A program made the translations under genes and the position numbers. Shown here piece after piece: positions 1-64,000 of a stretch of 64,000 nt of DNA. The stretch lies in the NCBI GenBank assembly GCA_024228115.1, contig JAAETT010000234.1, positions 26,220 to 90,219 of the forward strand, given 5' to 3'. The notes under the pieces are model-generated. The model was not told where the DNA came from. It worked only from the letters and a program-made list of their open reading frames with translations, and ran no database searches. This stretch comes from a bacterium. GTDB lineage: Bacteria; Myxococcota_A; UBA9160; UBA6930. Positions within the stretch are counted from its first letter, which is position 1; each line of letters starts with the position of its first letter.

Positions 1-1153
1 TGGTATCGCGTCCCCGCCATACGCCGCCCTTGCTGCTCGTGATCGCAGCAGCGATCGCAGAGAGCGCTTCGTCCCAGCTGAGTTCACAAACCGGAAACAG
101 AATCCTGTGGCCCGGCGGCAGATAGGCCACCTTGTCGTCGCACTCGATCGCCAGACCCGCCGGCTCACCGACGAGACCACTCTCGAGATCGCCACCGACC
201 AATGCCAGGCTCAGGCCGCGCCCGGCCCCGCCCTTCAGCCATGCTGAAAGCTCGCGCTTCGTGGTGAGGATGTCGGTCGGAATCTCCGGAGCCCGTTCCT
301 CCGGCGCTCCGCCGGCGAGATCGTCGAGCAAGCGAGTGAACTCGAGACGCTTGTACATCTCCCGCAGCGCCCCGGTATCCGGCTCGGGAACACTGAGATC
401 CTTCGGCTGCCCCGGCAGGGGGACATCCGTGCGCAATGTCGCGAGCTGCTTCGAGAGCCGCGCCGCATCGGCCTGCCCCTCCAGGCCTTCCCTGGCTTTC
501 TTGCCTTTGACGTTGGCGGCATTCGCGATCAGGGTCTCGAGGTCACCCCACTCCCCGATCAATTTCGCTGCGCCCTTTTCGCCGATGCCCTTCACGCCGG
601 GAATATTGTCCGAGGGATCTCCAACCAGGGCACGGACATCGAGCAGTTGCGCCGGTGGGACACCGAAACGCGCTTCGACCTCTGCCGGACCGATGCGCTT
701 GTCCTTCATCGTGTCGAGCAGCACGACCCGATCGCTGACGAGCTGCATCAGATCCTTGTCCGTCGAGACGATCACCACCTCCAGATCGGCCGGTGAGTTC
801 TCGACCAGGCTGGCAATGACGTCATCGGCCTCGAAACCCGGAACCTCGAAGATCGGAATCGAAAAAGCCTCGATCAGCTCCCGAGCCACGGGGATCTGGA
901 CGGAAAGATCTTCGGGCTGAGCGTCTCGATTCGCTTTGTATTCGGCGTAGAGCTCCTTCCGGAAGGAACCCCCAGGCGGATCCATTGCGATGACGATGCC
1001 GTCGGGCGCTTCCTCGCGGAGCACCTTGCGCAGCATGTTCGCGAACCCATAGACCGCGTTCGTGGGAAAGCCGTCGGCATTGCGCAGCGGCGGCACCCCG
1101 AAGAAGGCGCGGTAGAGGAAGTTCGCCCCGTCGATCACGACCAGTCGGGACAC
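1..1153 (-). CDS. polA: DNA polymerase I, N-terminal part (5'-3' exonuclease domain and following region); the gene continues beyond the left edge
   Basis: Absent from the ORF track because it runs off the window. My minus-strand translation from GTG 1153 reads VSRLVVIDGANFLYRAFFGVPPLRNADGFPTNAVYGFANMLRKVL ... DNIPGVKGIGEKGAAKLIGEWGDL, the canonical Pol I 5'-nuclease. The + ORF 132..920 is its antisense shadow. Confidence 0.85.
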   Translation of the reverse strand, partial: MSRLVVIDGANFLYRAFFGVPPLRNADGFPTNAVYGFANMLRKVLREEAPDGIVIAMDPPGGSFRKELYAEYKANRDAQPEDLSVQIPVARELIEAFSIPIFEVPGFEADDVIASLVENSPADLEVVIVSTDKDLMQLVSDRVVLLDTMKDKRIGPAEVEARFGVPPAQLLDVRALVGDPSDNIPGVKGIGEKGAAKLIGEWGDLETLIANAANVKGKKAREGLEGQADAARLSKQLATLRTDVPLPGQPKDLSVPEPDTGALREMYKRLEFTRLLDDLAGGAPEERAPEIPTDILTTKRELSAWLKGGAGRGLSLALVGGDLESGLVGEPAGLAIECDDKVAYLPPGHRILFPVCELSWDEALSAIAAAITSSKGGVWRGRDT

Positions 1154-1191
1154 GTCGGCACGGTAGCAGAGGCGGCGCTAGCCTTGGCCCG

Positions 1192-1503
1192 ATGGCATCC
1201 CCGCAAGTTCCCCTGCGACCTCGCCGCCCGGTGTTTCGCGCCAGTTTCACCCTGAGCATGCTCTACTTGTTCGGCTTGTTCATCCTCTTTGCCCTGCTGC
1301 TTGCCCTTCCGGACCTGCTCCAGGCCGTCCAGCAACTGCCGCCGGGCCCCGAGGAACTCAGCGAGGAAGAACTCGAACTGGCAAAGCAGGTTGCCCGCCG
1401 CGCCCTGGGCGGAGGCCGACTCTTCCTGGCGGTCGGCTGCGCCGTCGTGACCCTCGGACTCGCGGCCTACCTGCAGGTCCTACCGGGGCTGAAGAACCGC
1501 TAG
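1192..1503 (+). CDS. small hypothetical membrane protein (two predicted hydrophobic helices)
   Basis: 103-aa ORF with hydrophobic stretches ([19 protein letters not shown] and [18 protein letters not shown]) and GC-rich third codon positions. No family recognised. Confidence 0.45.
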
Positions 1504-1742
1504 GAGGCCGTCTTGGCCGTGATGTAGGCCTGGACATCCGCAACCGTCTGAAGGGATTCCGCATCCTCGTCGGGGACGATGATGTCGTAGCTCTCCTCGA
1601 GGGCCATGACGAGTTCGACCACATCGAGAGAATCGGCACCGAGATCATCGAGGATACGGGCCCCGGGCACGACCTCCTGGGGCGAGGCGCCCAACTGACT
1701 GCAGATGATCTCACGCAGGCGGGCCAGCAGGTCGTCGTTCAA
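1500..1742 (-). CDS. acyl carrier protein (stand-alone)
   Basis: 80 aa with the phosphopantetheine attachment motif [17 protein letters not shown]. No fab genes are adjacent. Confidence 0.85.
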
Positions 1743-1754
1743 CCTCGGGCCCTC

Positions 1755-2387
1755 CTACGGAGCACTGCGCATTCCGCGCAGGAAGATCTCGACCATGTCG
1801 CGGAAGACCTGGTCGAGGGGGCGATCACGCAAGCGGCGGCGTGGCGCGGCCAACTCGGTCTGGATGACACCGTTGGCCATCGTCCACAGGATGTTGGCCA
1901 CCTCCCAGCTATCACAGGGCGCGAACTCGCCGCTCTCGACACCGCGATCGATCGCGGCGGCGAGAATCTTCAGACAACTATGCCAGAGACGGGTGATCTC
2001 CTGCACCAGGGCATCCGGGAGGTCGCCGATCACTTCCTGGTTGTCGAGGGCCCAGAAGATCCAGAAGTTCTCCCGGTTGCGCGTCCAATGATCGACGTAG
2101 AACCGACCGAGTTCGCGAATCTGGTCCGCCGCCGAGCCAGGCGTCCGAGCAGCCTCTCCGAGCCGCTCCTGGAAGATCGCACCACCGTCCGCGAGCAGAG
2201 CGACGTAGAGATCGCCCTTGTTCTCGAAGTAGCGGTAGAGCGTCCCCTTCGCGACACCGGCGATCTGCGCGACCTCGTCGAGGTTCGCGTTCATGAAGCC
2301 GTCTCGGAAGAAGACACCCCGTGCAGCCTCGAGGATTCGTCCCCGCTGCAGGGTGCGTCGGTCTCCCCCGGACGCCGGATCAGACAC
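1755..2387 (-). CDS. TetR/AcrR family transcriptional regulator
   Basis: HTH region [45 protein letters not shown]. The start was trimmed to GTG 2387 (VSDPASGG...), which overlaps the cysK stop. The upstream part of ORF 1755..2507 overlaps cysK out of frame. Confidence 0.85.
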
Positions 2388-3339
2388 CGACGTCGTCACT
2401 GCCCTCGTATCGATAGGGCTCGAACAACTTGGTGTTGAGATACCGCTCGCCGAAGCTCGGAATGATGACCACGACCAGCTTGCCCTGGTTGTCGGGCTTC
2501 CGGCCATACTCGAGGGCCGCGCTTACGGCCGCACCGGACGAGATTCCGCAGAGGATGCCTTCCTCGGAGGCCAGGCGACGAGCCATGTCGAAGGCAGCGT
2601 CGGCGCTGACCTTGATCACGGAATCGATCAGGGATTGATCGAGAACGTCGGGGATGAAACCGGCGCCAATGCCTTGGATCGGATGGGGGCCCGGCGAGCC
2701 ACCGGAAAGCACGGGGCTCGCCTCGGGCTCGATGGCAATCGCCTCGAAGGAGGCTTTCTTCTCCTTCAGCGCCTGGGCGATCCCCGTGATCGTGCCGCCC
2801 GTGCCCACGCCGGAAATCAAGGCATCGACTTGCCCGTCCGTATCCTCCCAGATCTCCAGCGCCGTCGTGTTGCGGTGGACCTCCGGGTTGGCCGGATTCA
2901 TGAACTGCTGGGGCATGAATCCGTCGGGAATCTCGGCGACGAGCTGGTTCGCCTTCTCCACGGCGCCGCGCATCCCCTTGGCGCCCTCGGTCAGGACGAG
3001 CTTTGCGCCGAATGCGCGAAGAACGACGCGCCGCTCCAGGCTCATCGTCTCCGGCATCACGAGAACACAGGAGTAGCCCTTCACCGCGGCCACGAACGCC
3101 AATGCGATCCCGGTGTTGCCGCTGGTGGGCTCGACGATCACGGTCTTGCCCGGCGTGATCGCGCCGTCGCGTTCGGCGGCCTCGATCATCGCGAGCCCGA
3201 TTCGGTCCTTCACGCTCGCTGCGGGGTTCTGGCCTTCGAGCTTGCAGACGATCTGGGCATCGACGCCCGCCGATACCGTATTCAGACGCACGAGCGGCGT
3301 ACGTCCGATGAGTTCGGTGATGTTGTTGGCGATGTTCAT
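2380..3339 (-). CDS. cysK: cysteine synthase A (O-acetylserine sulfhydrylase)
   Basis: [20 protein letters not shown] start and the PLP-lysine motif [14 protein letters not shown] 3339 is preceded by GGAAGGA. The 90 aa upstream of it in the track ORF are Arg/Pro-rich junk. Confidence 0.9.
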
Positions 3340-3373
3340 GCTGTTCCTTCCTGGGAATCGCGAGTGCCCGAGA

Positions 3374-4426
3374 CTACCCCGGCTGCTGGAGCGAGTCATC
3401 CGTCGACCCGAAAACGCTGGCCATGAGGACGGTGGCATAGCTGCCAGGCGGCAGGCGAAACACCAGCCGAAGGGCGTCGCCGGCGACGGGCTCCCAGCTG
3501 AGATCCGATGCACGCACGCGCAGCGGACGTCGCCCGCCGCGCAGCCGAAGCCCACGCGGTGGAACCAACGGGTCCGGGAGCCCCCAGCCGGAGAGCCATT
3601 TGGCCTCATCCTCTCCCGCCGGCCCTTCTGGCCTGGGCATGCGAGTACCGACGATCGGCCCGCTCGGGCTGATCTCGAACGCCTCCGCCCGAACGTTTTC
3701 GAGTGCCTCGTCCTCCACCAGGAAGGTCGCCCCGGAATCGTGCTTCCAGGCGACCTCCCCCAGAGCTACACGGTCGAGGGGCAACGTCCGGCGCTGGAGG
3801 TAGTCATTGAACAACTGGGCCTGGAATGCGGAAACCAGAAAACGCGATTGACGCTTGTCCCGCCCCATGCGACCCGACCGCAGGATTTCGAGGCCGCGCT
3901 CGGCATTGTCCCCCTCGCGACCGAAGCGTTGCGGGCCGAAGCGATTCGCAAAGCCGCCCCGTGCGATCTCCGGCAGGCGGGCCCTGGCGCGCGCCACCTC
4001 CTCCGCCGAAAGCTGGCGCACCACGAGTTCGAAGCGATTCTCGCGGAGCTGCCCCGTGCGAAGCTTGTGCTGATGGGGCACCGCCTCGAGCACCGTCCAG
4101 CCCTCGCCCTCGAGTGCCAACGCCTCCGCCGAATCCAGGCCGGGAACCGAGAACCATTGCCGTGTGATGGCCACCCGATCCTTGCGACCGGCGTATCCGA
4201 CATCTCGCGGCCGCACGTCCGCTGCTCGCGCCAGCGCCCTGGCGACTTGCTCGGTGTTGCACAAGCGCTTCTCGACCCGCACGAAGGTATGCTCGCCCTC
4301 GCCACTCGGCGGATACAGCGGGACCTCGTCCACGACGAAGTCCTCCGGAGCCTCCGCAACCTTCAAAACGAAGGCGGCGACGAGAGCTGGCGCACGGGGC
4401 CGAAGGACCGGCGATGTATCGGGCAC
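3374..4426 (-). CDS. truD: tRNA pseudouridine(13) synthase TruD
   Basis: [27 protein letters not shown] and [13 protein letters not shown] motifs. The start is uncertain; it overlaps the rnhB end by 64 nt. Confidence 0.85.
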
Positions 4427-5160
4427 GGCCCCTCGTGGCGGAGTGCGGCCATATGCTCTTCGGTGCCGTAGCCCTTGTGGCGGGCGAAGCCGTAGCCCGG
4501 GTACACGGCGTCGAAGCGGCGCATGATCTCATCCCGATGCACCTTGGCGACGATCGAGGCGGCCGCAATCGAAGCATCCTTGCCATCCCCCCCGATGATC
4601 GGCGTCTGCGGGACATCGATGCCGGGAATCCTACGGGCGTCCACCAGGACGTGATCCGGTTGAACCGGGAGGTCGGCCACGGCACCCTGCATCGCGCGCA
4701 AGGTCGCCTGGAAGATGTTGATCTCGTCGATCTCCTCGGTCCACACCTGGCAGATGCCGATCGCCACGGCCTGGCTGCGAATGGCGGCATCGAGGGTTTC
4801 GCGTTTCTCGCGGGTGAGCTTCTTCGAATCGTTGAGTCCGAGCAGGTCGGGTGCGTCCCCGAGCACCACGGCCGCCGCCACGACCGGCCCCGCCAGGGGC
4901 CCGACACCGACCTCGTCAACCCCTGCAACCACGCGAACGCCTCGCGCGTGGAGGGTTGTGCGCAACTGATAGAGACCCTCGAGGCGCTCCCGCTCTCGCC
5001 CGATTTTCTCAGCGCGCCGCAGGCAGCTCTCGCCAAGGGCTCGCGCCCCCGTCCGTGCGTCGTTCGCGAGTTCGGCAGCCAACTCCTGCAGGCCGGATTC
5101 AGTGGCCGTGGCTTGCGCCCGCTTGCGAAGGGCCGTGAGTGAACGCGCGCCGCGACTCAC
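4363..5160 (-). CDS. rnhB: ribonuclease HII
   Basis: VAGVDEVGVGPLAGPVVAAAVVL, DSKKLTREKRE and YGFARHKGYGT motifs. Confidence 0.85.
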   Translation of the reverse strand: MSRGARSLTALRKRAQATATESGLQELAAELANDARTGARALGESCLRRAEKIGRERERLEGLYQLRTTLHARGVRVVAGVDEVGVGPLAGPVVAAAVVLGDAPDLLGLNDSKKLTREKRETLDAAIRSQAVAIGICQVWTEEIDEINIFQATLRAMQGAVADLPVQPDHVLVDARRIPGIDVPQTPIIGGDGKDASIAAASIVAKVHRDEIMRRFDAVYPGYGFARHKGYGTEEHMAALRHEGPCPIHRRSFGPVRQLSSPPSF

Positions 5161-6188
5161 GAATCCTCCCCAACATCCCGGGTCTTCTTTTCCACCGCCC
5201 GCAGCCTGCGCACGATCTCCGGCAGCTTTGCGAAGACCGCCATGGAACGGTGCCAGGCACGTTCGGGAATCGAAGGAAAACCCCAGACGCGGCTACCCGG
5301 CGGAAGATCCTCGATCACCCCACCCCGAGCGCCGACGAATGCCCCGTCGCCGATCGTGATGTGCCCGCCGACCCCCGATTGGGCCATACAGATCACGCGA
5401 TCACCCAACGTCGCCGTTCCCGCCACCCCGGTTTGCGCAACCAGGATGCCGTGTTCGCCGATTTCGACGTTGTGCCCGACCATGACCAGATTGTCGATCT
5501 TGGTCCCTCGGCCGATACGGGTCGTCCCGAGACGAGCGCGATCCACCGTGCTGTTGGCACCGATCTCGACGTCGTCCTCGATCACCACGTTGCCGACCTG
5601 CGGCACCTTCTCATGCTCGCCGCGCTCGTTGAATTCGTAACCGAAGCCGTCTCCGCCGACGGCTACGCCGGGCTGGAGGATCACCCGATCGCCGAGCGTG
5701 CAACCTTCGCGAACGACGGCCCCGGCGTGTAGCCAACAGCCGCGGCCGATCGTGGTGCCGGCTCCCACGACGACGCGCGCACCCAGCACGGTCTCGGCCC
5801 CGATCGTCGCTCCAGCCTCGACGACGGCCAGCGCGCCGATCGCCGAGGACGGATCGACCTTCGCGTCCGCCGCGACGATCGCACTCGGGTGGATTCCTGC
5901 CGGCGGACGCGCGGGAGGCCGCAGCCAACCCGTCGCCCGGGCGAAATCCAGATTCGGAAGCGGGGAACGGATCGCAGGCCGCCCTCCGACCTCCACTTCC
6001 GGTGGCGCGATCACGGCGCCAAGGGAGGATTCCGCCAATGCGGCGGCGTGGGACGCCGAACGCAGGAAGCCCAGGTCACGCGGGCCTCCGTCCTCGAGGC
6101 CAGCCACGTCTTCGACCACGAAGGCAGCGTCGCCTTCGACTTCACGTCCGCCGAGCCTTGCTGCCAGCTCGCCGATCTCGATCCCCAT
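5157..6188 (-). CDS. lpxD: UDP-3-O-(3-hydroxyacyl)glucosamine N-acyltransferase
   Basis: Left-handed beta-helix hexapeptide repeats along the length (GHNVEIGEHGILVAQTGVAGTATLGDRV) with an LpxD-type N-terminal domain. 4-nt overlap with rnhB. Confidence 0.9.
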   Translation of the reverse strand: MGIEIGELAARLGGREVEGDAAFVVEDVAGLEDGGPRDLGFLRSASHAAALAESSLGAVIAPPEVEVGGRPAIRSPLPNLDFARATGWLRPPARPPAGIHPSAIVAADAKVDPSSAIGALAVVEAGATIGAETVLGARVVVGAGTTIGRGCWLHAGAVVREGCTLGDRVILQPGVAVGGDGFGYEFNERGEHEKVPQVGNVVIEDDVEIGANSTVDRARLGTTRIGRGTKIDNLVMVGHNVEIGEHGILVAQTGVAGTATLGDRVICMAQSGVGGHITIGDGAFVGARGGVIEDLPPGSRVWGFPSIPERAWHRSMAVFAKLPEIVRRLRAVEKKTRDVGEDS

Positions 6189-6248
6189 CGGTGTTCGCCG
6201 CCCCCGTTCGCTTCCGAGAGGCTAGCGTGAATGGCGGGGACGTTCTCT

Positions 6249-7070
6249 CTAGCGGGCCAGCAGCACCGGCACAGGCGAGGTGCGAACGACGGCGCTGGCA
6301 TTGCTGCCCAGGAAGTACTCGTTGATGCGATTGCGGCCGAAGGCGCCCATCACGATCAAGCCGGCGCGAGCCGCCCTGGCCGTATCCACGATCTTCACAT
6401 CGGGGCGCCCAAGGGTCGAGGACGCCTCGCGTACGGGCACCGTGAGGGTTCCGAGCAGCCGACGGACTTCGTCGAAGCGCGCAGCCGCGCGGCCCTTGTC
6501 CTTCGAATCCACGAACACATGAACCGTCTGCTCGAGGCGCGCGGCCAGTTCGACCGCCAACTTGGCAGCGACCCGGGAGCCGGGAGAACCATCGAAGGCC
6601 AGCACGATGGGGCCGCCGAACTCGGAACCGGCGGGCACCACGACCACGGCCTTGCCTGTCTTTCGTAACGTGCCGTCGGCCGTTGAACCGATCAGGCCGG
6701 TGCGACAGCCGGCGTGCTCACCGTCTCGTCCGATCACGACCATGTCGACGGCCTGCCCGCGCTCCACGATCCGGTCGTCGGCGATGCCTCGCACAGCCTC
6801 GGCCGCACATTCGCTCTGGCTGTTGCGCGCCGCCTCGGAAAGACGCCGGCACGCGGCTTCGGCTCGGGCCTTCAGGAAGCCTTCGATGCCAGTCAGGTTC
6901 GGTGGTGCAATACCCAATGCATCGGCCCGCAGGCCTTGGGCCACCTTGTCCTCGATGACTGCCAGACCGGCAAGCCGGGCCCGCAGGCGCGAACCCAATG
7001 CCACGCCATAACGCTCGGCGTGGTGTGCGGCATCAGAGCCGTCGGTGGCAATCAGGATGGTCTCGATCAT
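6249..7070 (-). CDS. universal stress protein, tandem UspA domains
   Basis: ILIATDGSDAAHHAERYG in domain 1. Domain 2 has VVVVPAGSEFGGPIVLAFDGSPGS and a GLIVMGAFGRNRINEYFLGSNASAVV ATP-binding-type tail. Confidence 0.8.
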   Translation of the reverse strand: MIETILIATDGSDAAHHAERYGVALGSRLRARLAGLAVIEDKVAQGLRADALGIAPPNLTGIEGFLKARAEAACRRLSEAARNSQSECAAEAVRGIADDRIVERGQAVDMVVIGRDGEHAGCRTGLIGSTADGTLRKTGKAVVVVPAGSEFGGPIVLAFDGSPGSRVAAKLAVELAARLEQTVHVFVDSKDKGRAAARFDEVRRLLGTLTVPVREASSTLGRPDVKIVDTARAARAGLIVMGAFGRNRINEYFLGSNASAVVRTSPVPVLLAR

Positions 7071-7309
7071 GGAGTTCTCCGCGCTGGAGCTAGCGCTTCT
7101 GCGGTCTCTAGGTGAGCAGCCGATCCTTCGACCCGAGGGGCACGCGGGGCTGGGTGTTGGCCATGAGTGGACGGTTCTCCGGTGTCGTGTCCGGGCCGAT
7201 CTTCCGGTCCCGGCGGGGTCGAGGGTACGAGAGCCCCGCGGGGCCTGTCAATCGTATTGAAAAATCCCGGCGGGGGTCACAACCGGGGCCCGATGAGACC
7301 GGCCGGGGC

Positions 7310-7732
7310 TCATGAATCCTCACCGGCGACCCCTGCCACCCAGCGAAGGATGTCCGTCTCGGTGATCATGCCCAGCAGCTGGTCTCCATCCAGCACGGGC
7401 AGGCAGCCGATCCTGCTCTCGGCCATGATCAGCGCCGCTTCCTCGATCGTGGCATCCGGCTGTACCACGATGGGCGGCGTGGACATGACCCTCTCGATCT
7501 CCACCATATGCATGAAGGCCCGGCGCTCATCGTCTCGATGTTCCGAGAGCACCGAGAGGGAAGCCCGCAGCAGATCGCGCTCGGAGACCACCCCCACGAG
7601 CTGGCCCGCCTGGACGACGGGCATGTGGCGCACGTGACCAAGGGTCATGATATCCTCGACGGTCGAGAGGCGGTCGCCCGCCGAAATGGTGACCAGTTGG
7701 CGGCCCATGATGTCGCGAACGCGATCTTCCAC
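7310..7732 (-). CDS. CBS domain pair protein
   Basis: 140 aa from GTG 7732, with a GGGAGAG RBS upstream. Two CBS repeats (VRDIMGRQLVTISAGDRLSTVEDIM..., VERVMSTPPIVVQPDATIEEAALIMAESRIGCLPV). The remaining 265 aa of track ORF 7310..8527 are a shadow. Confidence 0.8.
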   Translation of the reverse strand: MEDRVRDIMGRQLVTISAGDRLSTVEDIMTLGHVRHMPVVQAGQLVGVVSERDLLRASLSVLSEHRDDERRAFMHMVEIERVMSTPPIVVQPDATIEEAALIMAESRIGCLPVLDGDQLLGMITETDILRWVAGVAGEDS

Positions 7733-7784
7733 TCTCTCTCCCTTGTCCCCAGGTGGGGCGCATTCTAGACCGCGAGCTCCGTCG

Positions 7785-8186
7785 ATGGCATCGGAATCCG
7801 CATCCAAACACAGGAACGCTCGGGACGCCGAGGATGAAACCCCGGACGGATTCGACCCGACGGCCGCCGAAGACGCCGCGGGCTTCTTCCCCGATCTGCT
7901 GCGCCGCGGCTTGTCCATGGGCTTTACGGGCCTTTTCATGACGGAAGAGGCCGTCCGCCGGGCATTGGGCGATTCCGTCCCGCGCGACGTCCTCGAATTC
8001 TTCATCGCCCAGAGTGAAAGAACCCGCACCGAGATGCTCGAACGCCTGTCGAAGGAGTTTGGCCGCACCCTCGAGGCGCTGGATCCAGTCGAACTCGCTC
8101 GGCGGCTGCTGGATGGTGCCACGGTCGAGGTCAGCGCCAAGGTGCGCTTCGTTCCCGACAAAGACAAGGACCGGAACGAGAAATGA
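7785..8186 (+). CDS. hypothetical protein (acidic N-terminus, helical C-terminal part)
   Basis: Start trimmed to ATG 7785 (MASESASKH...). The sequence GFFPDLLRRGLSMGFTGLFMTEEAVRRALGDSVPRDVLEFFIAQSERTRTEMLERLSKEF looks protein-like. ATGA overlap with the next gene. No family recognised. Confidence 0.45.
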   Translation: MASESASKHRNARDAEDETPDGFDPTAAEDAAGFFPDLLRRGLSMGFTGLFMTEEAVRRALGDSVPRDVLEFFIAQSERTRTEMLERLSKEFGRTLEALDPVELARRLLDGATVEVSAKVRFVPDKDKDRNEK

Positions 8187-9454
8187 GTGCCCCTTCCGTT
8201 GGGGCCACATGGACCCGCCATGCCGGCCCGGTGTTGAGCCTCACCTCGCTCGTCTACGTCATCTTCCTCCACCACGGCCTCGGGCCGAATCTCTCCCTGG
8301 GCGGCCAGCGCTGGTGGATGCCAAGCGGCTTCCTCTCGGAGGTTGCGCCAAGCACCCTGGCCGTCGCCTTCGGCTTGTTCGGGCTGATCGCCCTGGCGCT
8401 GGCCTGGGCTCTCTTCCGGACTTCCGGGTCCGCGGTACTGCGCTGGTTGGTCGTCTCCCAGGTACTCGCCGTGGGCTTGTTGGTGAGCTTCGGGATCGGT
8501 TCGAGCCGGGCCTGGACGTTCTTCCACTGGCGCTGGAGCCTCTCCCTTGGCCTCCTGGCCCTCGCCGTAGGCGCCGCACTCACGGCTCCCCTGCTCGCGG
8601 CCGCTTGGAGCAAGCTGCCCGGCTGGGCCCGCGTTGCCAGCTATGGACCGGTGTTCCTCGGCCTCGTCGCCTTCGAGCGAAATGTAACCGGCACGAACCC
8701 GACACTTCCCTTCGCTATCTCTCCATGGCCGGTGGTGCAGATCTTTGGCCTGGAAGTGGTTGGCAGCTGGCTTGCCGCGACGTGGCTGGGGGTGGGCGTG
8801 GGCTTGACCGTGGTCAGCCGTGGCCCCCGCAGCTCCGGGCGTTCGGCGCTAGCGGCCGCCGCAGCCCTCGCCGTGCCGCTCTGCTGGCTGGGCTTCGGGC
8901 GCCAGTTCGCTTTACTTCCGTTCCGGACGGGCGCCGCGACCATCGTTGCGGCAGCCCTCGTCGTGCTGCTGCTGTTCGGAGCGCTCGCGTGGGCTTTCCG
9001 GGAGTCCGGCGAGGCGTCGTCTTCCAGGGTGCGAGCCGTCCTGCTAGGCGGGTTGCTCGCTACTGCACCCTTGCTGCTCGGCCAGATGCTCACCGTGCTC
9101 GACTACCAGACGACCCGGGAAGAAGCGGCTCCCGCCGTGACCGACGCCCTCCAACGATTCCTCGATCGGGAAGGCACGTTCCCAGACGAGCTCCAGGAGT
9201 TGGTGGCCGCCGGGGATCTCGAAGAAACCCCGAGGCAGGTCGGATTCCTGAGCGGTAGCGGTCAAACGTTCGACTATCAGAGCTTCGGAACCGGCTACAT
9301 CCTCGAGTTCTCCGCGCCCCGCTGGATCCAATGCGCCTACAACCCGCCCTGGGCCGATGATCTCTCGGACGAGGAAAGAGCGGAACTCGAGGCCGATGAT
9401 GTCGAGCTCGGCGGTGCGTGGTCCTGCCCGAGCAAGCCGCCGGAGCTCTGGTAG
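8183..9454 (+). CDS. polytopic membrane protein with a C-terminal soluble domain, unknown function
   Basis: 423 aa with about 9-10 hydrophobic segments, then a soluble Asp/Glu-rich tail (TFPDELQELVAAGDLEE ... CAYNPPWADDLSDEERAELE). Coupled to 7785..8186. Confidence 0.55.
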   Translation: MSAPSVGATWTRHAGPVLSLTSLVYVIFLHHGLGPNLSLGGQRWWMPSGFLSEVAPSTLAVAFGLFGLIALALAWALFRTSGSAVLRWLVVSQVLAVGLLVSFGIGSSRAWTFFHWRWSLSLGLLALAVGAALTAPLLAAAWSKLPGWARVASYGPVFLGLVAFERNVTGTNPTLPFAISPWPVVQIFGLEVVGSWLAATWLGVGVGLTVVSRGPRSSGRSALAAAAALAVPLCWLGFGRQFALLPFRTGAATIVAAALVVLLLFGALAWAFRESGEASSSRVRAVLLGGLLATAPLLLGQMLTVLDYQTTREEAAPAVTDALQRFLDREGTFPDELQELVAAGDLEETPRQVGFLSGSGQTFDYQSFGTGYILEFSAPRWIQCAYNPPWADDLSDEERAELEADDVELGGAWSCPSKPPELW

Positions 9455-9487
9455 GCTGGCCCTTCAGCGCGCCCTGCGGAGCCCCAC

Positions 9488-10822
9488 TTGAGCAGCCGTA
9501 GCCGATCCCTCACTCTAGGCGAGCGTATCGATCGGGCTCGGCGCATCAGCCTCACCTTCGGGCGGGTCTACCTTCGCGTCCGCAGCCATCGCTTCCTGGC
9601 GCGGCGGCTTCAACCCGGCGATATGGACGAGCGCTGGGACGCCCTGCACCGGACGAATGCCCAGGAAATCTACGACCTGGCGGTCGACCTCCAGGGATTG
9701 ATCCTGAAGGGCTGCCAGTTCGCGAGCGCACGCGCAGACGTGTTGCCGAAGCCCTACCAGGAGATCCTCGGCCAGCTGCAGGACCGGGTGCCCGCCTATC
9801 CCTTCGACATCGCACGTGATCTCGTCGAGGACGAACTCGGCCGACCGCTCGAGGAGGTGTTTCGCGAGTTCGCGGAAGAACCCCTGGCGGCTGCATCGCT
9901 AGCCCAGGTGCATGCGGCCGTGCTGCAGGACGGAACGCCCGTCGCAGTGAAGATCCAATACCCGGAGATCGGTGCCCTGGTCCGCAGCGATCTGGCCAAC
10001 CTTCGCGCGCTCTTCCGCGCCGTCGGCTGGCTGGAGCCCGACTTCGATTTGATGCCACTGGTCGACGAACTCGGCGCGAACGTTCCCCTCGAACTCGACT
10101 TCCTGAACGAGGGCCGCAACGCCGAGAAGGTTGCTGAATTCCTGGTTGGACGCGATGACGTGGCCATCCCGGTCATCCACTGGGAGTGGTCCACCCGGCG
10201 CGTGCTGGTCATGGAGCGAATGGTCGGGCGGAAGATCACCGACACCGAGGCGCTCCGCAGCGCGGGCGTGGACCTGCAAGCCGTGATGCGCACGTTGATC
10301 GAGGTATTCGCCGAGATGATCCTCGTGCGCGGCTTCTTCCATGGCGATCCACACCCGGGCAACCTGCTGGTCGAGGTCGAGAGCGGCCGGCTCGTGATCC
10401 TCGACTTCGGCCTGGCGAAAGAGCTTCCTGCGAGCTTCCGCGAGACGGTGCTCGGTTTCGCAACGGCGCTCCTCCAGGGGGACTCCGCGGCCATGGGTCA
10501 TGCTCTCATCGAGCTCGGCTTCGAGACCCGGGACGGCCGGGAGGAGAGCCTGCACGACATCGCCGAGCTGATGCTGGGTGTCGCCAAGGAGGTCCGCCAG
10601 GATGGACGCGTGGACCCGGAGACGATGGCTCGGCTGCGCGAGGAAATTCCCGAGCGGATTCGCCAGAACCCGATCGTCCGCGTCCCCCACCACCTGGTGC
10701 TCGTGGGGCGGGTGCTCGCCCTGCTCACGGGCCTGAATGCCGCCCTCGGTGCCAAGGTCGATTTCCTGAAGATCTTGATGCCCATCGCCCTTGGCGTGGC
10801 CGGGAAGGCCCCGCAGAAGTGA
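9488..10822 (+). CDS. ABC1/UbiB-family atypical protein kinase
   Basis: LAAASLAQVHAAVLQDGTPVAVKIQYPEI and RGFFHGDPHPGNLLV motifs. The start codon is TTG. Confidence 0.85.
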   Translation: MSSRSRSLTLGERIDRARRISLTFGRVYLRVRSHRFLARRLQPGDMDERWDALHRTNAQEIYDLAVDLQGLILKGCQFASARADVLPKPYQEILGQLQDRVPAYPFDIARDLVEDELGRPLEEVFREFAEEPLAAASLAQVHAAVLQDGTPVAVKIQYPEIGALVRSDLANLRALFRAVGWLEPDFDLMPLVDELGANVPLELDFLNEGRNAEKVAEFLVGRDDVAIPVIHWEWSTRRVLVMERMVGRKITDTEALRSAGVDLQAVMRTLIEVFAEMILVRGFFHGDPHPGNLLVEVESGRLVILDFGLAKELPASFRETVLGFATALLQGDSAAMGHALIELGFETRDGREESLHDIAELMLGVAKEVRQDGRVDPETMARLREEIPERIRQNPIVRVPHHLVLVGRVLALLTGLNAALGAKVDFLKILMPIALGVAGKAPQK

Positions 10823-11781
10823 GTTCTCTCTCCTTGGGTCTGGCCGTCGGGGCCGGAACGACTCCCGCTGGCTGGGCCCGCACCCTGCGTCTGGTCGAAC
10901 GCGCCGACCGGCTCGGTCTCCACTCGGTCTGGCTTCCGGAACACCACTTTCACCCGAACGCCACGCCGTCCCCGCTCATCACATTGGCGGCTTTCGCGGC
11001 GCGCACGAAACGGGTGCGGCTGGCGACGACGTCTCTTCTCTTGCCGGTGCAGCATCCGCTGCACGTAGCAGCCCAGGTCGCGCTGCTCGACCAGCTCTCG
11101 GGCGGGCGGGTCTTGTTAGGCCTGGGGCGTGGCTTTCGACCGCCGCTGTTTCGGGCCTTCGGGGTGGCTGCGAAGACCAAACGCGACCGATTCGACGAGG
11201 CCCTCGACACGATGCTTGCCGCATGGACGGGAACCGCCTTCGAACAGGGCGGTCAATACTACGGAGCCGGCGCGGTGCACCTGGGCTTGCGGCCCGCCCA
11301 ACAACCCCACCCTCCCCTGGTCGTCGCCGCATTCGGCCCCAAGGGCCTTGCGCAGGCCGCCCGCCGAGGCCTTCCCTACCTCGCCTCGCCTCTCGAAGGC
11401 CTGCCCGTGCTGGCCGAGAACTACGCTTTCTGGCGCGAGCATTGTGACGCCGATCCCGATCCGCGCGCGCCGAGAGTGCCCGTGATGCGGACAGCTTTCG
11501 TGGCCGAAGACGACGGCACTGCGGCCCGCGTTCGAGCGGCACTCGAAGGCGAGCAGCGAATCGTCCCTTCGCGGCGACCGAACAAAGCCCTCGCCCGAGC
11601 TGCCGAAGGCCCCCTCGGAGATCGCGTCCTGGTCGGCACCCGAAGCCACGTCGAAGATCAAATCCGCGGGTATCGGCAGCAGCTCGGCCTGGACCTGCTC
11701 GTGGTCCGGACGGAAGTTCCCGGGGCGAGCGAAAACGAGCGGGAGGCGTCGCTCGAAACCCTGGCCGAGCTGCTCGCATAG
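10819..11781 (+). CDS. LLM-class (luciferase-like) flavin-dependent oxidoreductase
   Basis: Start trimmed to GTG 10819, a GTGA overlap with the preceding stop. LGLHSVWLPEHHF and LLGLGRGF motifs. The first 211 aa of track ORF 10186..11781 overlap the kinase gene out of frame. Confidence 0.8.
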   Translation: MSSLSLGLAVGAGTTPAGWARTLRLVERADRLGLHSVWLPEHHFHPNATPSPLITLAAFAARTKRVRLATTSLLLPVQHPLHVAAQVALLDQLSGGRVLLGLGRGFRPPLFRAFGVAAKTKRDRFDEALDTMLAAWTGTAFEQGGQYYGAGAVHLGLRPAQQPHPPLVVAAFGPKGLAQAARRGLPYLASPLEGLPVLAENYAFWREHCDADPDPRAPRVPVMRTAFVAEDDGTAARVRAALEGEQRIVPSRRPNKALARAAEGPLGDRVLVGTRSHVEDQIRGYRQQLGLDLLVVRTEVPGASENEREASLETLAELLA

Positions 11782-11824
11782 GGCCGAGCCATTCCGCCCG
11801 GTCTGTACCCAGCCCCGGCGACTC
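11782..11824 (+). repeat. 43-nt copy of a dispersed repeat (same family as the ends of the 20898..21280 element)
   Basis: GGCCGAGCCATTCCGCCCGGTCTGTACCCAGCCCCGGCGACTC matches the reverse complement of 20898..20940 at 39 of 43 positions by hand alignment. It starts directly after the TAG stop at 11781. Confidence 0.7.
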
Positions 11825-11912
11825 GAATGTCACCCATGAGAAGCGGAGTGGCACACGAGAAGGTCGGCAGCCGTCTCGAGGGTCCCCGCCCGGAGACGAG
11901 GACGGCTTCTCG

Positions 11913-12089
11913 CTACGACGCGGTGCGCGTGAAGGTCACGAAGGCCATGGCGGGTCTCTTGGAAGAGTCGCGCATTGCGAATTGCATCGTGTCGAGCGTC
12001 CAGCCCTGGAGAGTCCATTCGTTCAGGATTTCCTCCAGGGCTTCGGAGGTCACATCGCTCGTTTCGACAACTTTGTACTCGAGCGCCAT
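11913..12089 (-). CDS. small DUF4177-like protein
   Basis: 58 aa from ATG 12089 ([37 protein letters not shown]...). 1-nt overlap with the hemB stop. Confidence 0.55.
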   Translation of the reverse strand: MALEYKVVETSDVTSEALEEILNEWTLQGWTLDTMQFAMRDSSKRPAMAFVTFTRTAS

Positions 12090-13063
12090 CAGGCCGAGAT
12101 CCTTCGAGCCAGGTCCTTGGCCGCATAGCTGAGGATCCAATCCGCGCCGGCACGCTTGATCGCGATCGTGGCCTCGAGCATCGCCCGAGGACCGTCGATC
12201 CAGCCACGCTCTGCGGCGGCGTGGATCATTGAGTACTCCCCGGACACATGATAGGCGGCCAGCGGCACGTCGAATTCACACGCAGCGGCCGCGAGGATGT
12301 CGAGATACGGAAGTGCCGGCTTGACCATCAGGGCGTCGGCCCCCTCTTCGAGATCGAGCCGCATCTCACGAAGGGCCTCACGTCCGTTGGGAGGGTCCAT
12401 TTGATAGGCGCGGCGATCTCCGAATGCGGGCGTGCTCTCCGCTGCGTCTCGGAATGGCCCGTAGAACGCGCTCGCAAACTTGGCGGCGTAGCTCAAGATC
12501 GCGACCTGCTCGAAGCCGTTGTCATCCAGGATCGTGCGGATGGCAGCGACGCGCCCATCCATCATGTCGCTCGGAGCGACGATGTCGGCGCCGGCGCGTG
12601 CATGAGACAATGCCGTCTCGGCGAGGCGGGCCACCGAAGGATCGTTCAGCACCTCTTCGTCCTGAACGATCCCACAATGGCCGTGGTCCGTGTACTCACA
12701 CAGGCAGACGTCGGTGATCACGCAGAGATCGGGAACCTCATTCTTGACGGCCTCGACGGCACGCTGGGTGATCCCATCCGTCGCGTCGGCCCCGGAGCCC
12801 CGAGCGTCCTTGACCGTCGGGATCCCGAAGAGGATCACCGAAGGGATGCCCAGATCCCTCGTCTCCTTGCACTCGAGCACCAGCTGGTCGACAGAGTGAC
12901 GAAACACGCCAGGCATCGATGCGACCGGCTCCCGCACGCCGCTCCCCTCGACGACGAAGAGCGGCAAGATCAGGTCGTCTCGCGAGAGGCGGGTCTCACG
13001 GACCATCGAACGGAGGGTTTCGCTCCGGCGAAGGCGTCGCGGTCGGGTTCTCGGAAAACTCAT
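12089..13063 (-). CDS. hemB: porphobilinogen synthase (delta-aminolevulinate dehydratase)
   Basis: Starts [23 protein letters not shown]. Has the Zn-type Cys cluster [14 protein letters not shown], plus [10 protein letters not shown] and [21 protein letters not shown] overlap with the upstream gene. Confidence 0.92.
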
Positions 13064-14658
13064 TCCCTTTCTCCTTCCGGGCCGTGTGCGGGGGCCGCTC
13101 TCTTGGCTCGGGTCAGGGCCTGGATGCACTGATCGACCGTCGCGCTGGTCGGCTCGAGGGTCGCAGGAAGTCCGATCTCGCGCAGGGCATCGGCGGTGGC
13201 GGCTCCGAGAGCCACCACGTCGATGTCCCTCACTTCGGCAAGGTCGTCTCCCAGGCCCGTCGCGAAACTCCGAACGGCGGAAGGGCTGGCGAAGACCAAC
13301 GCATCGAGAGCCCCCGCCGCCAACGATGCGGCCAATTCCGGGCTGTCGAAGGATTCCGGGACCGTCCGGTAGATGGCCAATTCCTGGACGCTCGCTCCGG
13401 CTTCGCGCAATCGGTCGGCCAGGACACGCCGGCCCTGCACGGGTTGGGAGAGGAGAAGCTTCTTGCCCACCACCAGATCCTTCTCGATCAGGTGATCCGC
13501 CAGGCCCTCGGCGTCGTAACGAGCATCGGGCAACTCCCCCAGCGAAAACGCCTCGTCCCGAGCTGCCACCGCGGTAGCGGGGCCGACGCAATGGGCAGGG
13601 ATCGCGAGGTCCCGAGGTGCGATCCCCCGGCCGCGCAATTGCAGGGCCAGCTGGCGTGCGCCGTTCGCGCTGGCGAACAGCAACGCATCGAAGCCTGCCA
13701 GATCTGCGAGCACCGCATCGATCTCGGACGAGGGCGGGAGGCTTTCGATACGAATCATCGGCACGACCACCGGCAAGGCTCCCGCGTCGCGAAACGCCAG
13801 GGCCCAGGACGCAGCCGAAGCGGCCGGCCGCGTGAGAAGGACACGGCGCCCAAAGAGCGGCAGATCCTCGGCACTGCCATTCTCGGCTCGCAGCCGCACC
13901 ACATCCCCCACCACGATGACAGCCGGGGAGGTGAGCCCGGCGGCCTCGATCTCCGCCGCCAGCTCGCCCAACGGCGCCACCACGACCTGTTGGCCCGGAA
14001 GTGTGCCGTAGCGAATGGCTGCTGACGGAGTGCTCGCGGCCCGGCCACCGGCGATCAGGCGCGCCGTGATCTGCCGCAGGTTCCGAACACCCATCAGGAT
14101 CACGAGCGTATCGGCGCCGCGACCAAGTTCCTCCCAGCGGAGCGCCTCCCGCACTTTCGTTGGATCGTTGTGGCCCGTCACGACGGCGAAGGACGCGGCG
14201 TAGCGACGATCGGTCAGAGGAATCCCTGCCGCCGCGGGTGCAGCGGCGGCAGCAGTCACACCAGGAACGATTTCACAAGGGATGCCGGCGGCGCGGCAGG
14301 CGGAGACTTCCTCGCCACCTCGGCCGAATACGAAGGGATCTCCGCCTTTGAGGCGAACCACCCGCTCGCCGGCCCGGGCCCGATCGACCAGCAGCTCCTC
14401 GATTCCGGCCTGGCTTCGCGTGGGGGCGTCATGCCCTCGCTTGCCAACGTTGATGCACTCGGCGCTCTGCGGGATGAGCCGCAGGATCTCTTGGGACACC
14501 AGCGCGTCGTACACGACGACATCCGCAGAGCCCAGGAGTTCGGCGCCGCGCAGGGTCAAGAGATCCGGTGCACCCGGTCCCGCGCCCACCAGGAAGACGC
14601 GCCCCGGCCGCGACGCGGTCTCGTCATCCCGGGACGCACTCCCGGATCGCGAGTTCAC
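13060..14658 (-). CDS. cobA/hemD: bifunctional uroporphyrinogen-III C-methyltransferase / uroporphyrinogen-III synthase fusion
   Basis: The N-terminal SAM methylase has [18 protein letters not shown] and [16 protein letters not shown]. The C-terminal half is HemD-like ([34 protein letters not shown] ...). Start trimmed to GTG 14658, a GTGA overlap with hemC. Confidence 0.85.
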
Positions 14659-15587
14659 GCCTTCGACCCTTCCCGAGCTTCTTCGATCAAGCGAAGAGCA
14701 CCTCGCCCCAGGGCCTCTCGCGCAGCCGCCCTGCCAAGCGCCTCCGCATCGGCGGCAGAACCGCTGGCTTCGGCGGCCACGACATTTCGGCCATCGGGTG
14801 ACAGGACCCGAGCGCGCAGCTTCACCCGACCATCGGCCTGGAGTTCGGCGCGGCCCGCGATCGGTGCGTGGCAGTCCCCGGAAAGCACAGCCAGGAATGC
14901 ACGTTCCGCTGTAATCGATACCCGCGTCGGGGGGTGATCGATTGCGAGCAGATCGTCCGCAAGAGCCTCGTTCTGACGACATTCGAGGGCCAGCGTGCCC
15001 TGGCCGACAGCGGGGAGCATCAGCCCTTCATCGATCCGTTCATCGATGCGCTCCTCGAGACCGAGGCGCTCGAGCCCGGCGCTGGCCAACACCACCGCCG
15101 CCAGGTCTTCATCCTCGAGCTTGCGCAAGCGCGTATCGACGTTGCCTCGGATCGGCACGATCACGAGATCCGGGCGATAGGCCAGAAGCTGACTGGCGCG
15201 ACGCACGCTGCCGGTGCCCACCCGGCTGGCACGGGGTAGCGCCTCGACCGTCGCGCCCGAATCGCGGCCGACCAGCGCGTCCCTCGCATCGGCCCGCATG
15301 GGAAACGCGGCCAGCATGAGACCCGGTGCCTGTTCCGGCGGAAGATCCTTCGCACTATGCACCGCGACATCCGCGCGACCGTCGATGAGAGCCTCCTCGA
15401 CTTCCTTGATGAACAGCCCCTTGCCACCGATCGCTGCAAGTGAGCGATCCTGGATCCGATCCCCGGTGGTCTGGATCTTCACGAGCTCCGTGCGGCAACG
15501 AAGAGCCACTTCGATCGCCCGAGCCACATGACCGGATTGGGCCAATGCCAGGGCACTTCCGCGCGTTGCAATGCGGACCAGCTTCAT
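14655..15587 (-). CDS. hemC: hydroxymethylbilane synthase (porphobilinogen deaminase)
   Basis: MKLVRIATRGSALALAQ start and a dipyrromethane cofactor Cys region (LSGDCHAPIAG). Confidence 0.9.
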   Translation of the reverse strand: MKLVRIATRGSALALAQSGHVARAIEVALRCRTELVKIQTTGDRIQDRSLAAIGGKGLFIKEVEEALIDGRADVAVHSAKDLPPEQAPGLMLAAFPMRADARDALVGRDSGATVEALPRASRVGTGSVRRASQLLAYRPDLVIVPIRGNVDTRLRKLEDEDLAAVVLASAGLERLGLEERIDERIDEGLMLPAVGQGTLALECRQNEALADDLLAIDHPPTRVSITAERAFLAVLSGDCHAPIAGRAELQADGRVKLRARVLSPDGRNVVAAEASGSAADAEALGRAAAREALGRGALRLIEEAREGSKA

Positions 15588-15621
15588 CCCTCGTCTCCCG
15601 GTCCGACGAAGCGCCCGAACC

Positions 15622-16938
15622 TCATTCGTCTTCCTCCCGCCGGTCGGCTTCTGCACCGGGTGCCCGGCCATCATCGAGGGCGAAGAGCACACGTGCAGCC
15701 TCCAGGTGAGCCAGCCCCTCTTCCCGATCGACTTCCTGGCGCAACCTTGCAAGGGGTGCGTGAAGAAGCTTGTTGATGATCGCCCGCGTGATGGACTCGA
15801 CGGCATCCAGATGGGCATCACTCCACTCGAGGGATGCCAGGCCGCGCTCCAACTCAGCAGCGCGAATCGCCTCGGCCCGCGTGCGGAGGCTTCGAATCGT
15901 GGGCACGGCAGCCAGAGCCGTCAGCCAGCCTTCGAAGCGCTGCTCTTCCTCGAGAACGATGTTCTCCGCCCGAGCCACTTCGCGCCGCCGCTCGTCCGCA
16001 TTCGCTTCGGCCATTCCGGACAGATCGTCGAGATCGTAGAGATACACCGAATCCAGCTGGTTCACATCGGGCGCCACGTTGCGCGGAACTCCGATATCGA
16101 TCACGAAGAGCGGCCGATGCCGGCGGTCGCGAAGCGCCTCCGCCACGACCTCGGAAGTCAGAAGCGGACTGTCGCCGCCGATCGACGTCAGCACGACGTC
16201 GCTCTGTTCGAGAAGGGTCGGGAGCTCCTCCAGGCCGTGGGCCGAAGCCTCGAAACGTGTCGCCAGGGCCGCGGCTCGTGCCGGCGTGCGGTTGGCGATG
16301 CGTGCGCTCCGCAACCCGGAGGATCGCAGACGTTCGAGCGCCAGCTCGATCATCTCACCAGCGCCAATCAAGAGAGCAGCCTTGTCATCCAGGCTCTCGA
16401 AGATCTGCCTGGCCAGATCCACCGCCACGCGGGCAACGGAAACGCCGCGCTCGCCGATACGGGTTTCGTTGCGTACGCGCTTCGCCGTGGAAAAGGCACG
16501 CTGATAGAGGCGCGACAGAATCGGCCCGCAGCTTCCCGTGGCCACAGCCGCCCGATAGGCTTCTTTCACTTGCCCCAGGATCTGCGGTTCGCCAACGATC
16601 ATCGAGTCGACCGAGCAGGCGACACGGAAGACGTGGCGGGTAGCCTCGGCATCCGACAGCTCGTAGAGCGCGGACTCGAGTTCGGCGGGGCTCGGACGCT
16701 GAACCTCGTCGGGAAGCTCGCGTTCGACGAACGATCGGAGGCGCAGCCGGGCGGCCGCCGGGCTGCGCGTCAGCACGAGGACTTCGACCCGGTTGCAGGT
16801 CGAGAGGATCACGCATTCCTCGATGTCCGGATCTGCCACGAGCTTCTCATTGGCCGGCCCCAGATCGCCGACGGCGTAGCGTTCGCGCAGATCGAGAGAG
16901 GATGTCCGATGGCTCATGCCGAGCAGCAGGAGATTCAA
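15622..16938 (-). CDS. hemA: glutamyl-tRNA reductase
   Basis: Start trimmed to TTG 16938 (MNLLLLGMSHRTSSLDLRE), with GGGAG upstream and a TTGA overlap with the hemX-like stop. Has ILSTCNRVEVLV and the NADPH-site GAGEMIELA. Confidence 0.9.
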   Translation of the reverse strand: MNLLLLGMSHRTSSLDLRERYAVGDLGPANEKLVADPDIEECVILSTCNRVEVLVLTRSPAAARLRLRSFVERELPDEVQRPSPAELESALYELSDAEATRHVFRVACSVDSMIVGEPQILGQVKEAYRAAVATGSCGPILSRLYQRAFSTAKRVRNETRIGERGVSVARVAVDLARQIFESLDDKAALLIGAGEMIELALERLRSSGLRSARIANRTPARAAALATRFEASAHGLEELPTLLEQSDVVLTSIGGDSPLLTSEVVAEALRDRRHRPLFVIDIGVPRNVAPDVNQLDSVYLYDLDDLSGMAEANADERRREVARAENIVLEEEQRFEGWLTALAAVPTIRSLRTRAEAIRAAELERGLASLEWSDAHLDAVESITRAIINKLLHAPLARLRQEVDREEGLAHLEAARVLFALDDGRAPGAEADRREEDE

Positions 16939-17722
16939 GAGAACGCTCCCGCACCGACGACCGCGAAGACGAGAAGTCCGAAGCCCGCAGCCGAGAGGAA
17001 GGCCACTCGTCGTGCGCCCACGTCGAAGCCGAAACGCGCCAGGGTTGCGGCACCGCACAATACCCAGGCACCCAGCGTCGCTTTCGCGTGGAGGTTCGCC
17101 TCCCAGAGCCGCCCCTCGGTCTCGTAGACCCACAACACCCCGGTGAACAGGCCAAGGGTGAGCAAAATGAAACCCACGCCGAGTGCAATGGTATTGACCC
17201 GATCGAGGCTCTCGAGAGGCGGCAGGGACCGGGCCAGCCGGCGCTTGCGTTTGATGGCACGGTGGTGGCCGATGTAGAGCAGCCCGGCGCCCGCGGCGAC
17301 TCCCAGGGTCGCCAGCCCAGCACTCGAAAGCAGCACATGGAGGTGGGACCAGACCGGATGCAAGTCCTCGGTTGGCCGGGGGGCATAGAGATACAGCAGC
17401 CCCGACACGCAACCGAGAAAGGCCGCCGGTGCCACGACCAGGATGAGACCCTGACCGCGCACCCAGAACAGCAGCCCCAGGTAGATGAGGGATCCCACCC
17501 AGGCCATGAACGAGAGCGCCATCGGCAGGGAGTTCATCGAGGGCCTGGGCTCGAGGGTATGAAGCTGCCAGCCCCCCCCGAGTGAAGAAGCACGCCTGCG
17601 GCGAGAGCAAACACCGCGGCGCGTCCGAAGGAATCCTTCCGCACGATGACACGGAGCACCGCAAGCAAGGCGGACAAGAGGTAGGCAACAGTCGCCAGCT
17701 CGTAGAAGAGCAATCCCATCAT
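16935..17722 (-). CDS. cytochrome c assembly (CcsA/HemX-like) membrane protein, interrupted by a frameshift at a G8 run
   Basis: The N-terminal 50 aa (MMGLLFYELATVAYLL...GVLLHSGG) are in the frame of track ORF 17534..18322. The rest (WQLHTLEPRPSMNSLPMALSFMAW ... to stop 16935) is in the frame of ORF 16935..18170. The frames meet at the run 17572..17579 (C8 on the + strand); one extra G would fuse them into about 262 aa. Confidence 0.7.
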
Positions 17723-18267
17723 CAAGACCGGGAGCGCATGCGCTCCATCTGGGCCGCCACCTTGGCGGCATCGTCCACCATCTCGAACACCCTGTAGGCG
17801 GGCTCTCCGAACAAGACGAATCGGATCTCCTCGAGAGTCGTCTCTCCGTCGAGATGCGAATGAGCTTCCTCCAACAGGATCTCGGCAGAGCGCTGCAAGG
17901 AAACGCCACCAACCCCCGCGCCAATCGCGGGCACGGCAATCGTACGCAGCGCCTGGGAGCGGGCCAGCTCGAGGCTGGCCAACATGGCAGCGCGCACGCT
18001 CTCTTCGCTGGCCTGGCCCCCGGGCGGCATGCCCGCTGCGTGAATGACGTAGCGAGCAGGAAGGTCGCCCGCACCTGTGAGCGCCGCGCCTCCCACTTCG
18101 ATCGGCCCGTGGGCATCGCACTCGGCCTGGATGGTCGGGCCACCCTTCGTGCGGATTGCGCCGGCCACACCGGAACCGAGCTTCAACTCCGAGTTCGCCG
18201 CGTTGACGACTGCATCGACCTGGGCGGCCGTGATGTCGCCTTCTTCGAGAGCGATCCGTCCGCTCAT
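17722..18267 (-). CDS. macro domain protein (ADP-ribose binding/hydrolase type)
   Basis: ITAAQVDAVVNAANSELKLGSGVAGAI and IAVPAIGAGVGGV motifs. Confidence 0.85.
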   Translation of the reverse strand: MSGRIALEEGDITAAQVDAVVNAANSELKLGSGVAGAIRTKGGPTIQAECDAHGPIEVGGAALTGAGDLPARYVIHAAGMPPGGQASEESVRAAMLASLELARSQALRTIAVPAIGAGVGGVSLQRSAEILLEEAHSHLDGETTLEEIRFVLFGEPAYRVFEMVDDAAKVAAQMERMRSRS

Positions 18268-19241
18268 CGCCGCTTTCCCTTCGCCTGATTCGGGGCCTGG
18301 GCTTCGATGAGCCCCGCCGCAATCAACGGAACCAGGATCTCGTGATGACCGATCAACGAGAGGCCGCGACCGCCGAGCCGGGTGGGCCGCTCGACCACAT
18401 TCACACTGGGGCGATATTGGCGGATGAAATCGCAGTTCACCGTCGTGAACTTCTCGACCTTGTTCCCCAGATTGCGGGCCAGGGCCAGGGCCTTCAGGAA
18501 GACCTCGGGCAGGATCACCGCCGAGCCGATGTTGAAGAGTACGCCGCCCTCGAGAGCCGCGACCAGGCGAGTCAGGGTCTCGAAATCGCGGTAGCTGGTG
18601 GCGCCTAACGCCGCACCGTCCGCACTCGGGTGCATGTGATGAATGTCGGTCCCGATGGCCACATGGATGGTGACCGGGATTCCAAGGCGGGCCGCATTCG
18701 CGAGAACCGAGCGATCCTTGTAGCGGAAACCTTTGCCCTCCAGGATCTCCCGCCCAACGGCCTCTCCCATACCGAGGCCCGCGGCATGGCCGGCCTCGAT
18801 CGCTCCATTCAGCCGTTCGGAAGTCTCCCGAGCCATGCCGAAGCTGCCCTCATCGAGGGCCGGTGCCACGTCTTCGCTGGTCTGGCCCATCATCGCCAGT
18901 TCCAAATCGTGCACGCAGCCAGCGCCATTCATCATCAAGCCTGAAACGAAGCCCTGCTCCATCAGGTCCACCACCACCGGGGCCAGACCGACCTTGATGA
19001 GGTGGGCACCGAAGCCCCAGAGGATCAGCTTGTTCTTGGCGTGGGCACGGCCCGCGGCGTCGATCGCGGCGCGCAGATCCTTCGCACCGAGAATCCCGGG
19101 AAGTCGGTCCAGGAATTGCTGAAAGTCCGAACCCGGCTCGTGAGGCACACCTTCGAGAGAGCGCTTCACTTTGCTGAATCGCTCTCGTGCCGGATACGTG
19201 CGAATCTGGCTTCGATCGATCCGCGGCAGACGGCGCGTCAT
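18264..19241 (-). CDS. deoxyhypusine synthase-like family protein (putative)
   Basis: 325 aa from ATG 19241. LILWGFGAHLIKVGLAPVVVDLMEQGFVSGLMMNGAGCVHDLELAMMG resembles, from memory, the DHS core (..GYTSNLISSG.....LV......D.LVTTAGG.EEDL). ATGA overlaps on both sides. Confidence 0.5.
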   Translation of the reverse strand: MTRRLPRIDRSQIRTYPARERFSKVKRSLEGVPHEPGSDFQQFLDRLPGILGAKDLRAAIDAAGRAHAKNKLILWGFGAHLIKVGLAPVVVDLMEQGFVSGLMMNGAGCVHDLELAMMGQTSEDVAPALDEGSFGMARETSERLNGAIEAGHAAGLGMGEAVGREILEGKGFRYKDRSVLANAARLGIPVTIHVAIGTDIHHMHPSADGAALGATSYRDFETLTRLVAALEGGVLFNIGSAVILPEVFLKALALARNLGNKVEKFTTVNCDFIRQYRPSVNVVERPTRLGGRGLSLIGHHEILVPLIAAGLIEAQAPNQAKGKRR

Positions 19242-19834
19242 GCATCCTCCGGGTAGAGGATCTCGTCCACGACCTCGGCAATCGTGTGAAGGATGGCGAT
19301 GTGGGATTCCTGCACGCGCTGGGTGTCGTTGGAAGGCACGACCAGTGGCAGATCTACCCGCCCAACGAGCTTGCCACCTCCCTTTCCGAGCAAGCCGATC
19401 GTCTGCATTCCGCGGCGAGCCGCCTCTTCGACCGCCGCCAGGACGTTCGGTGAATTGCCCGAAGTCGAAATCGCGACGACGATATCCCCCGCCACGCCGT
19501 GGGCTTCGATCAGCCGGGCGAACAAACGATCGAAACCGTAGTCGTTTCCGATCGCCGTCAGATCCGAAGAGTTGGCGGTCAGCGCGAGCGCCGGCAGCGC
19601 AGGGCGCTCCCGGTTGAGCCGGCCCGTCCATTCCGTTGCAATGTGCTGAGCGTCGGACGCCGAGCCACCATTGCCAATCAGGAGGACCTTCCCGCCGGAG
19701 CGGAAGACGTCCGCCACCCAGGCACCGGCACGGGCGATCTCCTCGGAAAGGTCCGCGGCCACGCCGCGCTTGACGCGGGCGCTCTCCTCCAGGCTGTCGC
19801 GTACCCGAGCGACGGGATCGAAAGAAGAACCCAC
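19238..19834 (-). CDS. gmhA: D-sedoheptulose-7-phosphate isomerase (SIS domain)
   Basis: KVLLIGNGGSASDAQHIATE and VAISTSGNSPNVL motifs. Start trimmed to GTG 19834, with AAGGA 9 nt upstream. Confidence 0.8.
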   Translation of the reverse strand: MGSSFDPVARVRDSLEESARVKRGVAADLSEEIARAGAWVADVFRSGGKVLLIGNGGSASDAQHIATEWTGRLNRERPALPALALTANSSDLTAIGNDYGFDRLFARLIEAHGVAGDIVVAISTSGNSPNVLAAVEEAARRGMQTIGLLGKGGGKLVGRVDLPLVVPSNDTQRVQESHIAILHTIAEVVDEILYPEDA

Positions 19835-20047
19835 GGGCAGAGATCCTTTCGCAACGATGACGGCCCGCAGCGGGGCGATTGCACCAAGCCCAACCAAGCC
19901 TGACCAGGGAGAACCGAGGGGGAACAGGAGAAACCGAAGAAAACCCTGCAATATCAAGTAGATCGGGCGTTTCGAACATACCGGGCCAGTTTCGGGGCGT
20001 CAATTCTCCCAGCCGGGTGCACCAGACCCCACTGCTATGCTGCCGGG

Positions 20048-20449
20048 GTGATCCGCGCGCTTCCACTGCTGCTGACGATCGCCTTGTTCGCCATCCCCGC
20101 CTGCCGGGACGGCTTTGGCAGCCTGCTCGAGCGAAGCGGCGAAGCGCCCATTCGAGAGATTTCTGCCGACGAGGCTGCGGCCCTGATGGAGGAAGGAGAG
20201 GTCACCATCGTCCATCCCCTACCCCGCGGCCTCAGGGCCCCATCCCTTCGAAACGCTGTTTAGCTAGACACAGACGATCCGTTCCCGGACGCCTGGCTGG
20301 ACCCAGCCCATCCAATCGTGGTAATCGGAGAACCCGACGCGGCCATGGCGCTCGCCGCCCGCCTCGCCCGCGCTGGAGCGGGTTCCCTGGCGGTGGTCAC
20401 CGGCGAGCTCGACTCCCTCTCGGAGCGGCGCTCCGCCCAGCACCGGTGA
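20048..20449 (+). pseudogene. rhodanese-like lipoprotein interrupted by an in-frame TAG at 20261..20263
   Basis: Signal/lipobox MIRALPLLLTIALFAIPAC, then ISADEAAALMEEGEVTIVHPLPRGLRAPSLRNAV. After the TAG the same frame continues LDTDDPFPDAWLDPAHPIVVIGEPDAAMALAARLARAGAGSLAVVTGEL to TGA 20447..20449. No active-site Cys in the loop position. Confidence 0.5.
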
Positions 20450-20523
20450 CCGGGATTTGACGTCGGGCTTGCGGTGGTAAGCTTCGCGGGGGCGCTCAAG
20501 ACGACAGGGAGTACAAGCTGCGT

Positions 20524-20847
20524 ATGGCCGAGATCATCGACGTCACGGATGACAACTTCGAGCAGGAGGTCCTCCAATCGGACACTCCGATCATCATCGA
20601 CTTCTGGGCCGAATGGTGCGCCCCGTGTCGAGCCATCGCGCCGATCGTCAAGGAGTTGGCCGGCACCTACGACGGCAAGGTCAAGATCGTCAAGATGAAC
20701 ATCGACGAGAACCCGGCCACTCCGGGAAAATACGGCGTCCGCGCCATCCCCACCGTGCTCGCCTTCAAGGGCGGAACGGTCGTCGAGCAGATCACCGGCG
20801 CCCGGCCCAAGAGCGCCTTCGAAGAAATGGCGCAGAAGCTGGTCTAG
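20524..20847 (+). CDS. trxA: thioredoxin
   Basis: 107 aa, FWAEWCAPCR active site and GVRAIPTVLAFKGG. Confidence 0.92.
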   Translation: MAEIIDVTDDNFEQEVLQSDTPIIIDFWAEWCAPCRAIAPIVKELAGTYDGKVKIVKMNIDENPATPGKYGVRAIPTVLAFKGGTVVEQITGARPKSAFEEMAQKLV

Positions 20848-20897
20848 CCTCCTCCACCCTTTTTCCTGAGGTCGCCTTGCTCCTCTTGCTAGGCGTG

Positions 20898-21280
20898 GAG
20901 TCGCCGGGGCCAGGCACAGGCCGGGCGGAATGGCTCGGCCGGGGGGCGGGGGGCCGCGCAGAAAGGTGGACGGGGTGTTGCCTACGCGGCTATCGCCGCG
21001 GGCAACCTACGCGCACGCTGAACGGGACCTATGCCTGCGCTTTATTTCCGCCCGACCTGCGCCTGGCCCCGGCGAGGCGGTCCCGGTTGCCTGCACGGCC
21101 GATCGTGGGGCGGGGGGCGGTCAGCGCGGAAATAAAGCGCAGGCATCTCGGCTATTGGGCGTGTGCAAGTTCGCTAGCGGCGAAGCCGCGTAAGCGAACC
21201 CGTGTCCAGGTCGAAAGCGGCCTACCAAGCCCCGGCCGAGCCATTCCGCGATGGCCGCCCCCCGGCCCGCGATCCGTCTC
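20898..21280. repeat. MITE-like nested inverted-repeat element between the convergent trxA and rodA genes
   Basis: Perfect 20-bp inverted repeat at 20925..20944 / 21230..21249 (GCGGAATGGCTCGGCCGGGG). Perfect 21-bp inner inverted repeat at 21031..21051 / 21126..21146 (ATGCCTGCGCTTTATTTCCGC). The segments between are imperfectly complementary. Its ends are related to the 11782..11824 repeat. No credible ORF inside. Confidence 0.6.
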
Positions 21281-21331
21281 GAGGAGCCAAGCGGCGCCTG
21301 CCGCAGGTTTGGCTGGGAAATGGGGGAGGGG

Positions 21332-22444
21332 TTAGAAGATGTAGCGCCTCATCGAGACGTTCATGAGGAGGCCGATGGCGACGAGGTTGGCCAGCAGTTG
21401 AGAGCCGCCGTAGGAGACCAGGGGGAGCGGGACGCCGATCACCGGGGCCAGGCCCAAAACCATGGCGACGTTGATGACGGCCGGCCAGAAGAGCATTCCG
21501 ACGACTCCGATTGCGAGCATGGCGCCGAAGCTGTCTTTGGAGTTGTTGGCGACGACGAGGCCCCAGATCATCAGCAAGAAATAGACGGCAAGCAGCGTGA
21601 CCGAGCCGAGGAAACCCCATTCCTCGGCGAGCACCGAGAAGGCGAAATCCGAATGCTGAGTCGGGAGGAATTGGAGTTGGGTCTGGGTGCCTTCGAGGTA
21701 TCCCTTGCCAAAGAGCTCGCCGGAACCGACCGCGATCCGCGACTGGATCTGCTGGTAGCCGGAGGCGAGCGGATCTCGGGAGGGATCCAGGAAATCGAGG
21801 ATGCGCTCCTTCTGGTAGTCCTTGAACACGTAGGTCCAAAGGCCAGCGAGTCCTACGACACCGGCGGCACCAAGCGCGGCCCACGCGCGAGCAGGAATGC
21901 GAACGAACAACAGGTAGGTGGCCGCGATCAGCATCGTCAGCACCGCAACCCCCATGTCTCGTTGCAGGACGATCAAGCCCACCGGGCCCGCTGCAATCAT
22001 GGCGGGCCCCCAGAGATCGCGGACGCGACGGATCTCACTCGGCGGGTTGCGGTGGAAGTAACGAGCCATCGCCAGGATCAGGCCCACCTTCGCGAGTTCT
22101 GCCGGCTGGAGGCTGAGCGGGCCATAGATCAGCCACGAGCGGTTCCCCCGCGTGATCGGAGCCAACACCAGAGTGGATGCGACCAACAAGAGCGTGCCCA
22201 CATAGACCGGCACCGCCAGACGTTCGAGACGCCGGTAGTCGAGGACCAGGGCCACCAGCATTCCGATCGTGGCGACGCCCAGGGCAAGCGTCTGCCGGCG
22301 AAATTCCGGCGGCAGGCCTGACTCCACCCCAGGCGAGGATGCCGAGTAGAGATTCGCAAGGCCGATCCCCAGCACGCATGCGACGAGCCCGAGCAACACC
22401 CAGTCGAAGTGCTGCAGGGAACGCCGGTCAATCGCCGGATTCAT
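21332..22444 (-). CDS. rodA: rod shape-determining protein RodA (SEDS family)
   Basis: Start trimmed to ATG 22444 (MNPAIDRRSLQHFDW). FLPTQHSDFAFSVLAEEWGFLG and PLVSYGGSQLLAN motifs. Confidence 0.9.
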   Translation of the reverse strand: MNPAIDRRSLQHFDWVLLGLVACVLGIGLANLYSASSPGVESGLPPEFRRQTLALGVATIGMLVALVLDYRRLERLAVPVYVGTLLLVASTLVLAPITRGNRSWLIYGPLSLQPAELAKVGLILAMARYFHRNPPSEIRRVRDLWGPAMIAAGPVGLIVLQRDMGVAVLTMLIAATYLLFVRIPARAWAALGAAGVVGLAGLWTYVFKDYQKERILDFLDPSRDPLASGYQQIQSRIAVGSGELFGKGYLEGTQTQLQFLPTQHSDFAFSVLAEEWGFLGSVTLLAVYFLLMIWGLVVANNSKDSFGAMLAIGVVGMLFWPAVINVAMVLGLAPVIGVPLPLVSYGGSQLLANLVAIGLLMNVSMRRYIF

Positions 22445-24323
22445 CGTTGCCCCCTTCGGTCGCGGCCACCAACGGCCCACCGTTCTTCTTCTCGAAGTAG
22501 CGGGCCAGGATGCGCTGAGCGATGGGTGCCGCGGCCGTGCTGCCGTGAAGGCCATGCTCGACGAAGACGGCCACGGCGATCTCCGGATCGTCCGCCGGAG
22601 CGAAGGCACCGAACCAGCCGTGATCACGCTGCCGAATCGGGATCTCGTTCTCCTTCAGGCCTTCCACCTGATCGAGACGAACGACCTGTGCCGTCCCCGT
22701 CTTGCCCGCCACCTCGACACCGGGGACACGCGCACGTGCACCGGTTCCATGGGGCTCCTCCACGACAGCGCGTAGACCGCGACGAACCAGGGCGAGCCGG
22801 GCCGGCGTGACGGGCACTTCGCCAGCCTGCTCCGTCGGGAAGCTCTTCACGGTGATTCCATCCTGGGTCTCGAGCCGCAAGACCAGCCGTGGCTTCATCA
22901 CCTTGCCACCATTGGCGAGAGCGGCATAAGCGACGGCGAGCTGCAACGGCGTGTAGAGATTGAAGCCCTGACCGATGCTCGCCGACACGGTCTCGCCCGG
23001 ATACCAGGGCTTCCCGAAACGCCGCCGCTTCCACGCACTGCTCGGTACCAACCCGGGCGCCTCGGATCCCAGGCCGAGGCCCGGTGTGCGGCCGATTCCA
23101 AACGCCTTCGCGTAGTTGGCAAGCCGGTCGATGCCGAGCTTCTCACCGTAGGTGTAGAAGAACACATCGCAGGATTCGCGTAGCGCATCCATGAGATCCA
23201 CCGTGCCGTGCCCGGCGCGCTTCCAACAGCGGTAGACGCGGCCACCGAAACGAAAGAACCCGGGACAGTAGGCCGTCGTACGCGGACCGATCACACCTTC
23301 CTGCAACAAGGCGGCCGCAACGATGGCCTTGTGCGTCGAACCCGGAGGATAGTGATTCTGGAGTGCGCGGTTCTGAAGAGGATCCCAATCATCGGATGTG
23401 AGCCCCTTCCAGGTGGCCGTGTCGATGCCGCCGGCAAAGGAGTTCGGGTCGAAGGCGGGCCGCGACACCATCGCGAGCACGTCACCCGTGTTCACATCGA
23501 GGGCCACGGCGGCACCAATCCGTGCGAGTTCGCCCTCGGGAGCCTCTTCGAAGCCTTCCTCGGCGGCGAGTTGCAGATCCCGATCCAGGCTCAACACCAC
23601 CCGGCCTCCGGGCACCGCCGGCACCTCCAGGAGCGGATCCCCCACCTCTCGGCCAGCGACGTCTACGACGACATTCCGGCCGCCTTCCCGACCGCGGAGA
23701 TGGGCCTCGAAGCGCGCCTCCAAGCCGGTCTGCCCGATCACATCGCCGGAACGGTAGTCCTGGAAGGCCTCACGTTCGAGCTGATCGGCGCGGATCTCTC
23801 CGATCGTCCCCAGGAGATGAGCGGCCAGGGTGCCGGAGAGATAGTGGCGCCGGGGTTCGACGTGGGTGTGAACGCCCGGCATCGCGAACCGATGGGACTC
23901 GACCCGCGCGAGCATCTCGAAATCCAGATCATCCGCCAGCACGCGAGGACGGAAACGCCGGCTCCCCCTGCTCGAGCCCGCCTTTTCGTCCAACTCCGCA
24001 GGGGCCGCTCCGAGCAACTGCCCGAGAGCGGCGAATGTCCGTTCACGAGCAGAAAGATCGTTAGGCGTGACCTCCAGCCGATAGGCCGGACGCGTACTGG
24101 CAAGCACCCTGCCTTCCCTGTCGAGCACTTCTCCCCGCGGTGCCTCCAAACGAACCTGGCGAACCGAGTTCTGCTCGGACCGGCGGCGCAGCTCGTCCCC
24201 CTCCAGGATCTGGAGCTGGAAGAGCCGGACCACGAAAACGAACAGGACCCCAAGGATCAAGGCGGCCGCCAGGTACAGCCTTCCTTCGATCGGCAACTGC
24301 CCCCCCGCCAGTTGGGTGCTCAA
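22428..24323 (-). CDS. mrdA: penicillin-binding protein 2 (elongasome transpeptidase)
   Basis: N-terminal TM anchor, SxxK (PPGSTHKAI) and KTG (AGKTGTAQV). Lies between mreD and rodA. Confidence 0.9.
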   Translation of the reverse strand: MSTQLAGGQLPIEGRLYLAAALILGVLFVFVVRLFQLQILEGDELRRRSEQNSVRQVRLEAPRGEVLDREGRVLASTRPAYRLEVTPNDLSARERTFAALGQLLGAAPAELDEKAGSSRGSRRFRPRVLADDLDFEMLARVESHRFAMPGVHTHVEPRRHYLSGTLAAHLLGTIGEIRADQLEREAFQDYRSGDVIGQTGLEARFEAHLRGREGGRNVVVDVAGREVGDPLLEVPAVPGGRVVLSLDRDLQLAAEEGFEEAPEGELARIGAAVALDVNTGDVLAMVSRPAFDPNSFAGGIDTATWKGLTSDDWDPLQNRALQNHYPPGSTHKAIVAAALLQEGVIGPRTTAYCPGFFRFGGRVYRCWKRAGHGTVDLMDALRESCDVFFYTYGEKLGIDRLANYAKAFGIGRTPGLGLGSEAPGLVPSSAWKRRRFGKPWYPGETVSASIGQGFNLYTPLQLAVAYAALANGGKVMKPRLVLRLETQDGITVKSFPTEQAGEVPVTPARLALVRRGLRAVVEEPHGTGARARVPGVEVAGKTGTAQVVRLDQVEGLKENEIPIRQRDHGWFGAFAPADDPEIAVAVFVEHGLHGSTAAAPIAQRILARYFEKKNGGPLVAATEGGNDESGD

Positions 24324-24336
24324 GACGCAGCTCCGT

Positions 24337-24867
24337 TCACAGGCCAGACCGTCCTGTCTCGAGCCGCATCTCCCGCCGGGCCTGACTCTCGTCCAATCGG
24401 TCTACGAGGCCCTGAGCCAGGCTGCCGACGAAGGGGGCGCAAATCCCGGTCACGGCCGCCCGTACCAGAGCACCCCCGACTTCGGCCCCATGGAAGTGGA
24501 GACCCAGAAAGAACTGACTACCCAGCACGAGCAGGATCGCATCGACCAGGGACATGACGCTGACGAAGATGGCGAGGGGGAAGCCGTGCCGAAGATCGAG
24601 CTGGGCAGCGATCCCACGGGTCGCAACCACCTCCAGGATGCGCAGCATCGCTTGTTGCCCCAGCAGGGTTCCTGAGAGCGCATCGGCGCCGAGCCCGAGC
24701 GCCGCAGCCACCACGAGGGCCTCACCCGGACGCAGCACCAGCCCGGCCGCCACTGCCGCGAGGAGAGACGCCTGGGGGACGAACCGCACGGGCATCCCGG
24801 CAGCCAACGCGCTCTCGACCACCAGGGCCAGCAGCCCGAGCAGGAGCAGCGCCACCGCATTCCTCAC
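24337..24867 (-). CDS. mreD: rod shape-determining protein MreD
   Basis: 176-aa polytopic membrane protein immediately after mreC, with a 4-nt overlap. Confidence 0.75.
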   Translation of the reverse strand: MRNAVALLLLGLLALVVESALAAGMPVRFVPQASLLAAVAAGLVLRPGEALVVAAALGLGADALSGTLLGQQAMLRILEVVATRGIAAQLDLRHGFPLAIFVSVMSLVDAILLVLGSQFFLGLHFHGAEVGGALVRAAVTGICAPFVGSLAQGLVDRLDESQARREMRLETGRSGL

Positions 24868-25841
24868 GGTGCCACCGCGTCCTTCGCGGCCGCCTCTTCT
24901 TCCCCGGCCGGGTCGGCGAGATCCCCGTCTCCAGCAAACAGCAGATCCATCGTGGGCGCGCGGCGCAGCATCACGAAGACCTGCTCCAGATGACCGAAAT
25001 CGACGGCCGGCGTGACCCGTGCCTTGTGCAGGAGTTCGGCGCGATCCGTGCTCACATCGGTCACGCGGCCGACGCGGACGCCCTTCGGATACACGCCGCC
25101 GAAGCCGGACGTGATCACGACGTCACCGGGCAAGACATCGTCACCACGAACCATGAAGACGAACTCGAGCTCGCCGCTCCCGGTGCCACGCACGATGCCT
25201 CGAGCGCGACTGCGCTGAATGATCGCGTCGGCGGCACTGCGCCGATCGAGCAACAACATGGCCCGGCTGGCATGAAGCGAGGTGGCCGTCACCACCCCGA
25301 CGAGCCCGTGCTCCGAAACGATCGGCATGCCCGAGAGCACATCCGCACGGCGGCCGCGATCGACGAGGATCGCGTGAAACCAGGAAGACACATCCTGGCC
25401 TACGACTTGAGCCGGAAGCAGCGGCACCTCGAAGCCTTCCCGCATGCGGGCGATGCCGTCGAGGTGCCCGCTGGCAACGAGTGCTTCGCGAAACTGGAGG
25501 TTCTCTTCCTCGAGCTCCGCAAGGCGGCCCATCAACTCGTCATTCTCGAGGCGCAGATCGACCAGGGCCACGTAGTTCGCCCAGGTCTCTCCCAGCCAAT
25601 CCACCGGGCTTGCCAGCGCCTTCTGCACCGGCGCGGCGATCTCGAAGATCGAGTTGGGAAGATCCGAGCCCGTTGGTTCCAGAGGCGGCGCCGCAGCCGA
25701 GGGCGAGCCGTCGCTCTCAGGGCCCACCGGGGCGGTACCCCGGGCGGGGCTTCCCCGATCCTGCAACATCAGGACGAGGGTCAGGAGCAGCAGCCCCGCG
25801 AAGAGGAGGGGCAGGCGGATGCGGCGCAGAAAATCGCCCAT
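24864..25841 (-). CDS. mreC: rod shape-determining protein MreC
   Basis: N-terminal TM helix, coiled-coil LENDELMGRLAELEEENLQFREAL, and beta-barrel regions (GMPIVSEHGLVGVV, VITSGFGGVYPKGVRVG). Confidence 0.85.
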   Translation of the reverse strand: MGDFLRRIRLPLLFAGLLLLTLVLMLQDRGSPARGTAPVGPESDGSPSAAAPPLEPTGSDLPNSIFEIAAPVQKALASPVDWLGETWANYVALVDLRLENDELMGRLAELEEENLQFREALVASGHLDGIARMREGFEVPLLPAQVVGQDVSSWFHAILVDRGRRADVLSGMPIVSEHGLVGVVTATSLHASRAMLLLDRRSAADAIIQRSRARGIVRGTGSGELEFVFMVRGDDVLPGDVVITSGFGGVYPKGVRVGRVTDVSTDRAELLHKARVTPAVDFGHLEQVFVMLRRAPTMDLLFAGDGDLADPAGEEEAAAKDAVAP

Positions 25842-25863
25842 GGCCTCCCCATGGGCGGGGGCA

Positions 25864-26931
<1,068 letters not shown>

Positions 26932-27181
26932 TCAGATTTCGAACCCGGTTTGGAACAGGGTCCAGATCGTGAGCTTCCAGACCGACAACTCACGGCCTAA
27001 GTCCGCGGTTTGAAAGCGCCTTTCCCTATCCGGGAGGGGCGATGAATCATCCTATCAGCCCCCGGGGAAGGCGGCAAGGACAATCCCGAGCGGGCTCCTG
27101 GGATTGCCCCCCTGCGGAGCCCCTCGTACCTTGCCGGGCTTCACACTCGACGGTCCCGGAACGGGGCCACAAGGGGAAGAG

Positions 27182-28702
27182 ATGCTCCGTGCGCTCCGGG
27201 AGGGATCCCGCTGGTTCATGATCCTGGTGATCGGGGCGATTGCCGTCGTGTTCACGTTGTACCTCGGCGGCGGGGGCAGCGGCGGTCCGGTCGAGGAGGA
27301 CGGCGTCGTCGTGCGCGTCGGCTCCCGCTCATTCGACCTGCGAGAGGTCGATCGGGTGAAGCGCGGGATCGAAGCCAGATACCGCGAGGCCCTGGGCGAT
27401 GGCTATGACCCGAAGGCCGCGGCGCCCTTCCTCGACGAATCCGCCGCCAGCAGCCTCTTGCAGATCGGGCTGTATGCCTTCGAAGCCGAGCAGATGGGCC
27501 TCGTCGTCAGCGATCGGGAGGTACGCAACTACCTCCACAGCTTGCCCGGCGTGTTGGACGAAGAGGGCAAGCTCAATCAGGACCTCGTGCGCAACTATGC
27601 GGAGCGTGAGTTCGGCAGCTTGCTTCGCTTCCAAGAAGCCCTGCGGAGCGAGATCCTTCAGGGCAAGCTCCAGCGCCTGCTCTGGCAATCGGTCGATGTC
27701 TCCGAGGCCGAAGCGCGGGAATCGCTCCGCTACACGGGCGAGCAGGTGAAGATTGCCATGGTGACCCTGGACGGAAGCAAGAGGCCGGAAGGGCTCGAGG
27801 CCTCCGAGGAAGCCGTCCAGGCCTTGCTCGACAACGAGGCGGAGCAACTCCAGGAGGCCTACGAAAAACGTCGTTCCGAGTTCGATCGGCCCGAGGAGGT
27901 GCGCGCCCGCCACATCCTGATCCGCAAGGCCGAGGACGGAGATGAGGCTTCCGGGGCAGCGGCGGACGAGAAGCTCGAAGCCGCCCTTGCGCGGCTCGAG
28001 GGCGGTGAGGCCTTCGCCGACGTGGCTGCCGAACTCTCCGACGACCCGGGCAGCCAGGCCCGCGGCGGAGATCTTGGATTCTTCTCCCGCGGTCGCATGG
28101 TGAAGGAATTCGAAGACGTTGCGTTCAACCTGGAGCCCGGCCAGGTCTCGGATGTGGTCGAGAGCAGCTTCGGGAGGCACATCATCCTGCTCGAGGAGAA
28201 GCGCGCGGCCCAGATCACACCCTTCGAAGAGGCGCGAGAACAGATCGCGCGCGATCTTGCCCTCACCGACGCCTCGACCGCAGCGGCACGGGAAAAGGCC
28301 GAGACCCTGGCCGAACGGGTGCGAGCCGGCGAAGCGCTGGTCGATGCTGCGCGAGAATCAGAGATCGTGATCACCCGCCCCGATCCCTTGCGCCATCGAC
28401 CCGATGGCTTCGTCCCGGGCGTGGGTGCGGAGCCGGAGCTGTTGGGTGCAGCCTTTGCCTTGACCACAGAGTCCCCGTCCGACCCGACCATCCACGAAGT
28501 CGGCGACCGGAATTTCGTACTGATCCAGCTACTGGAACGGACCGGCCCGACCGACGATCAGCTCGAAGCAGGCGCCAACGCGGAGCGTGAGCGCCTGCTC
28601 GGGGAACGCCGCCAGGCGACCACGACCGAGTGGCTGGCCCGGGTCCGCGACGAGCTCCAGGAAGCTGGAGAGCTGGTCTACGACCTCACCCAGCTGGACT
28701 GA
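27182..28702 (+). CDS. periplasmic chaperone / parvulin-type peptidyl-prolyl isomerase (PpiD/SurA-like)
   Basis: Start trimmed to ATG 27182 (MLRALREGSRWFMILVIGAIAVVF, a TM anchor). Parvulin core VRARHILI ... GGDLGFFSRGRMVKEFEDVAF ... SFGRHIILLEE. Confidence 0.75.
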   Translation: MLRALREGSRWFMILVIGAIAVVFTLYLGGGGSGGPVEEDGVVVRVGSRSFDLREVDRVKRGIEARYREALGDGYDPKAAAPFLDESAASSLLQIGLYAFEAEQMGLVVSDREVRNYLHSLPGVLDEEGKLNQDLVRNYAEREFGSLLRFQEALRSEILQGKLQRLLWQSVDVSEAEARESLRYTGEQVKIAMVTLDGSKRPEGLEASEEAVQALLDNEAEQLQEAYEKRRSEFDRPEEVRARHILIRKAEDGDEASGAAADEKLEAALARLEGGEAFADVAAELSDDPGSQARGGDLGFFSRGRMVKEFEDVAFNLEPGQVSDVVESSFGRHIILLEEKRAAQITPFEEAREQIARDLALTDASTAAAREKAETLAERVRAGEALVDAARESEIVITRPDPLRHRPDGFVPGVGAEPELLGAAFALTTESPSDPTIHEVGDRNFVLIQLLERTGPTDDQLEAGANAERERLLGERRQATTTEWLARVRDELQEAGELVYDLTQLD

Positions 28703-28789
28703 CGAGAAGCGGAGAGCGGGCGCCCCCAAACGAAAACGGCCCCCCGGCGCATTCCACGCCCGGAGGGCCGCAAGGCGGTCGGTCGCTGG

Positions 28790-30340
28790 CTAGAGCGTCG
28801 CCTCGAATGCGAACGCTTCCAGGCGGTCGCGGCTATCCGAGTTGCGAAGCTTCGTCAGTGCCCGGGCTTCGAGCTGGCGAACGCGCTCGCGAGAAAGACC
28901 CAGCTTGCCGCCGATCTCCTCGAGCGTGTGCTCGCGCTCGCCCTTCAGGCCGAAACGCCAGCGCAGGATGTTCCGCTCGCGCTCGCAGAGCTGGGCAATC
29001 GACGTATCGCTGGCCCGCTCGAGGCGCGCGTGGTCAAGCCCCGCCACCGGCGAGATCGGGTTCTGATCAGCAACGATGTCCTTGACCTTCTTGGAGTCCG
29101 TGCCGGGCACGTCCTTCTCGAGGCTCACCGGCTCGCGGACCATTCGCTGGAGCTGCTCGGCACGCTCCACCTCGATGTCCATCGTCTTGGCGATCTCACG
29201 GGTCGTCGGATCCCGGCCCAGTTTCTTTTCGAGCGCGTTATACGCCCTGTAGTACTTGAGCAAGGTGTCATGCACATGGCTGGGGATCCGGATCGTCCGA
29301 GAATGATTCTGGATGGCCCGGATCAGTGCCTGGCGGATCCACCACACGGCGTATGTCGAGAACTTGTGCCCGCGGTGGTACTCGAACTTCTCGACGGCCC
29401 GGATGAGGCCGATGTTCCCCTCCTGGATCAGATCCTGGAAGGTGATCCCCATGTTCCGGAAATCCTTCGCGATGGCCACGACGAGCTTCAGGTTGTGCTG
29501 CACGAAGACGCTCTTCACATCCGACAGCCGATCCCACTCGTCTTCAACGCGCCCCATGTGTTCGACGAAGTCGCCGATCTCCATGCCGACCTCGTAGGCC
29601 AGCTCGGAACCGCGCTCGTTCCAGCGCACGAGATCCTGCTTGCGCTTGGCCTTGCCGGCTTCGCTCTGGGGGGGCCGCTTGTTCGAGCTCAGCGCAGCGA
29701 TCCGGCGGTTGCAGCGAGCCGCATCCTTGTACAGCTCGAGCACGCCCTTGCGGATCCGCCCGAGCAGCTGCATGGACAGATCGGCCTCCTTCAGGAGCCG
29801 CGCGGCGGCACGCCGGTCGAACTTGAGCACCTCAGCCGACTTCTCGGCCTCGATTGCGGCCTCGCGCTTGCGTAGCGCGAGCTCGATCTTGCCGAGGATC
29901 TGGTCGATTCGGCCGCCGAGATCGACACCCTCGGGCGAGCCCGAGCCGAAGGACTCGCACATCTTGCCGGTGGCGCGGTTCTCGGCCTTCAGGCCCTGCC
30001 AGATCCGCACCGCTTCCTTGGCGGTCCACGGAATCGTGACCATCCCCTCGCGAAAAGCGAGCGTCGCAGCCTCGATCTCCTTGGCGAGGATCACTTCCTC
30101 TTCCTTCTTCAGGGTCGCGATCTCAGCGATGTCCTTGAAGTAGGAAACGAGGGCACCGCGCTCGCTCGAGCGCTGGCTTTCCTTCTGGGTGTTCAGCCGC
30201 TTCGGATCGACGCGGGTCATCGACTTCGCGCTCTTCACGGCCTGCGCATCGGTCTCCTGACCGAGTTCGTTTTCCGGCGCGATCCGCCGCCAGGTTGCAC
30301 GGCGCTGCGCTTCAATGGAGAGGTCGTTTTCGTTGGTCAT
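28790..30340 (-). CDS. rpoD: RNA polymerase sigma-70 family factor, RpoD/SigA type
   Basis: Region 2 reads [66 protein letters not shown]. Region 4 reads [23 protein letters not shown]. Whether it is the primary sigma cannot be decided here. Confidence 0.8.
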
Positions 30341-31170
30341 CCCTCACCCCTTTGTCTGGGAGCGACGAAGTAGGGTCGCCGCATTTCAAAGTCCCGCCGC
30401 GCTCTCGCTACCGGGCTCTCCGGAAGCTCCTGCTCGCGTGCAGGCCTCGATTTTCGTTGTCCTGGTCTGGTTGCCGGCGTGGCGCCCGGCTTCGGTTTCC
30501 CGGATCCAGTCAGCTGGCTCTCGGGTTCTCTCGCTGTCTCTTGGGCGCTTCACTGGTCCGGTGGGAGGCGCCCTCTTCGCAACTCCGATCCGTACCCGGC
30601 TGACAGGTGGTCCCGCCTTGCCGTTTTCCTCTCACCTGTTGCGGGTTCGTTCCGCTTCGGAGGCCCACGTGACGCTCGATCCAGGCGACGCAACACAAAA
30701 ACTCGTGCAACGCTCGTCCCAGTCGTCCTCACGCTGGCCACTCTGCTGCATCGCGACGCGTTGCAGCAGAGTCATTTAGTGAGAAAAATCAGGCAGTTCG
30801 GAAGACCGTTTCCAGCTGGAGTTGCCGGAGCCCGTCATTCCTAATCCATTCGGACTGCAGGATATTCCGCTTTAGTCCGTTTGCCAAGCATGAAATGACG
30901 CTCTCGGAAAGAAAATATTCATTAGCAATCTCAGCTACTTGAGAGCATTTCCTCGATACGATCGAGTCACCTCCTGACGCGACGCGCCATGATGACCCGA
31001 ACGAGCGGTCGGGAAACGCTGCGTCATGTGTCTTTTTCTGCGCGTCACGCCCCGAACTCGTGCTTTTTCCGGCTGCACTGCGCAGAATCGCAGGACTGCG
31101 CGGCCCGCCTGACCATCGAACAGGCGCGGACCCGAGGCCCGCAGCCCTTCTCGAATGCGACCCGATGCGC

Positions 31171-31758
31171 CTAGGCGAAGGACGCCTTGCGGTGGCGAAT
31201 CAGTTCCATGAACTCCGATCGGGTCATCGGGTCGGTCTGGAAGACGCCCTTCAACGAACTGGTGATGGCGAACGTGTTCTGCTGCTGCACGCCACGCATC
31301 ATCATGCAGAGGTGGATCGACTCGGCGACCACCGCGACACCCCTTGGCTGGAGCACCTTCTCGAGGGTCTCCGCCACCTCCATGGTGAGGCGCTCCTGCA
31401 CCTGAAGGCGCCGCGCGAACATCTCGACCACACGAGGAATCTTGGAAAGCCCGACGACCTTGCCGTCCGGGATGTACGCCACGTGGACGCGCCCGAAGAA
31501 AGGCAGCATGTGGTGTTCGCAGAGGCTGTAGAACTCGATGTCTTTGACGACGACCATCTCGTCGTAGCTCACATCGAACATGGCGCCATTGAGGATTTCG
31601 ACCGGATCTTCCTCGTAGCCCTTGGTCAGGAAACGCATGGCCTTCGCCACCCGCGCCGGCGTCCGGTCGAGACCATCCCGCTCGGGATCCTGGCCGAGTT
31701 CGGCGAGCAGTCCCCGAATCAGGGGTTCGATGGGATCGGCGTCGTGGGCGTCGCTCAT
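31171..31758 (-). CDS. folE: GTP cyclohydrolase I
   Basis: Start trimmed to ATG 31758 ([11 protein letters not shown]). [14 protein letters not shown] and HLCMMMRGV motifs. Confidence 0.92.
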
Positions 31759-31813
31759 TGAGGGCCTCCGTCGGGCAAACGCGGACTCTAGCCCAACGCC
31801 CCTCAAGGCCCGA

Positions 31814-32416
31814 TCAGTAGCTGCGCAGGAGCCCTCGCACGACGCCGCGGATCTGGACATCCTCGGCGGGAACTTCGATCGGCCGGAGCGTCTGGTTGGC
31901 AGGCTCCAGGATCACTTTGGGGCCCTTCTTGTAGAACTTCTTGAGCGTCGCTTCGGAGCCGCGCACCAGTGCGACGACCGTCTCTCCGTTGCGGGCCTCT
32001 GGGCGGCTCTCGATGACGACGAGGTCACCGTCCTGGATGTGCTCATCGATCATCGAATCGCCGCGCACCTGGAGAACGAAGCTCTCGCCGCGCCGACGCA
32101 CCATTTCCTGAGGCACCGCGACGCGCTCGTCCACCTCGAAGGCCTCGATCGGGGCGCCTGCCGCGACCGTGCCGAGCAGCGGGAGTTCCACGAGGCCGGT
32201 CCGCTCCTCGTCCATGGGCTCGACCGAGCGGGAGCGATTCCAGGCCTTCTTCAGGAAGCCCTTCTCCACCAGGTGCTGGACGTGCTTGTGGACCGTCGCC
32301 ACGGAGGAGAGCCCGAACGCTTGTCCGATCTCCTCCAGGCTCGGCGAATAGCCCTTCTCATCTACGAATTGGCGAATGAAATCGTAGATTTCTCGCTGGC
32401 GACGGGTCAGGGCCAC
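31814..32416 (-). CDS. lexA: SOS repressor LexA
   Basis: Start trimmed to GTG 32416, with a GGAGGC RBS. Winged HTH ([29 protein letters not shown]), the AAG cleavage region ([11 protein letters not shown]), and the S24 peptidase [11 protein letters not shown] ... TLKKF. Confidence 0.9.
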
Positions 32417-32543
32417 GAAACGGCCTCCAAACGGTGATTTCGCCGGAGATTCGCCGAACAGAAGGCGAAGGTCAAGCAAGAACCCAAGAAAAACAGGGTG
32501 CTGACTTGACCTTGAAAAACTCGTGCATACCGTCCGGGCTGGT

Positions 32544-32570
32544 TTGGCAAACACTCGCGTCGAGTGCTAA
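32544..32570 (+). promoter_or_regulatory. CIRCE-like HrcA operator upstream of groES
   Basis: TTGGCAAAC-ACTCGCGTC-GAGTGCTAA compared with the consensus TTAGCACTC-N9-GAGTGCTAA. The right arm is perfect and the left arm matches 6 of 9. It also contains the smaller perfect palindrome CACTCG-CGT-CGAGTG. It lies 91 nt upstream of the groES ATG, and hrcA is present in the window. Confidence 0.6.
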
Positions 32571-32660
32571 CTCGACCCGCTCGGATCGTTCCGATCCGAG
32601 TCATCCCCAACGCCCGCCCCACCCCCATCCCGGGTGAGGGTCTCGGAGGAGTTCGCTGGT

Positions 32661-32948
32661 ATGAAGATCCGACCGCTCCAGGACAGGATCCTGGTCAAGC
32701 GCCTGGACGAAGAAGAGAAGACCGCCGGGGGAATCATCATCCCCGATTCGGCCAAGGAGAAGCCCCAGGAAGGCGTCGTCATCGGCGCAGGAGGAGGCAA
32801 GGTCCGCGAAGACGGCACCGTTCAACCCTTGGACGTGAAGAAGGGCGACAAGGTGCTGTTCAGCAAATATGCGGGCACTGAAGTCAACCTGGACGGCGAA
32901 GAGCACCTGATCATCCGCGAGGACGACGTCCTCGGGGTTCTGGAGTAA
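32661..32948 (+). CDS. groES: co-chaperonin GroES
   Basis: [41 protein letters not shown] 32661 follows a GGAGGAG RBS. Confidence 0.95.
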
Positions 32949-34610
<1,662 letters not shown>

Positions 34611-34634
34611 GCGTCCTCGGACGTGCTCATCCCA

Positions 34635-34671
34635 CCGCCCCGGAGCTTCCGCTCCGGGGCGGTTCTTTTTT
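34635..34671 (+). terminator. rho-independent terminator of groESL
   Basis: Perfect 12-bp GC stem CCGCCCCGGAGC / GCTCCGGGGCGG with loop TTCC, followed by TTCTTTTTT. Confidence 0.8.
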
Positions 34672-34724
34672 GAGGCGCATGCCGGCCGCTCAAGGCTCCG
34701 GGGGGTCGGGCCGAAACGACCCGT

Positions 34725-36086
34725 GTGGACGAGCGTCAGAGCCAGGAGCGGCTCGCGAAACGGCTGACTGCGATGGGACTCGAGGTCGAGATCCTGGCCG
34801 GTGGCCGCTGTCTGCGCGGCGTCTTGTCGCTCGCTCACGAACCGTTCTTGACGCCCTCTGGGCCCCTCACGGTCTCCAGCATCGAGTTTGCCAGTGTGGG
34901 CCCCCAGCGCATCAAATGCCTGAGGCCCGCTTCCTTCTTCCAGCTGCCCATCATCTCGATCGCCGGCTGCGGAGAAGCCTCCGAGCTGGAGGGACGCATC
35001 CGCGCGGCCTGGATCGATCACATGGCGGGCCAGCGGAACCTGCGAAGCCAACTCGTGGAATCGCAGCTCGCCCATGAGAGCGAATGGGACGAGGCCGGCC
35101 TGGCACTCTCGGTCGGCCAGGATGATCCCGGCGCCCGGGCCCGTTGGATCGAGGGACGAACGTTCGCCCTCCCCTCGCCGGGCCCACTTGCCGGCCATGC
35201 CCTGGCGAGAGCCTCCGACCGGGTCATCGACCTACCGGCCGAGGCTCGCTCTGCTTCGGAGATCGAGATCGCCATCACCTCATGCCTGGATGAACTCACG
35301 CGACAGCTCGACCAACGTGAAGCCCGACGCCGGCGCCGCAGCGCCCTGGAGGGTGATGAAAGCCCGGCCGAGCCTCTGCACCCGGTCTTCCGGGGTCGCG
35401 ACCGCCAGATCCTGCTGGTCGGTCCGCAGCTCGCCGAGGATGCGGCGCTCGACGCAGCACTGCGCCAACGGGGCTTTCGCACGACCCAGGCTCGCGGTGC
35501 GGACAGCGCGCGCCGGGCGTTCGACGAGAGCTCATTCGAAGTGGTCGTGACCGACGCGGTTCTGGACCGGGCCGAAGGCCTCGAGCTGATTCCGACCCTG
35601 GCCGACGTACCTGGCATCGGGCAGCTGCCGGTCGTCCTGATCGACGACCGGGCCCGCGAAGGCCGAAGGGAGGCCGCTCGGGCCCTCGGCGCCGCCGGAT
35701 ACCTCGTGCGCCCACTCGACCCCCAGCGCCTGGCCGCGGGCCTGGAGCGCATGCTGGTCGAACGCCCGCGCCGCCGCTTCGACCGCTTCGCACGCAAACT
35801 GGCTGTGGCGTGGACAGACGGCTGCGACGGGTTCACGACCGTCGTCGGCCGGCTCGGAATGTTCGTCTCGACGGGGCGACAGAGCTCCCCGGGTGCCCTC
35901 GAGAGCGTGGAACTCGCGCTCCCCGAAACGGGGGAGCGCGTTTCCATGGACGTCGAAACCCTCTACCGCGTGGATCCCCGCGGCGGACGCGATCCCGGCA
36001 TCGGCGTGCGCATCCGCGCCTTCTCGGACGATCACGAGAGCCTATGGATCGACTATCTGACGGCCCTCGAAGGTGCGACTGGCTAG
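34725..36086 (+). CDS. three-part protein: unknown N-terminal domain, degenerate receiver (REC-like) domain, PilZ-like C-terminal domain
   Basis: REC-like region ILLVGPQLAEDAALDAALRQRGFRTTQARGADSARRAFDESSFEVVVTDAVLD...LPVVLIDD...GAAGYLVRP. The acidic pair is replaced by GPQ and the conserved Lys by Arg. The PilZ-like region has RRRFDRFAR and then ...VVGRLGMFVST ... GIGVRIRAF, so the D/NxSxxG motif is not conserved. Confidence 0.5.
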   Translation: MDERQSQERLAKRLTAMGLEVEILAGGRCLRGVLSLAHEPFLTPSGPLTVSSIEFASVGPQRIKCLRPASFFQLPIISIAGCGEASELEGRIRAAWIDHMAGQRNLRSQLVESQLAHESEWDEAGLALSVGQDDPGARARWIEGRTFALPSPGPLAGHALARASDRVIDLPAEARSASEIEIAITSCLDELTRQLDQREARRRRRSALEGDESPAEPLHPVFRGRDRQILLVGPQLAEDAALDAALRQRGFRTTQARGADSARRAFDESSFEVVVTDAVLDRAEGLELIPTLADVPGIGQLPVVLIDDRAREGRREAARALGAAGYLVRPLDPQRLAAGLERMLVERPRRRFDRFARKLAVAWTDGCDGFTTVVGRLGMFVSTGRQSSPGALESVELALPETGERVSMDVETLYRVDPRGGRDPGIGVRIRAFSDDHESLWIDYLTALEGATG

Positions 36087-36093
36087 CGCTGGC

Positions 36094-36306
36094 TCAGCCC
36101 AGCTTTGCGCGGGCCTTGTCGATATCGCTGTCCATGATCGTCTTGCGCTTGTCGGCGATCGCAGAGGCGTGAGCCTCACGCGCAAGCCGCGCAAGAAAAT
36201 CTTCCGTGGCTTCGACCGCTCGGTCGATCGCCGATCCAGAAACCCTGAGCCCGTCGCCATGTTTGGTGATGAGCCGCTTCACGACCGCGTTCGGCAAGTC
36301 TGCCAT
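36094..36306 (-). CDS. bacterial histone-fold protein (archaeal HMf-type singlet histone homologue)
   Basis: 70 aa: MADLPNAVVKRLITKHGDGLRVSGSAIDRAVEATEDFLARLAREAHASAIADKRKTIMDSDIDKARAKLG. It aligns along its full length with archaeal HMfB as remembered (LP.A...R.I, RVS, a long central helix, then RKTI...DI). A strong AGGAGG sits 5 nt before the ATG. The gene has its own 87-nt upstream intergenic region with a TTGACA hexamer at 36368..36363. Confidence 0.8.
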   Translation of the reverse strand: MADLPNAVVKRLITKHGDGLRVSGSAIDRAVEATEDFLARLAREAHASAIADKRKTIMDSDIDKARAKLG

Positions 36307-36393
36307 TCGTACCTCCTGCGTGGTGTCTCGCTGGTGTGAAACAAACAGCGGCCGAGGGGGATTGTCAAACCCGTCGATTGTAGTGTTCTACCC

Positions 36394-37605
36394 TCAGCTA
36401 TTTCGAGCCGCTTCCTCAGCCGCTCTCACCACCTCGCCAAGAGACCGGTTCTCGCGACGGGCCGCACGCTTGCAATCGTCGTACTCGGCGGACACTTCGA
36501 GTTGGCCGTCGGGAGCGGTGACGAACTTCACGCGGATCTTCCCGAAATCGGTGTCCACTCGGCGCACTTCACGCGGCAGGATCAGGCGATCCGCTTCCAG
36601 GCAGCGGACGCCGAGACTGCCCGTCACGGAGAGCAAGCGCGTTGCCATCGGAATGCGATCGGCCGGGGTCGTGAGCACGCGCAGGAGAAAACCCGGCCGA
36701 TTCTTCTTCGTCTGCACATGCTGGAGCGAGACGTCGAGCGCACCCGCCTCGAGCAGCTGCTCCATCACGTGATCGAAATGCTCGGGAACCAGATCATCCA
36801 GATTCGCCTCGAGACAGACGACCCGATCCGCGCCACCGCCGCTCTCCCGCCCGATCACCACACGCAACACATTCGGGAGAGGACCCGGCCGATCGTTCCC
36901 GGCGCCGTGGCCAATCGCCTCGATGGTCATCGCCGGGAGCCCGGTGAACTCGTCGGCGAGTGTGCGCAAGATCGCCGCGCCGGTGGGGGTGATCGTCTCC
37001 CAGTTCACGTGGGCGGGCACGGTCGGCACCCCACGCAACAACTCGAACGTGGCCGGTGCCGGAAGAGGAAGTCGGCCGTGCTCGGTTTCTACGACACCTT
37101 CGCCCAACGCCACCGGCCCTACCGTGACACGCTCGATCCCCATCGCGTTCACCGCAATGGCAGCACCCGTGATATCGACGATGGCGTCCACGGCGCCCAC
37201 CTCGTGGAAGTGGACCTTCTCGATCGGAATGCCATGCACGCGTGCCTCCGCCCGGGCCAGGACGGCGAAGATCGCCTGGGCCTGGTCACGCACCTGCGCG
37301 TCGAGCTTTGCAGCGTCGAGCAGACGACGAATCGTATCGAAGTGACGGTGGGGATGGTGATGACCATGCCGGGGCTTCGGCACCTTCACATCCACATAGG
37401 GCGCGGCCAGGGCGCCTCGCTTCGCGCGGCGGACGACCAGGCGATGATCCACACCGAGGCCGCCGAGCGCCTCCGTGAGCTTTCGACGCGGCAAGCCCGC
37501 GTCGAGCATCGCACCCAGGAACATATTGCCAGCAGCGCCAGAGAACGGATCCAGATGGAGAACGCGACGCCCCCCCGCGGGCGCCTTCGGCTTGGGTTTC
37601 GCCAC
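36394..37605 (-). CDS. larC: nickel-pincer cofactor nickel insertion protein LarC (DUF111)
   Basis: VLHLDPFSGAAGNMFLGAMLDAGLP, a His-rich PRHGHHHPHRH stretch, and HFHEVGAVDAIVDITG. Confidence 0.85.
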   Translation of the reverse strand: MAKPKPKAPAGGRRVLHLDPFSGAAGNMFLGAMLDAGLPRRKLTEALGGLGVDHRLVVRRAKRGALAAPYVDVKVPKPRHGHHHPHRHFDTIRRLLDAAKLDAQVRDQAQAIFAVLARAEARVHGIPIEKVHFHEVGAVDAIVDITGAAIAVNAMGIERVTVGPVALGEGVVETEHGRLPLPAPATFELLRGVPTVPAHVNWETITPTGAAILRTLADEFTGLPAMTIEAIGHGAGNDRPGPLPNVLRVVIGRESGGGADRVVCLEANLDDLVPEHFDHVMEQLLEAGALDVSLQHVQTKKNRPGFLLRVLTTPADRIPMATRLLSVTGSLGVRCLEADRLILPREVRRVDTDFGKIRVKFVTAPDGQLEVSAEYDDCKRAARRENRSLGEVVRAAEEAARNS

Positions 37606-37607
37606 GC

Positions 37608-38363
37608 TCAGAGCCTGTTGATGAGGGTCGCCACGGTCGCAGCGCCAAAACCGTTGTCGATGTTCACCACTGTCACATTCGATGCGCAGCTGTTCAACAT
37701 GGCGAGTAGCGCCGCGAGGCCACCGAACGAAGCGCCGTAACCGACGCTGGTGGGCACGGCGATCACCGGCTTGTCGATCAGCCCTCCGACCACCGAGGCC
37801 AGGGCTCCCTCCATGCCAGCGACTGCGATCACCACACGAGCGCTCCGAAGCAATCGGCTCTCGCCTAACAGACGGTGCAGGCCGGCAACGCCGACGTCAG
37901 CGAGTAGCTCCACCTTGTTCCCGAAGCGCCTGGCCACGCCGGCTGCTTCTCGCGCGACCGGGAGATCCGACGTTCCCGCGCAGACCACGGCGATCGTTCC
38001 CTTGCCACGAATCTCGACCTCGGCCGGCCCGAACCAGAGCAACCGAGAGGCCTCGTCGTATTCTCCGCCAGGCAGTAGAGCCAGGATTTGCTGGGCAGCC
38101 GCCGGCTCGATCCGCGTCGCGAGCGGCGATTGGCCCGCCTCCACCAACGCCCGCGCGATCTCCGCGATCTGTCCCGGCTCCTTGCCGAGCCCGAAGATCA
38201 CCTCGGGGAGACCCTGACGAAGCGCCCGGTGGACATCGACGCGAGCCGCCCCCGATGGCGTCTCGATCGCAGGCGGCTGGGCGAGCGCTTCGAGAGCCTC
38301 GTCCGTGTCCAGCTCCCCGCTCCGTACCGCTTCGAGCAAAGCCCTTGCTTGTTCGCGTTCCAC
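37608..38363 (-). CDS. larB: nickel-pincer cofactor biosynthesis protein LarB (PurE-like carboxylase/hydrolase)
   Basis: [45 protein letters not shown] and [11 protein letters not shown] motifs. GTG start. Confidence 0.85.
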
Positions 38364-38408
38364 CGCGCGAGAGTAGCCGACTCCCCAGGCACCAAGTAAT
38401 GAGGCATC

Positions 38409-38515
38409 GGAAAGTCAACCAGTGGGGACGGAGTTTACAATTGACTTGTTGAAGAGGGGCGCTGCCCCTCTTCAACAAGTCAATTGTAAACTCCGTCCCC
38501 ACTGGTTGACTTTCC
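38409..38515. repeat. 107-bp perfect hairpin palindrome (52-bp arms, 3-nt centre GCT)
   Basis: 38409..38460 (GGAAAGTCAACCAGTGGGGACGGAGTTTACAATTGACTTGTTGAAGAGGGGC) is the exact reverse complement of 38464..38515. This is confirmed by the two opposite-strand track ORFs that end in the same peptide KVNQWGRSLQLTC. The arms are about 50 percent GC by hand count, within GC-rich flanks. Confidence 0.95.
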
Positions 38516-38525
38516 CAGAGCCGCA

Positions 38526-40106
38526 TTGACCGGTCGAGGCGCCCCCCCGAACATGAGGAACATGAGTCGGATGAGCAGAGTGGTGGCAGGGATTGCCACG
38601 CTGATTCTGGTGGCGCTCAGCTTCCCGCCACTCGGCTACTGGCCGCTTGCATTCGCGATGCTGGTCCCGATGTTGCTCGCATTGGAGCACCTCTCCGTGC
38701 TGCGGGCGATCGGGTTCGTGTGGCTCACCTGGATTGCGGTCGTCGTCGTCGTGTGGCGATCGGCCATCCACATCCTTTCCGTCGAGTTCCCTGTACCCGC
38801 CCCGCTTGCCTGGATCGTCCTGCTGCTCGTCGGCCTGGTCGGTGCGATCCCCCCAGCCCTGGCCGCAGGCGCCTACGGGCGGCTTCGCCCGAAGCTTCGA
38901 GCCAGCTCAGCTCCCCTGGTCTTCGCGGCGTTCTGGGTACTTGCCGAGTGGTTCCAGGTCGAGGCACTCCGCTTGCCGTGGTTGCTCTCGTCCCACACCC
39001 TGGCGCGCGTGCCGCTGGCGCTCCAGACGGCCGACCTGTTTGGCGCCTACGCGGTGAGCTTCTTGTTGGTCTCCCTGAATGCGGGGCTCGCCATCGCCCT
39101 GCTTCGCCGCTCGCTTCGGCCCGCACTCGTTCCCCTGCTGCTCGCCGTGCTGGCGGCCGGCTACGGAGCCTGGAGGCTCAGCAGCCCTGCCGGCTCTGGT
39201 GATGCATGGAGCATCGGGCTGGTACAGGCGGCGGTTCCGCAGTCGCAGCGCTTCCAACCCGGCTCGGCCCTGCGAAATACCCGCCGCCACCAGCAGCTGA
39301 CCCGGGCGCTGGCGGAGGGCCGGGAGCTGGATCTCGTCATCTGGTCCGAGACGACCATCGACACCGACCTGGACCAGACACCGAGGCTTCGGCAGGAGGT
39401 CGAGGCGTTCGCGAAGGATCTCGGCGTTCCGATCCTGACGGGCGCACCCCGCTCGAAAGAGGGATCGCCCACCAACTCGGTGGTCCTGATCCAGCCCGAC
39501 TCCGGAATCGGGGAGAGCTACGACAAACAAGTGCTGGTCCCGTTCGCGGAATCCGACCCACCGCTGCGGCCGATCTGGCAACCACTGCTAGGCGAGTTGG
39601 CAGTCGGGGTCCCCTACGTCCCGGGCCGCGTGCCCACCGTCTTCGCATCCGGCCCGGGACGTTTCTCCACTCCCATATGCTTCGAGACCGTATTCCCGGG
39701 AACGATCCGGGAGTTCGTCCGAGAGGGCGCGGGCTATCTCATCAACCTCTCGAACGATGTCTGGTTCGGAAGCCGGAGCGGTATGGAGATGCAGTTCCGG
39801 CATGCCATCTTCCGAGCCGTCGAGCATCGGAGCTGGGTGGTGCGGGCCGCCAACACCGGGATTTCCGGCTTCATCGATCCGGCCGGTCGCATCGTCGCCT
39901 CGATCGGTAGCTTCGATGAGGGGACGCTCACCGGGTCCGTGCAGAACTCCGAAGAGCAGACGCTCTATGCATGGGCCGGCGATCTACCGCTGCTGGTGAT
40001 CCTGGTCGCCCTACCCACCCTCGCATACTTCCGGGACAGGCATCGAACGGCAGATTGTTCACCCAACCCCGCTGATTCCCCGCAAGATGAGTGTGGGGTT
40101 TCTTAG
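38526..40106 (+). CDS. lnt: apolipoprotein N-acyltransferase
   Basis: Multi-TM N-terminal half and a nitrilase-like domain with the catalytic Cys context STPICFETVFPG and WVVRAANTGISGFIDP. The start is uncertain: TTG 38526, or ATG 38553, 38562 or 38571. Confidence 0.85.
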   Translation: MTGRGAPPNMRNMSRMSRVVAGIATLILVALSFPPLGYWPLAFAMLVPMLLALEHLSVLRAIGFVWLTWIAVVVVVWRSAIHILSVEFPVPAPLAWIVLLLVGLVGAIPPALAAGAYGRLRPKLRASSAPLVFAAFWVLAEWFQVEALRLPWLLSSHTLARVPLALQTADLFGAYAVSFLLVSLNAGLAIALLRRSLRPALVPLLLAVLAAGYGAWRLSSPAGSGDAWSIGLVQAAVPQSQRFQPGSALRNTRRHQQLTRALAEGRELDLVIWSETTIDTDLDQTPRLRQEVEAFAKDLGVPILTGAPRSKEGSPTNSVVLIQPDSGIGESYDKQVLVPFAESDPPLRPIWQPLLGELAVGVPYVPGRVPTVFASGPGRFSTPICFETVFPGTIREFVREGAGYLINLSNDVWFGSRSGMEMQFRHAIFRAVEHRSWVVRAANTGISGFIDPAGRIVASIGSFDEGTLTGSVQNSEEQTLYAWAGDLPLLVILVALPTLAYFRDRHRTADCSPNPADSPQDECGVS

Positions 40107-40231
40107 CCGGAACCTCGAGAAACCACTCGGAACCGGAAATTGACCCGTCTTGGGACCTCCGGAACTGCTCCCAACGGGAGGAGTTGGAGAGGTCCGATCC
40201 CGCGCTCACGAAAAGCTCCTAGGAGACCTGC

Positions 40232-42779
40232 ATGTGCATCCCGAAGCTGCGGCACCTCGTCGTCGTTCTCTGCGCAGTGGCCCTTTTGGCCCCCTCTGCC
40301 TCCGAAGCCGGCCGGCCGCGCGCCTCCCATGAGGCCTTCGGACACCAAAGCTACCTGAGCCCCCAGTCGAACCCGATTGCGTTCTCCGAGTGCGCAACCA
40401 GTTCCTGGGTCTTCGCCGTCAGCACCACCAGCAACCGGGTGGACGTGATCAACGCGGCTACGAACACCTGGTCCGATCACGTCCGGGTCGGCATGGACCC
40501 CGTCGCCCTGGCGGTCAAGCCGACGGCAACCTGCGCCGGTCGCGAACTCTGGGTCTCCAACCACATCTCCGACTCGGTCAGCGTGGTCGATATCGACCCG
40601 AGCAGCGCCAGCTTCCTGCAGATCGTCGAAACCATCCAGGAAGTCGATTCCAACGGCGTGAGCCAGTTCGATGAGCCGGTCGGGATCGCGTTCAGCCTGA
40701 ACTCCAACAAGGCCTACGTGGCTCTCTCTTCCCGCAACGATGTTGCCGTGATCGACACCACCACCTACGCCGTGACGTCTCGCCTGCACATCACCAACCA
40801 GGACCCGCGAGCGCTGACGGTTCGTCGCCTGGGACCCAACCAGGGCGACCCGGAACTGCTCTACGTCGCCGCCTTCGAATCGGGCAACCAGACGGAGCTC
40901 TCGCTCTGCGGAAGCGTTTCACCCGGCAGCCAATGCACGATGGACTTCGGACAGTTCGCCGTCAACCTCCTTGCCATTGGCCCCGCCCTTGCCGGCCTTC
41001 CGCATAACATCGTGGTCGACCCGGACGTCCCGGACCGGGATGTCTTCGTCTACAACACCTCCACCGACACCCTGGTTTCGGGAGGCGCGGTCGAGCACGT
41101 CGGCTCACTGCTCTACGGCATCGCGGTCGACAGCTCCGGCAACGCCTTCGTGGCACAGACCGAGGCGCGGAATGCTGCCAATGGCCTCGCCGCCCTGCCG
41201 CCCGAAGGGAATACCGAAGATCTCGTCGACCTCGACAACCGGCTCTTCCTCAACCAGATCGGCACCCTCAGCTGCACGGCGGGCGGCTGCGGATCGCCCG
41301 GGCTGATCGAACTCGAACCGCTTCCCCCCTCCCACCCGACGGCAGGGAACCAGCTCGCCACCCCCTACGGCATCGCCATCAGCGATGACGATTCGACCCT
41401 GGTCATGACCGCCGCCGGATCGAGTCGCGTCTTCACGGTCGACACCAGCAGCGGCACGGCGCTCGACATTGCCGATCTCGGGAGCGGCGCGAGCGAGTTC
41501 CAGCAGATCCCGCGCGGCGTCGTGCTCCGGTCGAATGCCACCACAGGCGCCCCGGAAACGGCCTATGTGCTGAATACGCTCGAAAATACTGTCTCGGTGA
41601 TCGACGTCAGCAATCCCTCGGCCATCTCGACCGGCGGCAGCAAGATCAACGTCGGAGCGGATCCGACGCCCGCCGCAGTTCGCAGGGGACGTATCGCGCT
41701 CAACAACGCCAACGGCTCGACCACCGGCACCTTCTCCTGCGGCAGCTGCCACCCGGATGGCAACACCGACCAGTTGTTGTGGAACCTCGGCGCGCAATGC
41801 ACGTGGACGGCGCTCTGTGCCCAGAAGGAGCCTCGTAGCACCATGCCGATTCGTGGACTCCGCGACACCTTGCCGTTGCATTGGGACGGAGTTCCGGGTG
41901 ATCCCTTCGGTGGACCGAACGGTGAGGTGGGGCTCTCCGGCTCCTCCGGGCCCAACTGTGCCACCGAACATGATTGCTTCCGCGACCTGGTCGACGGTGG
42001 CCTTACCGGCGTGATGTGCGATCAGGCCAGCGGTTGCCCCAGTCCGCAGCTGACGACGGCGGAACGCGACGACATGGCAGACTTTCTTGCAGTCGTTTCC
42101 TACCCGCCGGCGCGTTCGCGGCGGGTCGATGACAGCCTCTCGGTCTCGGCCCTGACCGGTTTCGAGGATTTCTTCATGGATCAGGGGGGCGTTGCAGCAC
42201 CGACGACCTGCGCCGATTCCGACGGGGGCTGCCACGAACTTCCGCTCGGAACCGCGACGGCCTCCGAATCGCTGGGTGGATTCGACTCTCCGACCCAACG
42301 CGGGCTGACGGATCGCTACGTGCAGTTCTCCTCCGGATTCACCAGCACCGAGGAGATCATGCTCGCGTCGAATAGCGGCATCTCGACGCCGCTCTTCGGC
42401 ACGGGCCCGCCGAACGACTTCCCCTACGACCCGGCCGGCGGGCTCGAAGAGGAAACCACGTTCGGCGTCGCCTTCGCGGTCTTCAACCCGGTCTACAACG
42501 TCGATGCCGGAACCATCTTCCAGATGTTCGAAGAGGCCAGCAACGGGCATCCCGGCGCGCTCGGGCGCCAGGTGACGTTGAACAACGTGACGACGATCGA
42601 CCCGCCCGGCCCCTCGCTCTCGCCGGCGGAGGAGGTCCTGGTCGATCTCGAAGCCGCCGACGTCCAGGGCGTGGTGAACCTCCGAGGCTTTGGGATCCGC
42701 TTCGGAATCCAGGACGTTCCCATTTCTCGACAATGGGAAATACCAGGTGGGGCCCAACCAGTTGACCCGAGCGCAGATC
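40232..42779 (+). pseudogene. large secreted beta-propeller (YVTN-like repeats) protein with a CXXCH heme-binding motif; 5' part, truncated by the IS3 insertion
   Basis: Signal peptide MCIPKLRHLVVVLCAVALLAPSASEA. Repeated ...N.V.VID... beta-propeller units (SNRVDVINAATN, SDSVSVVDIDP, RNDVAVIDTTT, ENTVSVIDVSN). FSCGSCHPDGNTDQLLWNL. The track ORF reads into the IS terminal repeat. The last roughly 50-100 nt before the IS are better coded in the +1 frame. Confidence 0.65.
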
Positions 42780-42809
42780 TGAACCGCCCCGGGTTCTCCG
42801 GAGACCCAG

Positions 42810-44039
<1,230 letters not shown>

Positions 44040-44092
44040 GACCCAATCCTCTCAAGGAATCGAGCCTCCGGCAAACCCGGGGCGGTTCAATC

Positions 44093-44512
44093 CTCGCCGA
44101 GGCACAGGTGGGAGATCTACTCGCAACCGTGACAGCCCATCTGCGCGCCGGCGTGAGTGAGAACACACCCCAGCCCCTCGCTTCGGTGCCCGGTGCGAAC
44201 TGCGGAACTGGAGTGGGCACGACCGGGGACCCGGCGCTTCCGGTCCTCTCGGGCAGCGCAACCGAGATGATTCTCGAAACCCTCCACGTCACCACCGCGG
44301 ACCACGTATTCGTGGATGGCCTGCTCGACGGCAGCGCCTCCATCAGCATGCTCGGTGGCACCTCGCTTTGTGAATCAATCGGCGATGACACGGTCGCGAC
44401 CGACCGGGTGTTGGTCGATCTGGGGAGCACACCGTCCAACGGAACCCACCTGCTCCAGATCCAGACCGATCAGGGGCTTCTCTCGAACGAGCTCCCGTTC
44501 GTCGTCCAATAG
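44093..44512 (+). pseudogene. 3' part of the IS-disrupted beta-propeller/CXXCH protein gene
   Basis: The frame of track ORF 44108..44512 is open back to the target duplication (ATC CTC GCC GAG GCA CAG GTG ...). It joins the +1 frame upstream of the IS (…FPFLDNGKYQVGPNQLTRAQI|LAEAQVGDLLATV…). The C-terminal beta-rich domain ends in ...LLSNELPFVVQ. Confidence 0.6.
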
Positions 44513-44530
44513 CCTGGATCGTCGGCCGGT

Positions 44531-44556
44531 GGTCGGGGGAACCGCCTCCCCCGACC
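44531..44556. terminator. GC-rich hairpin between convergent genes (possible bidirectional terminator)
   Basis: GGTCGGGGGA-ACCGCC-TCCCCCGACC forms a perfect 10-bp stem, extendable with a bulge to 44523..44564. No U-tract. Confidence 0.35.
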
Positions 44557-44583
44557 GGCCGGTGGCCGGGGCAATCACCCAGG

Positions 44584-46152
44584 CTACGGGCAGTGAAGGG
44601 ACAGGCGAAGGATCCGCTCCTCCACCTCACTCCCGCGGAATCGGCGTTGCCCCAACAAGAGGGTCCTGGCATCTCGCGATAGGCTGATTCCGGTCGGCAC
44701 TCCCCAACTCCCGAGTTCGCCGAGTTCCAGAGCCACACGCTCTCCACCGACTTCACCGAACTCGACGCCGGTGCCGTCGAAGAGCGGCCGGTCGAGTTCC
44801 TCACGGTCGGCAGCTGCGGCCAACAGGAAACCGAGCTGGCCCGGAAGCAGTCCGAGGGTCCGACTCCGCCGGGTCGTAGCAAGCGCCAGGAAGGAACCAT
44901 CCCCGTTGAACGAAGCGCCCCCTGCCCAGACGACCTCAGACCCGAGGGATTTCTCCTCTCCGGTGGTCAGATCAAGGGCGAGAGCCTTCAGCGGCCGGTA
45001 GGGATTGCCGCGCGCCAGCAGGAACGTGCGCGCATCGGGCGACCAGGCCAGCGGCACCACCCATTGGGAGCCACCAGACACGATCACCTCGGCTTCCCCC
45101 AACTGGAGTCCCCCGTGGCCGGTCCGGACGGTCGTCGTCACCAGCGCGTAGCCATCCTTCGTCTCGCGAGACCAGAGAAGCCGACCCGACGCCGGACCGA
45201 TCCAGGCGTGGTCATCGGAGCCCGGGTGATCCGTGAGCCTGCGCGAACCGGTACGCGGCACCTCGCCCTCTGTTCCGATGGCATGCAGCTCCGTGTTGCG
45301 AGGGTGCCTCCAACTGGCGTGTCGATCGGTGGCGAACACCATCCCAGTGCCGCTGTGCGCCAGGGCCGGGCGAACATTGTTCCCCGCTTCGCCGCAGGTC
45401 CAGCAACGCGAACGCCCCGAGGCGAGATCGAGCCAGAAGATCTGGCGGCCCCCCGCCTCGGTCGCCGCGTCGAACCAGATCCGCTTCTCTTCCGGGTCGA
45501 AGCGCGGGTGCGCTCCGCTCCCGGGAAGGATTTCGAAGCCGGCGAGTTCGCCCTTGCAGCGCGGCGCGGGAAGCATCTCCAGCCGGGCATCGACGTCGAA
45601 GACCTCGGATACCATCGCGGCCGAGGGGGGCGGTGCAGCGGGCGTAGAGGCCGCTCCCAACCCGGCAAGCAGGACGATGCCTAACGTACCCCCCAGCGCG
45701 GCAGCGGCCCCCTTCCCGAGTTGACGGAGGAGGCCCGGACCGGGGCCGTCCCGGCGCGCCGCTCGAAACAGGCCAACGAAGACGAGCAGCAGGACGAGCA
45801 AGAGGAGAACCGTCGCACTCGGCGCAAGCTCCACCAGACTCGCAAAGCAGGCGGGCAGTGCAGCCAGCCCCAGGACCGCGCCATCGGCCAGGTGGCGCAT
45901 CCGCAGAGGGCCCTCCCCGGTCCGCCGGGCGATCAGGGAGAGCAGCACGACGAGCAGAAGGCCGCCTGCCAACGCTCCGGCAGCGATCCAAGCCGGCGAA
46001 GGAGCTTCGGCCACCGCCAGGATCGCCAACGCTCCGACCGGGAGACCCGCGAACCCACTGCAAAGCCGCCAGATCAAGAGCAACACCTCCGCAAAGGCCG
46101 GAAGAATACGGGACCTTCGTGGCTTCGCCCGCTGGGACCGTCTTCCGAACAC
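44584..46152 (-). CDS. membrane-anchored TolB-like (PD40/WD40-like beta-propeller) protein, unknown function
   Basis: Four or so N-terminal hydrophobic helices, then repeats of the type LAWSPDARTFLLA and ASFNGDGSFLALA. Confidence 0.5.
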   Translation of the reverse strand: MFGRRSQRAKPRRSRILPAFAEVLLLIWRLCSGFAGLPVGALAILAVAEAPSPAWIAAGALAGGLLLVVLLSLIARRTGEGPLRMRHLADGAVLGLAALPACFASLVELAPSATVLLLLVLLLVFVGLFRAARRDGPGPGLLRQLGKGAAAALGGTLGIVLLAGLGAASTPAAPPPSAAMVSEVFDVDARLEMLPAPRCKGELAGFEILPGSGAHPRFDPEEKRIWFDAATEAGGRQIFWLDLASGRSRCWTCGEAGNNVRPALAHSGTGMVFATDRHASWRHPRNTELHAIGTEGEVPRTGSRRLTDHPGSDDHAWIGPASGRLLWSRETKDGYALVTTTVRTGHGGLQLGEAEVIVSGGSQWVVPLAWSPDARTFLLARGNPYRPLKALALDLTTGEEKSLGSEVVWAGGASFNGDGSFLALATTRRSRTLGLLPGQLGFLLAAAADREELDRPLFDGTGVEFGEVGGERVALELGELGSWGVPTGISLSRDARTLLLGQRRFRGSEVEERILRLSLHCP

Positions 46153-46188
46153 GCCCCAGCCACTTCCCGATCAGCAGCCGGGAACGAT

Positions 46189-46758
46189 TCACCTATCGGG
46201 AGCGTCGGGGACGAACACCAGCTTGGCATGAATCTCCCCGATGCGATCGCCGAGTTCAGTCTCGATGCGAAGGGCGGAGAGATCACCAGCCTCGAGAAGG
46301 AGGTTCGCGAAAGCCGTCTCTGCGTCGTGAAGAACCAGTTCCGGAACCGAAGGGACGACGACCGTTCCGGTGGTTTCGCCGATCGATGAGGCCACGTGGG
46401 AAACCAGGATGTTGCCCAACTCGCGCAGGGCCGACTCAGCCATCTCAGCGTCCGGAGATCGGCTGCCGACCAGCAGCCGGATCAGGAGATCCCGAACCTC
46501 ACCGGGGAAGATCAAGGCGATGCGACCTCCGGGCCCACCCTGGAGCTCGAAGAAGACGCCCATCGGATCGTCTCGTTGGGCGTCTCCCACGGGAGCGGAT
46601 GCGGTGTCGACCGCCAGGACCGTCGGTACATGCATCGCACACGGCCGTCCGACCATCGCGGCCAGGGCGTTGGCGGCGTGGCCCGCCCCGATACTGGTCA
46701 GCTCGCGAAAACGATCCACCTGGGCTTCGTCGAGCCCTCGCGTCGTGAGTCCGGTCAT
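46189..46758 (-). CDS. CheC-like chemotaxis phosphatase family protein
   Basis: DRFRELTSIGAGHAANALAAMVG and ESALRELGNILVSHVASS motifs (CheC/CheX/FliY type). 4-nt overlap with cheA. Confidence 0.7.
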   Translation of the reverse strand: MTGLTTRGLDEAQVDRFRELTSIGAGHAANALAAMVGRPCAMHVPTVLAVDTASAPVGDAQRDDPMGVFFELQGGPGGRIALIFPGEVRDLLIRLLVGSRSPDAEMAESALRELGNILVSHVASSIGETTGTVVVPSVPELVLHDAETAFANLLLEAGDLSALRIETELGDRIGEIHAKLVFVPDAPDR

Positions 46759-48457
46759 GCCAGCTGATTCACATCGAGAAGGAAGATCGGTGTGCCGTCT
46801 GCCAGCACGGTGAGCCCAGCGAGCATACGTGCGCTGGTCAAGAGCCTGGGCACGGGCTTGACGTAGATCTCCTGCTGGCCGGCAAGGTGCTCCACCAGCA
46901 GGCCAACCCGTTCACCACGAACCTGGGCCAGCACGAGCGGAATGGCCCCACGATCCCGGCTTCGGGAGAAGCCGATGCGCCGCGCCAGATCCAGGACCAA
47001 CACCGGCTCGTCATCGACCAGACAGAACTGCTCGTTGCCGGCTTGCTCGATGGCTTCACCGTCCACTTCGACCACGCGTTCAACCTTGGAGATCGGAACG
47101 GCGACGATCTCCGGGCCGAGGCCCATCAACAAGACGCGCTGAACGGCGGCCGTGATGGGAACGATGAGGCATGTGGTCGTTCCCAGCCCGGGACGGGAGT
47201 GCAACTCGACGCGGCCGCCCAGGGATTCGATGGTCGCCTTGACCGCGTCCATTCCGACGCCCCGGCCCGAGACCTTCGAGACTTCGACCGCCGTACTGAC
47301 CCCGGGGCGGAAGACGAGCGCTGCGATCTCGTCAGCCGGGAGGTCGTCGGCCAGATCCTCGTGTAGAACACCGGCGGCGATGGCCCGTTGCTTCACGGAA
47401 GCCAGGTCGATCCCACGACCATCGTCCGCCACCGAGATCAGCACCTGATCCTTTTCCCGGCGTGCCTCGACCACGACACGGCCAGCCGGTGCCTTGCCCG
47501 CTTCGCGGCGAACCTCCGGCATCTCCAGGCCGTGATCGACCGCATTGCGAACCAGATGAACGAGGGGATCCCCCAGCCGATCGAGGATCGCGCGGTCGAG
47601 TTCGAGCTCCGCGCCGCGGAGTTCGAGCTCGAGCTCTTTGCCCGCAGCGCGGGCGATGTCCCGCGCCATGCGGGGGAGCGCGTCGAGTACTCGGAGCAGC
47701 GGAGCGGTGCGCAGTGAGAGCGCGCGCCTCTTCAGGTCACCTACGACCCGCTCCATCCGGTCGAAGCCCGCGTCGAGGCCGGGAGAGATCGCTCCGTTCG
47801 TTCCCTCGGCGGTTCCGCGCAGATGGCTCGAGCTGAGGATCACCTCGCCCACCGAGGCGAGGAAACGATCCAGGGTTTCGGTTCGAACCCGCACCGACGG
47901 CGGTGAAGCACTGGAAATAGGGATGCTGGGCGCACCTGCCGCAGCTCCCGCCCCGGCCTCGGGTGCTACGACATCGCCGCTTTTTTTGGGTCTGGTTCCC
48001 GAGACCGCGACGAACCCGGATCTCCGGAATGCGGGGCTTCGGAGCGCGGATCCGCCGGCTGCGGATCCACGGGTTGCGCATCGCACTCACCCTTGAGGCG
48101 ACTCAGGAGCTCGGAATCCGGCGCTGAAGCCTCGCCGTTGGCGCGCACTGCGGCCACCATCGTCTCGAGGCCTTCGAGGCCCGCGAAGAGCAGAGCCATG
48201 CCGCCCTCGCCGGCCGGCACGACTCCCGCCGCCCGAAAGCGCTCCATCGTGTCTTCGAGCCTATGAGAAAGCTCTGTGATGGCGTCGTAGCCGAGAGATC
48301 CCGCCATGCCCTTGATCGAGTGGGCCATGCGGAAGGCCTCGTCGATGGCCTCGGCCGCATCCGGCCGCTTCTCGAGCACGAGGAGCGCTCGACTCATCTC
48401 TGCGAGGTGATCCGTCGCCTCTTCGAGAAAGAGGGCCCTGTACTTGGCGAGATCCAA
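46755..48457 (-). CDS. cheA: chemotaxis histidine kinase CheA, split by a -1 frame change at an A7 run
   Basis: The HPt domain (TTG 48457, MDLAKYRALFLEEATDHL...FRMAHSIKGMAGSLG) is in frame 0 and ends at TAG 47966..47968. The dimerisation, kinase and CheW-like domains (HLVRNAVDHGLE, DDGRGID, GRGVGMD) are in the -1 frame to stop 46755. The frames meet at A AAA AAA (47987..47981 on the minus strand). Confidence 0.8.
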
Positions 48458-48459
48458 GC

Positions 48460-48828
48460 TCAGTCTTCCTTCTCGAGCACCTTGCCGAGCGTCGTGAGCA
48501 CTGCGTCGGGCTTGAAGGGCTTCACGATGAAGTCCTTGGCACCCGCCTCGATCGCCTCCATGACCAGCATCTCCTGGCCGAGGGCGCTGCACATCACCAC
48601 CGTGGCGCCCGGGTCCTCGACCTTGATGGCCTTCACCGCATCGATACCGGAACGTTTCGGCATCACGATGTCCATCATCACGAGATCGGGGCGGAGGTCC
48701 AGGAACTGGTCGATGACTTCGACTCCGTCCGCAGCCTCGCCCACCACCTCATAGCCTTCGGGCTCGATGATGTCTCGGATCATCTGCCGCATGAAGGACG
48801 CATCATCGGCAATCAGGATTCTCTTCAT
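48460..48828 (-). CDS. cheY: chemotaxis response regulator CheY
   Basis: [27 protein letters not shown] and DFIVKPFK motifs. Confidence 0.9.
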   Translation of the reverse strand: MKRILIADDASFMRQMIRDIIEPEGYEVVGEAADGVEVIDQFLDLRPDLVMMDIVMPKRSGIDAVKAIKVEDPGATVVMCSALGQEMLVMEAIEAGAKDFIVKPFKPDAVLTTLGKVLEKED

Positions 48829-49325
48829 ATTGATTCCCCGTGGGTTGGTTCCGCAGCGCCATTCGCCACCGAACGCGAGATCACTTCCGTTGCTCGTTCG
48901 AGCAGACGCTTCGGATCGAGCAGGCTGACCATGCGACCCGCGAGGGGCCTTCGCTCTGCGATGGGTTCCGCATCGAGCGCGTGGGCCGCCGGGCCGTCGA
49001 TCAGGCCTACGATCTTGTCGACCGGCACGCCGTAGCGATTGGGATCGTCGGGATCCCTGGCCAGGATCAAGAGCGGTCGAACCTCGGCATACTGAGGTCG
49101 TTCTGTCTGGAGAAGCGCGTCGCCGAAAACGATCGGCACGGCATCTCCGTGGTAGTTCACGACACCGCCAACCTTGTGGTGCACCATGGGAACCGACGCG
49201 AGCTGATGGAGTTCGGTCACTTCGACCACGTCGGCAATCGGCACCGCGTAGAGTGCGTTGCAGAGTTCGAAGGCCAGCAGGCGGTCTCCGAACTCGTCGA
49301 GGGATGCGGAAGCGGGCTCGCTCAT
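48825..49325 (-). CDS. cheW: chemotaxis coupling protein CheW
   Basis: 166-aa CheW-like fold ([21 protein letters not shown]...[15 protein letters not shown]). 4-nt overlaps on both sides. Confidence 0.85.
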
Positions 49326-50593
49326 CCCTCCTCCGTCGCTGTGCCGGTTTCGAACCGGCCTACCATCTCGGCCAGATCGCCGGAAAGCTCCGCCAGAGAG
49401 CCGGACGCCCCTGTCATCTCGGCCACCGCCTCTTGCTGCTGCCGCGCCAGTTCGGCCACTTCCTCGACAGCCGAAGCGTTTACCAGGGAAACCTTCGCCA
49501 CTTCGTCCATGGATTGCACCATGGTTTCCGCATCGCGGGCCTGGTCGTCGGCCTCCTGGAAGATTTCCTCCGCACGCCCTGCCGCCTCACCGACCGCAGA
49601 GCGGATCTGCTCCAGGGAGGCTGCGATGGTATTCACGTCCTCGCGCCCCTCGGAAATCATCTGCCCGGATTCGCGCATTTCGTCGGCCACGCTCTGGGTA
49701 TCAGCCTCGATCTCTCCGACGAGCTTCGAGATCTCGTCGGCGCTGCGTGCCGCACTCTCCGCGAGCTTTCGGATCTCGTCTGCAACCACCGCGAATCCAC
49801 GTCCAGCCTCGCCGGCCCGTGCGGCCTCGATGGACGCGTTCAGCGAGAGAAGGTTCGTGCGCGAGGCCACACTGGTGATCATCTCGGTGATCTGGTGGAC
49901 GTGGCGCGTCTTCGCTTCGAGTTGGAAGACGTTGCCACCCGCTTGCTCGACGCGTTCGAACACGCTGCGCATCTTCTCGATGGCGAGGCGCGATACATCG
50001 ACGCCAGCGTTGGCTTTCTGGTTGGCCTCCGCGGCGAAACCGAACGCTTCCCGAGCGCGAGAGGCATTCACCTCGATGGCCGAGGCGATGTCGTTGATCA
50101 AACGGGTGACGTCGCCGATCAACACCTGCTGTTGAGTCGCTCCCTTGGAGATCTCGGAGAGCGTGCTCGTCGTATCCTCTGCAGAGGTATGCACGCCGCT
50201 GACCGCACCTCGCAGGGTGTCGACACCGTGATCGACCTGCTCTGCGTTGCGCTGGATTCCGGCCATCACCTCGCGCAGGCGCTGGACGGCCCCCGCCATG
50301 TTGCGGGCAAGCTCACTGCTCTCGTCGGGGAACCGGCCCACGGTGACGGGCAGTCCCTCCCGAAGGTCTCCGTCCAGGATCCGCTCTGAGAGTTCCAGCA
50401 CCGGGCGATAGCCCCCGGCAATGCGCGCCGAGATGGCCCAGGCCAGGATGCCACCCGCACCCAGGGCCAGGAACGGCCGGGCCCAGGCGGCCATGGGCAC
50501 ACCCCACTGCTCGAGCAGCCACGGGATGAGCAGCACGACGCAGGCGACCAGCACCGAACCAATCGCAAATTTGTGGGACAGGGAGAGCCTCAC
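49322..50593 (-). CDS. methyl-accepting chemotaxis protein (two TM helices, almost no periplasmic domain, HAMP)
   Basis: Highly conserved signalling hairpin [35 protein letters not shown]. Confidence 0.9.
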
Positions 50594-50677
50594 ACCCCCG
50601 GGTATCGGCGCCCCCGGACGCTTTCTTGATGCGCCGCCGGTGTGAACACCCGAGTGCGAGTAGATCGCAGGCGGCCC

Positions 50678-51631
50678 TCAGAAGTGCCTCCAACCCCCCG
50701 TTTCAGGCCCACCGTCCGCTTCCCAGCCCTGGCCCCCCACCAGCTCGAGACCCCCTCGGGCCAGGACACCGACCGGCGACAGCGAGGTCCTGGAGCGCAG
50801 CTCAGGCGGGAGATCGATGGGAGCGGAACCCCGCACGCTGAAGAGCAGTTCGTAGTCCTCACCACCGGAGAGCAGAAGATCTTCAGGGTCGCGCTTCACA
50901 CGCTGGCAGGCGGCCTCGAAACCAGGAGGTCGCGGAAGCGCGGAGACGCGCAGGCGCGCCCCGACATCGGAGGCCCGGCATAGATGCGCCAGATCCGCGA
51001 GGACACCGTCGGAGATGTCGATGCAAGCGCTGACCCGGCCGGTCCAGGCAAGCGCCCGGCCCAAGGCGATGCGGGGCTCGGGCACATGCCTGACCCGCCC
51101 CCTCGCTCGCTCCAACGCGCTTTGACCCAGGGGCCCGGAAAGGAAGAGGCGATCCCCGGGCCGGCCTCCGGCGCGCTGCAACGCACGGCCCCGGGTAACA
51201 GCGCCTAGCGCCGTCGCATGCAGCTCGAAGCCCTTCGACGCCGTGACGTTTCCGCCAACGAGTGGACACGCGTATTCGGCCGCCACATCCAGGCCACCCT
51301 TGACGACCGCGAGCACGACATCCGCGTCGCGGCTCGGTGCGACGGAGAGTGACAGGGTGAAGCCGAGCGGCCGCGCACCCATTGCGGCCAGATCCGAGAG
51401 CGTGGCAGCCAGGGCGCGGCGACCAGCGGTACGTGGAGATTCGTGATCGAAGCGAAAATGAACGCCTTCGACGAAAGCGTCACTCGTCACGGCAACATCT
51501 TCGCCCGTCTTGGCTCGCAGCAACGCGGCATCGTCACCAATGCCGAGGGCGACCCCGGCACCCTGGATACGCCTGGCCTCGCGCTCGATGCGCTGGATCA
51601 GTCCGAACTCTCCCAGCTGCCGGAGCTTCAC
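50678..51631 (-). CDS. thiL: thiamine-monophosphate kinase
   Basis: Start trimmed to GTG 51631 (VKLRQLGEFGLIQRI). LGIGDDAALL, SDLAAMGARP and GGEDYELLF motifs. Confidence 0.85.
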   Translation of the reverse strand: MKLRQLGEFGLIQRIEREARRIQGAGVALGIGDDAALLRAKTGEDVAVTSDAFVEGVHFRFDHESPRTAGRRALAATLSDLAAMGARPLGFTLSLSVAPSRDADVVLAVVKGGLDVAAEYACPLVGGNVTASKGFELHATALGAVTRGRALQRAGGRPGDRLFLSGPLGQSALERARGRVRHVPEPRIALGRALAWTGRVSACIDISDGVLADLAHLCRASDVGARLRVSALPRPPGFEAACQRVKRDPEDLLLSGGEDYELLFSVRGSAPIDLPPELRSRTSLSPVGVLARGGLELVGGQGWEADGGPETGGWRHF

Positions 51632-51674
51632 ATCCCGAGTGTAGGGCGCAGACGCGCTGGATGGGATTCGGGCG

Positions 51675-54098
<2,424 letters not shown>

Positions 54099-54130
54099 CC
54101 CGGTGCGTTTCGACGCTTCGGGGAAGACGC

Positions 54131-56239
54131 TTAAGCCGCGGGGTCGATTGCCCCGTCGGTTTCGGTTTCAGGCATGCGCAAATAGGGTGCAACACCGGTC
54201 TCATCGACGGAAATGATCTTGCCTCGTTCGACACCCAGCAGGTTCGGCCGGCGAAGTGCGGACCCATCGCTACCCATCGAAAGAACGCCCGATGCCCCGA
54301 CAACTCCCTTCGCCTGGAGCATGCCGTTCAAGACGGCCTCCCGGCCATGGGAACCGCGGGTGATCTGCATGGCAACGAGGTGGGCGGCATCGAAGGCCTG
54401 GGCAGCGAGAACGCCCGGTTCCGCATCGTAAGTCGACACGAAGCGCCGGGTGAACTCGGCCGTGAAGGGATTCTCGCTCGCCGCATAGAAAGGAGCCGCA
54501 AACACGGCGCCGTTCACGTGTTGGCCGCCGATTTCCACGAGATCGGGGTGGTTCCAGCCCGCCGTTCCCAACAAACGAACACCGCGAACCTCATGGAAGG
54601 CCAGATGAGGCGCGATGAGGGCGACGTTTTCGTGGGCGTCGGGAATGTACAACGCCTCGAAATCCACGAAGGGCGGGAGCGGAGCACCATCCGGTGCCAC
54701 GAGTTCCGCGGCTTCGGCGCGAAGCTCCGCGGCCTCCTCGGGCGGGAGCCGCTTCGCACGCTTCCGCAATCGTCCGCGCTCAGCCAGAGCCTGCTGTTGG
54801 CCCCCGGTCAAGAACTCGAAACCGATCAAGCGCCGGATGGGATCCCGGAAATCCGTGGCGTCGGATGCGTAGCGGCCCACGCCCACGACCTGACCGCCAC
54901 GGGCTTCGACCGCATCCCAGAAGGCAGCGCGCTGGGCCCGCCCGGTCGGGTCGTCCGGATAGAGGATCGCGAACCGGCGCAGACCCAGGGTCTCTGCGGC
55001 GTAGGCCGCAACCCGCTCCACCTCGAGACGCGGCGTCGCACCGACGCGCAGAACATGAAGACCGAGCTCGGCCACGGACTCGCGGCGGGTCAGCGTGACG
55101 AGCGGCAACCCCCGCGCCTCGGCCAGGGGAGCGGCCGCTTCGGCCGAGGACGCGAGCAAGGGACCGATGCAGGCAATCACTTCGGAATTGGCCGCGAGCT
55201 CGGCCACACCGGCTGCGGCACGGTCCGCGTCTCCGCCACTATCGCGAACCAGGAGGCGAAGCGCTGAGGGCGCGGGGCGGCCGTCATCGAACAGCCCGGT
55301 GGCCATCAACACGCCCTGAAGGGCTTCTCGTCCAAACTCGGCATAGGGCCCGGAAAGGGGGAGCACCACACCGAGGGTTGCGGCTTCGTCAGGCAAGGCC
55401 CAGGTTCCGCTGCCGTCGGCCGGGTTCCAGCCGGAGAGTTCGTTGGATCCAGGCGTGTTGGCCCGTGCCAGGCGCGCCTTCAGATGCGCGAGGCGCCCGG
55501 CTTCGGGGGGTGTCAGGGGCAACCGTTCGGCTCGGGCGAACGCAGCCTGGGCTGCCGACCGGTTGCCCTCCGCCAGGGCGCGCTCGGCCCGGTAGAGCCA
55601 CAGCCGGCCAGCCGGCTGGCGACGGCCCAGGCTCTGGCCCGCCTGCTCCAGGCCTGGGCCATCGAGACCGGCGAGGAGTTCATCGATGCGCGCCTCGACC
55701 CGCGCCGTCTCCTCGGGCTCCTCCTGATCGGCGCGAACCCGGCCGAGCCAACGCAGCTCCCCATCGGAGTCGCCGCCCGCACGAGCAACGGCCGCTTTGA
55801 GGCGATGGGCGCGCCGTCTTCGCTCCGCATCCAGCAGGGAGATGCGGATGGCCTCGGCCGTGCGCGCTGCCGCCTCGGTCTCACCCGCGTCGAGTTCCAC
55901 GCCGGCCAGCTCCAACCGGATCGCATCGCTCTTGTCACCATTGGGGTGTTGCTGCACGGCCCACTCGAGATGGCGCCGGGCCTCGGCGGAGCGGCCCTCG
56001 GCGAGCGCGAGTTCGGCCAGACGCAGCGCCGCGTCATCCGCATACAGGCTGTTCGGGTTCGCCTGGAGGAACGTGCCAAGGGCATCCCGGCCGGCGACCT
56101 CGTCGCCCGCCAGCACGGCCAGGGCATCGAGGTAGGCGGCTCGACCGAGAGCGCCTCTGCGATCCAGTGGCGACTGACAACCGATCAGGAGCAGGGCGCC
56201 AAACAAGACCACCGCGCTGCCGAAGGCCCCCCGCCTCAA
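54131..56239 (-). CDS. lipoprotein with an N-terminal TPR-like region and a C-terminal type-1 periplasmic binding protein domain (LivK/LpoA-like)
   Basis: Lipobox LLLIGC. Helical Ala/Arg-rich repeats. PBP1-type core [21 protein letters not shown] ... [13 protein letters not shown]. The TTG start overlaps the dnaJ stop (TTGA). Confidence 0.55.
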
Positions 56240-57351
56240 TCGAAGAGATCCCGGAGCTTGTCGAGGAAGCCCTTGGTAACGGGCGAAACATCGGTTCCGG
56301 TTTCTTCGGCGAATTGCTCGAGCAACTCCCGCTGTCGGCCGGTGAGCTTCGTCGGGACCTCGACGAAGACGCGCACCAATTGGTCGCCGCGGGCGCTTCC
56401 ATTGAGCGACGGAAGGCCCTTCCCCCGGAGGCGAAGGACCTTGCCGGGCTGGGTGCCTTCCGGAATCCGCATCTTCACCTTGCCCTCGAGGGTCGGCACT
56501 TCCACCTCGGTCCCGAGCGCAGCATGGACGAGCGGAACAGGAACTTCGCCGAGAAGGTCCGAGCCGTCACGCTCGAAGAAGGGATGCTCCGTCAAGTGCA
56601 CCACCACGTACAGATCGCCAGGCGAGCCACCGGAAATGCCGGCTTCACCTTCGCCGGCGACACGCAGACGCATGCCTTCCTCGATGCCGGCCGGGATCCG
56701 CACCTTGATCGTCTTCTGACCTTCGTTGCGCCCACTTCCCCGGCAATCGTTGCACGGATCGCGCACGACGAAGCCTTCGCCGCCACAGGCATCACAAGGC
56801 CGACTGATACGGAAGAGCCCTTGCTGGAAGATCGCCTGCCCCGTGCCCTGACAACGCCCGCAACGCTCCGGCTCGGAGCCCTCCTGGGCACCTGAACCGG
56901 TACAGGTTTCGCAGACCATCATCTTCGGGAGGTCGAGGGAAACCTCCTTGCCCTCGAGGACGTCGAGCAGATCGATCTCCAGGTTGTATCGGAGGTCGGC
57001 CCCTCGCTGCCCGCGACCCCGACCGCCGCGCCCGCCCATTCGCCCGCCGAAGAGATCACCGAACAGATCGTTGAACAGATCCCCGACATCCTGGAAGCCC
57101 CCGGGAAAGCCGCCAGGCCCCCCGGCTCCCATTCCCTGATGACCGAACTGGTCGTATTGGGAGCGCTTGGCGTCGTCGGACAAGACCGCGTAGGCCTCGG
57201 AGGATTCCTTGAAGCGCTCCTCTGCCGCAGCGTCATCGGGATTGCGATCCGGATGATTCTCCAGGGCGAGCTTGCGGTATGCGCTCTTGAGCTCTTCGCC
57301 CGAGGCGCCTCGAGAGACACCCAGCACCTCGTAGTAATCACGCTTGGCCAT
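56236..57351 (-). CDS. dnaJ: molecular chaperone DnaJ
   Basis: J domain DYYEVLGV...HPDRN, a G/F region, and four CxxCxGxG repeats ([32 protein letters not shown]). Confidence 0.95.
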
Positions 57352-57422
57352 GCGAGGGCGGGAAGATCGTCACTGTTGCCCGAAGGTCAAGCGCCCCCGC
57401 GGGGAACAGGACGTTCTTTCCG

Positions 57423-59258
57423 CTACTCTTCGTCTTCCTCTTCCTCGCCGAGGGTGGCGTAAAGCGTCTCGGTCATCTGGTAGGAAAGGGCCGACAGCTC
57501 GTCGATGGCGCTTTCCAGGGAGGCGACATCGTTGCCACCCAGCGCGGCACGGGTCTTCTCGACGGCGGCCTCGAGTGCCAGCCGGTCTTCCTCGGCAATG
57601 TGCTCGGCATATTCTTCGAGCGTCCGCTCGGTGCTGTAGGCAAGGCCGTCGGCCTTGTTCTCCAGGTCGACCATGCCGCGGCGCTCCTTGTCGGCATCGG
57701 CGTTCGCGTTGGCCTCGTCCACGAGTTGGTCGATCTCATCGGTGCTCAAACCCGATGAGGCCGTGACGCGGATCTGTTGACTCTTGCTCGTCCCGAGATC
57801 CTTCGCCGAAACACTCACGACGCCGTCCGTATCGATCTCGAAGCTGACCTCGATCTGCGGAACGCCCCGAGGCGCCGGCGGAACGCCAATCAGTTCGAAG
57901 CGGCCGAGGCTCTTGTTGTCCGCGGCCATCTCGCGCTCGCCCTGGAGCACGTGGATCCGCACGACGTTCTGGTTGTCCTCGGTCGTCGAGAACACCTGGC
58001 TCTTCTTCACGGGAATGGTGCTGTTCTTCTCGATGATCTTGGTGAACACAGCGCCCTGGGTCTCGACGCCCAGAGAGAGGGGCGTGACATCGAGGAGCAG
58101 TACGTCCTCGACCTCACCCTTCAACACGCCGGCCTGAATGGCAGCACCCGAGGAAACCACCTCATCCGGGTTCACGCCCTTGTGAGGCTTCTTGCCGAAG
58201 ATCTCCGCGACCTTCTCCTGGATGCGAGGCATGCGGGTCATGCCGCCCACCAGGATCACCTCATCGATCCCGTCCTTTGCGATTTCCGCATCCTCGACCG
58301 CGGTCTCGCAAGGCTCCACCAGGCGGTCGACGAGATCCGCCACCAACGCCTCGAGGCGCTCGCGGGTGACCGTCACGTTCAGATGCTTCGGCCCGGAATC
58401 ATCCGCCGCAATGAACGGCAGGTTCAAATCCGTCTCGGGCGAAGAGGAAAGCTCGTGCTTGGCACGTTCCGCGGCTTCCTTGAGCCGCTGCAACGCCATC
58501 TTGTCCTCACGGAGATCGATTCCCTCGGCCTCCTGGAAGCTCTCGATCAAGTAGTCGACGATGCGCTGATCGAAATCTTCGCCGCCCAGGTGGGTATCGC
58601 CGTTGGTGCTCTTCACCTCGAAGACACCGTCCCCGAGCTCGAGGATCGAGATATCGAAGGTACCACCGCCGAGGTCGAAGACTGCGACGATCTTGTCGTC
58701 GTCGCTCTCGTCACCGATGCCATAGGAAAGCGCCGCGGCGGTGGGCTCGTTGATGATGCGCAGGACGTTCAGTCCAGCGATCTTGCCCGCGTCCTTGGTG
58801 GCCTGGCGCTGGGCATCGTTGAAGTAGGCGGGAACCGTGATCACGGCATCCGTCACATCCTCACCGAGAAACTCGGCGGCGACCTCTTTCATCTTCCCGA
58901 GCACCATGGCCTGGATCTCGGGCGGCGAGCAGAGGCGATCGCCGATACGCAGCCAGGCATCGCCGTTCTCGGCGGCCTCGATATCAAAGGGTGCATGCTC
59001 GGCGAAGCGGGTGACCACTTCCGCATCGAACTTGCTCCCGATCAATCGCTTCACGGCATAGAGCGTCCGCACCGGATTCGTGACGGCCTGTCGCTTCGCC
59101 ACCTGCCCAACCAGGATTTCATCCTGTTCGGTAAAGGCAACCATGGAGGGCGTCGTGCGCGCACCCTCCGCATTGGGAATTACCTGCGGCTCGCCGCCCT
59201 CCATCAAGGAGACACACGAGTTGGTAGTTCCCAGGTCGATCCCAATGACCTTGCTCAT
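57423..59258 (-). CDS. dnaK: molecular chaperone DnaK (Hsp70)
   Basis: Start trimmed to [25 protein letters not shown] and an EEEDEE tail. Confidence 0.97.
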
Positions 59259-59302
59259 CGAACGCCGCCCCTCCAGACCGGGCGACCCTCGAGCCACCCC
59301 GC

Positions 59303-59995
59303 CTACTCTTCGCTCTCGTCCTCGGGCTTTTCGGCCAGTTCGGCCTCGGGCTTTCGCGAAACTACGACCCGGGCAGGCCGAAGAAGCCGATCGCGGAGCT
59401 GATAGCCAGGCTGAAGCACCTGGAGAACCGTGCCTGCCTCGGCCTCTTCGCTCTCCGCCTGGGCCATGGCCTCATGCACATTCGGGTCGAAAGCCATCCC
59501 CTCTGCCTCTACAGGGGTGACCGCGTGCTGGGCGAGAGCCGTCAGGAGCTCCTTCCGGACCAGCTCGACACCCTGCAAGATGCTCTCGAAATCCCCGCGG
59601 CCACTGGATTTTGCGTGTTCGATGGCGCGCTCGAGATCGTCCACGGTGCCGAGGAGATCCCGTGCCAGCCCCTCGTGGCCATACGCGTGAGCGTCCTGTC
59701 GATCCCGGAGAGATCGACGGCGGAGATTCTCGAAATCGGCCTGCATCCGCAGGCCGGCCTCCTTCTGGCCCTCCAGCTCTTCGAGCACGCGCTCATGTGC
59801 TTCTCTCGGCACAGCGAACGCGGGCCCATCGCCCTTGGGCTGGTTGCGTTCTTCTTCTCGGGCTTCGACGGCCTCGGCCGCCTCGCGCAGCGCATCCTCG
59901 AGCTCGGCACTCGGCGCGAGGGTCCCCTCGGACGGCTCTTCGGTGAGGGCCTCCCAGCCTTCACTCCGCTCCTTGTCATCACCCACTTGACTCAT
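59303..59995 (-). CDS. grpE: nucleotide exchange factor GrpE
   Basis: Start trimmed to ATG 59995, an ATGA overlap with hrc[10 protein letters not shown] and a [23 protein letters not shown] tail. Confidence 0.9.
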
Positions 59996-61128
59996 TGTGC
60001 TCCCACCCAGTCCGTCGCGAGACGCGACACACAATCCACCAGCGGTACCACCCGGGCGTAGTCGAGCCGGCTCGGACCGATGACACCGAGCGTACTGCGG
60101 TGCTCGCCCGTTCCATAGGGCGCCGCGACGACGACGCAGCCCTTCAGGGCCGGCTCCCCGGTATCATCACCAAACGCGATCGTCACGCCGTCATCCCGAA
60201 GAACGTGATCGATCACCTCGACGAGGCGCTCGTTCTCCTCGAGCGCGGCGTGGAGTGCGCGGACGCGCTCGACGTCATGGAACTCGGGTTGTTCGAGCAA
60301 TGCGAGCCAGGTGGCCACCAGCACCTCGCCTTCCTCTTCGGAGCCGGAGGCCGACCGACCGAGGCGCAAGGCGCGCTCGAGCAGCAGATCCGACTCTCCG
60401 CGTAGATCGTCCGCCTCTTCGAGTAGCCTGCGTCGGAGGGAAGGCAGCGTCTCCCCGACGATTCGCTCGTTCAGCGTGGCGGCCAGACGATCCAGGTGGG
60501 ATTGATCCCTCCGGCCGACCTGGTCGAAGATGCGTTGATAGGCCGCACCGTCGCTCGAGACGAGCACGCAGAGCACACGCTCGGAGGAGACACGAACGAA
60601 GCTCACATGCCGCATCACGGCGCGCTCCAGACGGGGTGCGAGGACGAAGCCCATCTGGCGAGTGCGTTGCGAAAGCAATCGTGAAATCCCGGTCGCCAGA
60701 CCCGGCGCCGCCTCCGATTCGAGCTGACCTGCAACGTCGCGCTCTTCGTAAGGGCCCAGGCCACGCGGCTCGAGCAATTGGTCCACGTAGACGCGGAAGC
60801 CATCGAGCGTCGGCATGCTTCCGGCAGAACGGTGCGGTTTGATGACGAGCGAAAGCTCGCCGAGTTCAGCAAGGGTCGTTCGCACACTCGCTGAAGAGAG
60901 CGCCACGGGCAGGAGGGCGGAAATCGTGTCCGAGGCCACCGGCGCGGCCTCTCCGACGTAGGACGAAACCACGACGTTCATCACCTGGCCCTGGCGACCC
61001 GAGAGAAGCGGGCCGTGCGGGGATTGCGTGTGCGGAAGATCGGACAGAACGAATCGCCCCTCGGGGTCCGTCCACGATTGCCCGTGGACCGGAAAACCCA
61101 ATGAAATCAGATAGCTGACCCATACCAT
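59992..61128 (-). CDS. hrcA: heat-inducible transcription repressor HrcA
   Basis: Winged-helix region ...VRTTLAELGELSLVIKPHRSAGSMPT and a C-terminal LGVIGPSRLDYARVVPLVD. The exact start is uncertain; the ATG 61128 ORF may carry about 35 extra residues. Confidence 0.85.
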   Translation of the reverse strand: MVWVSYLISLGFPVHGQSWTDPEGRFVLSDLPHTQSPHGPLLSGRQGQVMNVVVSSYVGEAAPVASDTISALLPVALSSASVRTTLAELGELSLVIKPHRSAGSMPTLDGFRVYVDQLLEPRGLGPYEERDVAGQLESEAAPGLATGISRLLSQRTRQMGFVLAPRLERAVMRHVSFVRVSSERVLCVLVSSDGAAYQRIFDQVGRRDQSHLDRLAATLNERIVGETLPSLRRRLLEEADDLRGESDLLLERALRLGRSASGSEEEGEVLVATWLALLEQPEFHDVERVRALHAALEENERLVEVIDHVLRDDGVTIAFGDDTGEPALKGCVVVAAPYGTGEHRSTLGVIGPSRLDYARVVPLVDCVSRLATDWVGAQ

Positions 61129-61155
61129 CGGCCCGTCGGAGCGTCAACGAAAGCC

Positions 61156-62328
61156 CTACACGAGTCGCTCGAATACCGTATCCGAGAGCAGCCAGCCCCG
61201 TAGGGTGAGCCGCCACGCGTCATCGACCTCCTCGAGCAATCCGGCCTCCCGAAGTTCCCGAAGCACCGGCCAGCAGACATCGGGCAGCAGGCCGAATTCC
61301 TCTTCGAAACCGTGCCGATTCAGACCCGGTCGGGTTCGGAGCCCAAGAAAACCCGCCTCGGCACGAGCCGCCCGCTCGGTCAGCACGTCGACCTCGGGTG
61401 GATGGGCGCCGCCGCCGCTCTCGATCCGGGCCAACCAGGCGGCCAACTGGCGCTCGTTGGCGCGGCGCGCCCCGAAGGGCGTGCCGGGGCCCGCCGCCTC
61501 GCTGGAATGAGCGCCAACGCCGATCCCCAAGACCGGCTCCCGACGCCAATAGCGCCGGTTGTGGCGGGCCTCGTATCCCGGCCGGGCGTAGTTGGAAATC
61601 TCGTATCGCTCCAGGCCGGCGGCTCCGAGATCCGCGGAAACGGCCTCCATCATGGCGGCTCCGGTTTCGTCATCCGGCGGCTCGAGCTGGCCGCGTGCCA
61701 CGGCGGTTGCGTAGGGTGTGCCCTCCTCCACCGTCAGCCCGTAGGCCGAAACATGCTCGGGCCGGTAGGCAAGCGCCGCGCGTACGTCCTCGCGCACCCC
61801 CTGGAGATCCTGGCCCGGCACGCCAAAGATCAGATCCAAGGATAGATCGGTGAAGCCCGCCTCACGGGCGGCCGCGAGCGTTCGGTGGGCCTCCTCCACC
61901 CGGTGGGCACGGCCCAGCCGATGCAGGCAGCCATCGTCGAAGGACTGCACGCCGATCGAGAGGCGATTCACACCGGCGTCTCGAAAGGCCGGCAACCGTT
62001 CGCGCTCGATGGTGCTCGGGTTGAGCTCGAGCGTGATCTCCAAGGGATCATCGCTCGGATTCCATTGCGCCCGGGTCGCATCGATCAGGCCTGCGATCGA
62101 CGCGGGTTGGAGCAGTGACGGCGTCCCGCCGCCGAAGTAGAGCGTCACGAGACGGCGCCCCGCATACGCGGGCGCCCGGGCACCGAGCTCCGCGTGGAGA
62201 GCCGCGACCAGGCGCGCCTCCTCGGCTGGATCCACGACACGCCGAGCGACGACCGCGAAATCACAGTAGGGACACACGCGCTCACAAAATGGCACGTGGA
62301 CGTAGACTCCGATGTCCTCCTGCGTCAC
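61156..62328 (-). CDS. hemW: radical SAM heme chaperone HemW (HemN-like, oxygen-independent coproporphyrinogen oxidase family)
   Basis: GVYVHVPFCERVCPYCDF (CxxxCxxC) and LYFGGGTPSLL motifs. In the classic position upstream of hrcA-grpE-dnaK-dnaJ. Confidence 0.85.
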   Translation of the reverse strand: MTQEDIGVYVHVPFCERVCPYCDFAVVARRVVDPAEEARLVAALHAELGARAPAYAGRRLVTLYFGGGTPSLLQPASIAGLIDATRAQWNPSDDPLEITLELNPSTIERERLPAFRDAGVNRLSIGVQSFDDGCLHRLGRAHRVEEAHRTLAAAREAGFTDLSLDLIFGVPGQDLQGVREDVRAALAYRPEHVSAYGLTVEEGTPYATAVARGQLEPPDDETGAAMMEAVSADLGAAGLERYEISNYARPGYEARHNRRYWRREPVLGIGVGAHSSEAAGPGTPFGARRANERQLAAWLARIESGGGAHPPEVDVLTERAARAEAGFLGLRTRPGLNRHGFEEEFGLLPDVCWPVLRELREAGLLEEVDDAWRLTLRGWLLSDTVFERLV

Positions 62329-62508
62329 GTTGCCATACTATCAGTCCACTCGGCGGGTTCTGCCTGCCGCAGGTAGGCTGGGAGGGCGGCAACGCCTCGC
62401 AACCGGGCGCGCACACTTCAGAGCGCTGCTACCGCCTGGCAGATACGACATCGGGTACGACGTCGGCCTCCTGGTGTGCCAGCGCTCGAGCCGTGCTACG
62501 CCCCGGCC

Positions 62509-63258
62509 ATGGCGCGCGTCCTCGTCCCGCTCCCGGATCTCGACTTCGACGTGACCGAAGTCGCTGTACCGTGGCGCCTCCTCACCGAGGCAGGGCACGA
62601 GGTCGTCTTTGCGACCGAAGAGGGCCGCGCTGCCGAAGCAGATCCCCTGCTTCTCACGGGCGTCCTCTTCGGCCAACTCGGCGCCGAGCCGGAAGCCCGC
62701 GCGTTCTACCGCGAGATGGAAACGGGGTCCGGCTTCCGGAATCCCCTGCGCTGGAAGGATCTCGCGATGCAGGAGTTCGATGCGCTCCTGCTTCCAGGCG
62801 GGCACGCGCCCGGCATGCGCCAATTCCTGGCAAGTGAGCTGCTCCAGGAGCGCGTCGCCAGCTTCTGCGGCCTCGCCCGCCCGATCGGAGCCATCTGCCA
62901 CGGTGTCCTCGTCCTGGCGCGAACGCGAGACCCGGCGACCGGCCGGAGCGTCCTGGCGTCACATCGTACGACCTGTCTGCCCCGCTACATGGAAGCCCTC
63001 GCCTACGCTCTCACCTTCTGGAAGCTCGGGCGTTACTACCGGACCTACCCTGCCTATGTCGAAGCCGAAGTTCGCGCGGCCCTCGATGATGCAGACGCGC
63101 AATTCGAGAGGGGCCCGATCACGATCGGAACCCGGGGGACCAACGAGGACGATTCCCCTGCATTCGTCGTCGAGGATGACCTGTATGTTTCCGCTCGGTG
63201 GCCCGGCGACGCCTACCTCTTCACGAAACGCTTGATGAAGCGACTGGAGCCAGGGTGA
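62509..63258 (+). CDS. DJ-1/PfpI-like (class I glutamine amidotransferase-like) protein
   Basis: Start trimmed to MARVLVPLPDLDFDVTEV. Nucleophile-elbow context LLLPGGHAPG ... IGAICHGVLVLA. Confidence 0.6.
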   Translation: MARVLVPLPDLDFDVTEVAVPWRLLTEAGHEVVFATEEGRAAEADPLLLTGVLFGQLGAEPEARAFYREMETGSGFRNPLRWKDLAMQEFDALLLPGGHAPGMRQFLASELLQERVASFCGLARPIGAICHGVLVLARTRDPATGRSVLASHRTTCLPRYMEALAYALTFWKLGRYYRTYPAYVEAEVRAALDDADAQFERGPITIGTRGTNEDDSPAFVVEDDLYVSARWPGDAYLFTKRLMKRLEPG

Positions 63259-64000
63259 GCCTTCCCCGACACGAACTCAACCAGGGCTTCGACTGGCATC
63301 CGATCCAGGGTCCATTCCGAACGCTCAGCCAGGCCCAGGCCGATCTCTACAACGAGAAGGGCTACTTCGTCATGGAGGACGTGATTCCCGCCGACGTCCT
63401 GGAACGCGTCGTTTCGGAGATCGACCCCTTCGAAGCGCAGACGGAAGCCTTCCTTCGTACATGCAAGGACGGCAAGCTCTTCATCGCGCGGTCCAACGAG
63501 ATCACCTTCACGACCCATCTCGTGACGAAGTCCGACACGCTCAGGAACTTCGTGAGTTCGGAGTTGTTCCGCGACATCGTGGCGGATGTGATTGGCCCCG
63601 ATGTCCGGCTCTACTGGGACCAGGCGGTGTACAAGAAGCCGGGCACCGCCGATCCCTTCCCCTGGCACCAGGACAATGGCTACACGTACATCGAGCCCCA
63701 GCAATATCTGACCTGCTGGGTGGCCTTGACCGACGCCACCCCGGAGAACGGCTGCCCGGAAGTCGCACCCGGCCTGCATCGCGAAGGGACCCTCGGCCAC
63801 GAGCTCACCGACCTCGGGTTCCGCTGCCTTTCTGACGAGCACGAGGGCCTGCCCGCGCCGGCTCGGGCAGGGAGCATCGTCGTCTTCTCCAGCCTGACGC
63901 CCCACCGAACCGGACCCAACCGCAGCGACGGAATCCGAAAGGCGTACATCGTCCAGTTCGCGCCGGACGGGGCTCGGCTCGTTGTCCAAAACGCCCAAGG
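63255..64000 (+). CDS. phytanoyl-CoA dioxygenase (PhyH) family Fe(II)/2-oxoglutarate oxygenase; the 3' end lies outside the window
   Basis: Absent from the track because it runs off the right edge. My translation from GTG 63255 (a GTGA overlap) reads VSLPRHELNQGFDWHPIQGPF...LYNEKGYFVMEDVIPADVLERV...FPWHQDNGY...GSIVVFSSLTPHRTGPNRS. The minus ORF 63213..63998 is its shadow. Confidence 0.75.
   Translation, partial: MSLPRHELNQGFDWHPIQGPFRTLSQAQADLYNEKGYFVMEDVIPADVLERVVSEIDPFEAQTEAFLRTCKDGKLFIARSNEITFTTHLVTKSDTLRNFVSSELFRDIVADVIGPDVRLYWDQAVYKKPGTADPFPWHQDNGYTYIEPQQYLTCWVALTDATPENGCPEVAPGLHREGTLGHELTDLGFRCLSDEHEGLPAPARAGSIVVFSSLTPHRTGPNRSDGIRKAYIVQFAPDGARLVVQNAQ

What the first reader, a model, noticed from the sequence alone, without database searches (positions are those of the whole stretch)
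36094..36306. Stand-alone histone-fold (HMf-like) protein in a bacterial genome
The 70-aa ORF MADLPNAVVKRLITKHGDGLRVSGSAIDRAVEATEDFLARLAREAHASAIADKRKTIMDSDIDKARAKLG has the helix1-loop-long helix2-loop-helix3 spacing of a singlet histone. It shares the diagnostic positions of archaeal HMfB, quoted from memory as [69 protein letters not shown]. The shared positions are LP.A...R.I at the start, RVS in loop 1, and RKTI(3x)DI at loop 2/helix 3. Histone-fold nucleoid proteins are rare in bacteria, and only a few (Bdellovibrio, Leptospira) have been studied experimentally. Those showed DNA-binding modes different from archaeal wrapping. In this protein the residue aligned with the HMfB tetramerisation His is Ala (..SAIADKRKT vs ..LARHAGRKT), so higher-order assembly may also differ. 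The gene is monocistronic. It has a near-consensus AGGAGG RBS and a TTGACA hexamer upstream, which would fit an abundant protein. The rest of the window is ordinary Gram-negative housekeeping DNA, so this looks like a resident chromatin component rather than cargo of a mobile element.
Basis: partly seen in the sequence, partly recalled or inferred. Interest (0 to 1): 0.85.

Follow-up and report, generated by a model that had tools for sequence, protein, structure and literature searches.

The report
Full-length histone in uncultured Myxococcota
The 70-codon gene is a real, strongly conserved bacterial histone. It keeps the full-length fold and DNA-contact residues of archaeal and eukaryotic histones, unlike the two shortened bacterial histones studied so far, but it lacks the residues those histones use to stack into nucleosome-like particles.

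Summary

- **Gene and fold.** The minus-strand ORF 36094..36306 encodes a 70-aa protein. It passes Pfam's curated cut-offs for Histone and CBFD_NFYB_HMF. Its AlphaFold2 model (pLDDT 87) has α2 of 28 aa and α3 of 11 aa, and superposes best on eukaryotic H3 and NF-YB.
- **Residency.** The gene is resident and vertically inherited. At least 92 species-level MAGs of Myxococcota, including UBA9160 and UBA6930, carry it. In about 77 of 80 loci it sits in the order larB-larC-histone, followed by a convergent response-regulator gene and groEL. It has no plasmid or phage copies.
- **Constraint and promoter.** dN/dS is 0.015-0.12. A TTGACA-N18-TAnnnT promoter is conserved in 58 of 80 orthologous upstream regions.
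- **How it differs from HBb and HLp.** It is not α3-truncated. It keeps R10, the sprocket R19, R52, K53, T54 and D59 in 81 of 81 orthologs. It aligns to the H3 fold without gaps and shows no BLASTP similarity to HBb.
- **Likely mode of action.** The four-helix-bundle positions His49 and Leu62 are never His or a large hydrophobic residue. The most likely mode is therefore a DNA-bending homodimer, not a hypernucleosome.
- **Prior knowledge.** One member is already listed, undiscussed, in a 2023 survey table.
- **Open points.** Abundance and oligomeric state are untested, and codon usage does not support high expression.

The parts
36094..36306 (-). Histone-fold CDS, 70 aa plus stop. Predicted helices are α1 at residues 6-16, α2 at 24-51 and α3 at 59-69.
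   Evidence: ORF and translation. Pfam Histone and CBFD_NFYB_HMF score above their gathering cut-offs. AF2 model has pLDDT 87. Identical to NCBI MCP5057235.1. dN/dS is 0.015-0.12.
36312..36317 (-). Shine-Dalgarno AGGAGG, 5 nt upstream of the ATG.
   Evidence: Read directly from the sequence. GGAGG-type motifs sit at the same distance in nearly all 80 orthologous loci.
36363..36368 (-). -35 hexamer TTGACA of the histone gene's own promoter, 62 nt upstream of the ATG.
   Evidence: Sequence. The positions are invariant in an alignment of 9 divergent orthologous upstream regions. TTGAC[AG]-N16-19-TAnnnT occurs in 58 of 80 orthologous upstream regions, against a shuffle mean of 0.18 (max 2) and 0.5% of random 120-nt segments.
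36339..36344 (-). Probable -10 element TTGTTT, with an 18-nt spacer. It is a weakened version of the TAGGAT, TACGAT and TAGTTT elements of orthologues.
   Evidence: It is positionally homologous to the conserved TAnnnT element in orthologues. It was not called by the consensus scan because position 2 is T. Inference.

Best explanation
**What it is.** The gene encodes a resident singlet histone of an uncultured Myxococcota lineage (GTDB Myxococcota_A, class UBA9160, proposed name 'Vahlivitia'). It is transcribed from its own conserved sigma-70-type promoter.

**Shown here**
- It is a genuine histone-fold protein with full-length α2 (28 aa) and α3 (11 aa).
- It is basic (pI 9.3).
- Every residue that archaeal and eukaryotic nucleosomal histones use to hold DNA is invariant: R11=HMfB R10, the 'sprocket' R21=R19, K55/T56=K53/T54, and the R54-D61 clamp=R52-D59.

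**Inferred**
- It forms a handshake homodimer.
- The dimer binds about 30 bp of DNA non-specifically on the canonical L1L2-α1α1-L2L1 ridge and bends it, so the protein acts as a nucleoid-associated protein.
- The four-helix-bundle positions that join HMf or H3 dimers into tetramers (L46, H49, L62) are S/A/K-type here, as in Bdellovibrio Bd0055 (S45, A48, I61). It therefore most likely stays dimeric on DNA and does not build HMf-type tetramers or hypernucleosomes.
- In effect it is an archaeal-type histone dimer used in an HU-like way.
For: **Fold**
- Pfam hits.
- AF2 helices at 6-16, 24-51 and 59-69, pLDDT 87.
- Foldseek best matches are H3, CENP-A and NF-YB, with TM 0.8-0.89 and rmsd 1.2-2.5 Å.
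- The family profile hits H3 at E about 5e-6 with no gaps over residues 9-67.

**DNA-contact residues**
- P5, R11, R21, R54, K55, T56 and D61 are present in 81 of 81 orthologues.
- pI is 9.3.

**No canonical tetramer interface**
- The H49 position is A/G/E/S/Q and never His. The L62 position is K/A/R/Q/T.
- Hocher et al. 2023 (PMC10627809, read) report that histones lacking His49 fail to form stable tetramers. They also report that Bd0055 gains wrapping only after the A48H/S45F/I61L mutations.

**Functional importance**
- dN/dS is 0.015-0.12. Median identity is 74%, against 59% for LarC, 69% for LarB and 85% for GroEL.

**Expression signals**
- Conserved promoter in 58 of 80 loci.
- Conserved strong RBS.

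**Residency**
- Synteny is conserved in about 77 of 80 species and on four further contigs.
- No plasmid or phage copies.
Against: - Dimer formation, DNA binding and the absence of higher oligomers are all inferences from residue patterns.
- The C-terminal end of α2 (E44-A45-x-A47-S48-A49-x-A51-D52) is highly conserved among close relatives. That would be unexpected for a surface with no partner and could indicate a non-canonical dimer-dimer or partner interface.
- Some orthologues carry L, I or F at the L46 position (18 of 81).
- Codon usage does not resemble that of GroEL, GroES and RpoD: CAI is 0.52, in the 9th percentile of 43 window genes. The window's -10 element is weak. High abundance is therefore not supported by all indicators.
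- Whether these genomes also encode HU, IHF or Dps could not be determined. None is in the window or the syntenic loci, which is uninformative.
Confidence: 0.6

Rival explanations
1. It is a wrapping histone. Dimers associate through a non-canonical α2C/α3 interface, using the small-residue patch A47-S48-A49-x-A51 plus D52, K64 and K68, to form tetramers or longer superhelical polymers that wrap DNA. This would make it the first nucleosomal-type histone assembly in a bacterium.
For: - α2 and α3 are full length, so the geometry needed for a four-helix bundle exists. This is unlike HBb, whose α3 is one turn (PMC10627809).
- The α2 C-terminus is strongly conserved among close relatives.
- The sprocket arginine and all wrapping-type DNA contacts are conserved.
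- D61, the partner of His49 in HMfB, is invariant.
- HLp shows that bacterial histones can tetramerise and wrap about 60 bp by a different interface (PMC12701072).
Against: - His49 is never present, and the L62 position is charged or polar in most members.
- Published mutagenesis and natural variants lacking His49 do not form stable tetramers (PMC10627809).
- Schwab et al. 2024 report nucleosomal, tetramer-forming histones only in archaea.
Confidence: 0.2
2. It is a gene-specific or partner-dependent regulator, NF-YB/HAP3-like, rather than a global nucleoid protein. It could act on the adjacent lar genes or the groESL region, or as a subunit that needs another protein for specificity.
For: - PGAP names relatives 'NFYB/HAP3 family transcription factor subunit'.
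- The best structural superpositions by TM-score and rmsd are NF-YB chains, at TM 0.88-0.89 and rmsd 1.2-1.4 Å.
- Linkage to larB-larC is extremely conserved.
- The codon adaptation score is low.
Against: - No NF-YC-like or second histone-fold gene is in the window. The one weak hit lies inside a TetR gene and is chance.
- The protein ends right after α3, with no αC or extra domain.
- The whole region, including groEL and the response-regulator gene, is syntenic, so linkage to lar is not specific.
- In 28 loci an α/β-hydrolase gene separates larC from the histone, yet the histone keeps its own promoter.
- The conserved DNA contacts are the non-specific backbone and minor-groove contacts of nucleosomal histones.
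Confidence: 0.12
3. It is a histone-fold protein with a non-DNA role, such as a protein-protein scaffold like some TAF, CENP or DUF1931-type folds.
For: - Schwab et al. and Hocher et al. both caution that not all prokaryotic histone-fold proteins need be genome organisers.
- There is a weak Pfam similarity to CENP-T_C and DUF1931, both below their cut-offs.
Against: - Net basic charge.
- All canonical DNA-binding residues are invariant, including the RKT L2 motif, the RD clamp and the sprocket Arg.
- There are no extra domains or transmembrane segments.
Confidence: 0.05

Closest known systems
Archaeal nucleosomal histones (HMfB and HMfA of Methanothermus fervidus; PDB 1A7W, 5T5K)
   Same: - Similar length (70 aa against 69 aa), with no tails.
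- 35% identity over 63 aa with a single 1-residue indel.
- Full-length α2 and α3.
- Shares P4, R10, the sprocket R19, R52, K53, T54 and D59.
- Basic pI (9.3 against 9.6).
   Different: - Lacks the four-helix-bundle residues: L46 is S, H49 is A, L62 is K.
- Scores 40.4 bits against NCBIfam archaea_histone, below its 50-bit cut-off.
- Bacterial host.
- L1 is one residue longer, as in H3.
Eukaryotic histone H3 fold (and NF-YB)
   Same: - Best sequence matches in the PDB for both the single sequence and the family profile: E=7e-4 and 5e-6, ungapped from residues 9-67 to H3 72-130.
- Best Foldseek matches.
- Shared AI.AKR.TIM..DI..AR motif.
   Different: - No N-terminal tail or αN helix.
- H113, C110, L126 and I130 of the H3-H3' interface are replaced by A, S, K and K (direct reading of the alignment).
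- There is no H4-like partner gene.
- The margin over archaeal histones is small: Pfam 44.4 against 40.0 bits.
- H3 hits in the representative library are inflated by concatenated multi-H3 gene models.
Bdellovibrio bacteriovorus HBb/Bd0055 ('bacterial dimer' histones; PDB 8FVX, 8CMP)
   Same: - A bacterial stand-alone singlet with the RKT L2 motif and the Arg-Asp clamp.
- Ser and Ala at the positions equivalent to HMfB L46 and H49.
- Predicted to act as a dimer.
   Different: - No BLASTP alignment at E<=100.
- HBb has a 4-residue shorter α2 and a one-turn α3, whereas the window protein has 28-aa and 11-aa helices.
- HBb lacks the sprocket Arg (it has N22).
- HBb has an S9-K10 motif that is absent here.
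- The window protein is 6 aa longer.
Leptospira HLp / face-to-face (FtF) histones (PDB 9QT0-2)
   Same: A bacterial histone that is essential or abundant in its host. It shows that bacterial histones can wrap DNA (PMC12701072).
   Different: FtF histones are α3-truncated and tetramerise face-to-face via R48 and N52 (PMC11390915). The window protein is not α3-truncated. HLp does not appear among its top sequence or structure matches.
Archaeal His49-lacking histone variants
   Same: A full-length HMf-type fold that retains DNA binding but lacks the tetramerisation histidine. [quoted passage not shown]
   Different: In archaea these variants coexist with tetramer-competent paralogues (my own knowledge, not checked here). 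No second histone-fold gene was found in the window, but whole genomes could not be scanned, so sole-histone status is an inference.

Membership tests
Histone-fold superfamily (Pfam PF00125 Histone / PF00808 CBFD_NFYB_HMF) | Profile match above the curated gathering score | tested here: met
   PF00125 scores 44.4 bits against a 26.4 cut-off. PF00808 scores 40.0 bits against a 21.4 cut-off.
Histone-fold superfamily (Pfam PF00125 Histone / PF00808 CBFD_NFYB_HMF) | Helix-loop-long helix-loop-helix architecture | tested here: met
   The AF2 model has helices at 6-16, 24-51 and 59-69 with pLDDT 87. Foldseek TM is 0.8-0.89 to H3, NF-YB and CENP-T.
Histone-fold superfamily (Pfam PF00125 Histone / PF00808 CBFD_NFYB_HMF) | Handshake dimerisation | not testable with these tools
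There is no experimental data.
Archaeal nucleosomal (HMf-type) histones | Full-length α2 (about 28-29 aa) and α3 of about 10 aa | tested here: met
   α2 spans 24-51 (28 aa) and α3 spans 59-69 (11 aa). Only a 1-residue indel separates it from HMfB.
Archaeal nucleosomal (HMf-type) histones | DNA-binding residues R10, R19 (sprocket), K53, T54 and the R52-D59 clamp | tested here: met
   All are present and invariant in 81 of 81 orthologues.
Archaeal nucleosomal (HMf-type) histones | Four-helix-bundle tetramerisation residues (L46, H49, L62) | tested here: not met
   They are S48, A51 and K64 in the window protein. The H49 position is never His and the L62 position is never a large hydrophobic residue across the family.
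Archaeal nucleosomal (HMf-type) histones | NCBIfam archaea_histone (NF043032) curated cut-off | tested here: not met
   40.4 bits against a cut-off of 50.
Archaeal nucleosomal (HMf-type) histones | Forms the (hyper)nucleosomal tetramer (Schwab et al. definition) | not testable with these tools
   This needs AlphaFold-Multimer or biophysics.
α3-truncated bacterial histones: 'bacterial dimer' (HBb-type) | α3 of only 3-4 aa and α2 shorter by 4-5 aa | tested here: not met
   Helix lengths from the model. The MAFFT alignment shows that HBb, not the window protein, carries the 4-residue α2 deletion and lacks α3. The definition is from PMC11390915.
α3-truncated bacterial histones: 'bacterial dimer' (HBb-type) | Sequence clustering with HBb/Bd0055 | tested here: not met
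   BLASTP finds no alignment at E<=100. HBb is absent from the top 60 PDB hits. The family profile scores HBb at 17.8 bits against 25.9 for H3.
α3-truncated bacterial histones: 'bacterial dimer' (HBb-type) | Absence of the tetramerisation histidine | tested here: met
   A51 aligns with HBb A48 and HMfB H49.
Face-to-face (FtF, HLp/HTkC-type) histones | α3-truncated fold with a face-to-face tetramer via conserved R48 and N52 | tested here: not met
   The fold is not α3-truncated. The tetramer itself was not testable, and I had no HLp sequence for a residue-level alignment.
NF-YB/HAP3 transcription-factor subunits | Obligate heterodimer with an NF-YC-type histone-fold partner, plus an αC helix | tested here: inconclusive
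   There is no second histone-fold gene in the 64-kb window and the protein ends after α3. The rest of the genome could not be searched.

The most novel reading that the evidence does not exclude
This family may be the principal chromatin protein of a whole class of Myxococcota_A and a third mechanistic type of bacterial histone: a full-length, H3/HMf-like fold that wraps or polymerises on DNA through a non-canonical α2C/α3 interface. That would overturn the view that nucleosomal-type histones are exclusive to archaea and eukaryotes, and it would place an H3-like histone in a lineage related to bacteria that some models of eukaryote origins invoke.
Probability: 0.12. Interest if true: 0.9.

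Novelty: new variant of a known kind. Interest (0 to 1): 0.58.

Why it matters
**The current picture.** The two bacterial histones studied in detail, HBb and HLp, are both 'α3-truncated'.
- Hocher et al. 2023 call the shorter α2 helix diagnostic of bacterial singlet histones.
- Schwab et al. [quoted passage not shown]

**How this family differs.**
- It is highly conserved, spans a class-level lineage, and has its own promoter.
- It keeps the complete archaeal/eukaryotic fold and DNA-contact set.
- It lacks only the tetramerisation residues.

**What it offers.**
- It is a natural test of what a full-length histone dimer does to DNA when it cannot form the four-helix bundle.
- It is a third reference point for how histones were acquired or retained in bacteria.
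- The protein is small and easy to make recombinantly, so the question is directly testable even though the hosts are uncultured.

**What tempers the interest.**
- The family is already annotated as histone-like in NCBI and IMG.
- One member sits, undiscussed, in the Hocher et al. 2023 supplementary table.
- Its function is entirely inferred.

Tried and rejected
1. **Multimer prediction.** No dimer or tetramer model was possible.
2. **Second histone-fold gene in the window.** tblastn gave a weak hit (E=0.001) at 1926-2030 (-). It lies inside a TetR-family regulator ORF (1755..2507) and was rejected as chance.
3. **HU, IHF, Dps and Fis survey.** There were no hits in the window or in 0.8 Mb of fetched loci. 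This is uninformative, because the loci all cover the same syntenic region.
4. **Mapping the family onto Schwab et al.'s 17 categories.**
   - The supplement lists UniProt accessions only, and no UniProt accession was retrievable for family members.
   - Whether they classed it as 'Undefined', 'Bacterial dimer' or not at all is unknown.
5. **Specific affinity to eukaryotic H3.**
   - H3 is marginally the best match.
   - Pfam Histone and CBFD_NFYB_HMF scores are nearly tied.
   - The H3 entries in the representative search are concatenated multi-H3 gene models that inflate E-values.
   - I therefore do not claim a eukaryotic origin.
6. **Mobile-element cargo.** Rejected. There is no plasmid or phage match, and only one distant (35% identity) viral relative.
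7. **Intrinsic terminator.** None was found. The convergent gene's stop codon lies 7 nt from the histone's stop.
8. **Operon with larC.** Not supported as the only mode of expression, because the promoter is conserved even where larC ends 24-60 nt upstream or where another gene intervenes.

Full report
**1. The observation**

My recalled HBb/Bd0055 sequence is identical to 8FVX. Both can therefore serve as references.
- The shared positions are real: LP.A...R.I, RVS and RKTI-xxx-DI. HMfB His49 aligns with Ala51.
- AGGAGG sits at 36317..36312, 5 nt before the ATG. TTGACA sits at 36368..36363.

**2. It is a histone fold**

- Pfam Histone (PF00125) scores 44.4 bits against a 26.4 cut-off, E=2.4e-11. 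CBFD_NFYB_HMF (PF00808) scores 40.0 bits against 21.4, E=4.8e-10.
- NCBIfam archaea_histone matches end to end, but at 40.4 bits it is below its 50-bit cut-off.
- An AF2 model built on 63 family members has mean pLDDT 87 and helices at 6-16, 24-51 and 59-69.
- Foldseek against the PDB returns only histone folds. H3 and CENP-A match at TM about 0.8 and 34% identity. NF-YB matches at TM 0.88-0.89 and rmsd 1.2-1.4 Å. CENP-T also appears.
- By sequence, the best solved relatives are eukaryotic H3. The single sequence gives E=7e-4 and the family profile gives E=5e-6, with an ungapped match of residues 9-67 to H3 72-130. Archaeal histones follow closely.

**3. It is a real, constrained, resident gene**

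- The protein is 100% identical to NCBI MCP5057235.1 from a MAG. It has 417 homologues in the 5.8-billion-protein collection. The 120 listed hits are mostly 70 aa long and at least 76% identical.
- Sources name these proteins 'histone H3/H4', 'NFYB/HAP3 family transcription factor subunit' or 'histone-like protein [Myxococcota bacterium]'.
- In the exhaustive 1.84-billion representative library only 61 clusters match at E<=1e-3, so the family is compact. The H3 entries in that list are concatenated multi-H3 gene models.
- A scan of one genome per species found 92 species-level genomes with the gene. All are uncultured MAGs labelled Myxococcota or Deltaproteobacteria, and they include UBA9160 and UBA6930.
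- A 2026 preprint places UBA9160 and UBA6930 in GTDB Myxococcota_A and proposes the class name 'Vahlivitia'. It does not mention histones.
- The gene order larB-larC-histone, followed by a convergent 453-aa receiver-domain gene and groEL, is conserved. LarC is found in 77 of 80 loci, LarB in 73, GroEL in 57 and the receiver-domain gene in 52. The same order occurs on four further contigs that carry the identical protein.
- Pfam confirms the neighbours as LarC (Ni_insertion), LarB (AIRC), Lnt, GroEL and a receiver-domain protein. RpoD, FolE, LexA and GroES lie just beyond; I assigned these by reading the ORF translations, without a profile scan.
- dN/dS against close orthologues is 0.015-0.07, with a median of 0.12 over 65 non-saturated comparisons.
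- Median protein identity across species is 74%, against 59% for LarC, 69% for LarB, 40% for the receiver-domain protein and 85% for GroEL.
- There is no plasmid or phage match, and only one distant (35% identity) viral relative.
- The 'resident, not cargo' reading is therefore supported.

**4. Expression signals**

- An alignment of divergent orthologous upstream regions shows invariant TTG.C positions in otherwise diverged intergenic DNA.
- Across 80 loci, TTGAC[AG]-N16-19-TAnnnT occurs in 58 upstream regions, 51 of them with an 18-nt spacer, at a median of 60 nt from the ATG. Shuffles give a mean of 0.18 (max 2), and random 120-nt segments of the same loci match 0.5% of the time.
- The promoter persists where larC ends only 24-60 nt upstream. 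It also persists in the 28 loci where an α/β-hydrolase gene intervenes.
- The gene therefore has its own promoter. The window's version is TTGACA-N18-TTGTTT, with a weakened -10 element.
- GGAGG-type ribosome-binding sites are conserved.
- No intrinsic terminator is predicted. The convergent gene's stop codon is 7 nt away.
- Against the 'abundant protein' idea, codon usage does not resemble GroEL, GroES and RpoD. CAI is 0.52, in the 9th percentile of 43 putative window genes, and GC3 is 0.73 against 0.86-0.88 for GroEL and RpoD. With only 70 codons this is a weak test.

**5. What kind of histone it is**

- Hocher et al. [quoted passage not shown] They add that the sprocket arginine R19 is not conserved and that Bd0055's α3 is one turn.
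- Schwab et al. 2024 define an α3-truncated family, with α3 of 3-4 aa and α2 shorter by 4-5 aa. It contains both studied bacterial types (bacterial-dimer HBb and face-to-face HLp). [quoted passage not shown]
- The window protein does not fit that picture:
  - α2 is 28 aa and α3 is 11 aa.
  - It aligns to the H3 fold with no gap and to HMfB with one 1-residue indel, whereas HBb needs a 4-residue α2 deletion and lacks α3.
  - BLASTP finds 35% identity to HMfB but no alignment at all to HBb.
  - R11 (=R10), the sprocket R21 (=R19), R54, K55, T56 and D61 are present in 81 of 81 orthologues.
- It does not meet the nucleosomal definition either:
  - The four-helix-bundle positions L46, H49 and L62 are S48, A51 and K64.
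  - Across 81 orthologues and 13 divergent relatives the H49 position is never His, and the L62 position is K/A/R/Q/T-type.
  - S and A at the first two positions are the same residues as in Bd0055 (S45, A48).
  - Hocher et al. showed that Bd0055 gains DNA wrapping only after A48H/S45F/I61L. They also note that HMfB mutants and natural archaeal histones lacking His49 do not form stable tetramers.

**6. Mechanism**

- **Shown:** a full-length histone fold, basic charge (pI 9.3), an invariant canonical DNA-contact set, absence of the canonical tetramer residues, strong purifying selection, its own conserved promoter, and vertical inheritance.
- **Inferred:** the protein forms a homodimer that binds about 30 bp non-specifically across the L1L2-α1α1-L2L1 ridge and bends it. 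It acts as a nucleoid-associated protein and does not build HMf-type tetramers or hypernucleosomes.
- **Main rival:** oligomerisation through a non-canonical α2C/α3 interface. This rival is motivated by the very high conservation of E44-A45-x-A47-S48-A49-x-A51-D52 among close relatives and by the full-length α3.
- **Lesser rivals:** an NF-YB-like specific regulator, or a non-DNA role.
- I could not test oligomerisation. I also could not test whether these genomes lack HU or IHF.

**7. Novelty**

- The family is not unknown to databases.
- One member is listed in Supplementary Table 1 of Hocher et al. 2023: Deltaproteobacteria bacterium UBA6930, DKAI01000097.1-5, 70 aa, which is my locus L010. 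The main text of that paper never mentions Myxococc*.
- The only entry in that supplement named Myxococc* (UBA727, 63 aa) is a different, short HBb-like protein.
- I found no paper in the searchable library that describes a full-length singlet histone family in Myxococcota_A.
- I could not determine how Schwab et al. categorised it. 'Undefined' is plausible.
- I therefore rate it a new variant of a known kind (bacterial histones), catalogued but uncharacterised, and of moderate-to-good interest.

Noticed in passing
window 34725..36086 (+): A 453-aa protein whose only Pfam hit is a receiver domain in its middle (residues 240-338). It is convergent with the histone gene, and the two stop codons are only 7 nt apart. 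The gene is found in 52 of 80 related loci but evolves fast (median 40% identity). Its N- and C-terminal regions are unannotated.
   Followed up: partly
window 36394..38363 (-): A larB-larC pair (AIR-carboxylase-like LarB and nickel-insertion LarC) lies immediately upstream of the histone on the same strand in about 77 of 80 species. No larA or larE was noticed adjacent in the window. Whether the linkage has any functional meaning is unknown.
   Followed up: partly
L019 4929..5936 (and about 27 other loci with a larC-histone gap of at least 700 nt): In about a third of related genomes an α/β-hydrolase-like gene (GLSMGG motif) is inserted between larC and the histone. The histone still keeps its TTGACA-N18-TAnnnT promoter.
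   Followed up: partly
L085 4674..5303 (+) (IMGVR_UViG_2860317346_000001, 175-kb viral contig): A 209-aa viral protein with an acidic N-terminal region and a C-terminal histone fold carrying PNAAVKRI and KKRKTIMDRDIE motifs. It is 35% identical to the window protein and is the only relative found in viral contigs.
   Followed up: partly
P0163 (500 aa) and P0164 (155 aa) from the representative search: Relatives of the family occur fused to other sequence. One is a 500-aa protein with this histone fold at its extreme C-terminus. The other is a 155-aa tandem doublet of two related histone folds.
   Followed up: no
L029 and L078 (both from MAG SOY_38_metabat_69): One MAG carries two copies of the whole syntenic block, with histone identity of 74% and 65% to the window protein. 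This looks like a mixed bin of two related populations rather than true paralogues.
   Followed up: no
window 1755..2507 (-): A TetR-family regulator contains a 35-aa stretch ([15 protein letters not shown]...[13 protein letters not shown]) that is 37% identical to the histone N-terminus (tblastn E=0.001). I judged it a chance similarity.
   Followed up: yes
window 36094..36306 (-): The histone gene is compositionally slightly atypical. Its GC is 0.615 against 0.658 for the window, and its GC3 is 0.73 against 0.77-0.88 for neighbours. Its codon adaptation to the GroEL/GroES/RpoD reference is low, which is odd for a gene with such a strong conserved promoter and RBS.
   Followed up: partly

What the first reader, a model, noticed from the sequence alone, without database searches (positions are those of the whole stretch)
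38409..38515. 107-bp perfect palindrome in the divergent larB / lnt intergenic region
The 52-nt arms are exact reverse complements around a 3-nt centre (GCT). The arms are about 50 percent GC, unlike the GC-rich flanks. Perfect palindromes of this length are normally unstable in bacteria because of SbcCD and replication slippage, so its persistence needs explaining. It fills most of the 162-bp gap between two divergent genes. Each outer end carries an outward-facing TTGACT hexamer: 38506..38511 faces lnt, and 38418..38413 on the minus strand faces larB. Each arm also carries an inward-facing TACAAT. It could therefore be a symmetric bidirectional promoter or operator module, a cruciform-forming site, a foldback or hairpin-type mobile remnant, or an assembly foldback artefact. 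I found no flanking direct repeat and no second copy in this window.
Basis: seen in the sequence. Interest (0 to 1): 0.6.

Follow-up and report, generated by a model that had tools for sequence, protein, structure and literature searches.

The report
Inherited 107-bp perfect DNA palindrome
A real, single-copy 107-bp perfect DNA palindrome lies between the larB and lnt genes of an uncultured marine bacterium, next to a local gene rearrangement; related strains carry it intact, changed identically in both arms, or mostly deleted, so it looks like a self-correcting but decaying DNA structure rather than a promoter or an assembly error.

Summary
Arms 38409-38460 and 38464-38515 are exact reverse complements around GCT. 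They are 50% GC against 66-68% in the flanks. The next-longest perfect hairpin in the 64 kb has 13-nt arms.

It is not an assembly artefact. A separate metagenome assembly of a lineage about 92% identical (L003) has the same palindrome at the same place, with one extra G/C pair in both arms and no substitutions. The flanking spacer differs at 7 of 100 positions and by a 26-nt indel.

A third lineage (L005) lacks 85 nt, exactly between two ATTGAC direct repeats. This is most likely a slippage deletion.

The palindrome lies next to a rearrangement junction. A 7.7-kb lnt block sits between cheX and larB only in this lineage.

I found no sigma-70-like promoter, terminator or Rfam family. I found no target-site duplication and no second copy in any collection searched. 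The one exception is an unexplained 26-nt identity with gut Lachnospiraceae.

Best reading: a vertically inherited structural palindrome, kept perfect by hairpin-templated copying between the arms and lost by slippage. It has no demonstrated regulatory role.

Rivals are an orphan member of a mobile palindromic repeat family and a selected cis-regulatory element. A relative, L007, has a different, dispersed perfect palindrome upstream of larB. Interest is moderate.

The parts
38409..38460 (.). Left arm of the palindrome (52 nt, 50% GC): GGAAAGTCAACCAGTGGGGACGGAGTTTACAATTGACTTGTTGAAGAGGGGC
   Evidence: It is identical in L003 apart from one extra G at the inner end. Its first 37 nt are retained in L005 with one A-to-G change.
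38461..38463 (.). Asymmetric 3-nt centre, GCT
   Evidence: L003 has the same centre in the same orientation.
38464..38515 (.). Right arm, the exact reverse complement of the left arm
   Evidence: It is absent from L005.
38440..38445 (+). First ATTGAC direct repeat, inside the left arm. It is the left end point of the 85-nt segment missing in L005.
   Evidence: Removing 38446-38530 from the window reproduces the L005 junction.
38525..38530 (+). Second ATTGAC direct repeat, 10 nt beyond the right arm. It is the right end point of the L005 deletion. It overlaps TTGACC (38526-38531), a weak -35-like hexamer followed after 17 nt by GAACAT (38549-38554).
   Evidence: The promoter reading is my inference only and falls below the scan threshold.
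38364..38408 (.). Spacer between the larB start and the palindrome (45 nt). It has 3 substitutions against L003 and 5 against L005. Similarity to the larB upstream region of relatives with the older gene order reaches only about 38380-38394.
38516..38570 (.). Spacer between the palindrome and the lnt start. It has 4 substitutions against L003 and lacks 26 nt that L003 carries after about 38522.
37608..38363 (-). larB (251 aa, AIR-carboxylase domain). It is the first gene of larB-larC-histone-fold.
38571..40106 (+). lnt (apolipoprotein N-acyltransferase, 511 aa from this ATG). It is the first gene of the relocated block.
38385..46152 (.). Approximate extent of the relocated block: lnt, a 990-aa ORF and a 497-aa ORF, now also holding an IS3-type insertion. 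It lies between cheX and larB only in the window, L003 and L005. The left boundary is uncertain by about 25 nt. The palindrome sits within about 25 nt of that boundary.
   Evidence: tblastn of relatives' proteins; cheX and larB adjacent in nine loci, or separated only by a methyltransferase gene; no palindrome or arm remnant at the far junction 46153-46188.

Best explanation
This is a genuine, vertically inherited, single-copy long perfect DNA palindrome with no product of its own.

It arose in the common ancestor of three sampled lineages, in the spacer created when a 7.7-kb lnt block was moved between cheX and larB. How it arose is not resolved. It could be a foldback or template-switch copy made at or near the new junction, or an inserted palindromic element.

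Since then its behaviour follows from its ability to fold into a hairpin during replication.

(a) When one arm changes, the nascent strand can fold back and copy the other arm. The change is then either erased or transferred to both arms, so the palindrome stays perfect without selection on each base.

(b) Slipped mispairing between short direct repeats across the hairpin deletes it.

Shown here:
- the palindrome exists and is present in a second assembly;
- the two arms differ from L003 by the same one-base change;
- a deletion allele is bounded by ATTGAC repeats;
- the palindrome lies next to the rearrangement junction;
- promoter, terminator and RNA-family signals are absent.

Inferred: the template-switch and slippage mechanisms, and the view that any effect on larB or lnt expression is incidental.
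For: Reality and inheritance. L003 is an ENA assembly from a different sample, 92.4% identical over 7.7 kb. It has the palindrome at the orthologous site with 53-nt arms.

Co-evolution of the arms. The only difference inside the palindrome is one extra G in the left arm and the matching extra C in the right arm.

Decay. L005 has the same lnt/larB arrangement (LarB 96% identical). It reads ...GTTTACAATTGAC|CGGTCGAGG..., which is the window minus 38446-38530, and that segment is bounded by ATTGAC at 38440-38445 and 38525-38530. Informative sites favour the grouping (window,(L003,L005)): 46 against 35 and 19. Loss in L005 is therefore more parsimonious than two independent gains.

Location. Nine loci from relatives have cheX and larB adjacent, or separated only by a methyltransferase gene. 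The window has the lnt block between them.

No functional signature. There are 0 promoter-like and 0 terminator-like sites. Rfam gives only sub-threshold miRNA-precursor matches. The motifs are not repeated in the window.

Single copy.
- No other copy in the window.
- None in about 150 kb of fetched loci, about 105 kb of it from relatives.
- No source-lineage copy among the GTDB species representatives.
- None in JGI metagenomes, apart from one chance 20-mer hit.
- None in IMG/VR.
- None in plasmids or phages.

Literature.
- Template switching makes imperfect inverted repeats perfect (PMC7202029).
- Perfect inverted repeats are conserved more than expected in Proteobacteria (PMC5941160).
- An 85-bp chromosomal palindrome is tolerated in E. 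coli (PMC3315005).
Against: The arms show 0 substitutions in 107 nt against L003, while the flanking spacer shows 7 in 100. This gives P about 0.0004 if all sites are independent, and about 0.02 if the two arms count once. Template switching alone should not lower the substitution rate, so some sequence-level constraint or a local recombination event is possible.

The symmetric one-base difference lies in a homopolymer run. It comes from a contig labelled 4x that also has two probable single-base errors in lnt. It could therefore be a consensus error.

The polarity of L005 (deletion or ancestral state) rests on a conflicting site count. Alignments to the outgroup L002 were not significant.

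Only 64 kb of this genome could be searched, so 'single copy' is not proven genome-wide.

The origin of the palindrome is not explained.
Confidence: 0.5

Rival explanations
1. It is an orphan or low-copy member of a mobile palindromic repeat family, of the REPIN or MITE kind, that inserted into the new lnt/larB spacer. Other copies would lie elsewhere in the genome, outside the window.
For: A relative with a complete 5.83-Mb circular contig (L007) carries a different 73-bp perfect palindrome, also with a 3-nt centre, directly upstream of larB. A second 97% copy lies 5.5 kb away after lon. This is a dispersed family in the same clade at the equivalent site.

The arms are 50% GC in a 66% GC genome.

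The window also holds a second, imperfect ~390-nt hairpin-forming region at 20890-21285.

A 26-nt exact identity with Lachnospiraceae sequences hints at a travelling sequence.
Against: No second copy was found in the window, in the loci fetched from relatives, or in any collection scanned.

There is no target-site duplication.

The arm does not fold on its own as a REP unit would: z = -0.8, against -3.5 for the L007 arm.

Similarity to the L007 palindrome is not significant, P about 0.08.

The only insertion sequence in the window has unrelated terminal repeats.
Confidence: 0.2
2. It is a selected cis-regulatory element for larB and/or lnt. It could be an operator array for a symmetric DNA-binding protein, a supercoil-driven cruciform switch between divergent promoters, or a long hairpin in a 5' leader processed by a double-strand RNase.
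For: The arms carry fewer substitutions than the flanking spacer. Pooling window-L003 and window-L005 gives 1 in 90 arm positions against 12 in 146 spacer positions (counted).

Four AAGTCAA/TTGACTT half-sites are regularly spaced.

The relocation cut larB off from the che genes that precede it in relatives, so it may need a new promoter.

L005 keeps the larB-proximal arm.

In Lachnospiraceae the shared 26-mer overlaps a plausible promoter, TTGACT-17 nt-GACAAT (my reading).
Against: No promoter-like site was found. The hexamer orientations within an arm are incompatible with a single promoter.

The spacing to lnt differs by 26 nt between the window and L003.

L005 has lost the centre and the whole right arm.

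Close relatives express the same genes without any palindrome.

The motifs are not reused in the window. No regulator gene is adjacent.
Confidence: 0.2
3. It is an assembly or amplification foldback artefact.
For: A short contig of the same strain (L001) ends inside the left arm, at window position 38456. This shows that assemblers struggle here.
Against: The palindrome is flanked by unique genes on both sides. It recurs, with diverged flanks, in a separate assembly from another sample. A related deletion allele exists whose junction cannot be produced by graph collapse.
Confidence: 0.02

Closest known systems
Natural perfect inverted repeats and quasipalindromes kept perfect by replication template switching (the E. 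coli thyA hotspot; a survey of Proteobacteria). PMC7202029, PMC5941160.
   Same: The arms are perfectly complementary. The element is conserved across orthologous loci. The one change seen between lineages is present in both arms.
   Different: It is much longer: 52-nt arms, where PMC5941160 describes 'short' perfect inverted repeats. It lies at a rearrangement junction. Template switching itself has not been observed here.
Engineered chromosomal palindromes in E. coli (85-bp and 246-bp interrupted palindromes; SbcCD cleavage). PMC3315005.
   Same: It is a long palindrome with a short asymmetric centre and can form a hairpin. Its size lies between the tolerated 85-bp case and the 246-bp case that is cleaved at every replication cycle.
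   Different: It is natural, sits in an uncultured marine bacterium, and has been inherited over about 8% sequence divergence. Whether this organism has SbcCD is unknown.
REPINs (REP doublets forming hairpins) mobilised by RAYT transposases. PMC3116915, PMC3337134.
   Same: It is an intergenic element of about 100 nt that folds into one long hairpin. A relative (L007) has a dispersed palindrome family that resembles REPINs more closely.
   Different: Only one copy was found. The arm is not itself a short REP hairpin. No RAYT was identified. The arms are perfect rather than imperfect.
Bacterial MITEs such as Correia and ERIC elements (named from my own knowledge, not checked here).
   Same: It is short and non-coding, has terminal inverted repeats, and lies in an intergenic region.
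   Different: There is no target-site duplication, no other copies, and no matching parent insertion sequence. The whole element is one palindrome rather than two terminal repeats around a core.
Palindromic AT-rich repeats at human translocation breakpoints. PMC1851657 (title and abstract only).
   Same: A long palindrome coincides with a rearrangement breakpoint.
   Different: The organism, size and base composition all differ. Here it is unknown whether the palindrome caused the rearrangement or resulted from it.

Membership tests
REPIN/REP | Two inverted REP units, each forming its own short hairpin | tested here: not met
   The window arm folds no better than shuffled sequence (-4.0 kcal/mol, z = -0.8). 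The L007 arm does fold (z = -3.5).
REPIN/REP | Tens to hundreds of copies per genome | tested here: inconclusive
   No other copy in the 64-kb window, in the loci from relatives, or in the collections scanned. The rest of this genome was not available.
REPIN/REP | An associated single-copy RAYT transposase | not tested
   None of the seven ORFs scanned around the locus is a transposase. The whole window was not scanned.
MITE | Target-site duplication flanking the terminal repeats | tested here: not met
   The flanks are ...GGCATC and CAGAGC.... They share no direct repeat, and only 5 of 20 positions extend the palindrome.
MITE | Terminal repeats shared with a parent insertion sequence | tested here: not met
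   The only insertion sequence in the window (about 42771-44092) has unrelated terminal repeats. No k-mer of 11 nt or more from the arms occurs elsewhere in the window.
Sigma-70-type bidirectional promoter | -35 and -10 hexamers in the same orientation, 16-18 nt apart | tested here: not met
   No sites in 38000-39000. TTGACT and TACAAT within an arm face opposite ways.
Intrinsic (bidirectional) terminator | GC-rich stem followed by a T run, placed downstream of genes | tested here: not met
   No terminator-like sites. The flanking genes diverge from the element rather than converge on it.
Any Rfam RNA family | Score at or above the family's gathering threshold | tested here: not met
   Nothing at gathering score at this locus. 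At the E-value threshold only sub-threshold miRNA-precursor models match, as expected for any long hairpin.
Perfect inverted repeat maintained by template switching | Perfect arm complementarity retained in diverged orthologues, with changes present in both arms | tested here: met
   Window: 52-nt arms. L003: 53-nt arms with an added G/C pair. Both are 100% complementary, while the flanks have diverged. Caveat: this rests on a single event in a contig labelled 4x.
Perfect inverted repeat maintained by template switching | Direct demonstration of intramolecular template switching | not testable with these tools
   This needs a genetic reporter or a mutation-accumulation experiment.
Hairpin-telomere (protelomerase) target site | An adjacent telomere resolvase gene and a linear replicon | not tested
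   The neighbours are housekeeping genes. No phage or plasmid similarity was found.

The most novel reading that the evidence does not exclude
The palindrome may not be passive.

One possibility is that it is a selected symmetric DNA or RNA structure that took over control of larB and lnt after the rearrangement.

The other is that it is the founding example of a class of perfect-palindrome elements with 3-nt centres in this marine clade. Such elements would mark, or mediate, the capture of gene blocks at the cheX|larB spacer. That site is occupied by a different perfect palindrome in L007, by a methyltransferase gene in L008/L009, and by the 7.7-kb lnt block here.

The 26-nt identity with Lachnospiraceae would then reflect a shared mobile or protein-binding module.
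Probability: 0.12. Interest if true: 0.65.

Novelty: new member of a known kind. Interest (0 to 1): 0.35.

Why it matters
Long perfect palindromes are rare in bacterial chromosomes. Most of what is known about how they survive comes from engineered constructs in E. coli.

This locus offers three natural alleles of one palindrome in closely related lineages: intact, symmetrically altered, and deleted between short direct repeats. That allows a test in the wild of two ideas: that template switching keeps palindromes perfect, and that slippage removes them.

Its position next to a lineage-specific gene relocation also raises a question that can be tested. Are such palindromes made by rearrangements, or do they promote them?

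If instead it proves to regulate larB or lnt, it would be an unusually long symmetric control element.

Tried and rejected
Collection searches.
- An inner-arm 22-mer against the GTDB species representatives gave no hit.
- A 20-mer against JGI metagenomes gave one hit in an AT-rich, unrelated contig with no palindrome. I judged it chance.
- IMG/VR scans gave nothing. BLAST against plasmids and phages gave nothing.

Homology between the two palindrome types. A local alignment of the arms shares only GGGGACG, P about 0.08. I rejected this as evidence of common origin.

Attempt to decide whether L005 is ancestral or a deletion. Alignments of the spacer to the outgroup L002 were not significant, P = 0.13-0.28. 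I relied instead on informative-site counts.

Attempt to find the donor site of the lnt block. I searched for homologues of the cyclase that precedes lnt in L002. The contigs found (L018-L021) could not be assigned to the window's lineage and held no palindrome or lnt.

Regulon idea. Sub-motifs of the arm are not repeated in the window beyond chance.

Rfam at a permissive threshold gave only miRNA-precursor models, which match any long hairpin.

Resemblance to the binding repeats of Tc1/Sleeping Beauty-type transposons (CCAGTGGG-N5-AGTTTACA). I recalled this from memory only. No TA duplication flanks any candidate end, so I did not pursue it.

Full report
**1. The observation**

Window 38409-38515 is a perfect palindrome. 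The arms are 38409-38460 and 38464-38515, each 52 nt and 100% complementary, around the centre GCT.

About 3e-24 such palindromes are expected by chance in 64 kb. The next-longest perfect hairpin in the window has 13-nt arms. Each arm is 50% GC, against 68% and 66% in the flanks.

A second, inner TTGACT/AGTCAA pair exists as well. Each arm therefore reads AAGTCAA-N22-TTGACTT.

As single-stranded DNA the element folds into one hairpin of -67.3 kcal/mol, z = -21.

The gene calls hold.
- The left ORF has an AIR-carboxylase domain, and NCBI names the identical protein LarB. larC and a 70-aa histone-fold gene follow it on the minus strand.
- lnt lies on the plus strand.
- With the ATG at 38571, which gives NCBI's 511-aa Lnt, the spacer is 207 nt, not 162.

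**2. It is not an artefact**

The identical LarB protein is also encoded on a 2449-bp contig of another NCBI assembly (L001). That contig is 100% identical to the window and ends at 38456, inside the left arm. This is what short-read assemblers do at an inverted repeat. L001 may come from the same reads, so I do not count it as independent.

The decisive evidence is L003, a 9.8-kb contig from a different ENA sample.
- Its gene order is the same (histone-fold, larC, larB, then lnt on the other strand).
- It is 92.4% identical to the window over 7.7 kb.
- At the orthologous position it has a 109-bp perfect palindrome with 53-nt arms and the same GCT centre.

**3. Three alleles**

*Window against L003.* Inside the palindrome there are no substitutions. 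The only difference is one extra G at the inner end of the left arm and the matching extra C in the right arm: GAGGGGC GCT GCCCCTC against GAGGGGGC GCT GCCCCCTC.

The 100 nt of spacer on either side differ at 7 positions. L003 also has 26 extra nt between the right arm and lnt. Zero changes in 107 nt at 7% divergence has P about 0.0004. If the two arms are counted once (55 sites), P is about 0.02. These are my calculations.

One caveat applies. L003 is labelled 4x and carries two single-base insertions in lnt that the window, L005 and L002 all lack. One-base differences in it must be read with care.

*L005.* This is a 5-kb contig from a public run, with LarB 96% identical and the same divergent lnt/larB arrangement. 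It has no inverted repeat.

In window orientation it reads ...CACC GGAAAGTCAACCAGTGGGGACGGgGTTTACAATTGAC|CGGTCGAGG.... This equals the window with 38446-38530 removed. That 85-nt segment is bounded by ATTGAC at 38440-38445 and 38525-38530.

Is L005 a deletion or the ancestral state? Informative sites in larB-larC-histone and in lnt group L003 with L005 (46 sites). The alternatives are window with L003 (35 sites) and window with L005 (19 sites). On the favoured tree the palindrome was present in the common ancestor and was lost in L005.

Mechanistically, a deletion between 6-bp direct repeats across a hairpin is a single step. The reverse would need an 85-nt insertion containing an exact inverted copy of its own flank. 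The site counts conflict, which suggests recombination. Alignments to the outgroup L002 were not significant. I put the deletion reading at about 75%.

**4. Genomic context**

In relatives whose LarB is 76-93% identical, larB follows the che genes on the same strand. These are L006-L009 and L014-L017. The gap is 13-94 nt, or holds one methyltransferase gene.

A tblastn search of their proteins against the window gives this order:
- lon, AIRS, MCP, cheW, a response regulator, Hpt, cheA and cheX at 54098-46204 (minus strand);
- then a 497-aa ORF, a 990-aa ORF and lnt;
- then the palindrome;
- then larB, larC, the histone-fold gene, a response regulator and groEL.

In L002, which comes from the same MAG as L009, lnt and the 990-aa and 497-aa ORFs lie elsewhere, after a cyclase gene.

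So a block of about 7.7 kb was relocated between cheX and larB in the ancestor of the window, L003 and L005. The palindrome lies within about 25 nt of its larB-side junction. The far junction (46153-46188) has no palindrome and no arm remnant.

The organism is an uncultured marine bacterium.
- NCBI labels it 'bacterium', and a close relative 'Deltaproteobacteria bacterium'.
- More distant homologues are named Myxococcota.
- Some relatives come from TARA metagenomes.

**5. Tests of function**

*Promoter.* There is no sigma-70-like site in 38000-39000.
- TTGACT and TACAAT in one arm point in opposite directions.
- No -10-like hexamer lies 16-18 nt beyond the outward TTGACT on either side.
- A weak candidate lnt promoter (TTGACC 38526-38531, 17 nt, GAACAT) lies outside the palindrome and is kept in all three alleles. 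This is my reading, and it is below the scan threshold.
- The 26-nt indel changes the distance between the palindrome and lnt by about 2.5 helical turns. Precise operator-promoter geometry is unlikely to survive that.

*Terminator.* No terminator-like site was found, and the genes diverge from the element.

*RNA families.* Nothing scores at gathering threshold. At the permissive threshold only miRNA-precursor models match.

*Operator motif.* The sub-motifs do not recur in the window beyond chance.

**6. Tests of mobility**

- There is no target-site duplication.
- There is no second copy in the window at up to 3 mismatches.
- No k-mer of 11 nt or more from the arms occurs elsewhere in the window or in the loci fetched from relatives.
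- Two scans of 185,579 species-representative genomes, one of JGI metagenomes, two of IMG/VR, and BLAST against plasmids and phages found no copy from this lineage.
- The IS3-type element in the window (ALIL pseudoknot 43644-43760; about 42771-44092; absent from L003 and L002) has unrelated ends.

Two observations keep the mobile-element reading alive.

First, L007 is part of a 5.83-Mb circular contig from a relative. It has a different 73-bp perfect palindrome with 35-nt arms and centre AAA, placed immediately after the cheX stop and 21 nt before larB. A second 97% copy with centre TCC overlaps the lon stop 5.5 kb away. That is a dispersed family. Its arm folds on its own (z = -3.5), unlike the window's arm (z = -0.8). 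The two types share only GGGGACG, P about 0.08.

Second, the outer-arm 20-mer hit four loci, all in gut Lachnospiraceae. The identity extends to 26 nt: AAGTCAACCAGTGGGGACGGAGTTTA. I estimate the chance of such a 26-mer at about 0.004. I cannot explain it.

**7. Mechanism**

The simplest account that fits all of this is a structural palindrome whose evolution is driven by its own hairpin.

Template switching at imperfect inverted repeats is known to make them perfect (PMC7202029). Perfect inverted repeats are conserved beyond expectation across Proteobacteria (PMC5941160). The paired G/C change fits that process.

Slippage between short direct repeats explains L005.

Persistence is not paradoxical. 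In E. coli an 85-bp chromosomal palindrome is tolerated even with SbcCD and without RecA. A 246-bp one is cleaved at every replication cycle yet survives through recombination (PMC3315005).

The low substitution count in the arms is not explained by this mechanism. It leaves room for selection.

The origin is unresolved. It could be a foldback or template-switch copy made when the block was joined, or an inserted element.

**8. Verdict**

The palindrome is real and inherited. On present evidence it is single-copy and non-regulatory. It is a natural long perfect palindrome caught in three evolutionary states beside a rearrangement junction.

It is a new member of a known kind. Interest is moderate (0.35).

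Noticed in passing
window 20890-21285: An intergenic stretch of about 390 nt folds as one long imperfect hairpin on either strand (RNA MFE -269 and -252 kcal/mol, z = -9.6 and -9.3). The DNA arms, about 20925-21070 and 21107-21249, are about 73% complementary with indels. There is no Rfam match. It is a second long, imperfect palindrome or an unknown structured RNA.
   Followed up: partly
L007:9907-9979 and L007:4330-4398: A relative with a 5.83-Mb circular contig has a dispersed 70-73-bp perfect or near-perfect palindrome: GTGAGACAAGGGGACGTTCCTTTCTGTCTCACGGC, then 3 nt, then the reverse complement. Both copies abut or overlap a TGA stop codon (cheX, lon). The loops differ (AAA, TCC). One copy sits directly upstream of larB. 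The genome-wide copy number was not determined.
   Followed up: partly
L010-L013 (Lachnospiraceae; for example L013:2431-2456): A 26-nt exact identity (AAGTCAACCAGTGGGGACGGAGTTTA) links the palindrome arm to a conserved intergenic sequence upstream of an ACT-domain gene in Muricoprocola aceti, a Marvinbryantia MAG and an uncultured Lachnospiraceae MAG. In L012 its CCAGTGGGGAC has an exact inverted partner 22 nt away, which is imperfect in L013. The chance estimate is about 0.004. Unexplained.
   Followed up: partly
window ~38385-46152: The block of lnt, a 990-aa ORF and a 497-aa ORF lies between cheX and larB only in the window, L003 and L005. In all other relatives fetched, cheX and larB are adjacent or separated by one methyltransferase gene. 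The cheX|larB spacer therefore looks like a recurrent insertion site.
   Followed up: yes
window 42771-44092: An IS3-family insertion sequence interrupts the 990-aa ORF. Its ALIL frameshift pseudoknot is at 43644-43760 on the minus strand, and its terminal repeats are at 42780-42818 and 44051-44089. It is absent from L003 and L002, so the insertion is recent.
   Followed up: partly
window 36094-36306 (-): A 70-aa histone-fold protein gene (Pfam Histone / CBFD_NFYB_HMF) follows larC. It is conserved at that position in every relative fetched.
   Followed up: no
L003:3595-3615 (window ~38616-38632): L003 has two single-base insertions in the 5' part of lnt that the window, L005 and L002 lack. 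This explains its shorter gene call. They are either errors in a contig labelled 4x or a disrupted gene.
   Followed up: no
L001:2373-2449: The short contig that is otherwise identical to the window diverges from it for its last 77 nt, beyond window position 36085. This could be a strain variant or a chimeric contig end.
   Followed up: no
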